Assembly: GCA_000320545.1 (NCBI GenBank)
Contig: ADNK01001949.1
Span: forward strand, 54,845-118,844
Direction of reading: 5' to 3'
DNA length: 64,000 bases
Source of the DNA: Bigelowiella natans CCMP2755
Taxonomy: Eukaryota; Protista; Cercozoa
Shown: piece after piece, positions 1-64,000 of the stretch
How positions within the stretch are numbered: the stretch's first letter is position 1
Layout: the number at the start of each line of letters is the position of its first letter
Made by a program: the position numbers and the translations under genes
Notes under the pieces: model-generated
What the model was told of the DNA's origin: nothing
Databases searched by the model: none
Seen by the model: only the letters and a program-made list of their open reading frames with translations

Positions 1-733
1 GAGAAACGTGTCGGTGTTCAGAAGAAACCCTGATGTTTACGGTGCGGCACATCAAAGCAGTCGTTCGAATCGTCATCGCCCTCATCGTCGCCACCAACAT
101 TGCCATCATCACCATCGTCATCACCACCATCGATATCACGCTCACAAACAAATCTTAAAACCATTGCGCGCAATGTGTAGTAGCATTGTTCTTTGGGTCG
201 CATTTGCACAGTCTTGATGACTAATCTAATGAGTGAAGGACATTTCATCCTCCAACCCCCCCCCCCCCCCCCTCTCTCTCTCTCTCTCTTCGCCCCTCTC
301 CCAACAACGTCTGGCTACCCGCTACCTGTCTTGCTGTCTAGATCCTTTTGCGTCACCTCGTACGACAGAAGCCCACGATTGTAGAAAACATACATCGCTT
401 GAAGAGGGAATAAACCACGATAGGGAGAGGGGAAGAGATGGGAAAGGGGAAAGAAACAGTACAATCGAATCAATCAAAGAACCATCACATCAAGCAACAC
501 GATGGTACATGCAAGAAATCGTGTGCGTGCATTCGGAGCTGCAGTGAGCATTTGCCGTGCAATGGCCAAGCAGAGCAAAGGCGACGAGTGCGGATATAAT
601 ACCGGAATCAAGAGAGTACGTGCTCAGCTGCATTGTGAGATGGTGGTGGCCTGAATGTAGAGATTTGAGAATGAGGGTGAGGGGAGTGGGGAGGGGAGGG
701 GGGGTGGGGGGAAGTCCTTTACGATCATCGTAT

Positions 734-774
<41 letters not shown>

Positions 775-989
775 CAAATATTATTATTATATTAAAACGT
801 CCTATTCCCTCTGCTCTATCCCTACGCATTCCAGCTTGCCCTCGTTGTACCATAAATCGAGGCGTTGGAAGCGGGGAGATGAGGAGGGGGGGACGGGTAG
901 GACGGCCTCTGCAGTGCAATAAGAGATAGATTTCATTCGTCGCAGACTCGAGGCAAAATACAATCGCATTAACGCACACAAATACGTAC

Positions 990-1027
<38 letters not shown>

Positions 1028-1568
1028 AGCATAGTAGCAAGCGATGTACACTCACACTCTCCTACAATTTTTTCCTTCTTCCCCCCCCTCCCCCCCTTCC
1101 CCCCCTGCTGCTTCCGACCTTCGCATCCGTGTCGTTGACACTGCCGCGGATTGTAACCGCAATATGGTCATCTTTCGTCTCAATATCAAGGAAATCGTAA
1201 CGAAGCTCTGCTACATCGAAGGGCGCCTAATTAAGACAATGGTTATGGATATCAACGAGACGAATAGGTGGGAGGGGGGGGGGGCACGCCACGAATAGCA
1301 CATCTAGATCGCTCTTTTGCGTTGTTAAGAGTAATTGTTTATTATTGGTGCGGTGTAGGTGCTGTAGGTTCGGTCAGGAAGGCAATTAGGCTGCTGCTGC
1401 TGCTGCTTTCATGTTACCTCGAATGGAATGGGGGTTGATAACGGCATCGTAGCAAACTCCTGATACAGACGCACAACACGTATATATATATATATATATA
1501 TATTGTTTATAATTACTATAATAGGGATACCGTGAAAATGAACATTCCAAGAATGTGTAAAATACTCT

Positions 1569-1609
<41 letters not shown>

Positions 1610-1684
1610 CTCGCACCCTTATCCCTCCCCTCACAAACACCTAAAAGCAGAAATCGGAAGAAACAAATTTCAGGTTTATATATA

Positions 1685-1729
<45 letters not shown>

Positions 1730-4203
1730 CAAGTCCACACTCCGGCCCCGCACAGCAATACCTTGTTGAGGTCGTCATCGATGGCATCTTTCATCGCGTC
1801 TGAAAGAGCAGAAGGCGACGAGAATGAGACAGGCAGCAAGCAAACGGGTGAAAAACCAAAGCAACCGATGTTTGACCTTGGATGGATTTCTCCATTGATT
1901 TCTTGATTGTGTGCTCGAAAGCGTCAAAAATCACCTGATTCACGCAGGCATGCACACACATGAAACAGGTAAGGATACGCAATGGTGCGGGTTGTGCAGT
2001 GTGCGCGCGCGTGTGTGAGCGTGTGTGTGTTTGTGTGTAATCGTGGAATTATGCTGATGGTTATCGTGAGGAATAGCGTTACATCGTACAGCCACGACAA
2101 CGCCGAATGGTGGATCTTTATTGAAAAATGATCCAAAGAGACCTGCAGCACGTGGGGGTGGGGGAGGGGGGGGGGGGGGGGATGCAACGACGAAGGTAAG
2201 ATAGCTACTCACGCCATAAGAACCAAAAGGATGCTCACAACGCATCGTTACATAGAGCATTTGCCGCTCATATACAGCGGTGGCACAACTCAGCGCCATA
2301 TGATGTGCTACTGATGACGATGATGGTGATGACGACGCTCCCAACAGAGGACAGCACTAATCACGGGGCCACGCTTCAAAAGCTTAATAGCTCTTGCAAT
2401 GTCGCCCTTGGTGTTGGCGTTGGCGTTGGCGTTGGTGGGAAGGCGGCTGCGGGTATGGCTCCGATCATCTCTTTTTGAGAAGTTTGACTGGATTTGCATT
2501 GTAAGGGAACTATCGCGTTCTTTTATTGTTCGATATATAAAAATATAAATATAAATATAAATATAAATATATAATACATGTAAATATTATTAAAGCGCAA
2601 AACGATGTCTCGCTCATTCTTCCTGTACTACACATACATCCGCGTCCTCTAAATTGGCGTGTGGCCGTCCTGTACACATATGTAAAGAAAGAAGAGCATG
2701 CATCACGTCCAAGCTAAAGGGAAACGGGATTTAACGAATCGTAAACGCTGACGGCTGTCTTCAGCAGCTCACTGCTGAGGCGTCTGAAAGGCTGTTAAGG
2801 CTATGTGTTACCCCTGGCGGTGGCGAGTTCAATTAACCCCGTTCCGTGAGTAGAACCTTCAAAGTGGAGGGGGGGTGGTGGGGTGAAAGAAAAGAAGAGA
2901 AGAAGAGGGAGGAGGATGAGGGGGGGGAGGAGGAGCGCACAGAATTTAGTCAATATGAAAGATTGGGGAGAGCGGTTTCAGAGAGTAAACGAAGCTTTCT
3001 TATGTTTTTCTACAATGCCAACAGGATCGCTGCAAGCTGATTCTTTTTTTTTTTGGTGCAGAATTTCTTTGTGGCGAGAAAGTGTTTTCGTTTATCGTGC
3101 TTTATCATCGTATCCCAAGTGTCAATTCCCCCACGGTCTTTGGCTTAAGTGCTGCTGCTACTGCTACGTCTACTACTACCTCCAACTGAGAAGTCGGCTG
3201 TTCCAGATCCACTAGGGTGCGGCCATTTGGTCTCCTTCCACTTCCAGTGCATGCTGCCTGGTATATCAGACGTTGCTGTATTAGTTTGAGTCAATTCTGG
3301 CAGCAGGTATATCGAAGCGGGAACATCTACACGAGAGATCCATGCAGCAGATTCTTGTAGTCTCAATGCTAGGACACCTGCTATTGATATCCCAGAAAGC
3401 GATATTTTGAGCCCTGTGGTAATATCATGGGAAAACAAGAGATTGTGAGTTTAATATCCATGGTCAAGACATCAAGAACGACGACGATGTTCAAGGAAAT
3501 CGCTCCCAATTTTCACATTCGCCAACGCACACCAAAAGTCGTATGTGTCATTCATGCTTTCGTTGAGGCCATGTTGCTAGATAGCGATATGTGCTGTTGT
3601 CGCATAGATCTAGGGGCACACCCTTGTCCTTGATGAAGGCCAACTTCGGTGATGAAATCTTGAATTTGGAGACCTTGATATCTGCGATCAAAAAGCCGTC
3701 AGCGGCGAGAAAACGGTTGCGCTGCAAATGTTTTATCGAATAATCGCCATCGAAGGTGCTGCCGTTCTTGCGTGTGCGAAAATCTAAGGCTTTCTACCAG
3801 TTACAGAGTAATCAATGTGGCCGCTCTTTCCTTTGATGTCTGTCATTATTAGAGGATTTAAGAAGATAAAATAAACTAAAAAAAGCCAATCAGTATTCAT
3901 CAATTCCGCCTAGAATTCTAAGGGAGAAGGGGGGGGATGGGGGGTGAAATCTCCGACCGTCGAATTTTTCGTGGAGAAGGGACTGCTCGATCAGTGGCAT
4001 GGCCTACGTGACAGCAGTATTCGTGGTTATTGGCAAAAAGAGCGGCAATGGAAGATTATAGATACCTGGCCAACCGCATAATCGAGAAATTTTTGAGATA
4101 CGGCTCCTCTCGCACCCCCGTTCACCTTCGCACCCCCCACCGATGAAGCGGCAATCGCTGCTGCAAGGAAGCACAACATGGGGGAATTTAGTCTGGCAGA
4201 CAT
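1..4203 (-). CDS. BPI/LBP (TULIP) family secreted lipid-binding protein, multi-exon, 3' end runs off the window
   Basis: ATG at 4203 gives signal-peptide-like MSARLNSPMLCFLAAAIAASSVGG then RGAVSQKFLDYAVGQ. Later GT-AG exons read IKVSKFKISSPKL, GLKISLSGISIAG, MHWKWKETKWPHPSGSGTADFS, GRPHANLEDAD, VSLDHFSIKIHHSALSWLYD, VIFDAFEHTIKKSMEKSIQ, DAMKDAIDDDLNK, matching the BPI/LBP N-terminal domain pattern (SWLY motif). Confidence 0.75.
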
Positions 4204-4987
4204 TGCAGGTACTGCAGCGCTTGCAATCTGCTACGACAGCGCCTTTGGACTTGTCGCAGGTAAGGAATTCCCATATTTTCTCGAGTAAAAAACGACTGGG
4301 TTTTCATGGTGCGTTATCCATAAACCATGTCGCGCAAAGTTTCTTGTGCGAATTCGAAGAAAAACGGCTTTCTCACCGGTTTCTAACGGCTGTAACGGAC
4401 GCGTGTAAAGCAGGAAACGCACAGAAACGGTGCGACTGTTCCAGGATGCCCTTCTTCTTTTTCATGTGTGATCAACACAATTAGACTTCTACTGTAGAAG
4501 AGGTTTGCTACAGGGGTTTAGATCTGGGAAGGACACATCATTCGTCATGTCACACTGAGGCCCATCATCGATCGGTTTGAGGCCTCTGTCAAACGCCGAA
4601 GAGTGCACCTGCGGAGAAACCAATCGCTGACTTTGAAAGGCACCGCACCTACTGTGCTTGCGTTGAGGTAGAGGCTCCGTGTGCGCCGAGTGGGGGTGGG
4701 CTAGTAGTAGTAGGAAGGATGTGTGTAGCTGCTGGATGGGTGCCAGCGCCACAGACATGTCTTAGTGCTTGCATACCATCACGATTCATTTGCGCGAATG
4801 AGGAAGAAATCATAACGCTTAATGATATTTGAACAGTGGATGCTGAAGCGCCTCGATGGGAAATAGAAACAGCTCCAACCCAGCGTTGACGTGCCATGCT
4901 GCTGAGGGTGATCGGGACACTGATCCTTCTAATATGATTTGAACATGTTTGGTATCAATAATCCTAATGTGCATTTGTGTTACCCAG

Positions 4988-5105
4988 AACCCCCCACCTC
5001 TGCACGATCAGGCGTCAGTCCGATACGAGCCTCAAGCAGGTCTAGGACAAGATACAGTTCCAAGGAGCTATACCGAGGAAGTTTCATATCGCACGGGTCT
5101 TTTAT

Positions 5106-5154
<49 letters not shown>

Positions 5155-5739
5155 AGGGGGGGAGGGGAAACGAGGCCGGAGAAAATGTTTGTCCGTCCTA
5201 CTGTGGTTCTTTTAACTTTTCGCCGCTCCTTTGTTGTGTTCGCTTCAACTGTAATTGTAGATCTCTTCCACGTGGCGATGACTGTCAATCCTCCCCTAGA
5301 GTACCCCCCCTCGTCACAGGTCCGTGAGCAAATAATACAAATAAGAATATGTGCGCATGTGTGTATGTATGTGTGTGTGTGTGTGTGTGTGTGAGTGAGT
5401 GTATGTATAGGTTTCGTATGTTCAGTATTATGATTTATACTCTTAATATGCGGACATGTAGCGGCGAGCGCGTGGAGAGAATTTGTATATATGTATTGCC
5501 TCCCTCTCTCTATCCCCCCCCCTTGCCGCAAAAACTGAGAACATATTCTATAAATTAGGAGAAGAGGATAAATCAAGAAACTCCATGCTCCGGAAGGAGG
5601 GTTCAGGTAATGCCAACGAAGAGGGTATTATGGTTGTACACGAAAAGAAGCAGTAGGAAATTGCTCACAAATAAGTGAGGAGGGGAAGCAGATAGCTACT
5701 TTTACTTTAAAATATGTGGATATATACAGTCATACATAT

Positions 5740-5777
<38 letters not shown>

Positions 5778-6269
5778 ATAAATATCATCCCTTCTTACCA
5801 GAGAATTCCCGGACGTCGGGAAAATGGTGTCCATTGCGTGAGCGGAAAGTCGACTTAATTGATATTTCCCCACTCGCCAAGAGCGGGCAATACCAACCCC
5901 TAAAGAAGCGGTCTTCAGTCTCGTCAAAGAGAAGGGAGGATTCTATTCGGTACTAGGATAAACACATCGGCGGATATCCGCTGTTGAAGCGGCTTACGTG
6001 TATAGCTCAGAGACGATGAGTTTTTGTCATTTCTATGTCGCCTCGGGCTCACATATTTCTTCCGATTAGGGAGGAAGAAGACTCAATTGATCCGAGCGAA
6101 CATCAGCAGCCGGAAACCAGAACGGACAGACAGACGCGCAGTACAACTCACGCAGAAAAGGCCAACACTGCAAAACCCATAGGATTGACGACTGATACGA
6201 GTAAAGAGCATAGCCATGAGTCGAGTGGTGATAAACTAGCTGAGAACGATTCTATCATCGCAACTATGC

Positions 6270-6306
<37 letters not shown>

Positions 6307-6381
6307 TCTCTTTCTTTCAAGACGCATTTACACGCAATCGCCTGAGAAAATATAGAGGGAGGAAGAGAGAGGGAGAGAGAA

Positions 6382-6413
<32 letters not shown>

Positions 6414-6471
6414 GAAGATGGAGATGGAGAGCAAAGTAGACATCCGAAATTCACATATACAAATATTATTT

Positions 6472-6510
<39 letters not shown>

Positions 6511-7176
6511 CATTATTATTTAAAAACGATAGGAGCAATGGATACGACCATACCCAAACAAGTAACTTCGACTTCGGCGGCTCCGGAGAGCGAAACAGCT
6601 CCCAAAATACCAGTTAAGGAAGAGGAAAAAGCAAAATCCAGCGAAACCAATAGCGATGCGCGACAGATAGGTCATTCCTCCTCAACTTCAGGGCCCAGTG
6701 AAACAGAAGAGGCCAAAATATTATGCAAGGCTCAGAAACATGATTCGGGAAGAAAAGCAAATCCGAGCTCTGGGTCTATTCGGTCAAACATATTCACGGA
6801 CAGCAACAACTGGGTCGATGAAGATGCAGTATTCGCGTGGAAAGTCCTTGTCGTACACGCTCTTCATCAGCGCAAAGAGGAGGTGATTCCCAGGCTAATG
6901 TGCAATAGATTTGCAGGCATTAGCTCGTTAAATACCTATAGATCTTTCTCACGCCTCTAATACCCAGTGTGACGATATTTTCTTACCCACCATCATTACA
7001 TGATAGGTCTCATGCTATAGTAACAGCACGATCAAAGAGCTGAAGGAGGCGTACATTTTTAGGTGGCAAGTGCAGAATAAACCAAGATCCTCATTTTTAA
7101 TATCACGTTGTAGATTTTGATGTTAAAGTAAAAAATGATGATTTTTGCACATACTAGAGGTTGTATGTGTAAGTAT

Positions 7177-7211
<35 letters not shown>

Positions 7212-10200
7212 GTGTGTGTGCGGAAATTTTATTGTACACAGTATGAAAGGAAGTCACAACACAAATCTTTTCAAGTTGCAGAAAGGCATTTATTACCTAC
7301 TTCCGGTACTATGGAACACTCAGACTGTTTTCTTCCTGCCGAGACTTGAAATCATCCACATCAATCACAAATTTTACGGGGTTCCAAAAGGCCTGGAAAC
7401 AAACTTACGATTCATAGTCACATCAACCTGCATGAAGAAGTGTTCGACTCATGTGTTTGGTTGCAATTTAGGAACACTGGACTCTGCATCCAATGGTCCG
7501 CAACAGATCAACAGTTTATGCGTGAGTTGAGCAAACAAAACCCTGATGCACAAAACTCAAGAGACATCATCTTTCCCCTGCTAGCCTGCCATCCAGCTTC
7601 CTGGCCATTTTGTTGAAAGAAGACTTTTGTTTTCACTGAAATCTTTGAATGAAAATTTTCATTGGGAAACGCAATGGTGTGTTGCTGTGTGTGGTCTCCA
7701 TGTGGATCCATTGTTGCGTTCATCACTCCATCCATCGATGGATCTTTTCACTGTCTTTCAGTTTCGAGGGAACAAAAGAGGAATTGGACAGGGCTTTGAA
7801 GAAAAAACATCATCGTTTGAAGGAGGTTGCCTTCTTGCAAGTCATTGAGCGTACACACATCGAGTTGTTCCTCCCAAACGACACTTCAGCTAGATGAGGA
7901 ATTCACACTTCGTGTTTTTCCGTTTTGCATCCATCAATGTGGTTCACTGAATTGAAAATCGAAGTCCACTCTCAAAGTTCAATTCAAATTGATGTTTTGT
8001 TTTTGTTGTGTTTGTTGTGTTTCGCATTGACTTCCAAAGTTGCTGTCTCCTGCTGAGGGTCTCTGTGCTTCACTCACACAGACTCTCGAGAAACAACTTG
8101 ATTTTGATGTCACGTCTCCAAAAAAGTGAAACATCAATTTTTTGGTCTGTGCATGCACAGCTCGTTTTCTCAACGATGAAGCCGTGCGTGCAAACTGGCA
8201 TGACAGTGCACAATTGTGGCCTTGCGCAATCGTGTCGCATTGAACGCCAAGCTCCGTGCGTGCTCAAGCGGCTCGTGCTGGCGTGTGAAGTCGGTCAGCA
8301 ATGGAAGCTGACCACGCATTGGTTGCTCAAAACAACGCCGTTTCGTTGTCACTTCGGCACGCGGTGCCCGGTGGCGATCCAGAGCGGGCAACCCAGCGCC
8401 CACGTGGCCCGCTTTTGAGGTCCCAAGTCTCACATCACTCCCGCGGCAGCGGGAAAGTTTTTTGAGATTTTGGGACCCCAAGATCAAAAATCTTCAACAA
8501 AATGAATGAAATTGACAGCACATTTCAATCCAAAGTGCACGTGCGTGCGACACGCATGTGTGCACAACACTGCACGTGCGGCGTGTGGCGGTGCGTGCAC
8601 GGCGCCGGGTTGTGTGTGAAACAGAGGGACGTGCGTCAATTGTTTTCAAAGTGTCACGTGCAATGGCCACACACATCAGTTTCCACCACACAACTGAAAC
8701 AAGTGGGCAGGGGCGGATTGATCCTTTCATCACACACTTCAAAATGACACGTGACAGCTGCTGCACATTGATTTCCATCGCACAACAGCATCGACCTCAG
8801 AATTCTCGAGTGTGTGCTCGAACTGATCTCGCACCGCGATGTGCTTTGATGTTGCATGGCAACGCCTGGGATGTTGCGCATTCCTGTCCTGGCTGGAGCC
8901 GAGCGATACCGCCCGCTCCGTCCAACCTCCAAGTGTTCAACTTGCAGTTTGCCCAACCGCACGTCTTTTGCTCGAATTGGGAAAACCTTGTTTGTCACGT
9001 CAGACAGTTTGGTCCCTGCAATTGGCCAACAGACGCGCTGCTAGCTGATGCTTGTGCTTGCACGTTGATGCAATCAATGCCATTGAAAACAGAACACCAA
9101 AACCCTGATGATGAAAATGCATTGTGAGGAGCTTGAGCATGCATGCCAAAACAAGCTCCCAAGAGGACATCACCGCTCGCACGCGGGTCTTTCAACTTTT
9201 GCGCGCGCGTTTCACTTTGTTGCAACTAGCTCAGTTGAACACATCACATCACGCTGTTTTTGGATTGAAAGGGTGACATTTTCCCCCAACGTCATTTCGC
9301 CAACTTGCAACCCAACTTCTTCCATGTCGCACTGGCCCAAGCGGGGTTCTTCGCATCTTGACCAAGCTTGATGCCAAGTTCTCCAGCTCTTTGAGGGGTT
9401 GCTCTCAACGACACATGCGCCTTGGGTTTGAGTGTGACAATCCATGGTTTTCCACAGCGGTCGTTGTTCTTGCATTCCGAATGATCCCCTTTCCAGCACT
9501 TCTCAGAAGCACGACAGCTCCGAGTTCTCACAAGAAGCTTCCCAGGACACCCAATGTCCAGCACTTGGTGCAGTTTCTTGACACCGACCAACGTTTCACA
9601 CCCTCGAATGTTCCTGTCTGCAGCTCCATTTCCACATGCGGGCATCCAGTGAAACACCCGACGATGCACGCCTGCTCCTTTTTTTGAACAAAAATCTTTG
9701 CAAAAACTTGTCACGTTGTCCTGGAAAAAGTTGAAGGCATCCTCGGCTGACTTCATCCTTGAAACTTCGCCTCCATCTGCGTTCAGTTGCTCTCTGGCAA
9801 CTGCGTTTTTCACGTCACCATGTGAGGCACCATCCACTTCGTCTTTCCCATGAGCGGTGCCGCGGAAGCACCAATCCATCACGATTCCAGTTCCAGGTTT
9901 GTGACTGCCAATCCACAATGCATGAGTGCTCAATTTGCACTGCGAGGGAGCCCCATCTGATGTCACAGCTTCGCCTTCTGAACTCACGTTTCTTTTTGAG
10001 TGAGGCGTCAGGTGCTTGTCGTCAGCGTGTTGCACAAACGCATTGTCGTGGTGCAAGTCCGGGGACACTGCGCAATGGAATTCCCTCACAATTGGGTGCT
10101 TGTTGCATCGTTGAAAGTGATCTTTGAGCTTCTTGCGCTCTGCCTCGTCAACGTTCTTGACATCATCGACTTTGACGTGGAACACGCAACCGCACAGTGT

Positions 10201-13200
10201 GACAGACACTTGAGAATGACGTGGAGATTGGTGCTCAATTTTGGGCTCCATTGACAGATTCTCACCAAAGTCTTGAACTTTTCCTGCCCATCCTCGTGGA
10301 GGTCTTTTGAACGCAAGAGCCTCCGCGCTCTGCCGTTTTCCTGTGTCGTGGTGGAGGATGTGTGTCGGCCAATGTGCTTTGAAGTGCGACACGAAGTCAT
10401 TGAAATTCCCTCTCTCAACTCCAACAAAGTCTCGCTTCTCTTTCACTGTGCCGTCCTTCGTTTCGTGTTCAATTTTTTCACACTTCACCCAGTTCACTGT
10501 CAGGTGATCCACGTTGTCGTTCTCCTCGACACACTCGCAACTCTTCACCAGTTTCAAGTCTTCACAGGTGGAACACCAATGCTGGAAAGACAAACCAGGC
10601 CTTGACCCCCTGAGCAATGAGCTTGTGGATTTTCGATTTGAGTGGTGTCCTCAATTCTTCAAGCCCGAAGATGATTGCGAACAAAACATCGAACTTCGAA
10701 ACGAAATGGATGCACTTCGTCGAAGTCTCACCCACGACCAAAGGAAAGAGGTGTGTGATTTCAAGTCGTTCAATTCAAAGAAGAAACTGAGTCCATCCTC
10801 ACGCAAGCAGTGGCAAGTGCACTCCTGTGCACGACAAAGAAAAAAAAGTTGTCAATCGCATGGACGCAACTTTTGCAAAAACGACCCATGGTGACAAGCA
10901 AGGAGGCTCGGCTGCCTGCTGCTCTTTCACCGTGAAAACACCCCAGGATTGCGGATGAGGATGAAACCAATGGAATTGAATTGGAGTCACCTCGATCAAA
11001 AGCACCATCCTGTCCGCATCCGCGCTTGAAAGGCCCAACTCACACAACACTTTGACAAGTGAGTTTTGAGCAATGACAAGTGAAAACGATTTTGACCATC
11101 CGGGTTCTTCTTTCTCCCCCCTTCCTTTGAGTGTTGAACCAAAGGAAACGAAAGAAATCCCGTGTCAAGTGACCACTCGCTCCCCCCCCTCCTGCCCACC
11201 AAAAATGCCTGCAAGGTCGTGGGGGGTGATGTTGTCCTGCACCACAAACTTTGCACAAACGATGTTTTGAACGTTTTCAGTTGTTCATTGTCTCACTCCT
11301 GTCAAAGTGAAAAGGCACCCTCTTGTTTCGATGAACAAAACGACAAACGCCAACGTTTTGTTCTCGAAAGAGCTTGCACCTTCTGCAGTTTTTGGGCAAA
11401 CTTTCGATTTGCGAACACGTTTTTTTTTTCAACACGGTTGCTGTTGAAACAGTTGCACTTGAAACTGTGACACCCCCCCCCCCACAACGTCACTTCTCTC
11501 TCGTCTGTGTTCTGATTGAACAAGAGAGAAAAAGGGAAGCGTGGTGGGGTTTGAAGAGGTTCGTGTGCAGCCAATGCCAGCCACAAGATTTCGATCCTGA
11601 TGAGTTGCGTCGTGCACAAAGCAGTTTTTCATCACGACGACAATGCATGCGCGTGCATGCGTGCGTGTTGTGTCGTGGTTTTTGCCTGCTCTGCACTCAC
11701 GAGCAACACTGGGACAGTTCCACTCAGTGACCAAGGTCACCTTCTGACTGTCACCACGAGAGCGCATCACTGAGTGCTGCTGTGCGTCGTGCTCCGCGTG
11801 CACACCACACTTCGCAACTTGTTGTCAACAAACTGAGAGGAAGGGCAGCGTGTTGGAGTGCTTGGCACTCAATGTCCGAAGTGTGGATCTGCGACACGCA
11901 GTCAGCGAGCGTTCGCCGAAGTGCGACAAGCGGTTGCTGCAGAAGCAGCGACAAGCAGGAGCACAGGGCAAGCTGACAGTGCGACACGGCAGCGCAACGT
12001 CGTGCAACGTGTCGTGTTGCGGCACGCGACTGCTGAGTTCACTTCCTCTGGCAGCACGTGCAAAACTGTGCTGCACGCGCGTGCAGCTGCGTTCTCCTTG
12101 GACACAGAGTTGAGACCGCCCACCAGCCGTCTTGCACCTGCCTCCTTTGCTGTCCGCCGCCCAGCTGGCCGCCGCCGCATCGCCCTCTTTGCTGCACACG
12201 TTTCCAACAACACGGCTCAAAAAAGTTTTTTTTTTTGGCACGAACGCGTCGCAAAACCTGCACCCAACTGCGCGCACTCTTGCCACGACTTGGTCTTGCG
12301 ACAAGCCTTTGACAGCTCCTCACTTGCTGCAAACTGCGGCGACTTTGGCCTGTTTTTGCGCCCAACCTTGGACTGAGTGGAAACGTGGCGATTGTGTTCC
12401 CGTGGTGACCAATTGAGACAACTGTGCAAGCCACTCGTGCGACCTTGGAGGCGTTTCCGACGTCGCTTTGGCGTTGCGACTGGTCAACGCGGTCAAAGAG
12501 GTTGAAAATCGCGCCTCCTTGGACACTTGTGACTGCAACTTTTGTGCCTGACCGTTTTGGCAGTCCGAGCGCGTGCGAAGGTGGTCCACGTCTCACCTTG
12601 CTCCCCTTCCCACTGAGGAACGAAGCTTGTCCCACCACCAAGCGCCACCTGAGAGGCCTGTTGTCGATTGCAACAGGCTCAGAACACTCGAATCCAACCT
12701 CCTCTCGTCCAGTCGTGTCAGAACAGGACTTCGGCTCCCCTCCTCTCACTCATCTTCCTGAGGACACGGAGACTTCCGAGTCTGAGGTCGATCACACCAC
12801 TCCACCGAGGCGTTTGAGCTCGAGGGAGCCAGCTGAGGACACGGGCACGCCACTGGGAGCAGGTGAGAAGGTCCTTTTGACCAACTGGCCAAAGTGACAG
12901 TGAGAGCGTGTTCTTTGTGACTCGACTGAGGTGGCCTGTTGTGGCGTGTGTTGACGGTTGTTGTCGTTGCTGTCGCAGTTTTGTGGTGTCGTGGAGGTGA
13001 GTTTTTCGTGCTGTGTGTGACGTGTGAGTTTGTGAGTGGTCAAGAGTGCTGGAGTGAGACACAACCCACCCAGGAGGAGACGAACGCTCTCAAAAAACAG
13101 GCACAGGAAAGCAACGCTGTCACCAGCAAACCTGTGAACCTCCAACAAGAGGTTGACAAACTCGAGCAGGAGCTCGCAAGGAAAAAGGAAGAACACGAGG

Positions 13201-16200
13201 AACACGTCGCGGAACGAGACACCAAGCACAAGGACAAAACGACAAGGTGCCACGTGCTGGTCCAGTGGTGCCGGCCGTTGGTGGTCCTGAACTTGCTGTG
13301 CACTCCAGCGCTCACAGGAGCCACAGGCCAGCAGGGTGACCCTGTGGACGGCAACGAGCTCGCGGAGAAGGACTTTGAGGATCGCACGAAAACGCTGCGC
13401 TGCGAGTTGAAGGGCCCGATCACACACCAAGGCCCACAACTTCCACAGGCAGGCCCTGAAGTTCGACCGCACTCTCGACCCTGACTGGGAGGAGTCAGCC
13501 TGCACGCAGTTCAAAACACCGAGCTCCTCCGCACTCCAATCGCCTCGAACGAAAGCGCACGTTGACAAGCTCAAGGGCCTCTTCGAAGCGTTTCACGACA
13601 AGAGCACCTTGGAGTCCGTGGAAGGCGAAGTGGACATCGAGGGAGCGGTTGCGTCTGAGAAAGACGTGCGATGGGTGCAAACGGGGCTCGAACTGAGGGA
13701 GAACCAGAGGAGGCCCTGGCTGTTCACGTCAAAAGTGAAAAAAGGGGGCGTTCCAAAGGAGGGCAACGACAGTGACACCGTGCACACTGGAGGGAGTGGG
13801 AGGTCGATGAGGCCATCGCCCGGGGCCAAAAGCAGTTGCGAGAGCAGCAGCAGCAGTGAACTGCACTCGGTTGGCAACGTTCGGTTGTTTCGAAGAGTCC
13901 AAGTGCTCGTTGCGTCCAAGGACGTGCGAGGCTTGCCAGCTCAGCTTGCTGGCTTGTTCGCTGCGATGCACTGTTGTGACTGCAGCCCTCTCTCGCCTCC
14001 GTGATGAGTCGTCCGGTGCAGTTCCTTGGCACTTCCTGGCTTTCTTTGTGACTGCAGCTCCCTCTCGCCTCCACAACGAGTCATCCGGTGCAGTTCGTTG
14101 ATGCTTCCTGGCTCTCGTTGCAACTGCAGCTCCCTCTCGTCTCCGTGACAAGTTGTCCGGTGTGGTTCCTTGATTCCTGGCTTTCATTGCAACTGCAGCT
14201 CCCTCTCGCCTCCACAACGAGTCACCCGGTGTTGGAAAAATTGAGGTCAAGAGGAGAAATCGCAGAGTTCATTGCACTGGCACGACGTCACGTTCACCTG
14301 AGAGCAAAGAGGTTGTCAACGTTCGCAACTTTGTGCGCCACCACTCAGGCACTTTGGTCAAAAAGTTTCCACACCTTGGAGGCGAGGAACTTGGTTGTGC
14401 CTGTTTCAGGGTGGTGGCACTCTTGCAAGTTTCTTTCCATGCTCGCATGGAGGAACTGCAAGGACACTTCCATCCCACTGTTTGCGAAACCGTGCCCCAG
14501 GCAAAAGTGGAGTTCGAAACCAAGGCACATCGCGCACGTTGTGCACTTCTTTTCTCTCTTGAGAGTGACACACTCCAATGAAAAACGTGAAACTGACGAG
14601 TTTTTGGACACCAACTGGAACACTGACAACAAAAAGTCGTTTCACAAGTGTCCAGGTTGCAGCGTTCATCGTCGACACGTCCCGGAGAGGGAAGAACTGG
14701 ATTCGTGGTGCTCTTTGCTTCGGTTTTGCACGCCGTTGCTGCACGATCACACGATCGCCTTGAAAGTCGACGACTTTCAAGTGCTTTTCAGCTTGCACAA
14801 AAGTGTCACGCACAGCAGCTTTTGCCAACCTTGGACACAAGCAACGTGGAAGGAACACACACGTGAATCACGTGGTTCTCGAGGTGCACCGAAGTGCTTC
14901 CACTGATTTTTGGTCGAACTTCAGCAAAAGTCCAAATCGTGGCAATTGAGAACCTGGAGAGTCCACGTTGTCAACTTGTGGTCGCAAAGTGCTTCGTGAC
15001 ACCCACTCTGAAGGTGTCAAACGTGCAAGTGAACACTTCAAGGTCACGAAAACAGTGTGGAACTGCACCAAAACACTTGGCACTGCCATGGGAGAAGGAC
15101 ACCTTCAACCGAAACAACCAGAAATCAAAAACAACACCCCGAACAGACACCCAATTGGTTCACGGCCAGACGGGGCGCATCGAAGACCTTGTTCGTGTTG
15201 CACGGACGCACGTTGCGTGCACCTTCGTGTTCCCCGATCGTGCCTCCACGGTGCCTTTCGGTGCAACGTGGGTCCTTTTTTTCCTGCCATCATCGCGCCC
15301 AATCGTCGCTCGAATCACTCACCTCGAACCCAGAGTTGGAGGTGTCGTTTGGTTTGTGTTCAGAGGTGCAGCCGAAGCTTTGTCCTGGTGGAGCCAAGTG
15401 GTTGGTTTTCCAGTCGAAGTGCGATTCGAACGAGGTTCAGAGGTCGCCACACCGTCCACGCCAAAGGAGGGCACCTGCGCTCTCTTGGACTCCAAAACTT
15501 GGCAACGCAGAGAACGCACGTTGCACGTGCAAGGTGCACAACCACAACTTGGGCACGGAAGGCGATTTGAGTTGGGAACAACTGCTGCTTGGACAAGCAA
15601 AAACAAACACGTTTGGCAAAGTTGTCAGAGGTGTCAAAAAAGACCACAAACGGGTTGGTGTCACAGGAGGAGTGTGCAGGTGGAGGTTTGAAGGACTGGC
15701 ACTTCCTGGTGAAAAAAAAGAGGAGCAAGACGAAACAGGTGCTCTGCGTGCTGAAGCACAAAACGGTGCTCCAGTTTGGCAGTGCTGAAGACCCAGGTTG
15801 AAAAGTGGGAGGTGGTTGAACCACTCAAACAACAGCACAGCGCACTCGTTTTCGCACGCACTCAGCAGTCGCACACAGCAGCTCAAAAGGAGGAATTGCA
15901 AGTGCTCCAAGAGAGGAACGATGCTGCCAAGAGTGAGGTGCAACTCACCCAGGAGGAGACAAGTGCTCTCAAGAAGCAGGCACAGGGGAGGTGCGCCACC
16001 AGCAGGCCTGTGAGTCTTCGACAAGAAGTTGACAAACTCAAGCGCAAGAGTTCGCAAGGAAAAAGGAAGAACACAAGGAACACATCGCGGAAGGTTGGGT
16101 TCGTGTTTTCACCGGGTCACGCAAAAAGTGCGAGGGCCTCACTGCCACGTCGAGCCCCAAACCAATTGCAGTGGAAGCAGTGAAAGGGAAACCTTCCTCG

Positions 16201-19200
16201 GTTGACAGCTGGGCAGGCACGGAGGTGCAACGAAGAACCTCTGCAAGGCGTTTCGCGTGAGGACAGGTCCACCACCATCGTTGCCCACGCCAGCGTGGTG
16301 GCCAAGGCGCCCGCGCTGGCGCGGCTCTTTGGCTCTTGGCGACACAAGCCTGAGTTTGCGCGGCTGGCACGGCGAAGGAAGAGGAGTGCCAGGCGAGCCC
16401 AGCTGGCCAGCTGACAGGGCTGCTCACTCTGCTGGTCTGGCACTGGTGGGACGGCAAGGCACCTCAGCTCCAAGTTCCAACAGGTTTGAGAAGTTGCAAT
16501 GTTCGTTGCCACGTTGCAAGCTTGCAAACTGAGAGCAGCCCATTGCAAGTTCTCAACACTGACTGAGCTCGGCGAAGGAGCAGTCAGCAATCCGCGGAAA
16601 CACTTTTCTCACCTCTGAACGCCCACTCTCCTCCCACTGGTTGGAGAGCTCCAACGCGGAGAGAGAACGATGCACTGAAATTGCTCCAGCTGAGCACGAA
16701 CACCGTCTTCTGCGGAGTCAACAAGAGAGACAATGCTCTTGACTTTCACGGACCCGTGTCGAAGGCACTGGCCACAGCACCCAAGACACGGTCCTCACTT
16801 TTGTCAAACGACGACCCCACACCCAAAACTCGAAACCGTCCTCCAATCCAAGTGCACCAGGCTGGCAGGTGAGGCAATGAAGCTTTGTCAATCACGACCT
16901 GTGAGCAATCCTTCACTGCTCACAAAAGTGTTCACCACGAGGACACACTGAGCAAGTCACCACGACCTTTTTCTGGTCAACAGTGCCAACCTTCCTGGCT
17001 TCCAGGAGGAACCCACGAGGTGGCCGAGCGGTCCAAGGCAGCGCTTGGCAAAAAGCACGCCCTGAAACCACGGAGGCACAGTGGTGGGCCTTTTCTTGGC
17101 GGCCTCGAAAGTTTCTCAGGAGTTGAGACCGTGGACGAAGTTCAAAAGAACAAAAAGGCTTGGGAAAGCCCCCTCCCTGTGAGGCAGCTTGGACGTTGTT
17201 CTCGACAGTTTCGGAGTTCCTGCTCGAGCTTGGTGCAACCCACGTGCGCACATCGAGCGGAACCATGGAAGACGCCAGTTGTGTGCAGGTTCACTCAATT
17301 CGATGAATCGAATGCCAACAACGTTGAAGATTGCCCGAGCTCGTGGCTGTGCGAGGGAGGCAAGGCCCCACCTTCACGGACAGTGCCTCTTTTGGAAACA
17401 GATTTTTCCGCGTGTCACTCTTGCGACAAGCACTTGACACAGACGCATGGCTGCAAATCATTGGAAATCCATTGGCGGCAGCGAGAATTCCAATCCCGGA
17501 TTTTTGAACGAAATTGTCGAACTGATGAGCAAAATATTCGCTGTTTTTTTGATGCGACAATGAAAAAATGATGGGCTTTGCTCCAAAATTGCAAGCCTGT
17601 CCCACGATGGAGGTCGGGCGTGTTCACAGCTCTCACGTGCTTCTGAACACGATGTGATGTTTTTTTGATGAAGGGAAAGGTCGCAATTGGAGACGAGGAC
17701 ATCAGGCTTGAACAGGCTTACGCTGCTAGGAAAGTCATTGGTCTGATTCGAAACTTGATGCACTGCTGGATGAAATACTGCATTTCTGTCAGATGCTGGA
17801 ATGGATGAATGCATGCAAATCATTGAAAACCTGAAATGTTGCTTTTCAGAAATCCTTCAGGCACGACTATCAGAGGACCATCTTGAATTGGGAAAGGTTT
17901 CAACTAAATGTGAACATCGAACATTCCACGGACTCAGCTTTTGATTGTGATTTTTTGTGAACATGTGGCAGGACAAAAGACTGATTGAACAATTTGGAAA
18001 GGCTTTGAAAAACAAGGTATTCTTTCGCAATTTATGTCCATCTTCCCAATTTTCACCATCGTGAAACAATTGTCTAGGACATCGATACGTTTGAGAACCC
18101 ACCTATCATTCGGTTCTCAGCAGCAGTTGTGAAGGTTTTCGTCCATTTCAATTTGTCAACGAAAGAGATCATGCAACAAAAACTGTTGATAGATCAATCG
18201 ACTTAGGTCTCACCAAAATCGGGTGCTTCTACTTACAGATAGGTGTCAAAATATATTATTTTCGCAAATGGTCGAAGAATCATGCTGCATCTGTGCACAG
18301 GGCAGTTTACAATCTGGTTCCAAGGACCCTTCAAGTCAAACGAAGAATAAATCTACAGGCGGTGATAAAACTGTCTACACTAATAAATTTACTTTGAAAA
18401 TATATAAATTTTTGGGGAAATATCAGATATCAAGCATTACCGTATCACTTCCACCTGCACAGCATTTCATTATTCATGTGAAGGTCACACCACAAACATT
18501 ATCGTCAAAACCTGATCTAATGTGCATTCATCGAAAAGGACGAATATGACTATTTGTACAAGTCGGATAAGAGGTTCATTTGTGATTGCATTATCAATTT
18601 AATAGAAATTCGGACTAAGCCACATGCATTATTTCGTTGGATCGCAATTTTTATTAGAGTTAATTTTTTCGAGAAGCTTGCGGAAGCGTATGGGTAATCA
18701 TAAAGTTGTCCTCATTACTGAGTGTTTCTTCTTAAGCGACTATTTGTCATCGTAGAAATGTTACGGGAGGATTGGAGCTTGACATGCAGATTTCGGAGGT
18801 TACACTCCGAGCTATAACTACAATTAACACTTCACTCTATGAGTTACGGCAACTATTGTTTAGTTACAAGACTTATCAGCAAAGGCAAAGACGAAGTCTT
18901 TAGCAGCTCGGCAGTTAGAAGTGGTGAGAAAAAGTTAAAACACCCCTTTCTCCAATAACTATCCGTTATCTATCTAGATTCGAAAAAGAGGGGAATCGAT
19001 GCAACTTTGGGGGGTAAATTCTTTTAGAATTCTGTGTGGTTTAAATCTCATCTGCAAAATAAAACAATTTAAGATTCGAAAGGCTCGCAAAATGGTTCGG
19101 GGTGAGTGGGTCTTATTCTTTCACTTTCCTAATTTGAACAGCATTATGTTCTATAATATCAAGGGAAAAAGAAACATGTGACGACGGACACCGGTGTCGA

Positions 19201-19886
19201 GTTGGATCTCACATACATAACAGATCGGTATTGGGTGCCATTAGTAACAAGTTGGTCAACTTTAATATAAAATTAGCTTCGCAATTCATAAAGAATCATA
19301 GCCATGGGGTTTCCAAGTGAAAATCTGGAAGGTTTGTATCGGGACCCTTATGGAGAGGTCATTACAATATTTATTTGTTTTTAAAGCATTAGGTTTTCCG
19401 AATAGTTCAGATTTTATTTTGTAGTCGGTAAATATAGAGATCCGATCATTTATATTCGCATTGCTATTGTAAATGCATGAATGAGATACACACTGTATCT
19501 GAAATATGAATCAGAACATAGCCACTTTGAAGCACATGTTGCTAGGGCTGGAAAAAATGATTTTGAATAGGTTTATAGGCATTTGGAGACTAAGCACAAG
19601 AGCTGTTATAAAGTGAAAATAATCCTATTCATATGTGAAACTTTTTAGTGTACTTTAAATACACCTCATCAATTTAAAGGTTTATAACTTATGCTCCGAG
19701 AGGGGATATCCAGCTTCAAAGTATATAGCGTTGAGTTCTTCCTTGAAAGAATTGATGTTCGCAGAGATATAATTTCAATTACTGCTCAGATTCAATAATC
19801 GAGTGGGCTGTTACCCTTTTCACGATCATAGTAATAATATATTGCTATTGATCTGTTTACTAAAAATCAAACCCCTCGCACACACA

Positions 19887-19920
<34 letters not shown>

Positions 19921-22900
19921 TCCGCCCCCATTTCGTTTACTTCTCGACATTTGCGAAGATATTCAAAGGTAGAATGTCATATTTTGAATGTAGTCAGAGT
20001 TTGCGTGAAAAGCTTACAGAATTTGGCCATTGGATATTGTCAACATTCACCTACATATAGGTATCTCTCTGAAAACAAAGATAACGCGGTAGCTATTCAC
20101 TGTAAGGCAGGGAAGGGTCGAACAGGAACCGTTATATCCGCCTTCCTTATTTTTGCAGGCGCTACAGATTCAGGTATTTACGAAAAGAACCAATGAATCA
20201 TAGAAACACTTTTACGACATTTATTCTTTATTGTGTAGCCGAGAGAGCATTGGAGTTCTTTGGCGAGATGAGGACCAAGAATTCACAAGGAGTTCGTTTC
20301 TATATCTTTGCTTAGATGTACATTAGAAAAACTGTATCTAATTTTTTTAGGTGACGATTCCCTCGCAAAAGCGATTCGTTAAATATTTCGAGATTTTCTT
20401 GAGAGAACGGTGGAGCGATTTTTATTGACTCCCATTCGCTTTGGACTTCATACTTACTACATCGCCTTGTAGATATTCTTCGGCTAGACCCTTCCGTTGG
20501 GAGGGGTATGTAAACCCACAGGATAATAAAGCGCTACACTGAGAAAGTCTTACGCATGTGTGTTCAGGCGGAAAGTATATTTGAACAGGATTCGATTTTT
20601 AGCAGTAATCAAATTTCAATTATTGGCGTTGAGAGTGCGCCAGATATTTGGTCACGTTTAGGTTCCAAAAGCATCTCGATTTGCAGTAACGGGAAAAGTC
20701 TATGTGATTAAGATTTACGACGTTGATTTGAACAAAGTTGCTTTCATACGATAAACACTTCAACAATATTCAACACACATCTTCTACCACATTCAGATAT
20801 TCGAAGAAAGAGCTGCTCATCGTAAAGATGCTGGCGATGAATGCGTAAAACAATAACAAGCCTTCAATTGTAAAGAAAGTTAATTCCTCTTTTGTAGGTG
20901 GCAGAAGTTGACATGACTATACAGGGTTCTTCTCTAGACACCATGTTTAAGATGTATGCTTGCTAATCACTATTAACACCATACAGGTTCTTTCTTGGTG
21001 GTACTCAGTTATGCAGATGCTCTAACTGGTGGATATCTTAATTTTACGTGTTGATATCATTCATGGTTGTGGTCTATAAATTAGGTGGAAGCGAGAGACT
21101 GTCCTGGGCCTGGTGATGCCAAAATGATGAAACCTAAAGATGAAACAACAGGATAATGGAAAATATGTTTTTAGTGGTATAATAATACAATGGTAAGTCC
21201 GATGGTGTGATGGTTACGTATGATCAAGTTATTTATCTTGGCTGTGATGCTGTGACCCCTTACTTGGATCACCCTAATTCTGTGCACGTAGGTTCCATTC
21301 AAGTTTTCTAAAGCATCACATTCAGGGTAGTCTCTCAGGTATGCTATCGTGCAATAGAAGTTGTTTTTGTAAAGAGTTCCATTTCGGGAAAAATGCTGAG
21401 TCCTCATGATAATGAGCTTCATATTCACACAATTTGTAGATGGATCAAAGACCAGTATTACTGAAAAAAAAAAGGATCCAGCACAAATTCAATTTTCCTC
21501 GCAGTCAATACTAAAAGTGGGAGGTGTGTATTGCAACAGCCTTTTCCAAAACTTTGTCCGCTTACAATAAAACCGAGACTTATGTGCTGGCAGGGTATCG
21601 TAATACAACGAGTGAAGTAATTACCTTCCCGAAAGCTCAAGTACACTATTAATTATTAGAATTGGAAATAGGTTTATTATTCAAATATGCATCTAATCTA
21701 GATCGATAATGCCTGCAAGGATGTCAAGCATAAAAAATTTCCTAAAGGATTTTCGCTTGAACTGACTCTTAACTTTGGAGATCCCAGATTATTTGGACGT
21801 AAATGATTACCATGAAGGCATTTGTCTCTGATACAATTTGTTACTTTTAAAACATTATCATCATCATATAATTTAGGAAGGAACAAGAAAAAGGTATCAC
21901 TGGACCCTGCAGCTTGCCAGACAAGCACGCGGCCTGACAAACATGAGAAAAGTAATCCTTTAAATGCAGTGGAAAACGCTGATGATAACAAGCATGACCC
22001 CATCTATGACAGGTTGCCTAGACCTAGATGATTTAAATTTGATATAAACTATGCAAATAAAATATTATACCTCAACATCAGCTATAAGCGTAGAAGGGAA
22101 AACAGATCCGAACTGTTCCAAGAATCAACAGGCTTACTGTACACTTTTTGTTTCATAAGCATACAACTGTTGAATACATTTCATACACAGCAATAGAAGA
22201 GTACATCTTGTAACCAAAACGGGATCCGAAGTCAGTAACGTGACGCTGGCAGGTGTGATACAAGTTATTAAAGTAACTATAAAACAGCTCAGAGAAGCCA
22301 TTTGAATACTAAAACAGGATCTGCTATCCATCTATTTTGTCGCGTCGAGATTCATTGCATTCGAAATTTGGAGTTAGAAACCGGGGATTATCCATTTTTA
22401 AAGATTTTTGTTGAAGGTATTTCGTTGAGCCTTTCGAATCTATAAACATAGCGAGGTTTACGGCTACCTTTGCTGGACGCCCCTTTAACAGAAAACAAGT
22501 CACGAGAGAGGGCTAGATCCGCGGATCGGGTCGATGCGGGTGATGATTATGGCTCTGTAGCCTCGATCACAGGTAAATAATTAAGAATTCAGGAATATTT
22601 CGTGATCTGTTATTTGTTTGAATGTTACAAGATATGAAATTTCTGGGAGAATCGAGGCCACTGCGTCCAGAGGAAGTTGAAGACAAGGATATGTGGTAAC
22701 ATGTTTACATGTGATCTTATGAAACGCCTCCATATCCGTTCCATTAGTACTCCATCATTCATTAAGATTTATTTGAAGGTGGGGATACGAATGCCAGGTG
22801 CTGATGGATGTAGGAAGCGCAGCAGAAGGTAAATATTTCATGTTTAGGTTAAGATATTTTCTGTTGTGCCATTACTGCAATTTTGTTACTTTATATGATG

Positions 22901-24153
22901 CCTTCATATATCGCAGCATCGTATTTGAATGGTAGATTAGCGCTGCAGCTTCCTTCAACCCTTCGTATTAGTATTCACTCGATGAAAAGTCCAGAGCAGC
23001 CATTAGGGTAAAGTGTGGTTTCATATTTTCTATGAAAATCTGTCTTCAGCACATATTTTTCAATAACAACAGCGAGTTCCGGCTCCCTCTAGATCCTGCC
23101 TTTACTGACGGGGTACATACTCAAATTCGCTAATAAAATATCTCTTCAAGAGCTATGTACATAGGTTTCAGGGCAACTTTATCAATGGCTTCCGTTTTGC
23201 AGACCTTCAAGATATATTAAATATCCCCATTCAAGACTGGGTTATACTTATTTCAGAAACTGAAAAAATCCAAAATATATATATTTCATATATGTATTTG
23301 CGCAGTTCGTTCTTCTCGATTGTTGAGTGATCAAGACCTTCTAGTCCCTCCTAGCGGTGAGCAAATATTTATATCGTTCTTATGTTCGTATGTTTATCCT
23401 GAAATATTATATCAATATCCAGAGCAAGATCGTGATGAAGATTTAAAATATGAGCTTCTATCAAATAGTATGCTAAGTTGTAGAAAGAATTCACAGCATA
23501 GTTAAGAGTACAATTTGTCTATATTTTAGGAAGTGATGAGATTGCATTGAGTGACGCTTCGTCTGAAGTGAAGGAGACAAGTCGGAGTTCATTTGACTAT
23601 AGTTTCTATTCCCTTATCTTAGTATAATGTTCAGAAAGTCCAAGATTTTCTCTGCTACAAAAGATGACGGTAGATTGTCAAACTAAAACATGGTGTAAGT
23701 TTTTATTTCCATTTATTTTGCCTCAAATCATCCAGCCTACAGAGACCCCAAAGGATTCGCCCATGGCCCTTTTGACAATTGATTTTAAGCATGCGGAGAA
23801 CGGAAGTTAGATTCTTCCATCTTACAAATATTTTATGAACTAAAAATTTTGCTTCCAGGTGATCCTTCGCTCGTCTTCAGCGAAGCAAGACAAACCTTAG
23901 CCCGGATACAAGGCACTGCTAAAGCTTCTAGAAAATCTATCAATAAACTCCCCAGACTCCATGCTATGTCTTATAGTCAGGTAGAAATACTACTAAAGGC
24001 GATGGCCATACACATACACATTTTTTAATGTTTCAGGCTACATCGCCTTCGGCTAATGGCAGAAGAATAGAAACTCGTCGATCAAATAATTCGTTTAAAT
24101 ACCGACGTAGCGCTAGTCAAATTGACACGAAAATATCGCAAAACTTCAAATGA
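4988..24153 (+). CDS. PTEN: PTEN-like phosphoinositide phosphatase, multi-exon, with a long N-terminal extension; 5' start uncertain
   Basis: Exons at ~19160-20410 give [76 protein letters not shown] (20098-20127)-VTIPSQKRFVKYF. Last exon ends in TGA at 24151-24153. Upstream exons 6533-6882 and 7007-7048 join in frame to an exon at 18674 across the transposon block. The catalytic region is secure; the N-terminal join is inferred. Confidence 0.8.
9292..10617 (-). pseudogene. Sola2-like DDD transposase remnant, hypermutated
   Basis: Motifs QDFGEN...EHQS..SQVSVTL...SPDLHHDNAFV...SDGAPSQCK...WCFRGTAHGKDEVDG and a Cys-rich C-terminus match the DFxENY / SDGxxxQYK / HGKxxxDG pattern I associate with Sola2-type transposases. 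Zero Tyr in 441 aa. Probably extends upstream to ~10900 with frameshifts. Confidence 0.7.
13062..16092 (+). repeat. Diverged ~150 bp direct repeat pair (13062-13213 and 15941-16092) encoding a coiled-coil-like segment
   Basis: caacccacccaggaggagacgaacgctctcaaaaaacaggcacag...gttgacaaactc...cgcaaggaaaaaggaagaacacgaggaacacgtcgcggaa versus caactcacccaggaggagacaagtgctctcaagaagcaggcacag...gttgacaaactc...cgcaaggaaaaaggaagaacacaaggaacacatcgcggaa; translates TQEETxALKKQAQ..QEVDKL. Confidence 0.85.
13976..14232. repeat. Tandem repeat, ~3.6 copies, periods 72/72/69 bp
   Basis: Units start at 13976, 14048, 14120 and 14189 with g(tg/ca)actgcagc.ccctctcg.ctcc...ccggtg; all periods are multiples of 3. Confidence 0.9.
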
Positions 24154-24199
24154 TAGGAATTAACCCTCACTTCTCATAGCATAATCAAAGAATCCGAAC

Positions 24200-24960
24200 A
24201 AATGATGACGTCATGATGACTGGATGACTGTTACTGCCAAGATTCGTTTAGCGTTCGCAAAGCTAAGTTGCGTTTTGAGATTGTCAAGCTGGAGTTATTT
24301 TGACTGTGCAGTGGTGATGACTGAGGTAAACATTAGTACAAGCATAATTATATGTCAATTTTGCAGCCTACAATTTGTAGTGAAATAATAACGACTTCTG
24401 CAATAAGTTTTGTCTGCTTAGTCATGAGAAACACACCTGCACACTAGCTAGCTTGCTAGCTAGAGCAAGATGCAGACAGAACTAGCTAGATCACATAGAG
24501 ATGGCATAGCAAGCGAGACAGTGAGACGTTTTCTGCTTTAACTAGCTAATGGTGTACCGCACACTCAAGTGTAGCTGGTATTAGCTAGCTAGCTAGAGGA
24601 GCATTGCTAGATTGTGCTAGTGTGGTAGTGCACCACTAGCCTCGCAAAGATGCTAGAGATGGAAAGGAAGATCGTCCATAGTTTCAAAAATGCTCATTCG
24701 ATGCATGCGTGTCGAATGTCGAAGGTGAAATCAATGCTGATTGCACATGCCATCTAGCCGTTGATGCACATTGAAATGTGTACAGCACGAGTGTTTTCTA
24801 GTTTTGCGCGTGTATCGCACATGTGCACCATCTAGGATGTGCATGTGCATGTTTTAGCACTAGAGAATGCTAGCATGCTCATCATCATGTTTTCTAGTTT
24901 GAGCAGGAAAACACAGGATAGGTCTATGGCAATTGTGAAATTAAGTTACAAGATCATGAG
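24200..24960. other. CTAG-rich, TpA-reduced intergenic island (probable decayed repeat)
   Basis: About 20 CTAG by eye in 24440-24900 (e.g. actagctagcttgctagctagag), plus many TGCA/CATG. Lies between the convergent 3' ends of PTEN and syntaxin. Confidence 0.7.
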
Positions 24961-25093
24961 TGGGATTTATTTTAAACACTGAAAGTAGGTAACCAATGAA
25001 ATTAAATGTGGAATTCGAGTCACTTGATCTCCTTGAACTCATGCTTATGATTCCGAATGGCTTGGTTATGTGATAACTTGGTATGGAATATTC

Positions 25094-26760
25094 TTAATTT
25101 CCGCCACCACTGTCAAGTCCTCCAGTAGCAGCCAGGGCAATTACGATGATGACTGCAAGAACAATTAGTGCTAGAATCCCACAAATGCAAGCCTTCTTTT
25201 GAGCTGCCCATCTATAATTAGCAGCCTGGAGTAACTCTCTCGCAGCCTCACCTGTATATTCCTTCGTACCTTTGTATACACAGCTCAGACATTATAACCA
25301 TTTCTTCAAAATACAAATTGAACAAATTTACTTTCAATGTGGTAAGCTATGCTGTCCACTGTTTCTTGTTGCTGTTCCACAAGAGCAGCCTTTTTCAGAG
25401 AACATATGGTTAATCTTTATAAGGTCAGAAGCGAAGATCAAGGGTTAATACATGTGTTAACACTCTACCATATCCTGAAACATTGACAACAAATTTCTGA
25501 CTTCGGTATTTATCTGATTCACTGCATTAGATCTTTGCATCAGTCTTTCTAGAGTCTGCTGATTTTCTCCCATTAGCATCGCGTTAATAAACTCTTTGTC
25601 TCCTCCTAACAAATGTAATCATATAAATCAAAATGAGGGAGATGTTTTTCTTGTGTCTATGTATTCACCTCGTTCGATCAAGTCATCAAGCCCAGCCTCG
25701 TCTAATTTTTTTTGTGTCCAAAGGCCAATTTCGCGTTTGGCTCTGTTGTGCACCTGTGGTCGCTCAATCAGCTACAGAGTATACTCTACACATGCAATAT
25801 ATGTACCCTGCGACGAAATTCGTTTGTCAACGATGAATAAGTTTTTTGAACTTTATGATACTTTTGCAGGTAGTAATTGAATAGATTTTTTTTAATCTCA
25901 ACCTTTTTATAATGTAAAATCAACAAAAGATTAATCGGCTTTCTGACACAGCTGACAGCATATAGTGTACTTACAACGATGGATCCAGGTAAACTTTTAT
26001 TGGTTGATTGCTCTAGATCCTTCTTCAACCCATCCCTACCATTTGCTTTAGAGAAACACATATATTTGTATTTTATCGGAATTTTTCAAAATAATATCAC
26101 GTACCACCAACCAACTTCGCTTTTATCTGCTGGGCGTCATTCCTTGCACTGGAGATAACTTTAGTCATGCTGGTCACAATTTCTTCTTTTTGGTTAGAAT
26201 CTATCACTTGGTTGACCTATTGATCGATAGCCACATCATTTCGTTGTAAAAATCTATCACCTAAGTTTACCTTCTCTATAGCCTCCCGTAGCTCCTCATT
26301 CGCCATTTCAATCTTCCGTATTCGAGACTTCACCTCAATGTACATTGTAAGAATTGGCTGCATAGTACTCTTCTTCTTCTCATTAGAATCGGTTTCACTA
26401 AGTGGCTGGCCCTTTTCCAAATCTGAAGTTTTCTAACGCACATTCAAATTTTTAAAATAGAATTCAAAATTCACAGAAATGGATAGTACCATCAACTCCG
26501 GCTGAGATGCTTTTAGAATTTTAGTCCTAAGCAATGCCATCAATGAATGAGATTGATCGCATGGACCCTCCTTGAGCTCTTGTCCAGTTGGTTTCATCAT
26601 CATTGCCTGTTGGTAAAGACATAATTAAAACGAGTAGGAGAAATAAGACAGCAGCGATTCCAATCCCTTTAGTCCGCTATATTGTTATCTACGTGTAAAA
26701 GTTTCCAGAAGCTTCTGATTAAAGATACAAACTACAACACAAGGATTCAATTGGACACCA
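25094..26760 (-). CDS. Syntaxin-like (Qa) t-SNARE, multi-exon; start approximate
   Basis: SNARE motif exons VNQINTEVRNLLSMFQDM, ALVEQQQETVDSIAYHIE, TKEYTGEAARELLQAANYRWAAQKRR, followed by a C-terminal TM anchor LAFVGILALIVLAVIIVIALAA and stop at 25094-25096. Habc-like exon EVKSRIRKIEMANEELREAIEK. Confidence 0.8.
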
Positions 26761-27238
26761 TTTCCGCTTTACCAGCGCTTTATAAAAAAATAAGACACAA
26801 TTATTTTCTCCTGAAAACCGGTCCGATTCGAAAACAAAGCCAATTTCTCCAGATTGTAGTCGCATCACCTGCTACACAGTTCGAAATCGCTCTAATCACC
26901 TGCAATGGGATTTGTTGTAGCAACTAGTTTTTCAAATGGGCGAATTGGTACAATTAGTCTCGATTGGCGACAACTGGGAACTAAAACACAGGCGATTTTG
27001 CGTATTTCATAGTAAAATATTCAAGTGGCACAATCAGAATTCCCGGAAAAGGCATGCCGTTCAACTCATGGATGGGGAATCCTCCATGTCGTATTTCATA
27101 ATCGGCAATGTTTACTGGATTCGCAAATATTTAAGAGGAAAATAAAAAATCGGTAACAAAATCGCTTTGACAAAACGGAGTTTGTCCTGGGCTCACATAT
27201 CTCAAAGCACACATCGTCCTGCCCCGCCGCCGCCAAAC

Positions 27239-28424
27239 ATGGACCCCAACAAAGCACTACAGGTACAATGGAGCCTGTACCATAATGGAGGATATTTGCG
27301 GTTAACCATTTTCTGGAATTAGGTTGCCGAATTTCAGGAGCTGTTTGTCAAAGCTTACACAGCTTTTGAGGCAGATGTTGGTCATAGTCCCTCACATTGC
27401 CTCGAATTGGTTTTGGCAACACATTCTAATGCCCACTGTTCACAGAAGGGACGAGCCTTCTTGAGATATTCGGACAACTTTCGGGGATCGTTCCATCCGC
27501 CCCATCAGTCGAGGCTGTGGAAGAAGAAGCCCCTGTAGTGGATGAAAATCTCGCTGAACAGGAAAAAGAAGAGGCAATCTCTGAAGAAAAGACTGAAAAC
27601 ACATCAATTTCTACACCAGTGCAAGAGCGCAACAAACGAATCGACCTGGAATCATCAGTATTTAGTGCTAAAAAGCCTGAGATCAAATCTTCAGTTCGCA
27701 ATCATCATGCTTCTGGTTATTAGCATAATTTTCAGATAGTTCGTTTCTCCTGTGAAATGATGTATGGATTGCAGGTGGTTCAAGCTCTCTCCAGCTTTTT
27801 GGTGACAGTGCTTCTGGAAATGAATCTGGAACTAAGACGGCTAAGAAGATGGGAAAATCAAAAACGTCTTCCAATATCTCCTTTGGAGATCAAACTGTCG
27901 CGACCCCCTCGGGCGATAAAGCTGGCATCTACTCCGTATATTTCAAATTATCAGCATCGTCCAGGTGGCGTCACATGATTTTTATGTATGTACCAGATGG
28001 TCAAACCAGAAACATGCAAGAAACTGGCTGCTATGATTTATAAATCCGGCAGAATGAAGGTTACCGACTGCTACTAAAGTCTAAAATACCAATTTCTCAA
28101 GTTACAACCATTTTTATCTCAGACTGTATTCCAAACCTTTGTGGGTGATCCAGTTGGTAAATCCATCACCAAAGAAAGCTTCCTAGCCGCTGCTACTTTA
28201 TCTAAGGTGAATAATGCACGTCAGTCGTGAATATATTATTGAATTCCTTTTGATACACTAGACGGGTGTTACGGCCGAAGATACTGATGCAATCTTCAGT
28301 TTGTATGCTAAAAAAGGTACTGTTTCGGAATATGCTGCGTTTCAGCTTACTCATTTTATACCGTGTAGGAGACACACTATCCTACGCTGCATTTGTTCGT
28401 CTCACTGCTGGCTTGGAGAACTAG
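27239..28424 (+). CDS. Hypothetical protein with acidic linker and C-terminal degenerate EF-hand-like pair, multi-exon
   Basis: ATG 27239 MDPNKALQ | VAEFQELFVKAYTAFEADV | EGTSLLEIFGQLSGIV... | TVFQTFVGDPVGKSITKESFLAAA | TAEDTDAIFSLYAKK | GDTLSYAAFVRLTAGLEN, stop 28422-28424; exon phases are consistent by eye. Confidence 0.65.
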
Positions 28425-28579
28425 AGAATGTGATAGACTGTGGCATAACGCTGTCGATTACGTACGGTATTCTAGCCCCTATGAAACATATAAGTCTTTT
28501 TATTTGATGACCTCGCAATACCTCCTTGAAAACTAAATCTTAAGTTGCACAATAGACACTTCTAAGTCTAATTAAAATA

Positions 28580-29580
28580 TGACTCGATGACCAAGCTCAT
28601 TCTACGATACTGGTAGTAGCACTAGCGTTTTCCATGCCGTTCATGCTAGCAGCCTAGCATGCTCATAATGCTCTAACCAGACATGAGTTGATCTGCAGAC
28701 CTAATCAGATCATCTTGAAAATGCTGCATGCTAGCATGGTTGAACACCTAACTAGCATGCTCATGCGCTAGCTTGTGCTAGTTGTGCGTTTTAGGCTTCA
28801 GATAGATGTCTTGCGTTCTCTTACTCTGTCTTTCACTGTCTAGCTGTCTAGCTGTGCTAGTGTGCAGCACGCGCTGATCGAGGCTGAAAATGTTTTCTTC
28901 TGTGATAGTGCTAGAGTGATGACTACTCTAGTACTAGCTAGCTAGGAGAGCGAGCGGAACCTCATTTTTGTGAACAATGACTGCAATCGACAGCGTTTGA
29001 TAGCTTGCTAGCTTGTGCACACCAGCACAATTTTGCTGCACAGCTAAAGATTCCGCCCGCTCTAGCGCTCTCGAGTCCTTGGTCTAATAGTCACCACTCT
29101 GCTTCCTAGCTAGTCTAGAACCACTCTAGCACTGACCACTAGACCATTCAGCTAAACGAAAACTAGAGAAATTTGCATGCACAATGGTGAATCTACAACG
29201 GGAAGCTAGGAAGGCGCGTTGAATGCATCGCATGACAATCTAGCAATGTCACATGAACGAATGATTCAGCGATGTCAATGCTAGCAATGCACAGAATCTA
29301 GACATTTGATCGGTCATCACGCGTGAATTTTTCATTTGCAACGTGCAAGCTTGCAAGAAGGCATGAGGAAAGTTGTGCGCTGGCGATTCTACACTCACCC
29401 CACGCCGCAGTAATGCATTCTTCAGCAATGTAGAAAATGTCTAGAATTCTGACAATACTCGCAGAGTGGTTTCATGATAGTTGGAATTTGCAAACGTTGC
29501 AAGACCACAAGTTTTAATGATGCGATGCGTGATTACCTTTCGCACGAATTTAGCTTCATTAAACGAGCATGCTGGCATGG
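28580..29580. other. CTAG-rich, TpA-reduced intergenic island
   Basis: Dense gctagc/tctaga/actagc and gcatgc. Lies between the convergent 3' ends of the 27.2 kb gene and the DPP-IV gene. Confidence 0.7.
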
Positions 29581-29610
29581 CTTGCTGGGCACGGATGGCA
29601 TGATTCTATC

Positions 29611-30599
29611 CTACTTCTCCACCTTCAGTGCCGAATGGAAATGGGCAAAAATTTTCTCTTCCATATAGATCAAATCCTGATGCTACAAACAGAGGGAAAA
29701 CACATTCAATCTATAACCGTAGACATATATAGACATATATAGTATCTACTCATGTGTAAAAATGTTAGAGATGCATTAACAGAATGCAGGGAAAATCAAC
29801 TACCTTTCTTGGCTGATGTCGTTCGTCCGGGAAGAGGAGTAATCTGTAGTCTTTGCGTGCGTGGATTAACGCATTGATCAGCCTCGCGGTATGGCGGAAA
29901 TGCACATTTTCGTCGATGAGGCCGTGTACCTGAATAACAGCAAAAGCATATGTTCATGGTCAACATAGCACTTCCAATGAATATGATACCCATACGAGTG
30001 CCGCACACACACACGCACACCCACACCCACACACACACACACACTACAGCAACACTTCCATACAAATATACGCTAATATACAAGTATAACCAGTAATAAA
30101 TCCCCGTCGAGGTTCTCCACGTGTTCCATCACCGACCCAATCTTATACCCCTTTTACAGACATCATTCACGACGGTGATGCGTCCTTCGAGAAAACAGCG
30201 CGCAGACACATAGACATGCAAAGACGGCGTGCGGAAACTGCAGCAATCGCGAAAGAAAAGGGAAAAGAAAAACCATCCGGGGAGGGAGGGGCGCATCAGG
30301 GTTATTTGTTATGTGTATTCTCATCAGCCAGGGCTTCGAAGACTTGACATGAAACAATAGTTCATCACCTGCGCCTATAAACTCCCACTTCCCCCATCCT
30401 CGTCTATTTCTTTTCATTCATTATCCCCCCCCCCCCCCCCCCCCCCTGACCCCCGATCTCTCTCCCCACTCTCGCTCGCTGTCGCTCTCTTTCGCCTGGT
30501 TCCACCTTAGGGTTCGACTGTGGCGTGCCCATGTATCGCTCAGTGTAGTCTGAAAACGAGTGATATGTAGATTTATTTAATTATATTGCATATTTAGAA

Positions 30600-30645
<46 letters not shown>

Positions 30646-31426
30646 GTATGGGTGTGCGTATATGTTTCGATAAACTAATGTTATCAGAATCTCATTCTCC
30701 TGGCCTTTTCGCTGCAGTATATCTACACAGCGGTAGCATTGCATTCCACACGTTCTCTCCGTCCCCCTCCCTCACCCCTCTCACCCTCCTTTGAAGCCTA
30801 TATGTATTCATGCACAGTATGTGTGTGTGTGTTTGTGTTTGGTGCTGTTATTGAAATACATACGCGTGTCATATCCATCCCAGTGTGTTACGGGTGCTCC
30901 TGAGACCCCCGCCTATTCAGGAGGCATTTATTCGAAAACTTAAAAAAAACAAACATCTAGACCTTTACACACACACACAGACACACACATGTAAACACCT
31001 TGTATACTAACCAAATGCTTCCACACCCAATACAATACCCGCGATAAGACGCCCAGTGAACGTCTTGCTATGTGAAACCCCCCCCCCTCCCCCCATCATC
31101 CACTCCTCCTTATACCTCCCAAAAGTAGGAAGGGGGTAGAGGACAACTACACTTTACGCATTTTTTATGCGTAGTGTGGATTATTCGTTAATATCACTTC
31201 GACTTTCCATGTGTTGTTAAACGCTAAAATGCACGTTTTTTTATTACATCCTGACCTTGAATACTTCGGGCTTTTGAGCCATGCACATGAGCGTCATATA
31301 CCCGCCATATGACCACCCATAGATTCCAATCTGCGAGCATCGGAGCGCATGGCAAATGATAATCAACTTTAAAAAACGTAATGTAGCTTATTATAGAATC
31401 AACTCACGGCATACACAAAAACAGAC

Positions 31427-31471
<45 letters not shown>

Positions 31472-32204
31472 GCACATATATTCGCACCTTCTCCTTATGC
31501 ACTAGTCCTTTTTTAATGAAATGCTGAACCTGGCACAACACCATTTGTGGATGATTAAAGAAACAACCGAGAAATCTTCTCAAAAAAACATTGGAAAATC
31601 AACTACCAAAAAACCAAACAAGCCTCTTTCAACTACAGCGCATATACATGCTCGCAACGGTGCAAGCATAAACCTCAATACATCGCCCTGCGGACACCCT
31701 TCATTCAAGAGAGCTTTCGTTACTAGACATGAAACGGCGTGCTATCATTGCATAGCCTACCACATTCGTTTGGTCTTCAACTTCCACAGTCCCCATCTTC
31801 CACCTTCATCAAGCAGCACAATCACATCTCTAAACTGAAAAAACGTACACAACCACGCACCGCCCCCCTCTCCCTCGCCCTTGCAACCGCCCCCACTTCC
31901 CCATCAAACCGAATCCGGGCAAACAAACGACGTTAAGGAGTTGATTACTTCAGAGCTCCTTCGAATTCAAGGCCTCTCCTTGCCGACCCGCGGTTATCGA
32001 TTTTAAGAACCATAAACCCCTGAAACCCAAGTCATACAATATATATATATATATATATATATATTAATACACTTTACATAGAAAACAAAGCCGAATCGGA
32101 AAGGAGAGGCTTGGCCTCGCGTCCAGAAGCACGGCAGTTTCAAAGGTACTATCTACATGCATGTTCATCTGTACATTCGCTTTGCCAATGGGGTTTGTGT
32201 GCTA

Positions 32205-32237
<33 letters not shown>

Positions 32238-32514
32238 TGTGTGCGTACGCGTATGCGTTTATCGTAATATAAGATCCACTGCTCGATGATTCTACATGCA
32301 TACTACTTTCCATAAACTTACATTTTGAACGAAGTGCTGCGTGCGAAGATCTGCCGTGAGTGACCATTTATCAACGACGCCTTGGTAGTGGGGACCTCCG
32401 TACACCTATATAGTCGGACGGTGAGTTCCAGCAATCATGTGTGTGCAGCAAAGGAGGCCGGCGCTTGATTCCGGAAATCCAAACCTTGAAAGATCCTTCA
32501 ATCTCTCTCTCTCC

Positions 32515-32560
<46 letters not shown>

Positions 32561-32988
32561 TCGCTGCCCAAAGAGCGACACGCATCATTCGTCTAAATGC
32601 TGCAAGCGCGGCGAGAATGGCAGAATCACCGAGACTATGGTTGGATATGGCCCCTCACCGAAGACGTCCTTCCTTGGAATATAACGCGCAGTTTGGAGAG
32701 CAACCTCTGCAGCATCATTTTCTTCAGATTAATTCGTGCATGCCGCTCGGGTGAGCAGGGTAAGTGCGCCAATGCTTACATGATGACTTTATTCTACAGC
32801 ATCAGTGCTAGCGATACTGTTGCGTGTTCAATTTCCACACCTTTATGGCCATCACCATCTTTGCATTCAGCCCTTACTTTGACCTCCTCTGCCGTACAAA
32901 TACACAAGATGATGTTAAAGTGCTGATGAGGAATATTGCATGTCCAATATATACATGTAGAAGTAATATGTTGGCGGATATGGCGATC

Positions 32989-33021
<33 letters not shown>

Positions 33022-34527
33022 CATTTGATAGGGCAAATTTACCAAATATTGGTGTCACAAGATTCATCTTAGCGAGGAGGCCCGTTGGAACTTTCACGTC
33101 AAAATGGACGATCTTCTGCTTTTTTATTTTCTTTTCGAGAGTGAGGGGAAGGGGGGTGTGAGGCAGCGTTAGATGAAAGAAAAACCAACCACTCTCATCA
33201 GCATCTTGAGAGCTACCGAGGAGGGTATGACGATAGATTAAGGGGGGGAAAGGGGGGGAAATGTACGCGGCCATTAACACGTACGTTTTCAATTAAATCA
33301 TCATTTGCTTCATCACACGCTTCCAGATGAACTCTGCACAAAGACACGCTCGTACTCGTACTACTTCCGGTGGTACATGAAAACGTTTCTAGTTTGACGG
33401 CACTCGCAACATCAGAAGAAACACTTACTCACACCTCTTCTTTATCACCCCCGCCTCCCCCGTTTAAAGGCTTTATTTGGATTTTGGGAGTTTCGTCGAC
33501 GTTTGAGTAGGAGTCTACATAGCTCGAGAAGTCGGAGGCCATGACAACGCTATGGTACCCACGCCCTGGGAGGTCATTGAGGACAGCGTCAAGCTTCCAC
33601 GCGCGAAGGAATGAGGAGTTTGGTGAGGACGTGCGTGCGTGTGTGCGTGCGTGCGTGCGTGCGTGCGTGTGTGCGTGTGTTTGTGTGCAGATTGCATTTT
33701 GTCAACGCTCTGCGGCGGTTGGATTTCCCGTCACCTTCGGTAATCTTCACGATGTTATCTGGGTCAGGTTTGTCCAGGTTTGCCCGGTAGAGATGTCTCT
33801 CCTTGCAGGAGTCTTTGGACGCTAGGAAGTACACGTGCCCCCGATTCACATCCACAAACTGCCAAATGATGATGATGATGATGATGATGACGACGATGAT
33901 GATAATGATGATGATGATGGTGATGACGATGATGATGATAATGAGATAATGATGGTGATGACGATGATGATGATAATGATGATGATGATGATGATGATGG
34001 CTTGGAGAAATACGCCATCTGCCGTAGATTGGACTTTAACAATTCGACATTGTACTCGGAAAGGTGTGTGTCTGTGTATGTGAGAGAGAGAGAGAGAGAG
34101 AGAGCGAGTGTATTTAAATTTGTATGTATTACCGAAGAATTGCACGCATCAACTACCCATTTTCCTTTTGTGAGCTACAAATATGCGCCAAAACCATGAA
34201 TCAATACAAATTTGACTGCGAATGTTTGCGTGTAAGTAAAGCGGTTTCGCCTCTTCCTCCTCCTTAAAAAAACTCATTTGTAATCTGAAAGGTGTGAGTT
34301 ATTGCAATTTGCTTACGGGGGTGCAAGCTCCATCCTCATCGATCTTGTATAGATGCGTGTATCTGTGGGTTGGAAGACATGGTGGTTATGATGGATTTTT
34401 AGTGCCCAACCGTGTTTTCGGTGTATTATAAATGCAAATGCACGTGTATATGTGCAATGGGCAAAGGTATATAATCTATGTCAAATATTGATACGAGTGC
34501 CGTAAACAGCAAAATGCGTATGTGTAC

Positions 34528-34572
<45 letters not shown>

Positions 34573-35215
34573 GTGTGCGTGTGTATGTGCAGCAAAGCAG
34601 CCGTAAACGAGACAGGCATTCTCTTAACTCTAACTCGTACCCTGTGCGTTCTGAGGCCCAGATAAATGATTTTCCTCCCAAAGGCAAAAGCACTTGATGG
34701 AGGTTAATCCAGTACTTGCTCTCCGTCTAAATAGAGGTGACGAGCCGACCAAATGTCAGCATCCAAAATCACGGCAATAAACTACCAACCGCAACACCCA
34801 AATCCGACACAGAAATACGTGTAAATGACGGTACAAACGTTGTCGTAGCGCGAGGCCCACGCTCAGGCAAAAATCCACATGCGAGGAAAACCCAAAACGT
34901 GAAATGCATCGTCCTCTGAGACGGGGTGATAATCACCATTCCAACCCTTGCCAATTCTTCGTTAAAAAGGGTTATCTTTTTTTAATGCTGCATCGTCGGG
35001 CAGAGGCGCTTCCGACTTGCTGCAAAGCATTGGCGTGTTGTGTGAGGAGAGATCGCTCCTCCAAGTCAACAAACCATGCAAATCATCAGTATCAATTACA
35101 CAAGACAACTGCGTCGTCCTACCTCTTTGAACAGCAGTTTGGACTTCTTCTCATGAAAACTATAAAGCTGAAGAGTATGAAGACCACCAACTATTTACTT
35201 ATGCTTGTGTTTACA

Positions 35216-35287
<72 letters not shown>

Positions 35288-35923
35288 CCGCATGCATACT
35301 ATGCTTACATCTTATATACAGAAAACGACGGATACATGCCGCAGAAACATGCTCTCCGTCGGGCTATAACGCAATATATGATTTGATTCTTACGTGCACG
35401 TCGAGCTCGGTTTGGTCTCGATTTTGCACCATATACACCTGAAAACACGGAGCGAGCAAACTAAGGAAGGTAGCCGGCAGTTGTGTCTGTCGGATACAAC
35501 AACACCGCAACATGGGATCGTAGCTGCTTTTAAGCCGATTGATTATTCTCCGGCCAATCCAGTCAAAGCACTACCAGCTCCTTGTCGTTGAGCCAACGCA
35601 CGTTCGTTAGGTAGAAATCAGCGCCAAAGCTTTCCTCCAATTCCAGCCTGGCGAACAAACCAAACAAGACGCCGTGATGTGCATTTTCCAAGAACGCTAT
35701 TCTTCGTAAGAAAGGCAATCAGGAGATGCACAGCAGTTTTGCTGCTACTAGCGCGGATGCTCACTCGCGGTTCTTGCTACTACCACTTTTCCGCCCTGGA
35801 GCCACTGTGTGAGACGATTCCAAGTTTGACTTTCGGATTAGCGGCGCCTGAGAGAGGAGAGGAGGTGGATGGAGAACTCTGCATTGGCCTTTGTCTGGAC
35901 ATCGGTATAGAGGTTATGCTGTG

Positions 35924-35965
<42 letters not shown>

Positions 35966-36416
35966 TATATACACCTGCAAAGGGATACGCATGATCTTCC
36001 TCTGCCTCCTTTCCGACCTAAATCATACATTTGTTTAGCTGCAACCTACAACGCGTGTACACATACGGGTTCCCACGCTTACGCACATATGTCCTTACTC
36101 TGTGCAAACAGGGAGGGGGGGCGGGGATTAAGCGCATATACGATGCAGCACCATCTCCGCGAGAGAGTACATAGTACTCGCGTTTTTGCCCCGTAAAACA
36201 ACTTAAAGCCCCGTCTCATAATATCCACCATCATCATCGTCATTAACATTAGCAGCATTGACACCCTCCTTGCTCGTAATTTTTATGTTAAGAAAAGCCG
36301 TCTGGTGATTGAAAATTGCACTATGGCCACGAGGAAGTATGAAGACGAACCTTGTCGCTGCCTTGATGCATGATGCGGTACTTTGGAATGTGATTCTCAT
36401 CCACCTGCGAGAACAC

Positions 36417-36447
<31 letters not shown>

Positions 36448-36899
36448 TGTAGTGAGCATACCAATGTTGTTAGAAACGTGTGGCGACCAATAGTTCCTCT
36501 AAACTGTTGTTAAAATAAAGAGGAAGCGTGCAGTGTGAAATGCGGTGTGGACAAGACTTGCTCAAATGCCACGAATTTGCCATTGGGTGACAGCCAGAAC
36601 CCCTCATATCTGCACAAAAATCATCGGAAAAACACCAAAAACAGCAGTCTGATGCTAACCCGTCATTTGCACCAAAGAATAAAACGCGTACAGACAAGCA
36701 ACAATGAAGACACACACACACAGCGATGTAGTGACGGGGAACAATAACAGAGAGAGAAGGAGGGGTGGGGGAGATCGTTACAAGGATATTAATGTAAAAT
36801 TAACAACATTCACATTTCAGGAACAATCATCTGAAATTCTAATTAGGTCGCTTCCCCCCCATCCTCCTCTCTATACACACTCGCACGCGCGCGCACACG

Positions 36900-36934
<35 letters not shown>

Positions 36935-37669
36935 CTTGACATTTCTTCTTGTGCGACATAATCCGCTATTCCGTTTGTGAGGCCATGCCTCTTAGCACCA
37001 AACGTCACCTTGATGAAACAACGAATAGTTAGTCTTGCCTTCGGGCTAATGGACGATTTGTACAAATCGCAGCTGCAGTATTGCATTTCGGAGCAGCATC
37101 AACGCTTCTTTGGCTCTCTTCATAGAAATTGTGTTCCCTCGTTATCACCGTCATTTTTATCATCATCATGATATGACTACCATAACCGGCTTGCGTCCAC
37201 TGCCTTCAGCGGATATCATCCAAACCTATTTTGGGAAAGATTTGTGTGTGTGTGTGTGTGTGCGCGCGCGCGCGGGCGCGGGAAAGAGAGAAAGAGAGAG
37301 AAAAAAGAGAAAGGGGGGGAGATAGACAGACACAAAGGGGGGAGAGAGAGAGAGAGTGAGAGAGAGAGAAGGTGTGTGTGTGTGTGTGTGTGTGTGTGTC
37401 TATGCGCGCGCGCATATGCAGGTTGCAATCGCTTGTACCTCGGAGTCGCAAACAAAGGCTATTTGTTTGCCATTAGCGCTGAACCGTGCGTCCATCAGCT
37501 ACACTCGTACATTATTTTCAGAAAAAATACAATCGAAAAAACCCTCAACCTCGGTCATCAAAACTATGCCGCAGACAACCATGTTCAATGCATTATTCTC
37601 TATAAGCAAACACAATACATATTTATTATAGGTAACTATATAATATATAAATAATATATACATAATTAA

Positions 37670-37706
<37 letters not shown>

Positions 37707-38208
37707 ACATAAATGTATATTATATTTATACCGATGATGGAAGAGTTTTCGAGTCCACTATCAGCTCTGGTTTGCCGCTCGCCCCCTTGGAACACAAACA
37801 CAAATAAATCAAACTACAAAGAGACTCTTCCTTTTCATGGACCTCGAATCAATCTTACACGCGCGACTACAACATCGAGATCACAAAAGGGGTTGGAGCA
37901 CATGCTCGGGCATGTGACAGCACGCTGCCTATACTTCTTCTGCCTACCCTCAAGATGTAGAGATTTCCATTAAGTGGTAGTAAAATATCTCCTGACACAA
38001 TGCACACATGTTTGATATGCTGCCTGGGATCTGGCCATATATAACCGATTTTCATCTTCGTCTATGATGCGCACATACATGGCATAGATGAGGGGGAGAG
38101 AGAAAGAAAATTCACGCATATCCTCGTTCGCGCACTACAGTTGATTTTAAATCGATCTCTATTTTCGTATGTACTTCGGTCAATAAGAATATTGCTACAC
38201 GCACACAC

Positions 38209-38239
<31 letters not shown>

Positions 38240-38250
38240 AATACGCAGTG

Positions 38251-38294
<44 letters not shown>

Positions 38295-38327
38295 TTGAGT
38301 AAATATGTCGAGTAATGTTGGAGAATT

Positions 38328-38367
<40 letters not shown>

Positions 38368-38463
38368 CTTTCTACCAGAGTTCCCTGGACGCCAGCTATA
38401 CGAAGTTACCCCCTTCGCCAGCATACGAAGTCGCTGCACATAAAACATCGCACGTGCTTATGA

Positions 38464-38494
<31 letters not shown>

Positions 38495-40039
38495 CGTGGG
38501 TTTGTGTGTGTGTTTATATGTGTGTGTGTTATTGATCTATTTATTCGTATTGTCCGCGCGCGTGTATATGCTGTGTGTGTGTGTGTGTATGTGTGTGTGT
38601 GTGTTTGTAGACGTTGAGTATTCAGTGTTTAAGTTCTGGAACCTCTCTCCTAAGTTTCTCCTCCTCCGTATACTTCTTTTTCTCGTCTCCTTTCTGCATA
38701 TATGATTGTAACAACACGCCGACGTACAGTATCATGAGGAGATTCCTTTGCGAAGGCAACTGAGGAAGCAGTGACTATCGTTCCTGGCAATACGATGCGA
38801 GAGGATGTCGCATTTTTCTACTAACACGTCTATGGCAGCGCTCTGCCTATGAGAGCGTCCACAAGCACCAACGCAATGCCTCACCTCTGCATCAAACAGA
38901 ATCGTGATGGTCTTTGTAGCGATTTCCATGCGGTAGAGGCTCTGCGTCAACCCTCCTGCATTGTCGTGTGAGAGGGGCATTATTATCAGTATGCAAAGCC
39001 CCAGGATGCTCTCTTTCTGCATTGTCGCCGTCACCATCGTCATAATCAACAACTTCAAAGAGTTATCAGTTAGGGGGGTGATTAAAACAATGCATGCTCT
39101 TTTCGTATCACACAGGCCGAGTACACACGCGCGCGAGCGCGCGACACGCTTGCCCCATGCAAGGAAGGCCTCTCAGTATCGCACAGCGAACAAGGAATTG
39201 CACAAGCGAAGCCCCTGCTTGTGTCAATGGGAGAGTGCCACACACCTTTCTTGTTCCAGAGGAATACGATGTCCTTGTTGTCCGGAGAGAAGCTGGGAAA
39301 TGAATAAGTGGGGTGTGTGTGGGGGGGGGTGTGTATGTGTGTGCGTAGCTGTCATCTCGAGGTACAGATGTTTGCATCTGGGCAGTTTGGTGTTACTCCT
39401 CAGCGTATTCGCTCGAGTGCTAGAAGTTTAGAGCATGGGTATTTATTATTTACGACTTCATAAAAATATTGGGACTACACGGAGAATGCGTAAGCGTGGT
39501 CAAACCTTATCATCGTTGGAACTCCCTGACATCCGATCTCCGCTCTCCTGAGGGTTGTTTTTCAGCCACATCAGCAATGCACGCGCCCGCGCCCGATCGG
39601 CGTTGCGGGCAACAAATGGATAGAAAGCCAAGAGTTGACATGGATTTTTAGGAAGTTATTGTGATCTCGCGATTTGAATGAAGGCAGGCAGGTGAAGATT
39701 CACCGACCTAGGGAACTTGGCGATGTGTTCGAATGTTATCGTATCCGAATGCTTGTTCTTCAACGGTGGCTGTATAGTTATGACATTATCTATTGCAAGA
39801 GTAGCGAAGTGTGGGAAGTGAAAAGCAGAGATCCTTCGTGGGGCGGGTGCCGACACCACAGCCCAAGATAGTCGAGCACGGTTAGATTCTATTGACCTTA
39901 CCACTTTAACCACTAGCTTGCAAAAAAACAACCCTTCTATCGAGCCTTCCTTAAAAAAACCAACCCCCTTCCCCTCCGCCCCCCCACCCATCCTCCCCAT
40001 AGTTCGCAAACGGACCCCTGGACTGCACGAATTTCCCAT
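29611..40039 (-). CDS. Dipeptidyl peptidase IV / DPP8-9-like serine peptidase (family S9B), multi-exon
   Basis: Catalytic Ser motif [14 protein letters not shown] (~31290-31335), [61 protein letters not shown], stop at 29611. Propeller exons [49 protein letters not shown]. Candidate start MGNSCSPG at 40039. Confidence 0.9.
29990..38610. repeat. Dense intronic microsatellites: (TA)n, (CA)n, (GA)n, (GAT)n, poly-C/G; the same pattern occurs at 1-7.2 kb and 50-58 kb
   Basis: Directly visible, e.g. (TA)n at 30602, 31430, 35926, 38255; (CA)n at 34530, 35220; (GAT)n at 33866-34000. Confidence 0.95.
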
Positions 40040-40459
40040 GGTGATTCGATCGATCGTCTGCTTGGATTCTAGAGAAGTCGCAGAAACAAGAATTCCTTTC
40101 TTTCTTTCTCTGCGACAATCAAAATTCGTGATTTTATGATTTTTCCCGCAGAAAAGACGAGGCGAATCTTATTGGCTTTAACTAGTTAAGAAAGGGCGTA
40201 GAGATTTGTCGGACGTATGAAATAGGTCCTATTTTTTAGATATTTTGATATTTTCTCAGACGACAGGCTGAAGTTGCTTTCCCCCTTCCACCCTCGGATG
40301 ATTCTTCCAATTGGATTCTTCAAATCGTTCTTTCTTGTGGGCCGTGCTACGTTCTAATTTTGAAGGACGTGTTGTTCTTATCTGTGCGATGCGATGTCAT
40401 CGATGCGATTGGTGCACATCTGAATGCACTTCACTTGCTAGCTAGCTTGGCAGCATGTG

Positions 40460-40785
40460 TGTTGCGCGTAAGGTGTTCACAGGCCGAGGCGCTACGTGCA
40501 CAAGTAGGCAGGGGGGGGGAAAGGCACGTTTGCTTCCTTTTGAAGAGTTGTGTTTATTTTTATTAAAGATTATATTTTTATTAAATCGTGCACTGCGTAA
40601 TCATTCGCGAAGCTTTCGCGAATGCCGCCGCACGTGGGGCAGCACACTTCCGGTGTGCTGCCATGAGTCCCGCCGGAACCCACGTGCCTATGCTGTATTA
40701 ATATCTACGTTATCTATATTCTATATCCGCGACAACCCCTTTGTTGTCGCACGTGACTTGTGCCCGCGTAGTGGTACGCGCTACA
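40460..40785 (-). repeat. 3' LTR (326 bp)
   Basis: Matches 45850-46175; ends form an imperfect 11 bp inverted repeat TGTTGCGCGTA / TGTAGCGCGTA. Confidence 0.95.
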
Positions 40786-40795
40786 CCTCCCCCAA
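40786..40795 (-). other. Polypurine tract candidate
   Basis: Minus strand GGGGGAGG directly precedes the 3' LTR. Confidence 0.7.
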
Positions 40796-40836
40796 GTCAC
40801 GTTGCTCCTTCCTTCCTTCCTTATTCCCTTAGACCT

Positions 40837-43800
40837 TCATCGCTTTCGGAACTTCACCAACCACCAGGTAATAGATTCCTCTCTAACCTTATCTCCTTTG
40901 TCGCTTACCCAGAACTCACCTTCGTCCTTAGGTTCGTGTCCATACCAGCCCTCTGCATCAAGGTCCCCCAGGACCTTATACCAGTGCTCAAAGGGTAAGT
41001 CGGGAACAGCTAGGTAGAGTAGCTGATATTTTCCGTCCTTTATTTTCATAGCTACCCTCTCCATATTTCGTAATCCAGGGTAGCCTAGATAGACAATCTT
41101 CATGCGCCAATCGTCGTTCACCCTGACCTTATTGTTTCCATATTCCACATCGAACTTAGGTCGGGGTCCTAAACAAGGCATTGCTCGCTCCCACACAGTA
41201 GGGTTTACTTTAACATCCTCTAGGAGCTTCTCACCGATATCATAATTCTTTAGGTGACTGATGTGGCGCAAGGTGACCCTGTTCCCATCATAGATGTAGT
41301 ACTGCTTCCTCCCCTTCCTCTCGGTAACCTTTGCAACGCCACCCCAGAAGGGGTCTTGTTTATTTCTCGATCTCAGATTTACCTTGGCCCTAACATACTG
41401 TCCTTCCTTTAGAACTCGGCCATCGTACGGGACCTTCTCGTCTTCGCTCTCGGTATCGTCGTCGTTGTCGTCGCCTTCTTCCCTCTCCTTATCCTTGATA
41501 CCTCCCCCAGACGTGAAGGTGTCGTTTACTAACCCTTGTATCTTGTCTGGTGTGGTGCTATTTATCCTGCTTAGGTTGGCCAAGGTGCGGTGGAGTCGCT
41601 CTACCTTGGAGTTGGACTGGGCATAGTATACAGGTGAGGCATCAATATTAGGGTGTGGTAGCTGTAGAAGAGAGGTCTCATTATCCACATGTAACTTCTT
41701 TGGTATCTTGTTTATGCTAACTTCATCAGGGATAGCCTGGAGCTCAGACTCCCAGGTACGGTAGCAGTTAGTAAGCCTCTGCTTATATAAGCCTTTGTTC
41801 TTCTTAGCAACGTTGACCTTGATAATCTTTTTAACCCAGCACTTTCCAGTGGCCACATCAACGAAGGTAAGGTAGTGATAGCCATCGTACTTATAAACAT
41901 CAATTTGCACGATATCTAAGAAGTTCCTTGCTTTGATTTTCTTAGATGCACGGCTCTTGCTGGACTCCTTGGTGGCGACGCCTGCCGCCTTCAAGCTGGA
42001 GCACCTGCAGCCACGCAGGTATGTCCTTATCTCTTTTAGCTTGTAGGGCCAGTAGTAATGGTAGAGTAGAGCAGTGATATGGTTTTCTCCTACGTGTGCA
42101 GGTCCATGGGCGGTAAAGAGAAGGGCTCCCCTGGTCCGCCGTGGCACGTAGGTACGCCTAACATTATTAGTGTATACATATATCCTATCACTAAGTACCT
42201 CATGCTTGTGTTTGTATTTATCCAGGTGTTCTTGAAGGTGCTGGAGCTCCTCTGGCTCAGGCAGGAAGTCGCCGTCCTCGAAGGTAATCGCGTTAACCAT
42301 AGGGGTGACCTGGGTAGGGACTTTCTTTTCGAACAGCCTGCTGAAATAGTCAGCAAGCTGCTTGTCTCCTGGTGCGTAGACCACTGTCCTCTTGTCCCTA
42401 AACTCTTCCGTGTCCGCCCTCATAGCTGCATACTCATCGTTAGGCGCTTCGAGCTTGCGGTCGATGCCTAGGAGGGGCTTGTGGTCAGTCATTAAGGTGA
42501 AGCTGGGCACCGACAGCAGGTAGTATCTTAGTTTCCTCTGCGCCTCAGTCATGGCTTTATACTCTCCTTTTGTAGGGCTGTACTTGGCCTCAGCTGCTGT
42601 GCAGGCCCTGCCCCACACCCGTATGATCTGCTGGTCTTGGGTAAGTACAGCAGCCATACCTAGCTTAGACCAGTCTGTCCATAGGGTAGCTGGTCTAGTA
42701 GTGTCTAGCTTAGCATTCAATAGGGTGTTGCTGCATAACTTTATTAGGTTATCGAAGTGGGCATCAAGGCCAGCCTTGGCCCACACCTTAGCGAAGCTGA
42801 GGCCTACAGAGTTCTCCTTCCGGTAAGCAGTAGTAAAAGCAGCTGCAGTCCTAGCGTAGGTAGGGGAGAACCTACGTAGTATCCAAGCTGCAGTCTGCAA
42901 GAATGACTTTAACTCCTTTGCATTCTTAGGTTTAGGGGCTTGCTGTAGTGCTGCTACTTTCTCGGGGTTTGGGGTGATGCGGCCTTGCTCCAGGTAATAT
43001 CCACACCACTTGATTCTTGTAGCTAGGAATGTACACTTCTGCAGTCTAATAGTAAAACCGAAGTGTGCAAACCTAATAAATATATTTTCCAGGAGGAAGA
43101 TCTGAGCGACGACTGTGTTGGTACATATTATGTCATCATCCACATACACAAACACAAACACCCACAACACAGACGCCATCCCATCATGTGTGTATGCCCT
43201 GTAGTTCTGACTACTGAACGCATCCCCTGATATGCTTAGGCCGTAAGGGAATACGACGAAGTGCCACTTCCTGTGCCTGCTGGAGAACGCGGTAATGGGG
43301 CGGGAGGTTTTGTGGATGGGTGTCTGCATGTATGATTCATTTTTATCTAGGGAAGAGTAGTATTTGTATCCTATGACGTGTTCAATAACGTCATCTATCC
43401 TTGGTGTAGGTGTCTGGATCCTCTTTATTACTCGGTTGTGGCGGATGAAGTTGTGCGCCAGGCGGAAGAAAGGGTAAGTAGGTTTCTTAGCTAGCACATG
43501 TCTCACGTTCCATGGTGAGTTGCTTGGCTCTATCTTCCCTTCCTTTGCCCATTCATTGATCTGCCACTCTATCTTTTCCCAGTCCGCTTCCGGTCGCCTA
43601 TGTTCTGGGTCATTGATGATGCACTCTTCGTATCCCTTCTTTAGCTCGATCTTTACTGGGGTAAGCTTGCTGGAGGGCTTCGTCGTCGGCTTGGTGATGT
43701 CAGAGTACTTCTCGTTTAATATTTTATTAATGTACTTTTTGCCTTTGTCGATATCCCAATCATCAGCTGGGGGGGTCTTGTCCAGTAGCTCCGTTATCTG

Positions 43801-45810
43801 TCGGATGGTCTTGCCGGGGTTCTTCTTCCGTAGCTCGGTAGGTGTAGGTAGCTTGTTGTCCGCTAGGTCCATAAACTCTAACGCATTAACGCTTGACTCA
43901 GAGGTCCACTCGTCAAGCCGTATCATGTTCTGGCTGATGGTCCTGCCTGACTTCTTTGGCAACTTAGCAAAGTATATCTTGTGATTGTAGAATGATATGA
44001 TCCCCCCTAATTTTTCTAGGGCATCCTGTCCGAGGAGTAGTTCCATGGATAAAGTCATGGCTACTCGGGTCTTGATTTGGGTCTCCGCGTCGCTGCCAGG
44101 TATCTGTAGCTTTAGCATTAGCTCACCGACGGTCTTCATGGAAGAGCTTCCGTCTGCTTGAGCATATTTACGTTCTTTCTTAGTCACTTGATCCAATAGT
44201 CCTAACCTTCTTACTGTGCTTAGGCTTATGAAGGACTTCGGCATGCTGCCACTATCCCAAAGGGCAGGTAGTTTCTTGTAGTCTCCGTAGCTGTCTTTAA
44301 CTTTAACCTTGGTCATAGCAACTTTGATAGTCCTGTTAGCGTCTTCGTCATTAATGTTGCATACTCCTAAGTTCTTTATGTCGTCTAGGGTCATGGGCTT
44401 GTCTTGGTCCTGCGTTGCTGGTACTGCTGTCTTCGTCGGCGCCTGCTTAAGGTGATCTAATATTCCGTTTATCTGCTGCTGTATAGCATTGATACTGTTC
44501 TGCTTTTTGTTCTTATATTTATTGTTCTTCCCGTTGTTGCTGCCTTGCCATTTGCTGTTGTTATATCCTTGTCCTCTGCCTTTCTTTCTCTTTAACTTCT
44601 CGTAGTGTTCGTTGAGCTGCCTGATCGTCATCCTGGGTCGTCCTTCTTTCCTGTCTCTGCAGTCTTTAGCGGTGTGTTTCCCTTTACGTGAGCAGTATCC
44701 GCAACGTCGGTTACCTTCCCTGTCCTTGTACCAGTCTCGCTGCGGCTTAATAGCGTTAATGTTTCCTATGCCAGGTACCTTAGGGCTGGTAAACTTGCGG
44801 TCCTGCTCCTGCTCGCGTAGGGATATAGCCTGCACTGCTGCCTCCATCGTGGTGTAGCCTTTCTCCGTAACGTAAGTGGATTCCTTTATCTTTAACTTGA
44901 ACTCTTCAAACCTTGCCTGATCATCACCTGTGTTGTAATTAAAATCATGTAGTTCGTCGATCATATCCTGGAAGCGCGTGGCAAAGTCTCTAACAGGTTC
45001 TCTCTCATGCTGCATCATTGCTCTGTATTTTCTAATAGCCTGGGGTAGGGAGTTAGCATCCTGTTCATTTACAAAAGCCTTCATTATCGCCTCAACGTCT
45101 CGTAGCCCACTAACTGTAGTGTGTATTTTCTCTAGCTGCCTGATCCGGGTCCTGCCTGTCTCGTAAAGGTCCATGGCTTGCTTTATTATAGCTAGCCATT
45201 TGAGCTTGTCGTTTTCGGTGGGGTTAGGGGTAAAGTCGCAGAGTATACTCCTAGCGTTCTTCCACCACCTCCTTGCCTCACCTCTTTTCCCGTTGTATTT
45301 CGTTATCATAACCGGTGCTGTTTTAACAGACATGAACTGGGTGTTCCGCTGTACCGGCTGCTGCTGCTTGACGGTGCTCTGGGTCGTCCCCCGCGAGGCG
45401 CCCAGACCCCCGTCGTTCCTAAACAAAGCTGCCCACTCTGGAGGTAAGTCTGCTTCGTAATCCATGATGTCCTGCATGATAGCTGCCCAAACATCATGTG
45501 TCTGATACTTGTATTCTATCGATACTTTCAGTTTGGCGTAGTTGCTCGCCCTGGGTCGCAAGGCTCGTAATGCCATTACGACCTTCTTGCTTTCGGCGGC
45601 CACGTCCTCGTCGTCCGCCTCGTAGAAGTTCTCCAGTGCCTCTGCTGCTGCATCTGCTTTCTTAATCCCGGGTGCTGGTCCCGGCGGTGCCTGTGGAGGT
45701 GTTCCTCCTCCTTCCTTAGCGTCCGTATCGCCCTTCCTTTCCTGTTTCTGCTCGTGCCCTTGCACGGCCTGCGAGCCAAAGTCCTGCTGTTCTTCTAGCT
45801 GCTGTGACAT
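40837..45810 (-). CDS. Gag-Pol polyprotein, 1657 aa, single frame
   Basis: Zinc knuckle CGYCSRKGKHTAKDC; protease LWDSGS; RT FPYGL and YVDD; RNase H LWTDWS...YSPTKGE...TDHKPL; integrase HGPAH..CRC, VQIDV, VDNE, SNSKVER; GPY/F-SH3-like segment; extra C-terminal domain. Confidence 0.96.
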   Translation of the reverse strand: MSQQLEEQQDFGSQAVQGHEQKQERKGDTDAKEGGGTPPQAPPGPAPGIKKADAAAEALENFYEADDEDVAAESKKVVMALRALRPRASNYAKLKVSIEYKYQTHDVWAAIMQDIMDYEADLPPEWAALFRNDGGLGASRGTTQSTVKQQQPVQRNTQFMSVKTAPVMITKYNGKRGEARRWWKNARSILCDFTPNPTENDKLKWLAIIKQAMDLYETGRTRIRQLEKIHTTVSGLRDVEAIMKAFVNEQDANSLPQAIRKYRAMMQHEREPVRDFATRFQDMIDELHDFNYNTGDDQARFEEFKLKIKESTYVTEKGYTTMEAAVQAISLREQEQDRKFTSPKVPGIGNINAIKPQRDWYKDREGNRRCGYCSRKGKHTAKDCRDRKEGRPRMTIRQLNEHYEKLKRKKGRGQGYNNSKWQGSNNGKNNKYKNKKQNSINAIQQQINGILDHLKQAPTKTAVPATQDQDKPMTLDDIKNLGVCNINDEDANRTIKVAMTKVKVKDSYGDYKKLPALWDSGSMPKSFISLSTVRRLGLLDQVTKKERKYAQADGSSSMKTVGELMLKLQIPGSDAETQIKTRVAMTLSMELLLGQDALEKLGGIISFYNHKIYFAKLPKKSGRTISQNMIRLDEWTSESSVNALEFMDLADNKLPTPTELRKKNPGKTIRQITELLDKTPPADDWDIDKGKKYINKILNEKYSDITKPTTKPSSKLTPVKIELKKGYEECIINDPEHRRPEADWEKIEWQINEWAKEGKIEPSNSPWNVRHVLAKKPTYPFFRLAHNFIRHNRVIKRIQTPTPRIDDVIEHVIGYKYYSSLDKNESYMQTPIHKTSRPITAFSSRHRKWHFVVFPYGLSISGDAFSSQNYRAYTHDGMASVLWVFVFVYVDDDIICTNTVVAQIFLLENIFIRFAHFGFTIRLQKCTFLATRIKWCGYYLEQGRITPNPEKVAALQQAPKPKNAKELKSFLQTAAWILRRFSPTYARTAAAFTTAYRKENSVGLSFAKVWAKAGLDAHFDNLIKLCSNTLLNAKLDTTRPATLWTDWSKLGMAAVLTQDQQIIRVWGRACTAAEAKYSPTKGEYKAMTEAQRKLRYYLLSVPSFTLMTDHKPLLGIDRKLEAPNDEYAAMRADTEEFRDKRTVVYAPGDKQLADYFSRLFEKKVPTQVTPMVNAITFEDGDFLPEPEELQHLQEHLDKYKHKHEVLSDRIYVYTNNVRRTYVPRRTRGALLFTAHGPAHVGENHITALLYHYYWPYKLKEIRTYLRGCRCSSLKAAGVATKESSKSRASKKIKARNFLDIVQIDVYKYDGYHYLTFVDVATGKCWVKKIIKVNVAKKNKGLYKQRLTNCYRTWESELQAIPDEVSINKIPKKLHVDNETSLLQLPHPNIDASPVYYAQSNSKVERLHRTLANLSRINSTTPDKIQGLVNDTFTSGGGIKDKEREEGDDNDDDTESEDEKVPYDGRVLKEGQYVRAKVNLRSRNKQDPFWGGVAKVTERKGRKQYYIYDGNRVTLRHISHLKNYDIGEKLLEDVKVNPTVWERAMPCLGPRPKFDVEYGNNKVRVNDDWRMKIVYLGYPGLRNMERVAMKIKDGKYQLLYLAVPDLPFEHWYKVLGDLDAEGWYGHEPKDEGEFWVSDKGDKVREESITWWLVKFRKR

Positions 45811-45826
45811 TGTTAGTCAAATCGTT

Positions 45827-45844
45827 TCCCGTGTGTGGAAGCCA
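45827..45844 (-). other. Primer-binding site candidate
   Basis: TGGCTTCCACACACGGGA starts 5 nt after the 5' LTR, complementary to a CCA-ending tRNA 3' end; cognate tRNA not identified. Confidence 0.6.
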
Positions 45845-45849
45845 AAGGT

Positions 45850-46175
45850 TGTTGCGCGTAAGGTGTTCACAGGCCGAGGCGCTACGTGCACAAGTAGGCA
45901 GGGGGGGGGAAAGGCACGTTTGCTTCCTTTTGAAGAGTTGTGTTTATTTTTATTAAAGATTATATTTTTATTAAATCGTGCACTGCGTAATCATTCGCGA
46001 AGCTTTCGCGAATGCCGCCGCACGTGGGGCAGCACACTTCCGGTGTGCTGCCATGAGTCCCGCCGGAACCCACGTGCCTATGCTGTATTAATATCTACGT
46101 TATCTATATTCTATATCCGCGACAACCCCTTTGTTGTCGCACGTGACTTGTGCCCGCGTAGTGGTACGCGCTACA
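45850..46175 (-). repeat. 5' LTR (326 bp)
   Basis: Matches 40460-40785. Confidence 0.95.
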
Positions 46176-47122
46176 TGTGGGCTAGCAGGGCTTGGAGAAC
46201 AGCTGCTTGGCTGTGCACGCGCCGCTTGCATCCGCCACGCAATGCCAAGCTGGACCGGTGTGCGCGCACCATGCTGGCACGCATCATGCACAAGTAGAAA
46301 TCTAGGAAAAGTGAGCGGCTATCGCTAGCTACCGCATGCTAGCATGACCGCTCTGGCGCTGTGGCAAATGGTGCACAAGAGATGTCCCACATTCCAGCAT
46401 TGTTGCACAATTGCATTTCCTGCCACATCCCACGCTAGCACCATTCTAGCGTTACTGTGCATGTCCACCGGCATCACTGCGATGGTGTGCGATCCCATTG
46501 TTGCTAGATTGGCCCAGCAAAACCTAGCTAGCTACGCTGCTAGTTAGCAAGGCTAGCTAGACTAGCTAGCTAGATGGTGTGTTGTTCACGATAAACAGCC
46601 TACACAACGACCATCGCAACAAAGGAAAAGATGAGATCTCTCTAGCTCTGCAACTACTCCAGCATTCTAGCACTACCTAAGCTGTGGATGTGCGCCTTCA
46701 TTTTCATCTTGTTGAATGTGGCTAACTGTGTGCACATGCTAGCATACTAGCATGAGAGAATCGAGTGCATTCTATCATAGTGTGCCAGTACGGTTTTATT
46801 TGCGCATTTTACAGCGCTACACACATATCTCAGCTTCAAAATATTCATCCTTGTACATGTAGGACTAGGGGAGCCAAAATGTAACATTGAGAAGCTTCCT
46901 TTTTTCTTTAATAGTTTTACAACAATGATGTAACAAACTCAGACGGCACGTATGAGCTTTTGAGCACGCCAAAAGAACCACACCAAATTTCACCCATATT
47001 ACGACTGCTGGTTATCTAAATAGCAGCCTTAGGTTGATTCTTTATTTACATTGAGGTACTCTCGCTGCTGTCGCCGATCGTTGTCGCCGTCGTCGTTCGC
47101 TTGTACCTACTGCCGCCATAGC

Positions 47123-48369
47123 TTAGAATTGGCCAGGAGCTTCCTGCTGTCCACTATGCTTACTGTACTGGCCACCTGTAGAACAGGACAACACATGAGA
47201 AAACAGTAAAGAAAACATCGGAAAAACATATGTGATACCTCACACAATCACTTTAACATATATCAATAGTATCAATGGGATTTTCTAACGAAAGATTTTT
47301 CTTGTAATTCTGTAATCCTTACCCTTGCAGCGTTTTCTGAGAGAAGCAGGGCAAAGGACGTGACGTCCCTTCGCTCGGCGCGCTTTCAACACGCGACGTC
47401 CACCTAGTCAAGATGATCACGAATTAAGGTCCAGTTTATCAATATTCTTTTATAAAATCCTAGCTTTCCTGTATTGATTTATTATAATATATAGAAAAAT
47501 GTATGTTTCTCGATGTCATCGTTTCGCACTATCTTCGCGATTTCCCGCCACCATAATTCGTAGGCATACCAGGTGTAGCACGGCGTGAGCGATATCCTGA
47601 AACCTTTTTGCGCTTGATGTTCGTGTGCTGCTCCATGGTAGATCCAAGAGACCTATTCATTGACGTCGATTTATGATGATGACGTTGATGATGATGCTGG
47701 TGATGATGATGAATACGATTTAGAAGAAGAACAGGAAATGATAAAATAGCTTAAGTTTATATTCATGTAGATCTATAGTACCTTTTATTGTTGTTCACAA
47801 CCCAGATATCCTCCCGGTTTAGCTCTGGAACGGAAACGAGGGGGGACGATACGATGGAGGGCATGGAGACAGATTGGATTGCTGGTACATTCATCATTGG
47901 ATGCATCGTCCTTGGTGCTGATATTCAATAAAGGACAATGAGTCATATCCCCCAATCCAAAATCTTTCGCAACTCCCACTTGTAAGACCTCAGTTCAAAA
48001 GTAAATAGAATTCTCTCCAACCCCAAAAAATAGGAATCATGGACCGAGATTTATTCCTAATGCATCTCGTCGAAATCGAAATTACAACAAACTATATGGC
48101 ATTATCAATATGTTAGAAGCGAGGAGGGCAGCTAAAGTAAGTGACTATAAAGTTTTAATGGGAGTGAAACTCTGTGAGGGGGGTATACCACGGCACGTTG
48201 CTCCAGACATCCTATTCATAACCATAGGAACTCCTAGCTGCTGTTGCGAGCCCATAAACCATGAAGCAGTAGCAGTACATGCAACAACTGCGAATGCTGC
48301 TCCCAGAATCGTGGTGGGTTTGTACCAGCTCCGCGAGGACTGTGGGGTGAGGAGGGTGTAGGACTCCAT
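47123..48369 (-). CDS. rpl34: Plastid ribosomal protein bL34, nucleus-encoded, bipartite targeting leader, 5 exons
   Basis: Exons give MESYTLLTPQ...ILGAAFAVVACTATASWFMGSQQQLGVPMVMNRMSGATCR | APRTMHPMM...VVNNNK | RSLGSTMEQHTNIKRKKVSGYRSRRATP | GGRRVLKARRAKGRHVLCPASLRKRCK | GGQYSKHSGQQEAPGQF, stop 47123. KRKKVSGYRSR..TPGGRRVL..RRAKGR is the bL34 signature. Confidence 0.9.
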
Positions 48370-48833
48370 AATTGGGTGGCTTGTGGGCGGCGCTACTATG
48401 TAAGATTTATAGATACTCATGAAAATTTGCAAACATACAGGAATATATGGATACATGTTACTAAGACATGAAATATTTTAATAAATCATTGTCGCACCAC
48501 ACAATTCCAAACAGTTATGGCGGAAGCTTCGAAGACGTATACCCCGCATTCATGGCGTTCGGTCTATTCGAGCCAAGTTCCACTTTCAAACAGCGGCACG
48601 GAAATTTCCATGTCGCAGCATTTGAAATAGGGCCAGAAGGCGGGGAATTGAAAAATAATCCCGGTACCAGCAAAAGGAGCCGCTACCGATAAATTATTTT
48701 TGATTTTTGTCGGAATTCGAAAGAAGTTCGTACTTCGAACACGTGTATCTCGCACTTCTTCGCGGGTAATTGGAGCTGAAAGGAGGGGGGGGGGGCAGAG
48801 CTGCCACGGTCGCCTGAACAGCCACTTACGGGA

Positions 48834-51502
48834 ATGCATGGGTCCGATGATGGCGACGTTCTTCATGGGTTATCTGAAGATGTAGACCAGGTTTCATTAA
48901 CATCACCTTCTACGGCTGCAGCACCATCGAGAGAAGGTACGAGTACAGCTTCATGGAAATGTTAACGCCTATCTGATTTGCCACGCTTTCGATGACAGAC
49001 TTGTCACTTGTGGCGGATAGTGTTCAGGATCCGATTCCCCAAGAGATAGGTGTTACTAGGGAAGTAGCCCGGTTGCATCGTAATATCTCCGTTGGAAAAG
49101 TGGAAGAAGTGAGAGAGGTGATAGAGGAAGCTCATCTGAAAAGCTAAATCTTCTGGTAATAATGGTGACGTTGTTGTTGTAATACAGCTATTTATGCACA
49201 AGCCAAAATTGGCAGCAGCATGTCTGGAACGAAGCTTCACAGGTAATATAGCAGAACCGCACTCACACGCGTTGTCCCCTCTAATGATCGTCCCATCCGT
49301 ATCTATGCAAGATTCAGCGGAGAACGTGCTTTGGTGGGCTATGGAGTGCAGAGAAAAAGAGGTACACATGAAACAGCGATGTAATCTGTACTCGGCTGTA
49401 GTTTTTGTGATTAGCTGACGACGTTCTTTGCAGATGTTTCCGATGATACTAAATCACGCAATCCTATGGGCTTATAAGAGTAGGAAGTCTTATATAATTT
49501 ATGCATATATATATATATATACAAATAACCGTTGGCGCACTTGTCGCCTAGTTGAGGAGTAGTTTCGAATACACGACACTCTGCCTGATGATACATGTAA
49601 AGTGTGTGTGATGAATGTATCAAAGCGTATCAGATTTGCTGTTCGTTCAGTGTTTTAAGTCTTAACTCGTCTACAGGCGGGGGGGGTGCAGGAGATGAAG
49701 CATTGGAAAGGCTTTCAACCACTGTCTGGAAGGTACAACGGCGAGAACGAAAACATCAATAACCATTATTGATTTAGCCAGAGATTTTTGCGGTGGCGAT
49801 AAGAAACAGAGGAAAGGCATGGACGGCATTGTCTGATTTTCAAAAGCAACGATGTGAATCCAACCATATCACAGATATACACACGAGCATCTAACCTTGG
49901 ATCGTACTATGTCATCGGAGCATTGATATCCAAGTCAGGCATTGTTATTAGATTATGTTCAATGACGATGAAGAATGTCACGAGAGCCGACAAAATGCAG
50001 TGACTATGTTCCCAACACAAACTTGAATATGCATTCTCCGGCAAGTAACGCTTATCATAAAATATCTCTCTGTACAGACTAGGTATCCTATTTTTCACGA
50101 AGGATACTGATGGCGCGAATCCTAAGCCGCCAAAGCAAAGGTGGAAGCTAAAATAGACGCTCAGTGATGTTGGAAGATCTCTTCAATAATCCCCACTCAA
50201 GCGAGCGATTATTCCGATGTGGCTTCTCTCTCCTCCCCCCCCCCCCCCAACCAACTGGGCCCTTTTACTATGCGTACACTACTCGATATCAGGCACACGA
50301 TGATCGGCTTCCAAAATGGCCGATTTCACATTGTAAGGACTCAGATCCCAGGTGCTAATGATAGCAGCACTACCGTCATCGATGGCATGTCTCAGGAGCC
50401 GGATGCGCGTACACGCTCACACTCACTCACCCACCTCATGCCGCTTCTTAGGTTGGCATGAAGGCAAAACTAGGGAAAACAAATACGGGTATTTTTACTA
50501 ACGACAACGACTATCATAAGTGATCGAGACGCCTCTTCTCTCTCAATGCAATATCCCTCTGTGTTTCATCGCCCACATTTATGAGCTGCTCGAGAAGCTG
50601 GAAGTCTCCGTACATTGAGCCCCATCGTGAAAGTGTTTCTGTTTTCAACGTGACTGCTGCTTCATATCCTTGCACGATCACTTGAAATGCACAGTGCCGT
50701 TGTGCTGTAGATTTAGCAAGATATCAGCGATTTGGTGGTATGTGAAGAGACATATTTTTTTCAGTCTTCTTCAGCGGTTTGGGAACCACCATTGGCTGCG
50801 AAATCTTGCTTGGAAAAAGTGGGTTGAATGTGTATCAATGCCCGCTGCATAACGATATAATATTATGGATATGTATATAAAATATATATATATATATATT
50901 TAGATTGATATGTATATATTTATTTCTATACACGCACATACGCGTTCTGGAGAGAATCCTGCATGTTGAAGTGAAATAGATTGACCGAGCGCACACGCGT
51001 ACTGATAACTGTAAAGGGAAAGTGGGGGGAAAAGAAAAACAATGATGAAAATTATCCCGAGACAACAACGATGTGATAACGCTGACGCAACCGACGCTTA
51101 AAAAGCTGCTTCGAGCCTCGTTTCCCCCCTCCTTACGCCGATGCTCCTTTTCGTGTAACATGCACGAATATTCTTTCTTTGGCAGACAATTAGACGGCAG
51201 CTGCTCGGATATGGAAAAGGAGGTGAGAGTTGATATGTGGTGGAATGTGCCCTCCAACACATGCAAATGTATTCAGCAGATGGGATATTGTACTTCTTGC
51301 AGCTGTTGATGTCGTTGGTATCATCGTCGCTTCGGCTACACACACACACACACACACACACGTACACACACTCACACACGTACACAACTAAGATCCGATG
51401 ACCCCCCGGCATCAGGTTATTTTAGGACAACGAGCATACGCTACAGAGGTTATATCCCTGATGAGGAAAGGTATTTAGCTAGCAGGCATTGAATATGCAC
51501 AT

Positions 51503-51567
<65 letters not shown>

Positions 51568-51585
51568 TACATATATGTATTTATG

Positions 51586-51629
<44 letters not shown>

Positions 51630-52485
51630 TTTATGTGTGTATATGCATATACACATAATAACCATATCTCCAGTCCTTCTCTATCTCGCATCTTGAATAA
51701 CAAGAGTAACCCGTGTCTGTCTCTTAGTTAGAACAGCAATGCTAACTCTCACAAGCCCGAGTCGTGTCTTATGTGTTTTTCCGCATCATCATCGTCATCA
51801 TATTGTAGAATTCAAAGGCGATGTCGCATGTGTAGAGTGTACAGCCAGGTGCGCAGCCGTTTCTTTTTCTGTGGTTTTAAGAAAGGAGGGGGGGGGGGGG
51901 GGGGGGATGAAGGGAGAGAGAGAAAATGTTCATAATCATAAAATATCATGCTTGTAGTAATTCCATTATGGGTCGCATTCTTTTGCCTTATTTCGATTCT
52001 ACAATGTTTCTCAGCTACCTTTTATTTTTGGACGTTTTTCCCAAGTTGAGCAGGGACCACCAAAGAAAGTCAGGCCATATGATATGATACAAACACAAAA
52101 CCGCGATTTTAAGTGAGGTTGCAGCTTAAACTCCGCTAGAAAATCTCGGCATTGTTGGCGAGTGTGCTGTTTCGTCAGTGAATCCGTGCAAATACCCAAA
52201 TAACGCATGTTTCTGTGGTCAGTTTGAACAAGAAAAAACGTCAACGCGCAAGGAAGAAAAAGAAGAAAAAGATCTTACTCATGGCTGGAGGGTTCTAGGA
52301 AAGATCGTTACGTAAAATGAAACATTGAAAGCCGAGCAGCACCTGTGATGGGCGCTGCTGAATGATGACAAGGACATGCGAGTACTTCGCGCTTTGCCCG
52401 CAAGAGGCTTGGCTTGCCTAAGTTTGTCCCATCGAATGAGCACGTGTTTTGGTGTTCTTTTGTCTTTCGCACCATGTGCGGATGG

Positions 52486-52524
<39 letters not shown>

Positions 52525-52600
52525 GTGTAGCAAGATCGTGTGGAATGCCTTAATCCAATATCATTCGAGCGCTTACCGCCTCACCAACCGCGAGCTCTAT
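48834..52600 (+). CDS. Hypothetical multi-exon gene, function not recognised
   Basis: Series of AG-exon-GT blocks (MHGSDDGDVLHGLSEDVDQ; ~49254-49361; ~49677-49732; ~51186-51221) separated by microsatellite introns. No motif recognised and frame not fully resolved. Confidence 0.4.
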
Positions 52601-52771
52601 CTAGCTATGCTGCACAGTGTGCGTGCACACGCACAGCGCATGATGCAAGCGCCCTGTTATACTGCCTGTGTTTTCTAATGATAAACACAACATGGTCATG
52701 TATAGATATATGTGTTGTGGCACATTTTGAAAGTCACAGAAGTCAAGCCGTGCGCTGCTGACGGCTATGTA

Positions 52772-52814
<43 letters not shown>

Positions 52815-52829
52815 GTGATAAGGTATGAA

Positions 52830-53460
52830 TGCAGTTATTTTGCAACCACAATGTCATCACTATATGTCACTGGCTAGCTGGGCTCTTATAACTAGCATAG
52901 ATAACTCTAGAACTCTTGCGGTACCAACGCACTGCATGCAATAGATTCAAGTCATATTGCGTGCTAGCTAGCTAGCTAGCTGCGCACACTAGCTCGTAGC
53001 ATGCTAGCATGTTGCTGTGCTCTTTGCATGTCCATGCATCTAAATAATTTTACTTGTCTTTCTAATATTTGTAGTGCATTCTAGCATTGTCAAAAATGAG
53101 ATCATTGCATGTACAACTAGACAAGCATTATTTGTTGGGCGCGCTTCGCAGCAAAGGCATGTACCAGTGTACGTAGCTATACACGATCAATAGCGATGTT
53201 GTGGTGCGAGCACATCCATGCTAATTCATATGCTATAGTGCTAGCTCTAGAGCTAGCTAGCGTACTGAGAAAGCAGACCTTCATTTGCAGCACGTAAGGC
53301 AGGAACGGCATGCCAGCTAGATTGCAACAATATAATTGCAACCAGCAGCATACACGACTGCCGCACACTAGCACAACAAGCGTAGACGAATGAAGCATGC
53401 CGTGCTGTAAGCGCTCGATCTTCAATGCGGTATGCTAGCATGTGCTAGTATCAAGCATAC
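52830..53460. other. CTAG-rich intergenic island (weaker TpA loss)
   Basis: gtgctagctagctagctagctg, gctagctctagagctagctagcg; lies between convergent 3' ends. Confidence 0.6.
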
Positions 53461-53495
53461 GACACGATTTATATCTTTCATTTTATTTTTCACTG

Positions 53496-53728
53496 CTACG
53501 GACATGGATAGACATAATTTGCCGTAACGCTGCGGTTATTCGTGCTATCCCATGCCCCCTTCCCCTCTCGCAGGTTTTGTAGCGTAGTGGCCATGTGCGT
53601 CTGACGCATGATTGGGCAGGGAACAGAGAAAAAGCAAAAAATGAAAGGGGCGAGAATGAGATAGATACCAATGAACTCAATCGCAATAGGAGGGACAAGA
53701 ATCATTGTATAAACCACACTTGTTATCC

Positions 53729-53780
<52 letters not shown>

Positions 53781-53952
53781 CATATAATACAGAAACTGAC
53801 ACCAGCACTATTTTCCATATTTTGGTAGCAGAGTCGTATGAATGCCAAAACGAATAACAAAACACCTTCATTCGAACAGGGGTGTATCTGGGAGGCGAAT
53901 CCTGAGTACGGAGTAGTTATAAAACACACTTAAGTTATGATGAATCTGCCCA

Positions 53953-53990
<38 letters not shown>

Positions 53991-54448
53991 ACTAGCTTGC
54001 TCGCAGTACATCCGAAACGAATTCCTTCATTGGCTCGATGAGCGTCTCCGGATGAACGGCGTTGAATCGAATGATAGACCGGCGAGAATGCCTTCACGAT
54101 TGATGACGATGAAGATGATGATGATGATGACGATGGCAATGATGATGGTGATAAGCTTTATGCGAAATTGGAGGAAAAACTTCAAAGCAAACGAAGTCTC
54201 CATCCATACTCATTGATGTACACGTATAAACACACAATTTGTTTGTCTCCCCCCCCCGGTCTAGATGTTTGCTGCGTGCGTTTGCCAAAACGATGGACTT
54301 ACTGCGTGTTCACCACCCTGTGCGGGGTAGCTTTGAGGACGCCATTTGTAAACCTAAGGCACATGTGAAATAAGTAGATAATCGACGATTAAGTTAACGA
54401 TGAAGGTACGTTTCCAACCTCTCTTCTCTGCATTGATATCATAGTAAT

Positions 54449-54519
<71 letters not shown>

Positions 54520-56262
54520 TCTATCGTCATTGCCTTTCCAACACGTCTCCGACGATGACAACGAAGCCATCAGGCCGCACAGGAGCATCCACCCAGCTAT
54601 TAAAAAAAAAAACGTCAAACCACAGCACCAACAACACGTACATTGCAGATCACAACCAGCAGGACAATGGGCGACTTATGACGATTTGTCCTCTTCATGA
54701 ACCCCCCCCCCCCCCCCTTTTACACTCATAAATGCCCTGCGCTTTCATCATCTTTACGAAGCAAATCTTTGAATTTGATTCAGATAAAAAAGTAATATTC
54801 AGAGCTAATCTCATCGGATGATTTGATTTTCATGAGCAAGCGATCTTGGAACACCAAGATATCGGAGCCCCCCCCCCCCCCCTCCTGCCCCCTTTATATA
54901 TTTCCTACTCTTCTACTAAACCTGCTGGAGTCTCCCGGAGGAAGAAATTGCAGTCCCGCTGCGTCTTGATGCATTAACGTGAAAAGCTCGAAATCTGTGT
55001 GTGCTGAAATACCACGGTTGGCCTTCGTGGCCGCCTCCTCGTTTTTTGCCCCAGGGTAGTGCAAGAGACTGGAAGTGCGCAATAAACCGCATCAGCGTCG
55101 CTAGTATGTCAAAGCAGTGGCGAGCTCGGTGACAAGGCGATGGTCAATATTGCTCGTTGGGGCATCGAAGATATAAGGATATATATGCAAGCCGTAAAAG
55201 CCATAAAAACCAGAAAAGACAGAAAAGACAGAAAGACGGCCCACCGGAGCGTTCCCATTTCGCATCCTCGGAAGTGTCTCGAGAAGGCGTCGATCGGCAG
55301 CTCCAGCATCTTGGCAAATGCCCCCATGAGTATCGCTCCTAGCTTATTCTGCCGCTCATAGAGTCCGTCGAGGTACACTGCGAAAGCAGGTGTGATGACG
55401 GCTTCGTCGGGGTAGATGGCCTTCTTTTCGCGGAACTGCACTCGCTCATAATCCCAACCGCGGACGGAAGAAATGGTGCCGGGTTCGTACGACATCTCCG
55501 AGTGCTCCACTCCAAGATCTAAGCCTGACAGTAGCAGCAGCAGCAGCAGCGGCAGCGGCAACGATGATTGGCGAAACTGATGCGTTGGATGAAATGTGCT
55601 TGCTCGTAGCAGGTCTGCGAGGCCATTTACAGTTGGTCAAGGTCAAAGTTATGCATATTACATTTTACATACCGGAGTAAGTTCCTAACGGCTCGAGGAA
55701 CTTCCGCTTGACGGCATTCGGAAGGCTGTGTAGTCTATCGTGATAAGCGTACACCTGCTCTATGTAGCTTTCCGGCAGAAAATCGATATTTGAGGTGTAG
55801 AAATATCCCTTCGTGGTCAATGCCGCTCTCATTTCCCCAAGCAGTTTCTTCTCCTTCGCGCTTTCACCAAAAGCTTTATCCCTGATCCGCCACAATTTTG
55901 ATCGAGGTTGCAATCGGAAGATTGAGGGGGGGGGTGGAGGGGAAGGGTCTACCCGAATGTCTGCGATAGGATCGAACAGTCTAGAACAGGATGCTCCCAT
56001 GTGGTGATCTGATATGGAAAATCAATGGAAGCATAAACTGGCACGGTGAGGCAGAACACCACCATTCCAGCAACATGAAGCTCGCACGTACCAGTCTTGC
56101 ACAGTTTCGTTGTCGAAGGGCTTTCGTGAGGCAAGGCCGGAACGCCCTGAGGAACAACCAAGGTTTTTCATCGATTCATATCCCAGGACACCGCCAGCGC
56201 TGCACCCTGAAGAAGTACCTCCACGGCCGAGCTGGAAGAGCCCGGACTGAGAGGGAAGCCAT
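53496..56262 (-). CDS. 2-oxoglutarate/Fe(II)-dependent oxygenase (IPNS/DIOX-like), multi-exon, Arg-rich N-terminal leader
   Basis: HPVLDCSIL, ALTTKGYFY, LR|LLHYPG, ISAHTDFELFTLMHQDAAGLQ (HxD), WVDAPVRPDGFVVIVGDVLER|FTNGVLKATPHRVVN (distal His), RLSIIRF (RxS); stop at 53496. Confidence 0.9.
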
Positions 56263-56516
56263 TCCCAGCCGCTGATAGAAAGTGGATGTTTTTGGGTAAA
56301 AATCTCTCCTGGAGATTCCCTCGAGATTACCGGGAACCGGGATTTCCCCCGGTTTTTTTGGTGACTCGAGATTCCCTCGAGATTAATCCCTCTCCTCCTC
56401 TCTCCGATGTTCATCCGAGACTGATCACATCATCGCACGTGTTCAGTTTCCGTTGCAGTTACCCCTACGCGTAAGATCGCATCGCTCCTACACAAGCCCT
56501 TGCTGCCTTGCGAGCC

Positions 56517-58597
56517 ATGGCTGCGTCAGAGATCGGTCCCAACACTCTCCCCCCGTCCCAAATCCCTTCCCTGAAAGTGATGCTTTTGGGTTGGGGGGGG
56601 TATTTGGGCTGTGTTCAATGGAGTCTCTGGTTGTTCCTTATGTGTTCGTTTTCGTGTCTCTGCAAGAAATAAGCATTGAGAGAGGGGATGCCAAAACCCT
56701 GGAGCTTAAAGTCAATCCTGCTCATATGGTGGGTTACTCTTCATCTAGATAACTTTTAATGAAACGTATACTTTCGGTACACATTCTCTTCTCACGATTA
56801 TACAGCATACTTTCATATTATACAGCATACTTTCATAAAAAATACATTGAAAAGCATTGTTTAGCAATACGATTTTATACATACAAACTGACCTCCTTGC
56901 CCCCCCAGGTGAAAATGGTCAAGAGAAAGGTCGCACGCGCGCCGCAAAAGCATGCGTATTTGCACGTTAAATGTGTATGGGTAGAGTAAATTGTAGCACA
57001 AGAACAGTCGGCGACTTTGCTGCAATTCCAGAATTCGATTACGCTATCACCACCACGCTGTGGTGTCTAATGATACGATCATTTTCCCCCATCTCCACTC
57101 TTTTCCGACTTATCGCCCAGATTTTTTCGATGACCAATATTCCAATCTCGGAACAAAATCTCTCCTTTCGCGGCGAGGTCGGTCAACGAAGTGACGACGA
57201 TCACTTATAGTATAGCACAGAGGAGAAACAGTACTTGTTAAGCTTAAACTTCCATGAAATACTATTCGAAATTCTGATTTTTTTTGTGTTGATTGGCAAC
57301 GAGACATTATTTACTTACTCGCGTTGTTGTTAAAAGCGCCGCAAGTAGGATGTGCACACCTTAGCTTAGTTTGCATTTGCATTAGATTCTGCCCGACTTT
57401 CACGCGTTAAAAGACTTAGGAATTATTGCTTCAGCTACGTTCAAGTAAGCACTGTCAGAAACACAAAAAGAGCTCTGGTTCTACAGGCTTGTGTTGTATT
57501 TTTTGTGTGTAATGTATGTTTGCTGTTGTCTGTGTGCGCGCGCGCGTGTGTGTGTGTGTGTGTGTGTTTATGCAATGTTTCTCTTCTTTTATTTTCAGAT
57601 TATCTACTTCATCTAAATCAACGGACAGCGGTGCGTTACATGAGAGTTGAAAACTGCACTTAATATATCGATACATATTTTTATATTTTCGGGCATCGAT
57701 TGCTCCCAAAAACATCAGCCACCGAGGGTGCTGGCATGCGTTAATTCCCAATAGGATAGTACGCCAGTTTTGTACAATTGCACGACACCTAACTTCATGC
57801 TCGTTTAAAAGAGGGAGAAGAACAAAAGGGAGATGTGGATCAAGAGCCGGAGGGGGGGGTACAACCTTCCATTAAGTGGAGCCTACACCTAAACAACACT
57901 CAATGCACAACATAGCGATCGAAAGACAGAAAGAGAAGCTATCATACGTCCACTTATAGGCACAATTTTCTAACTGCAAGTTGGCGATATCTAATTATGC
58001 CTTTGCGCAAAATCGGTTCTTCTATTTATCTGATATGCTGTAGATGATACCCAAAGACAAAGAAGAGAAGCAGAAATACGTCAAGAAGGTATATCCAAAT
58101 TTCACCACAAGTGCTGGAAACTTTGCGTTGGCGTTCGCTGTTTCTTCAAAATATATGGTTCGTGTTCTGCCTTCAAGTCGCAACATTATTCCTCATTCCA
58201 TAGAAAATCGTAGAGGACCAAATCGCTTGCTTCAGTCTCATTGAGCAACTTGCAACGTGAGAACTACTAAAAAAACACCAAGGCGCTATCATTACATGGA
58301 TTTACATGCACAACGATAACGTGGAAGAGAGCGATTTTCAACGTTTCGAGCCTTCGATGATAACGCATTACTGGATGAATATGTCTGCAGATCTCAAAAT
58401 TTATTATTACTAATTTCTTCTTTGTATTTTTCTCTTTCAGAGATTTGGCCAGAAATCGGGAGAATCAGGTATAGACGCCCCTTTTTGTTTCTTCAGATTA
58501 CTTTGTTAGCTCCTTCTAAGACTTTTTCACCTAGGATAATGACGAAGACGACGACGAGGATGAGGATGAGGATGAAGACGGAGAAGAATCAAATTAG
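56517..58597 (+). CDS. Small protein with N-terminal ubiquitin-like domain and acidic tail, multi-exon
   Basis: EISIERGDAKTLELK | VKMVKRK | IFSMTNIPISEQNLSFRGE | ILPDFHALKDLGII follows the UBL pattern (IPxxxQxLxFxGxxL.D...L.D.GI). Last exon DNDEDDDEDEDEDEDGEESN, stop 58595-58597. Confidence 0.65.
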
Positions 58598-58679
58598 GAA
58601 ATAAGAGAGCGTTACGGAGATGAATCAAATTTGAAATGCAAGGGCATGAATAGAACGGGTAGAACATTGTGAGCATCGT

Positions 58680-60880
58680 CAGTTATTCGCAATAGTAGCT
58701 CTTGCACATCATCTGTCATAACTTCTTCGCATGCATTTTGGCCAAATGAACACACACAAGTTTCAACAACCATTGCAGATGGATCTTGGCTGTCACTGCA
58801 CCGTCAAGTTTGTGTTCGTGACAGCTAATATTTGTGCTGTCGTCATCATGCAACATCCTTTCCATGCTAGCATGCATGCGATCTAGCATTAGCGCGTCAC
58901 GCAAAATCTCTAGATCTAGAGCATGCATGCAAGTTGAGCAGTGACTGCATCCGTTGATTCTTGCATGTCATGCATGCACATCGCTCCGCGTGAGCCTGGG
59001 GGTGGGGTCCACAGGACCCGCAGATCGAGCGATCACATCGCGGAGTCAGAAATCAGTGAATGATTTGTGGAACCGCCGACTCGCGCAAAATCTCTAGATC
59101 TAGAGCATGCATGCAAGATGAGCAGCTCTAGATCACGACAATGCAGCATGCAGGGATCACCATTTTGTGATTTTGATGCGGCGGACAAGGAAGAGATGAA
59201 GCGTCAAAACGCAAGTGTCAACGATGGCCATCTGCTTTGCGCAAATGCGCGTAGCATGCAACGAACTAGAATTCACAATGACAAAATGCTTTCGCATGTC
59301 CAGCTAGCGAGGTCCAACAAAAGTCATTCGCGCGAGAGCAATCACACAATTCCTCATGCAACATGCATCATCATTCGATCCGCCTCATTTGTGTCATTTT
59401 TTTACATTTTCCCTACTCTTGCATCACGGCGGCATGGGTAGTGCTAGGGTGCAAGTGGCGAACACTTGCTTGAACACCCGCATGATCGAACAACTCGTTG
59501 CCCATGTGTTCGTTTTCATCACTGGCCATTGGACCATGATCACGACAAGTGAGAAATTGATGAACATTGAACATTGAATTGAGATTGAACATTGCACGCT
59601 GAACATCGCATCGATGCAAACACCACTAATGTGGAAGATCAGAACCACAGAATCACACATAAAACCAGCATTTCTAGCGTTTGCGGTCACAGTAGCGTCT
59701 TTGGCCTGCGATGCCAGCCAGCACCAGTGCAATGACGGAAAATCGTTGCGAGAATTCGTCAACATCTTGCGATCTTGCGCCAATGCTCTCTGGCGCTGGT
59801 CGTGTTGGTTGCCCAATGCAAGAGCTAGCTAGCTGCGTGCGCAGGCAGTTTGCTAAAAGTTTGGTGGATCAGTTGAAGGACGCGCAGCAGCACGCACGTG
59901 CAGCACTTTGGCGGCGAGACGGAACACCAGCTCGGTTGATTTCTGTCAGTCTGGACAGCATCCCACTTCTGGAACCCTGAGCAGGCAAATGCTTGTTTTT
60001 GGACGTCGCAGCTTGTTCCAGTTTCTTCAATCCCAAAAAAGTGTTCTGGTGTGATGTCGGGCAAGGAGGAGACGCACTTTGGCCCAGAACCACGTCGATC
60101 CTCAGACCCAGCGTGGCTTGCAAGTGCGCAAGGCTGCATTGCGCAATGTGAGCATTTTGTGCGCACTGACTGACACGTCTCGATCAAACCTGCAACAAAT
60201 GCGCACTTTTTGGGACAACTTTTGATCCAGAGCACTTTGCGCAACGCGCAGCGACGGGAACACCCCCAGCTAGCTGGATCAATTTGGCTGGAACAATCAC
60301 ATTGGTAGACGTGTCGACGCGCACGCCAGACGTGGTGAGCTGTGCATGTCACGACCGATCAAACCCGGTGACACGAGCATGGCGCACGATTGATTGCTTG
60401 GCAGCTCGGGCCGCGCGGCCGCGCCCCCCGGACGCATGGGTGTCTGGCAAGCTGCCTGCGCTTTTGTGGCTCGCGCAAGAACCACGTCGATCCTCAGACC
60501 CAGCGTGGCTTGCAAGTGCGCAAGGCTGCTTGCAGCTCACGTTGTTGCAATTTGTCATTGAATTGATGAACGTGTGAATGAAGGAACTCCACAGGAGCTG
60601 GTGAAAGGATCACAGGCCACGCTGCCTCATTGAGCATTGAACATTGAACACCAAACTGAGCAAGAACCATCCATGATGCCTTAGTCAACCCATGAACAAT
60701 GAACAATGAACAATGAACAATGATGGAAAACTGCATCTCCAACAAGAAAGTGTGACATGAACAATGAACAATGAACAATGAACAATGAACAATGAACAAA
60801 GCATTGATCGCATGCGCCAGAACCACACGGCATGACACTTGCAGTCAACCATTGGGCATCGCTGAGAAAGAGTTGCTCTA
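58680..60880. mobile_element. TpA-depleted decayed repeat or TE remnant with internal duplications and (TGAACAA)n arrays
   Basis: TpA rare and mostly CTAG; Cys/His-rich overlapping ORFs; exact duplications 58900-58933/59084-59117 and 60086-60137/60478-60529; TGAACAA tandems ~60693-60798. Family not identified. Confidence 0.55.
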
Positions 60881-61049
60881 ACAACAGATTTTTTTCTGGT
60901 GATTTTGGCTAAAAACTCCGCGATTCCGAATGATCAATCCCATCATCCACAATCTCCTGACATTTTCATTCGTTGTGTTCGAAATCCAGGGCCTTTTACC
61001 GGTAGTCGTTTTAGAAATGCATCGTGCATTTTGTTGTCGCACTTCGGAA

Positions 61050-62903
61050 ATGGATGTGCACCTGCCTCGGCAGCTCAAAACCCAACTCCTCTCTCCCCTC
61101 GGAATGATGCCCCGCGCCTTCCGGAGTAGGGCGCTCCCGCTCATCTGTGGGAGAGATGAGAGGGGAGAGTCTATTGTGAAGGGATTTTCCTTAGCCCTTC
61201 TCTCTTCGCAGAGAAGATCGCGGTCGTCGAGGTACAATCAATTGTTTCCCCCCCTCCTCCTCCTTCACAAATCAGTAACAACAACTCAGTGGTGCCATCG
61301 TGATGTGTTTAGTGCACCCTCCTTCAATGGGAGTCCATCGTTAGCATCGATCAAAGAATCTTTGGAACGAAATGCTTTGCTGTTCCCCAATAAGGTGTCC
61401 ATGAAATGTGGAAGAGAGCGCGCTGAAAGTACGTTCGCACTAACCACTGCTTCATCTCGCGCACACACAAACAGGTTGCAGTTTCAGACGGGCGGATTAA
61501 ACTAACCAATACCGAATTATTCGAACGATCGTTGCACCTCGCAAGGCTTTTTCGCGAACACTTCCGGTAAGTGCACACACTCTCTCCCTCGTCGCGATGA
61601 AAATGGCTACAATGACATAAACGGCGTGGTCGGCGTTATAGGCTCGAAGCTGGCGCTCACGTTTCATTCGCGTCGTCAAACCGATCAGAGTGCATCGAGG
61701 TAAGCCCAAAAACATATCTATCTGAGCCGCATGGATTAGAGCGCACATGCAGCCATCCAGAAGCACATCGCCTGACTACAGAATCTCCCGCTAATTGCCA
61801 CCGTGGCTTTCAGGATAATGATGATGATGATGATGATGATGATGTTTTGCCCAGGTGTATGCAGCATGTGGAATGGCAGGGGTTGTCTGTGCACCGGTCA
61901 ACTGCGTCTTGGAAGTGAGTCCGAATGCAAGCAGTGTAACAAATGCTCGCCGTATGTGATTGTGATTCTAATGGTTACTGGCAAATTAAGGCACCAGTTC
62001 TCTGCCCTCCTGCGTTTGTAAGGAGGAAATAAACACTAATTCTTACCTCCTTCTTCTATGCAGGAGAAAGAGATGAGCGCTGTATTTTCAAACTCAAAAC
62101 CAAAGGTAGAAGATCGACTCCTTCTATACGCACCTCTAATTCCGCACATCAAATGCTGGTTTTTGGTGTGTGTTTCTGCTGTGTATTTGGTAACATCGCA
62201 TATTAGCATCGCATATTGGTGTAAATTGATAAATGCCATATCCGAGTACACAAGAGCAAGCACACACACTCACATTCGTAAAAAACAAACGTGTTGTGTA
62301 GGTCGTTTTTGTGGAGGAATCATTGCTGGAAAAGGTATGCAAAGCGTTGAGAATCTCCAGCTTAAAACACATCAAAGCTGCTCCTTTTGGAAGACATCGT
62401 ACGTGCGATCCTTCTCACACTTAATCATGGGGCGACATGGCGCAATATACGAATACGAAGCCATACTCTCATGCATCACGCATGCCACTTTCTAGATAAT
62501 CTGACCTTCTTACCTTCTCAGTTTATTCATCACCCGTGCTTTTACCTGCACCCTGACTGCCCCCCTCCCCCCCCCCTGCCCCTCTTTATTTGCTCGTTAC
62601 ATATTCGCACTTGGCCAACAAAGAGGTCGGAGGAGCGGATACAGAAGTTATCGTATGGGGGGATCAATACCAAAGCTTAATGGCTATTTCTCGCCACGAT
62701 GACGATTGCAGTGAAGAGGGCGATTGTGCTCGCAACGTCGGTGGAGAGCAAGTTGGAACTTCTACATGCACCGATGTCGCTCTTAAGGATAGGATATGTG
62801 ATCTCGATGAGTCTTGGTTGTGTCTCCATTCGAGCGGGTAAACAGGAGCTGAACGCGCTCGGCCCTTTCCACTCTGCGAGCGAGAGAAAGATGAAGAAAT
62901 ATC

Positions 62904-62946
<43 letters not shown>

Positions 62947-63297
62947 GACAAAATACCTAAATAAACATCATTAGATATATAGGAAGTGCCAAAGCTGTGG
63001 GTGTACTTGTGTTATACACATCTTTCTAATGAGTTATGTACAAGGAAATCGCATCGATCCTTCAATGTGCATTCTCACGTATATTTCACGTTATATCATG
63101 TGTTGTGTCGTTGCAGCACTACAGGTGCGCCCAAAGGCGTTCTTCGATCGCAACGGTACACAATGACGATTTTTGCTGCTGACTTAGAGGAAACTCGCAC
63201 AAAACCGCAAAGCTACAGTTTCAATGCGTAGTTAAATGCATAGAATAACTTCGGTTTAATGCCAGGAGTAAGAAAAGGAAGAGGAATGGACGTTATG

Positions 63298-63328
<31 letters not shown>

Positions 63329-63730
63329 TCACTCTGCATTAGGAATATGCTTTACGAAGCATATATTATTTGTAATACATTACCATCGTCATCATTATTG
63401 TTGTTCGTGCTCATCATCAGCTCAATGATATACGGGTTCCTAACACACGTCGACATGGGCATCAATCATGTAAAGACACACGTTCGCGTTTAATGACCGT
63501 GCAGCCAACCGTTGAGACCTCTATCCACCGCATAATCATATACCCTATTGTTTTCTTTCTCTTTTCTTTGGGTGGTTACCCTTCTTTCTCCAATTTAACT
63601 TGCACTGTCGCCCTTGCTTCTATCCCCCTTCCCTTCCGGAAATCCTTCTCAATACGTTTTTTTTTCACACCTCTGTACTCTGTGCAAAGAGAAAGAGAGA
63701 TGCGGAAAGGGCAAACATACACACACACAC

Positions 63731-63771
<41 letters not shown>

Positions 63772-64000
63772 CATTGCTGTATCCTAATGTGAAGAAGAAC
63801 TCCTCCGTAATGACTAGTCAATATATACAACTCTTTCAGGAAGATGTAGCTTTGCTGTCGTGGCCAATGCACGGTATGGGCGAAGATGATACAGCATAAA
63901 AATTGGTGCTTTGGACGAATCTTGACTATCCTTCATCCGTTTCCCTTATGATCGACGATGTTTGCCAGCACACCATTGGGAAATGGTGCTCTGAAAGGAT
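61050..64000 (+). CDS. AMP-binding (adenylate-forming) enzyme, acyl-CoA synthetase-like, multi-exon, 3' end off window; start uncertain
   Basis: WLCLHSS(G) | TTGAPKGVLRSQ is the AMP-binding P-loop (62820-63155). Upstream exons VYAACGMAGVVCAP, EMSAVFSNSKPK | VVFVEE; downstream EDVALLSWPMHG. Confidence 0.8.

Follow-up and report, generated by a model that had tools for sequence, protein, structure and literature searches.

RIP, described in Neurospora and other fungi, introduces C-to-T transitions, mainly CpA to TpA, into duplicated DNA, which becomes AT-richer and acquires stop codons, while APOBEC3 deaminates C in retroviruses and retroelements (G-to-A), where Trp codons (TGG) typically turn into stops. 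The locus analysed here, an island within a 64,000-nucleotide stretch of the Bigelowiella natans genome (the window), resembles RIP in that genome-resident, context-specific transitions have struck both strands of mobile DNA with the rest of the genome spared. The direction is however reversed: TpA becomes CpA or TpG, the DNA grows GC-richer, new stops do not arise, and existing TAA and TAG disappear. Congruently, we observed the opposite of RIP-type TpA enrichment, with TpA at 0 and CpA and TpG enriched. RIP moreover requires duplicated sequence, whereas the transposase gene treated below is single-copy in the 91-Mb assembly, even if other parts of the island next to it are repetitive. With APOBEC3 the locus shares hypermutation of a deaminase type that depends on sequence context and can be recognised in the codons of the victim proteins, yet it is A:T pairs that change, Tyr that is diagnostic, and nonsense mutation is impossible.

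The closest described system stems from the same species. Mettrop et al. (bioRxiv 2026, 10.64898/2026.01.13.699255) demonstrated experimentally that integrated foreign DNA in B. natans undergoes TpA-to-TpG/CpA hypermutation de novo, and reported 324 low-TpA CDS, mostly unannotated; gene model 77508, the subject of the present work, is found in their Tables S6 and S8 as TpA-poor and unannotated. Their system and our island agree in dinucleotide target, products and long-term footprint (loss of TpA, gain of CpA and TpG), and both the process and the low-TpA listing of 77508 are thus already published, with our data confirming the direction. Mettrop et al. state the hypermutation as TpA only, whereas in the most heavily mutated part of the island ApT is also lost. 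This secondary target, the sparing of CTAG, a single-copy target gene and the transposase identity of 77508 are the additions made here; the words tyrosine, stop codon, missense, CTAG and transposase are absent from the main text of their report.

The 441-aa ORF (Table 1), 100% identical to jgi/Bigna1/77508 (eukprot, Bigelowiella natans) and contained in many sequencing runs under a single organism label, in agreement with nuclear DNA of this species, is in all probability the relic of a transposase in a 10-kb nest of mobile elements, in which TpA hypermutation has run to completion and every Tyr codon of the core has been converted. The first ~14 and last ~16 residues lack homology to the family, the tail being read from an inserted repeat. 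The core displays 58% identity to P0002, the closest intact homologue (tblastn, E 7e-161), and a C-terminal piece of the same gene, shifted to another frame, is 60% identical to it (tblastn, E 2e-23); a search of the whole genome returned the same two pieces. Neither protein nor DNA searches of the 91.4-Mb assembly recovered a second copy of the gene, and no intact or less-mutated paralogue is present in the B. natans genome. Consequently, the ancestral codons were inferred from the metagenomic relative P0002 rather than seen directly, and DNA-level polarity was taken from the inserted repeat and an 880-bp repeat family instead.

Table 1. Features of the window discussed in the text; structural positions refer to the predicted model.
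Feature	Position	Strand	Remarks
TpA-erased island	7583..17534		5 TA left in ~10 kb, 0 between 9228 and 17534
ORF, 441 aa	9292..10617	(-)	JGI Bigna1 model 77508
Transposase core relic, 412 codons	9340..10575	(-)	homologous to P0002 residues 169-582
Asp116 in QDFGEN	10270..10272	(-)	strand beta-1 of RNase H-like core, intact
Asp187 in SPDLHHD	10057..10059	(-)	just after strand beta-4, intact
Asp221 in SDGAPSQCK	9955..9957	(-)	invariant in 42 family members, intact
Cys227 in SDGAPSQCK	9937-9939	(-)	column 98% aromatic (Tyr/Phe) in the 42-sequence family alignment
Asp262 in HGKDEVDG	9832..9834	(-)	helix start in model, invariant in family, intact
C-terminal piece of the same transposase gene, other reading frame	8783..9025	(-)	P0002 residues 635-717
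Truncated repeat copy (first ~320 bp of ~600-bp family)	9027..9346		lies between core and C-terminal piece
Copy of another repeat family	11100..12196		TpA 0, ApT 0.35 of expectation
Copy of 880-bp repeat family	14320..15201		~70% of ApT lost, judged from paralogues

An AF2 model with a pLDDT of 91.5 (an earlier one, built from 13 sequences, reached 43 and was unusable) exhibits the order beta-beta-alpha-beta-alpha-beta-alpha and aligns to integrase, Mos1, Metnase and IstA cores with VIA-align Z scores of 9.0-9.9. Matches in a Foldseek search of the PDB were nearly all RNase H-like, with E values of only ~0.01. The model hence points to the RNase H-like core of a transposase, its acids forming a DDD-type set. 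The acids of the motifs QDFGENL, SPDLHHDN, SDGAPSQCK and HGKDEVDG are all intact, D116, D187, D221 and D262 being invariant in the family. An initial reading of the locus, based on sequence only, had considered three catalytic Asp motifs preserved, and all four invariant Asp are indeed retained. The putative triad was assigned from conservation and secondary-structure position, with Asp262 a candidate for the third catalytic acid.

Pfam returned 0 hits for the ORF or its relatives (13 close and 8 distant members). An identity as DUF7869 or 'Cc8L18.2-like' was not borne out, hmmscan remaining without a hit, and PF25273 had no match in the B. natans genome, where the control likewise matched nowhere. 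The label Sola2-type, after a superfamily of eukaryotic DNA transposons that move by cut and paste (Bao et al. 2009), is plausible. Compared by eye with the printed sequences of Sola2_DFa-2 and Sola2_PPa-1 (Bao and Jurka 2013, PMC3627910), the relic family appears collinear, with the same motif order DF.EN, S..L.H, SDGA..(F/Y)K and HGK.D.D and with nearly identical spacings of 35/36, 35/37 and 6/6 residues. The RNase H-like core is a further likeness, as is the lack of a Pfam match, which Sola shares (PMC5751038) and which is a weak and non-specific feature. The second Asp is however offset, following beta-4 at S+2 in the relic family, whereas an Asp at S-3 is common to the two Sola2 proteins compared.

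In the B. natans process, the change of TpA to TpG or CpA equals A:T to G:C on either strand, such that a hit on the A of the coding strand converts TAY to TGY (Cys), and one on the A of the template strand TAY to CAY (His). As Tyr alone always has TpA in its codons (TAY), complete hypermutation converts every Tyr codon of the core. Asp (GAY) is immune to TpA change, and the catalytic Asp motifs thus survive; likewise, no sense codon can become a stop through a TpA change, while TAA and TAG are themselves erased, and the frame therefore stays open. The responsible enzyme would presumably be an adenine deaminase.

The composition of the ORF is congruent with such a course. The translation contains all five peptides quoted in the sequence-only reading, and 0 Tyr, 21 Cys and 28 His in its 441 aa. 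At the 16 sites where P0002 carries Tyr (its CDS itself holds 68 TA) the window reads His eight times, Cys five times, and Arg (CGT), Trp (TGG) and Phe (TTT) once each, with no Tyr kept; the latter three are not simple one-step products. The remaining 13 correspond to TAY to TGY five times and TAY to CAY eight times. Across pairs of unaffected homologues, by comparison, Tyr is matched by Tyr in 73%, Phe in 11%, His in 2.9% and Cys in 0.1% of cases (n=1498), and given this 3% rate the probability of at least 13 Cys/His at 16 Tyr sites is ~8e-18. This comparison supports the proposal that the ancestor had TAY codons, which appear to have been converted in single TpA steps. A family naturally poor in Tyr, or one that lost Tyr through ordinary divergence or selection, would explain the bare absence of Tyr and nothing more. 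Considering that homologues contain 1.9-4.1% Tyr and largely keep it between pairs, and that TpA is missing from all six frames of 8.3 kb, including non-coding DNA, we deem this exceedingly unlikely.

Individual columns point in the same direction. The Cys of SDGAPSQCK does occupy an aromatic position, in line with the first proposal: 8 of 11 close homologues have Tyr and 3 Phe in this column, and the family alignment includes 0 Cys/His there. In 42 relatives, four columns are 88-100% aromatic where the window has Arg, His, His and Cys, and the 12 relatives examined have neither Cys nor His at the affected Tyr columns. When residues were swapped one at a time and scored against the homologue HMM, Cys/His-to-Tyr reversion raised the score at 13 of 47 positions (+44.7 bits summed), in line with the expectation voiced beforehand, versus 0-2 positions and at most 3.2 bits in five homologues scanned as controls. 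Two of the five peptides were nevertheless partly or wholly wrong as footprints of Tyr. EFHC reads the same in the closest homologue and has no Tyr ancestry, nor do three of the His in the quoted peptides; H89, H90, H181 and H323 are conserved original His, and H86 is located on an invariant Phe column. The proposed look at the other TpA-ending codons (ATA, TTA, CTA and GTA) is uninformative at 58% protein identity, as synonymous sites are saturated; TG now forms the end of the codon at 10 of 17 aligned sites. At conserved columns, 39% of the replacements in the window lineage are explicable by TpA and 61% when ApT is included, against 2% and 5% in the P0002 lineage, a control with enough changes to judge. 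Neither context accounts for the other 11 of the 28 replacements specific to this lineage, and ordinary divergence or decay has thus also contributed.

The same signature extends far beyond the gene. Between the TA at 9227 and that at 17535 lies a TA-free gap of 8,308 bp, while elsewhere in the window TA occurs ~60 times per kb. Ten consecutive 1-kb windows have a TpA o/e of 0-0.09 and a TG/CA o/e of 1.36-1.64 (at least 1.52 in 8-10 kb and 11-12 kb, slightly lower elsewhere), and the borders are gradual, fading over 300-500 bp. The content, a transposase core and three repeat families, speaks for a mobile or foreign origin. CpG decay, too, classically leaves an excess of TG/CA, and Cys and His could in principle go back to Arg through ordinary deamination at CpG (CGY to TGY/CAY), the more so as some repeat columns display CG/TG/CA alternatives. 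However, the homologues have Tyr/Phe rather than Arg at the affected columns, CpG is not depleted in the tract (o/e 0.82-0.85), paralogous repeat copies keep TA at polymorphic columns, and TpA-to-TpG/CpA change has been seen de novo (Mettrop et al.), rendering this origin hardly credible.

A base-calling bias, for instance systematic miscalling at a modified base, could likewise yield a fully context-specific loss. Such a sequencing or assembly artefact is of negligible probability, as the ORF (9317-10700) has one and the same sequence in contigs from independent 2021 and 2025 runs, TG/CA outcomes differ between paralogues, and de novo occurrence of the change was observed in mutation-accumulation lines sequenced with Illumina (Mettrop et al.). 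RNA editing followed by reverse transcription and integration of the edited copy deserves slightly more consideration, for a 5' U is favoured by ADAR, and repeats are known to undergo A-to-G hyperediting (discussed by Mettrop et al.), yet this route too is very improbable. The element is a cut-and-paste DNA transposon without an RNA intermediate, both strands are about equally hit (Cys 5 versus His 8, P = 0.58; TG 115 versus CA 130), the island crosses several unrelated elements with fading edges, and in situ DNA mutation is documented (10.64898/2026.01.13.699255). Hypermutation of the DNA itself therefore remains the preferred explanation, and the present analysis establishes the direction and specificity of the changes together with the fold, as modelled, and the intact acidic residues.

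The hypermutation is however not the only lesion of this transposase copy. The core is devoid of TpA, Tyr and in-frame TGA, whereas the other five frames have 8-18 TGA apiece (P ~2e-6), and TAA/TAG are missing from all six frames over 8.3 kb, since TpA loss erases both. The frame is open over the core only, with the gene as a whole truncated and frame-broken. The N-terminal ~165 residues of the family, a Cys/His-rich region, were not found in the window or the whole genome, and ~52 codons are missing between the core and the C-terminal piece, where the truncated 320-bp repeat copy resides; the sole Tyr codon left in the gene (TA at 8907) is in the C-terminal piece. A search for inverted repeats around the relic gave nothing convincing, only weak pairs taken for chance (e.g. 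20-nt arms, 85% complementary, 7343/10748). The lack of detectable TIRs and 4-bp AT-rich target-site duplications follows from the truncation, at least one element end probably having been removed with the 5' part.

The original suggestion that the element was disabled mainly by missense change is consequently not sustained as it stands. Instead, 5' truncation, repeat insertion and deletion may already have killed the transposase, ahead of the hypermutation or irrespective of it, with TpA erasure a consequence of its location in a silenced transposon island and not the disabling event, a scenario to which we assign nearly, though not quite, even chances. It is favoured by the absent N-terminus, by the insertion, missing codons and frame change at 9027-9346, by the spread of the island over several unrelated repeats and non-coding DNA, and by the 11 replacements not of hypermutation type. 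On the other hand, the inserted repeat is itself TpA-erased, which places hypermutation at least after the insertion; with a single copy to judge from, hypermutation may also have acted before. The loss of four near-universally aromatic core positions would moreover probably be inactivating alone, and we infer that the missense load by itself would have killed the transposase.

The repeats shed further light on the mutator. The ~600-bp family represented at 9027..9346 has more than 35 genome copies (read depth there rises up to ~38-fold), and its paralogues have TA, CA or TG at the same columns, which shows the TpA-to-TpG/CpA direction independently in DNA. The copy in the island is TpA-erased except for 2 TA, both within CTAG. 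In the 880-bp repeat, polarised by the majority state of four paralogues, ~70% of ApT is also lost, to GpT or ApC, with a spectrum of 38 T>C and 37 A>G versus 13 G>A and 9 C>T. We consider it somewhat more probable than the opposite that the mutator is wider and more structured than published: ApT would serve as a second, slower target (to GpT/ApC) once TpA is exhausted, TpA within CTAG would be protected, targeting would be regional rather than homology-dependent, since a single-copy gene inside the island has been fully converted, and the erasure of stops would leave ghost ORFs annotated as orphan genes.

Aggregated, the relic displays cleanly, at the level of the protein, what follows from a eukaryotic process that was reported recently and resembles genome defence. 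Owing to the unique tie between Tyr and TpA, a Tyr-free ORF with Cys/His at conserved aromatic columns offers a simple diagnostic of TpA hypermutation in any genome, one that reveals polarity, needs no paralogues and is not confusable with CpG decay. The ApT second context, the sparing of CTAG and the single-copy target are constraints on the mutating enzyme and its targeting. Finally, relics of this kind stay open and become annotated as orphan genes because stops cannot arise and TAA/TAG are erased, an explanation that bears on the gene catalogue of B. natans.

The 441-aa reading frame sits within an island (~7.6-17.5 kb of the window) from which TpA is nearly gone throughout: the TA at 9227 is followed by 8,308 bp without any TpA, up to the next one at 17535, as compared to a density of ~60 per kb in the remainder of the window. 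The observed/expected ratio (o/e) of CpA and TpG in the island is 1.4-1.6, and that of CpG is 0.82-0.85, thus CpG is not depleted. A sequencing or assembly artefact was considered and ruled out: DNA sequencing of 2021 and of 2025 gave contigs that display 0 differences from the window over 9317-10700 and 8700-9054. In an RNA-seq run, of which ~6% of the reads were examined, almost no reads fell on the frame, and a contig covering 9141-10700 stems from a run whose RNA nature is a guess, and does not demonstrate transcription.

The sequence-only reading held that loss of TpA had replaced conserved tyrosines by Cys or His. Indeed, the peptides it quoted are all present, and the frame contains 0 Tyr, 21 Cys and 28 His in 441 aa. 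At the 16 Tyr sites of the closest intact homologue, P0002, we find His at 8, Cys at 5 and Arg (CGT), Trp and Phe at one each, with no Tyr retained. When unaffected homologues are compared with one another, a Tyr is aligned with Tyr again in 73% of the cases (n = 1498), with Phe at 11%, Trp at 4.7%, His at 2.9% and Cys at 0.1%; given a 3% rate, the excess of at least 13 Cys or His at 16 sites is statistically overwhelming (P about 8e-18). Four P0002-Tyr columns that are 88-100% aromatic in the 42-sequence family alignment read Arg133, His134, His206 and Cys227 in the frame. We then reverted each Cys or His singly to Tyr and scored the result against an HMM built from homologues only, which avoids circularity. 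As the earlier reading had anticipated, scores rise, with 13 of 47 positions gaining more than 1 bit (sum +44.7 bits), and 11 positions still gain (+33.5 bits) with P0002 removed from the HMM. In five control homologues, each omitted from its own HMM, the scan improved 0-2 positions, by no more than 3.2 bits. Judged by these homologues, the change is polarised from Tyr to Cys/His, congruent with a TpA ancestor giving TpG or CpA. An Arg (CGY) ancestor followed by CpG decay was excluded, because the relatives carry Tyr or Phe in these columns and not Arg. Both strands were struck about equally (Cys:His 5:8, P = 0.58; TG:CA 115:130 across the frame).

Not every quoted residue is such a footprint, however: of the 11 Cys and His in the quoted peptides, five are, five are original and one is unexplained. 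EFHC is the same in P0002, and the whole family shares its His; H89 and H90 (...ILHH) and H323 (...VFHW) are conserved original His, and H86, at a position of invariant Phe, does not arise in one step. The codon of Arg133 (10219-10221), CGT, falls in a 95% aromatic column where 12 of 12 close homologues have Tyr; Tyr133 may have become Arg via TAT to CGT, a double change of one TpA on both strands, possibly in one event.

Erasure of TpA removes TAA and TAG, and neither occurs in any of the six frames across the 8.3 kb. Stop-free runs are consequently abundant: in the island (9228-17534), 43 span at least 100 codons and nine of these at least 200, versus 3 and 8 of at least 100 in two equally long control stretches, so that an open frame is weak evidence by itself here. 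The homologous frame, in contrast, has 0 TGA in 412 codons, as compared to 8-18 in each of the other five frames (P about 2e-6), and a word search recovered 12 relatives. Thus, the frame is a genuine coding relic. The earlier reading was right on the direction of change, and it explained correctly the survival of the frame and of the catalytic Asp motifs. The four acids that are invariant or near-invariant in the 42-sequence alignment are all intact.

Features of the transposase relic and of the repeat inserted in it (positions in the window)
Feature	Position	Strand	Motif	Remarks
Reading frame, 441 aa	9292-10617	-		100% identical to protein model jgi/Bigna1/77508
C-terminal 83 residues of transposase	8783-9025			Different frame from core
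Truncated repeat copy (parent ~600 bp, >35 genomic copies)	9027-9346			Between the two transposase pieces; ~52 codons missing
D116			QDFGEN	Strand beta-1; intact
D187			SPDLHHD	After beta-4; intact
D221			SDGAPSQCK	Intact
D262			HGKDEVDG	Intact

P0002 (719 aa, 58% identity to the frame) derives from a seawater-metagenome contig, where its CDS holds 68 TpA. When 1.84 billion representatives were searched with a profile, 2,138 relatives emerged (E <= 0.001); a Lithocolla globosa transcript is the single source name among them that identifies an organism, and other named members are 'hypothetical protein'. None of the family members tested matched a Pfam model. The P0002 core, modelled from the 42-sequence alignment, adopts a confident fold (pLDDT 91.5, pTM 0.85), for which Foldseek by itself gave no significant match. 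VIA-align placed the model nearest to retroviral integrase cores and the Mos1, Metnase and IstA transposases (Z 9.0-9.9, 143-175 residues aligned), all of the top 24 matches being integrase or transposase cores. The predicted integrase-like core and the lack of a Pfam model make the family (proteins P0002-P0161 in the alignment) a candidate for curation as a new one. Compared by eye, two published Sola2 transposases (supplement, PMC3627910) share all four motifs, in identical order and at near-equal spacing, with the second Asp at a shifted position. The family may be equivalent to Sola2, and Sola2 membership of the relic is plausible; Sola cores have been reported without Pfam similarity (PMC5751038). 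No terminal inverted repeats or target-site duplications were found around the relic.

The proposal that the element was disabled mainly by missense change is only partly supported. Among 146 columns where P0002 equals the majority of more distant relatives, 28 have changed in the window lineage; TpA-only steps explain 11 of these (39%), and allowing ApT to GpT or ApC as well explains 17 (61%), with Ile>Val and Met>Val making up most of the extras. The corresponding figures are 2 (TpA) and 6 (with ApT) of 114 for the P0002 lineage and 0 of 10 for that of P0003, another homologue. The proposal is overstated, the copy being structurally broken as well, through truncation, insertion and frame change. 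Homology of the relic to the family begins at P0002 residue 169, and the Cys/His-rich N-terminal region of the family is absent from the window and the whole genome, both of which were searched. The last ~16 codons of the frame and its stop derive from the inserted repeat. As this repeat is itself TpA-erased, hypermutation was active at least after the insertion.

Columns that are TA in some of the nine paralogues of the inserted repeat (L003-L011) are CA or TG in others, a polarity at the DNA level that is independent of the protein. The ~600-bp repeat starts TGCAATT..., ends ...GACCGACCACAC and contains a short duplication. All nine are TpA-poor, also those with TA-rich flanks, e.g. 92 and 80 TA per 1.4 kb around L003. 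With every examined copy erased and flanks sometimes normal, the element itself seems to be targeted, beyond its neighbourhood. Repeat-induced point mutation (RIP) senses duplicated sequence, whereas the transposase gene was converted though single-copy in the 91.4-Mb assembly; targeting here is therefore not a RIP-like sensing of duplication of that gene.

Of the six TpA surviving between 7582 and 9227, four lie within CTAG (7582, 7891, 9042, 9227), and in an alignment of 10 copies of the inserted repeat, 9, the window copy among them, keep one CTAG, all other TpA in them being gone. Besides TpA, the A:T-to-G:C process has a second target in ApT. At 58 ApT sites common to four paralogues of an 880-bp repeat (14320-15201), the window copy reads GpT 21, ApC 18 and ApT 15 times. 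The window copy and paralogue L013 hold opposite derivatives at 7 sites, and at 12 columns all three states occur, for which an ApT ancestor is the only explanation. A second, weaker TpA-poor island at 59-61 kb (59000-61000; TpA o/e 0.19, CpA/TpG 1.54-1.62) resembles an earlier stage of this hypermutation. ApT o/e is normal there (1.12), 0.76 at 7.6-11 kb and low at 11-17.5 kb (0.32), which suggests that TpA is lost first and ApT later.

In the same 880-bp repeat, CpG o/e is 0.49-0.55 in four 96%-identical paralogues (L014-L017) and 0.79-0.85 in the window copy and L013, with 22 sites where the window has CG and L014-L017 have CA or TG; either the window copy gained CpG from CpA or L014-L017 lost CpG by decay. 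For several CG/CA/TG three-state columns, a double conversion as at codon 133 and CpG decay both fit.

Mettrop et al. (bioRxiv 10.64898/2026.01.13.699255, April 2026) used mutation accumulation in B. natans and reported two integrated viral regions with a mutation rate about 1000-fold that elsewhere, the changes being almost exclusively from TpA to TpG or CpA. They found 324 low-TpA CDS, as well as 124 genomic clusters bearing the long-term footprint, and proposed an adenine deaminase as cause, naming an ADAT2-like candidate, Bn78255. Since gene 77508 is listed in their Tables S6 and S8, phenomenon and locus are already on record. Mutation is described there as 'only on TpA', whereas we find ApT lost too. 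The words tyrosine, stop codon, missense, CTAG and transposase are absent from the main text of that preprint, to which the protein-level reading and the identity of gene 77508 as a transposase relic are small additions. Finally, ab initio gene models in such islands, e.g. Bigna1 77508 (486 aa), may for the most part be ghost ORFs, a possibility that bears on the 324 low-TpA genes of the preprint, which are mostly unannotated.
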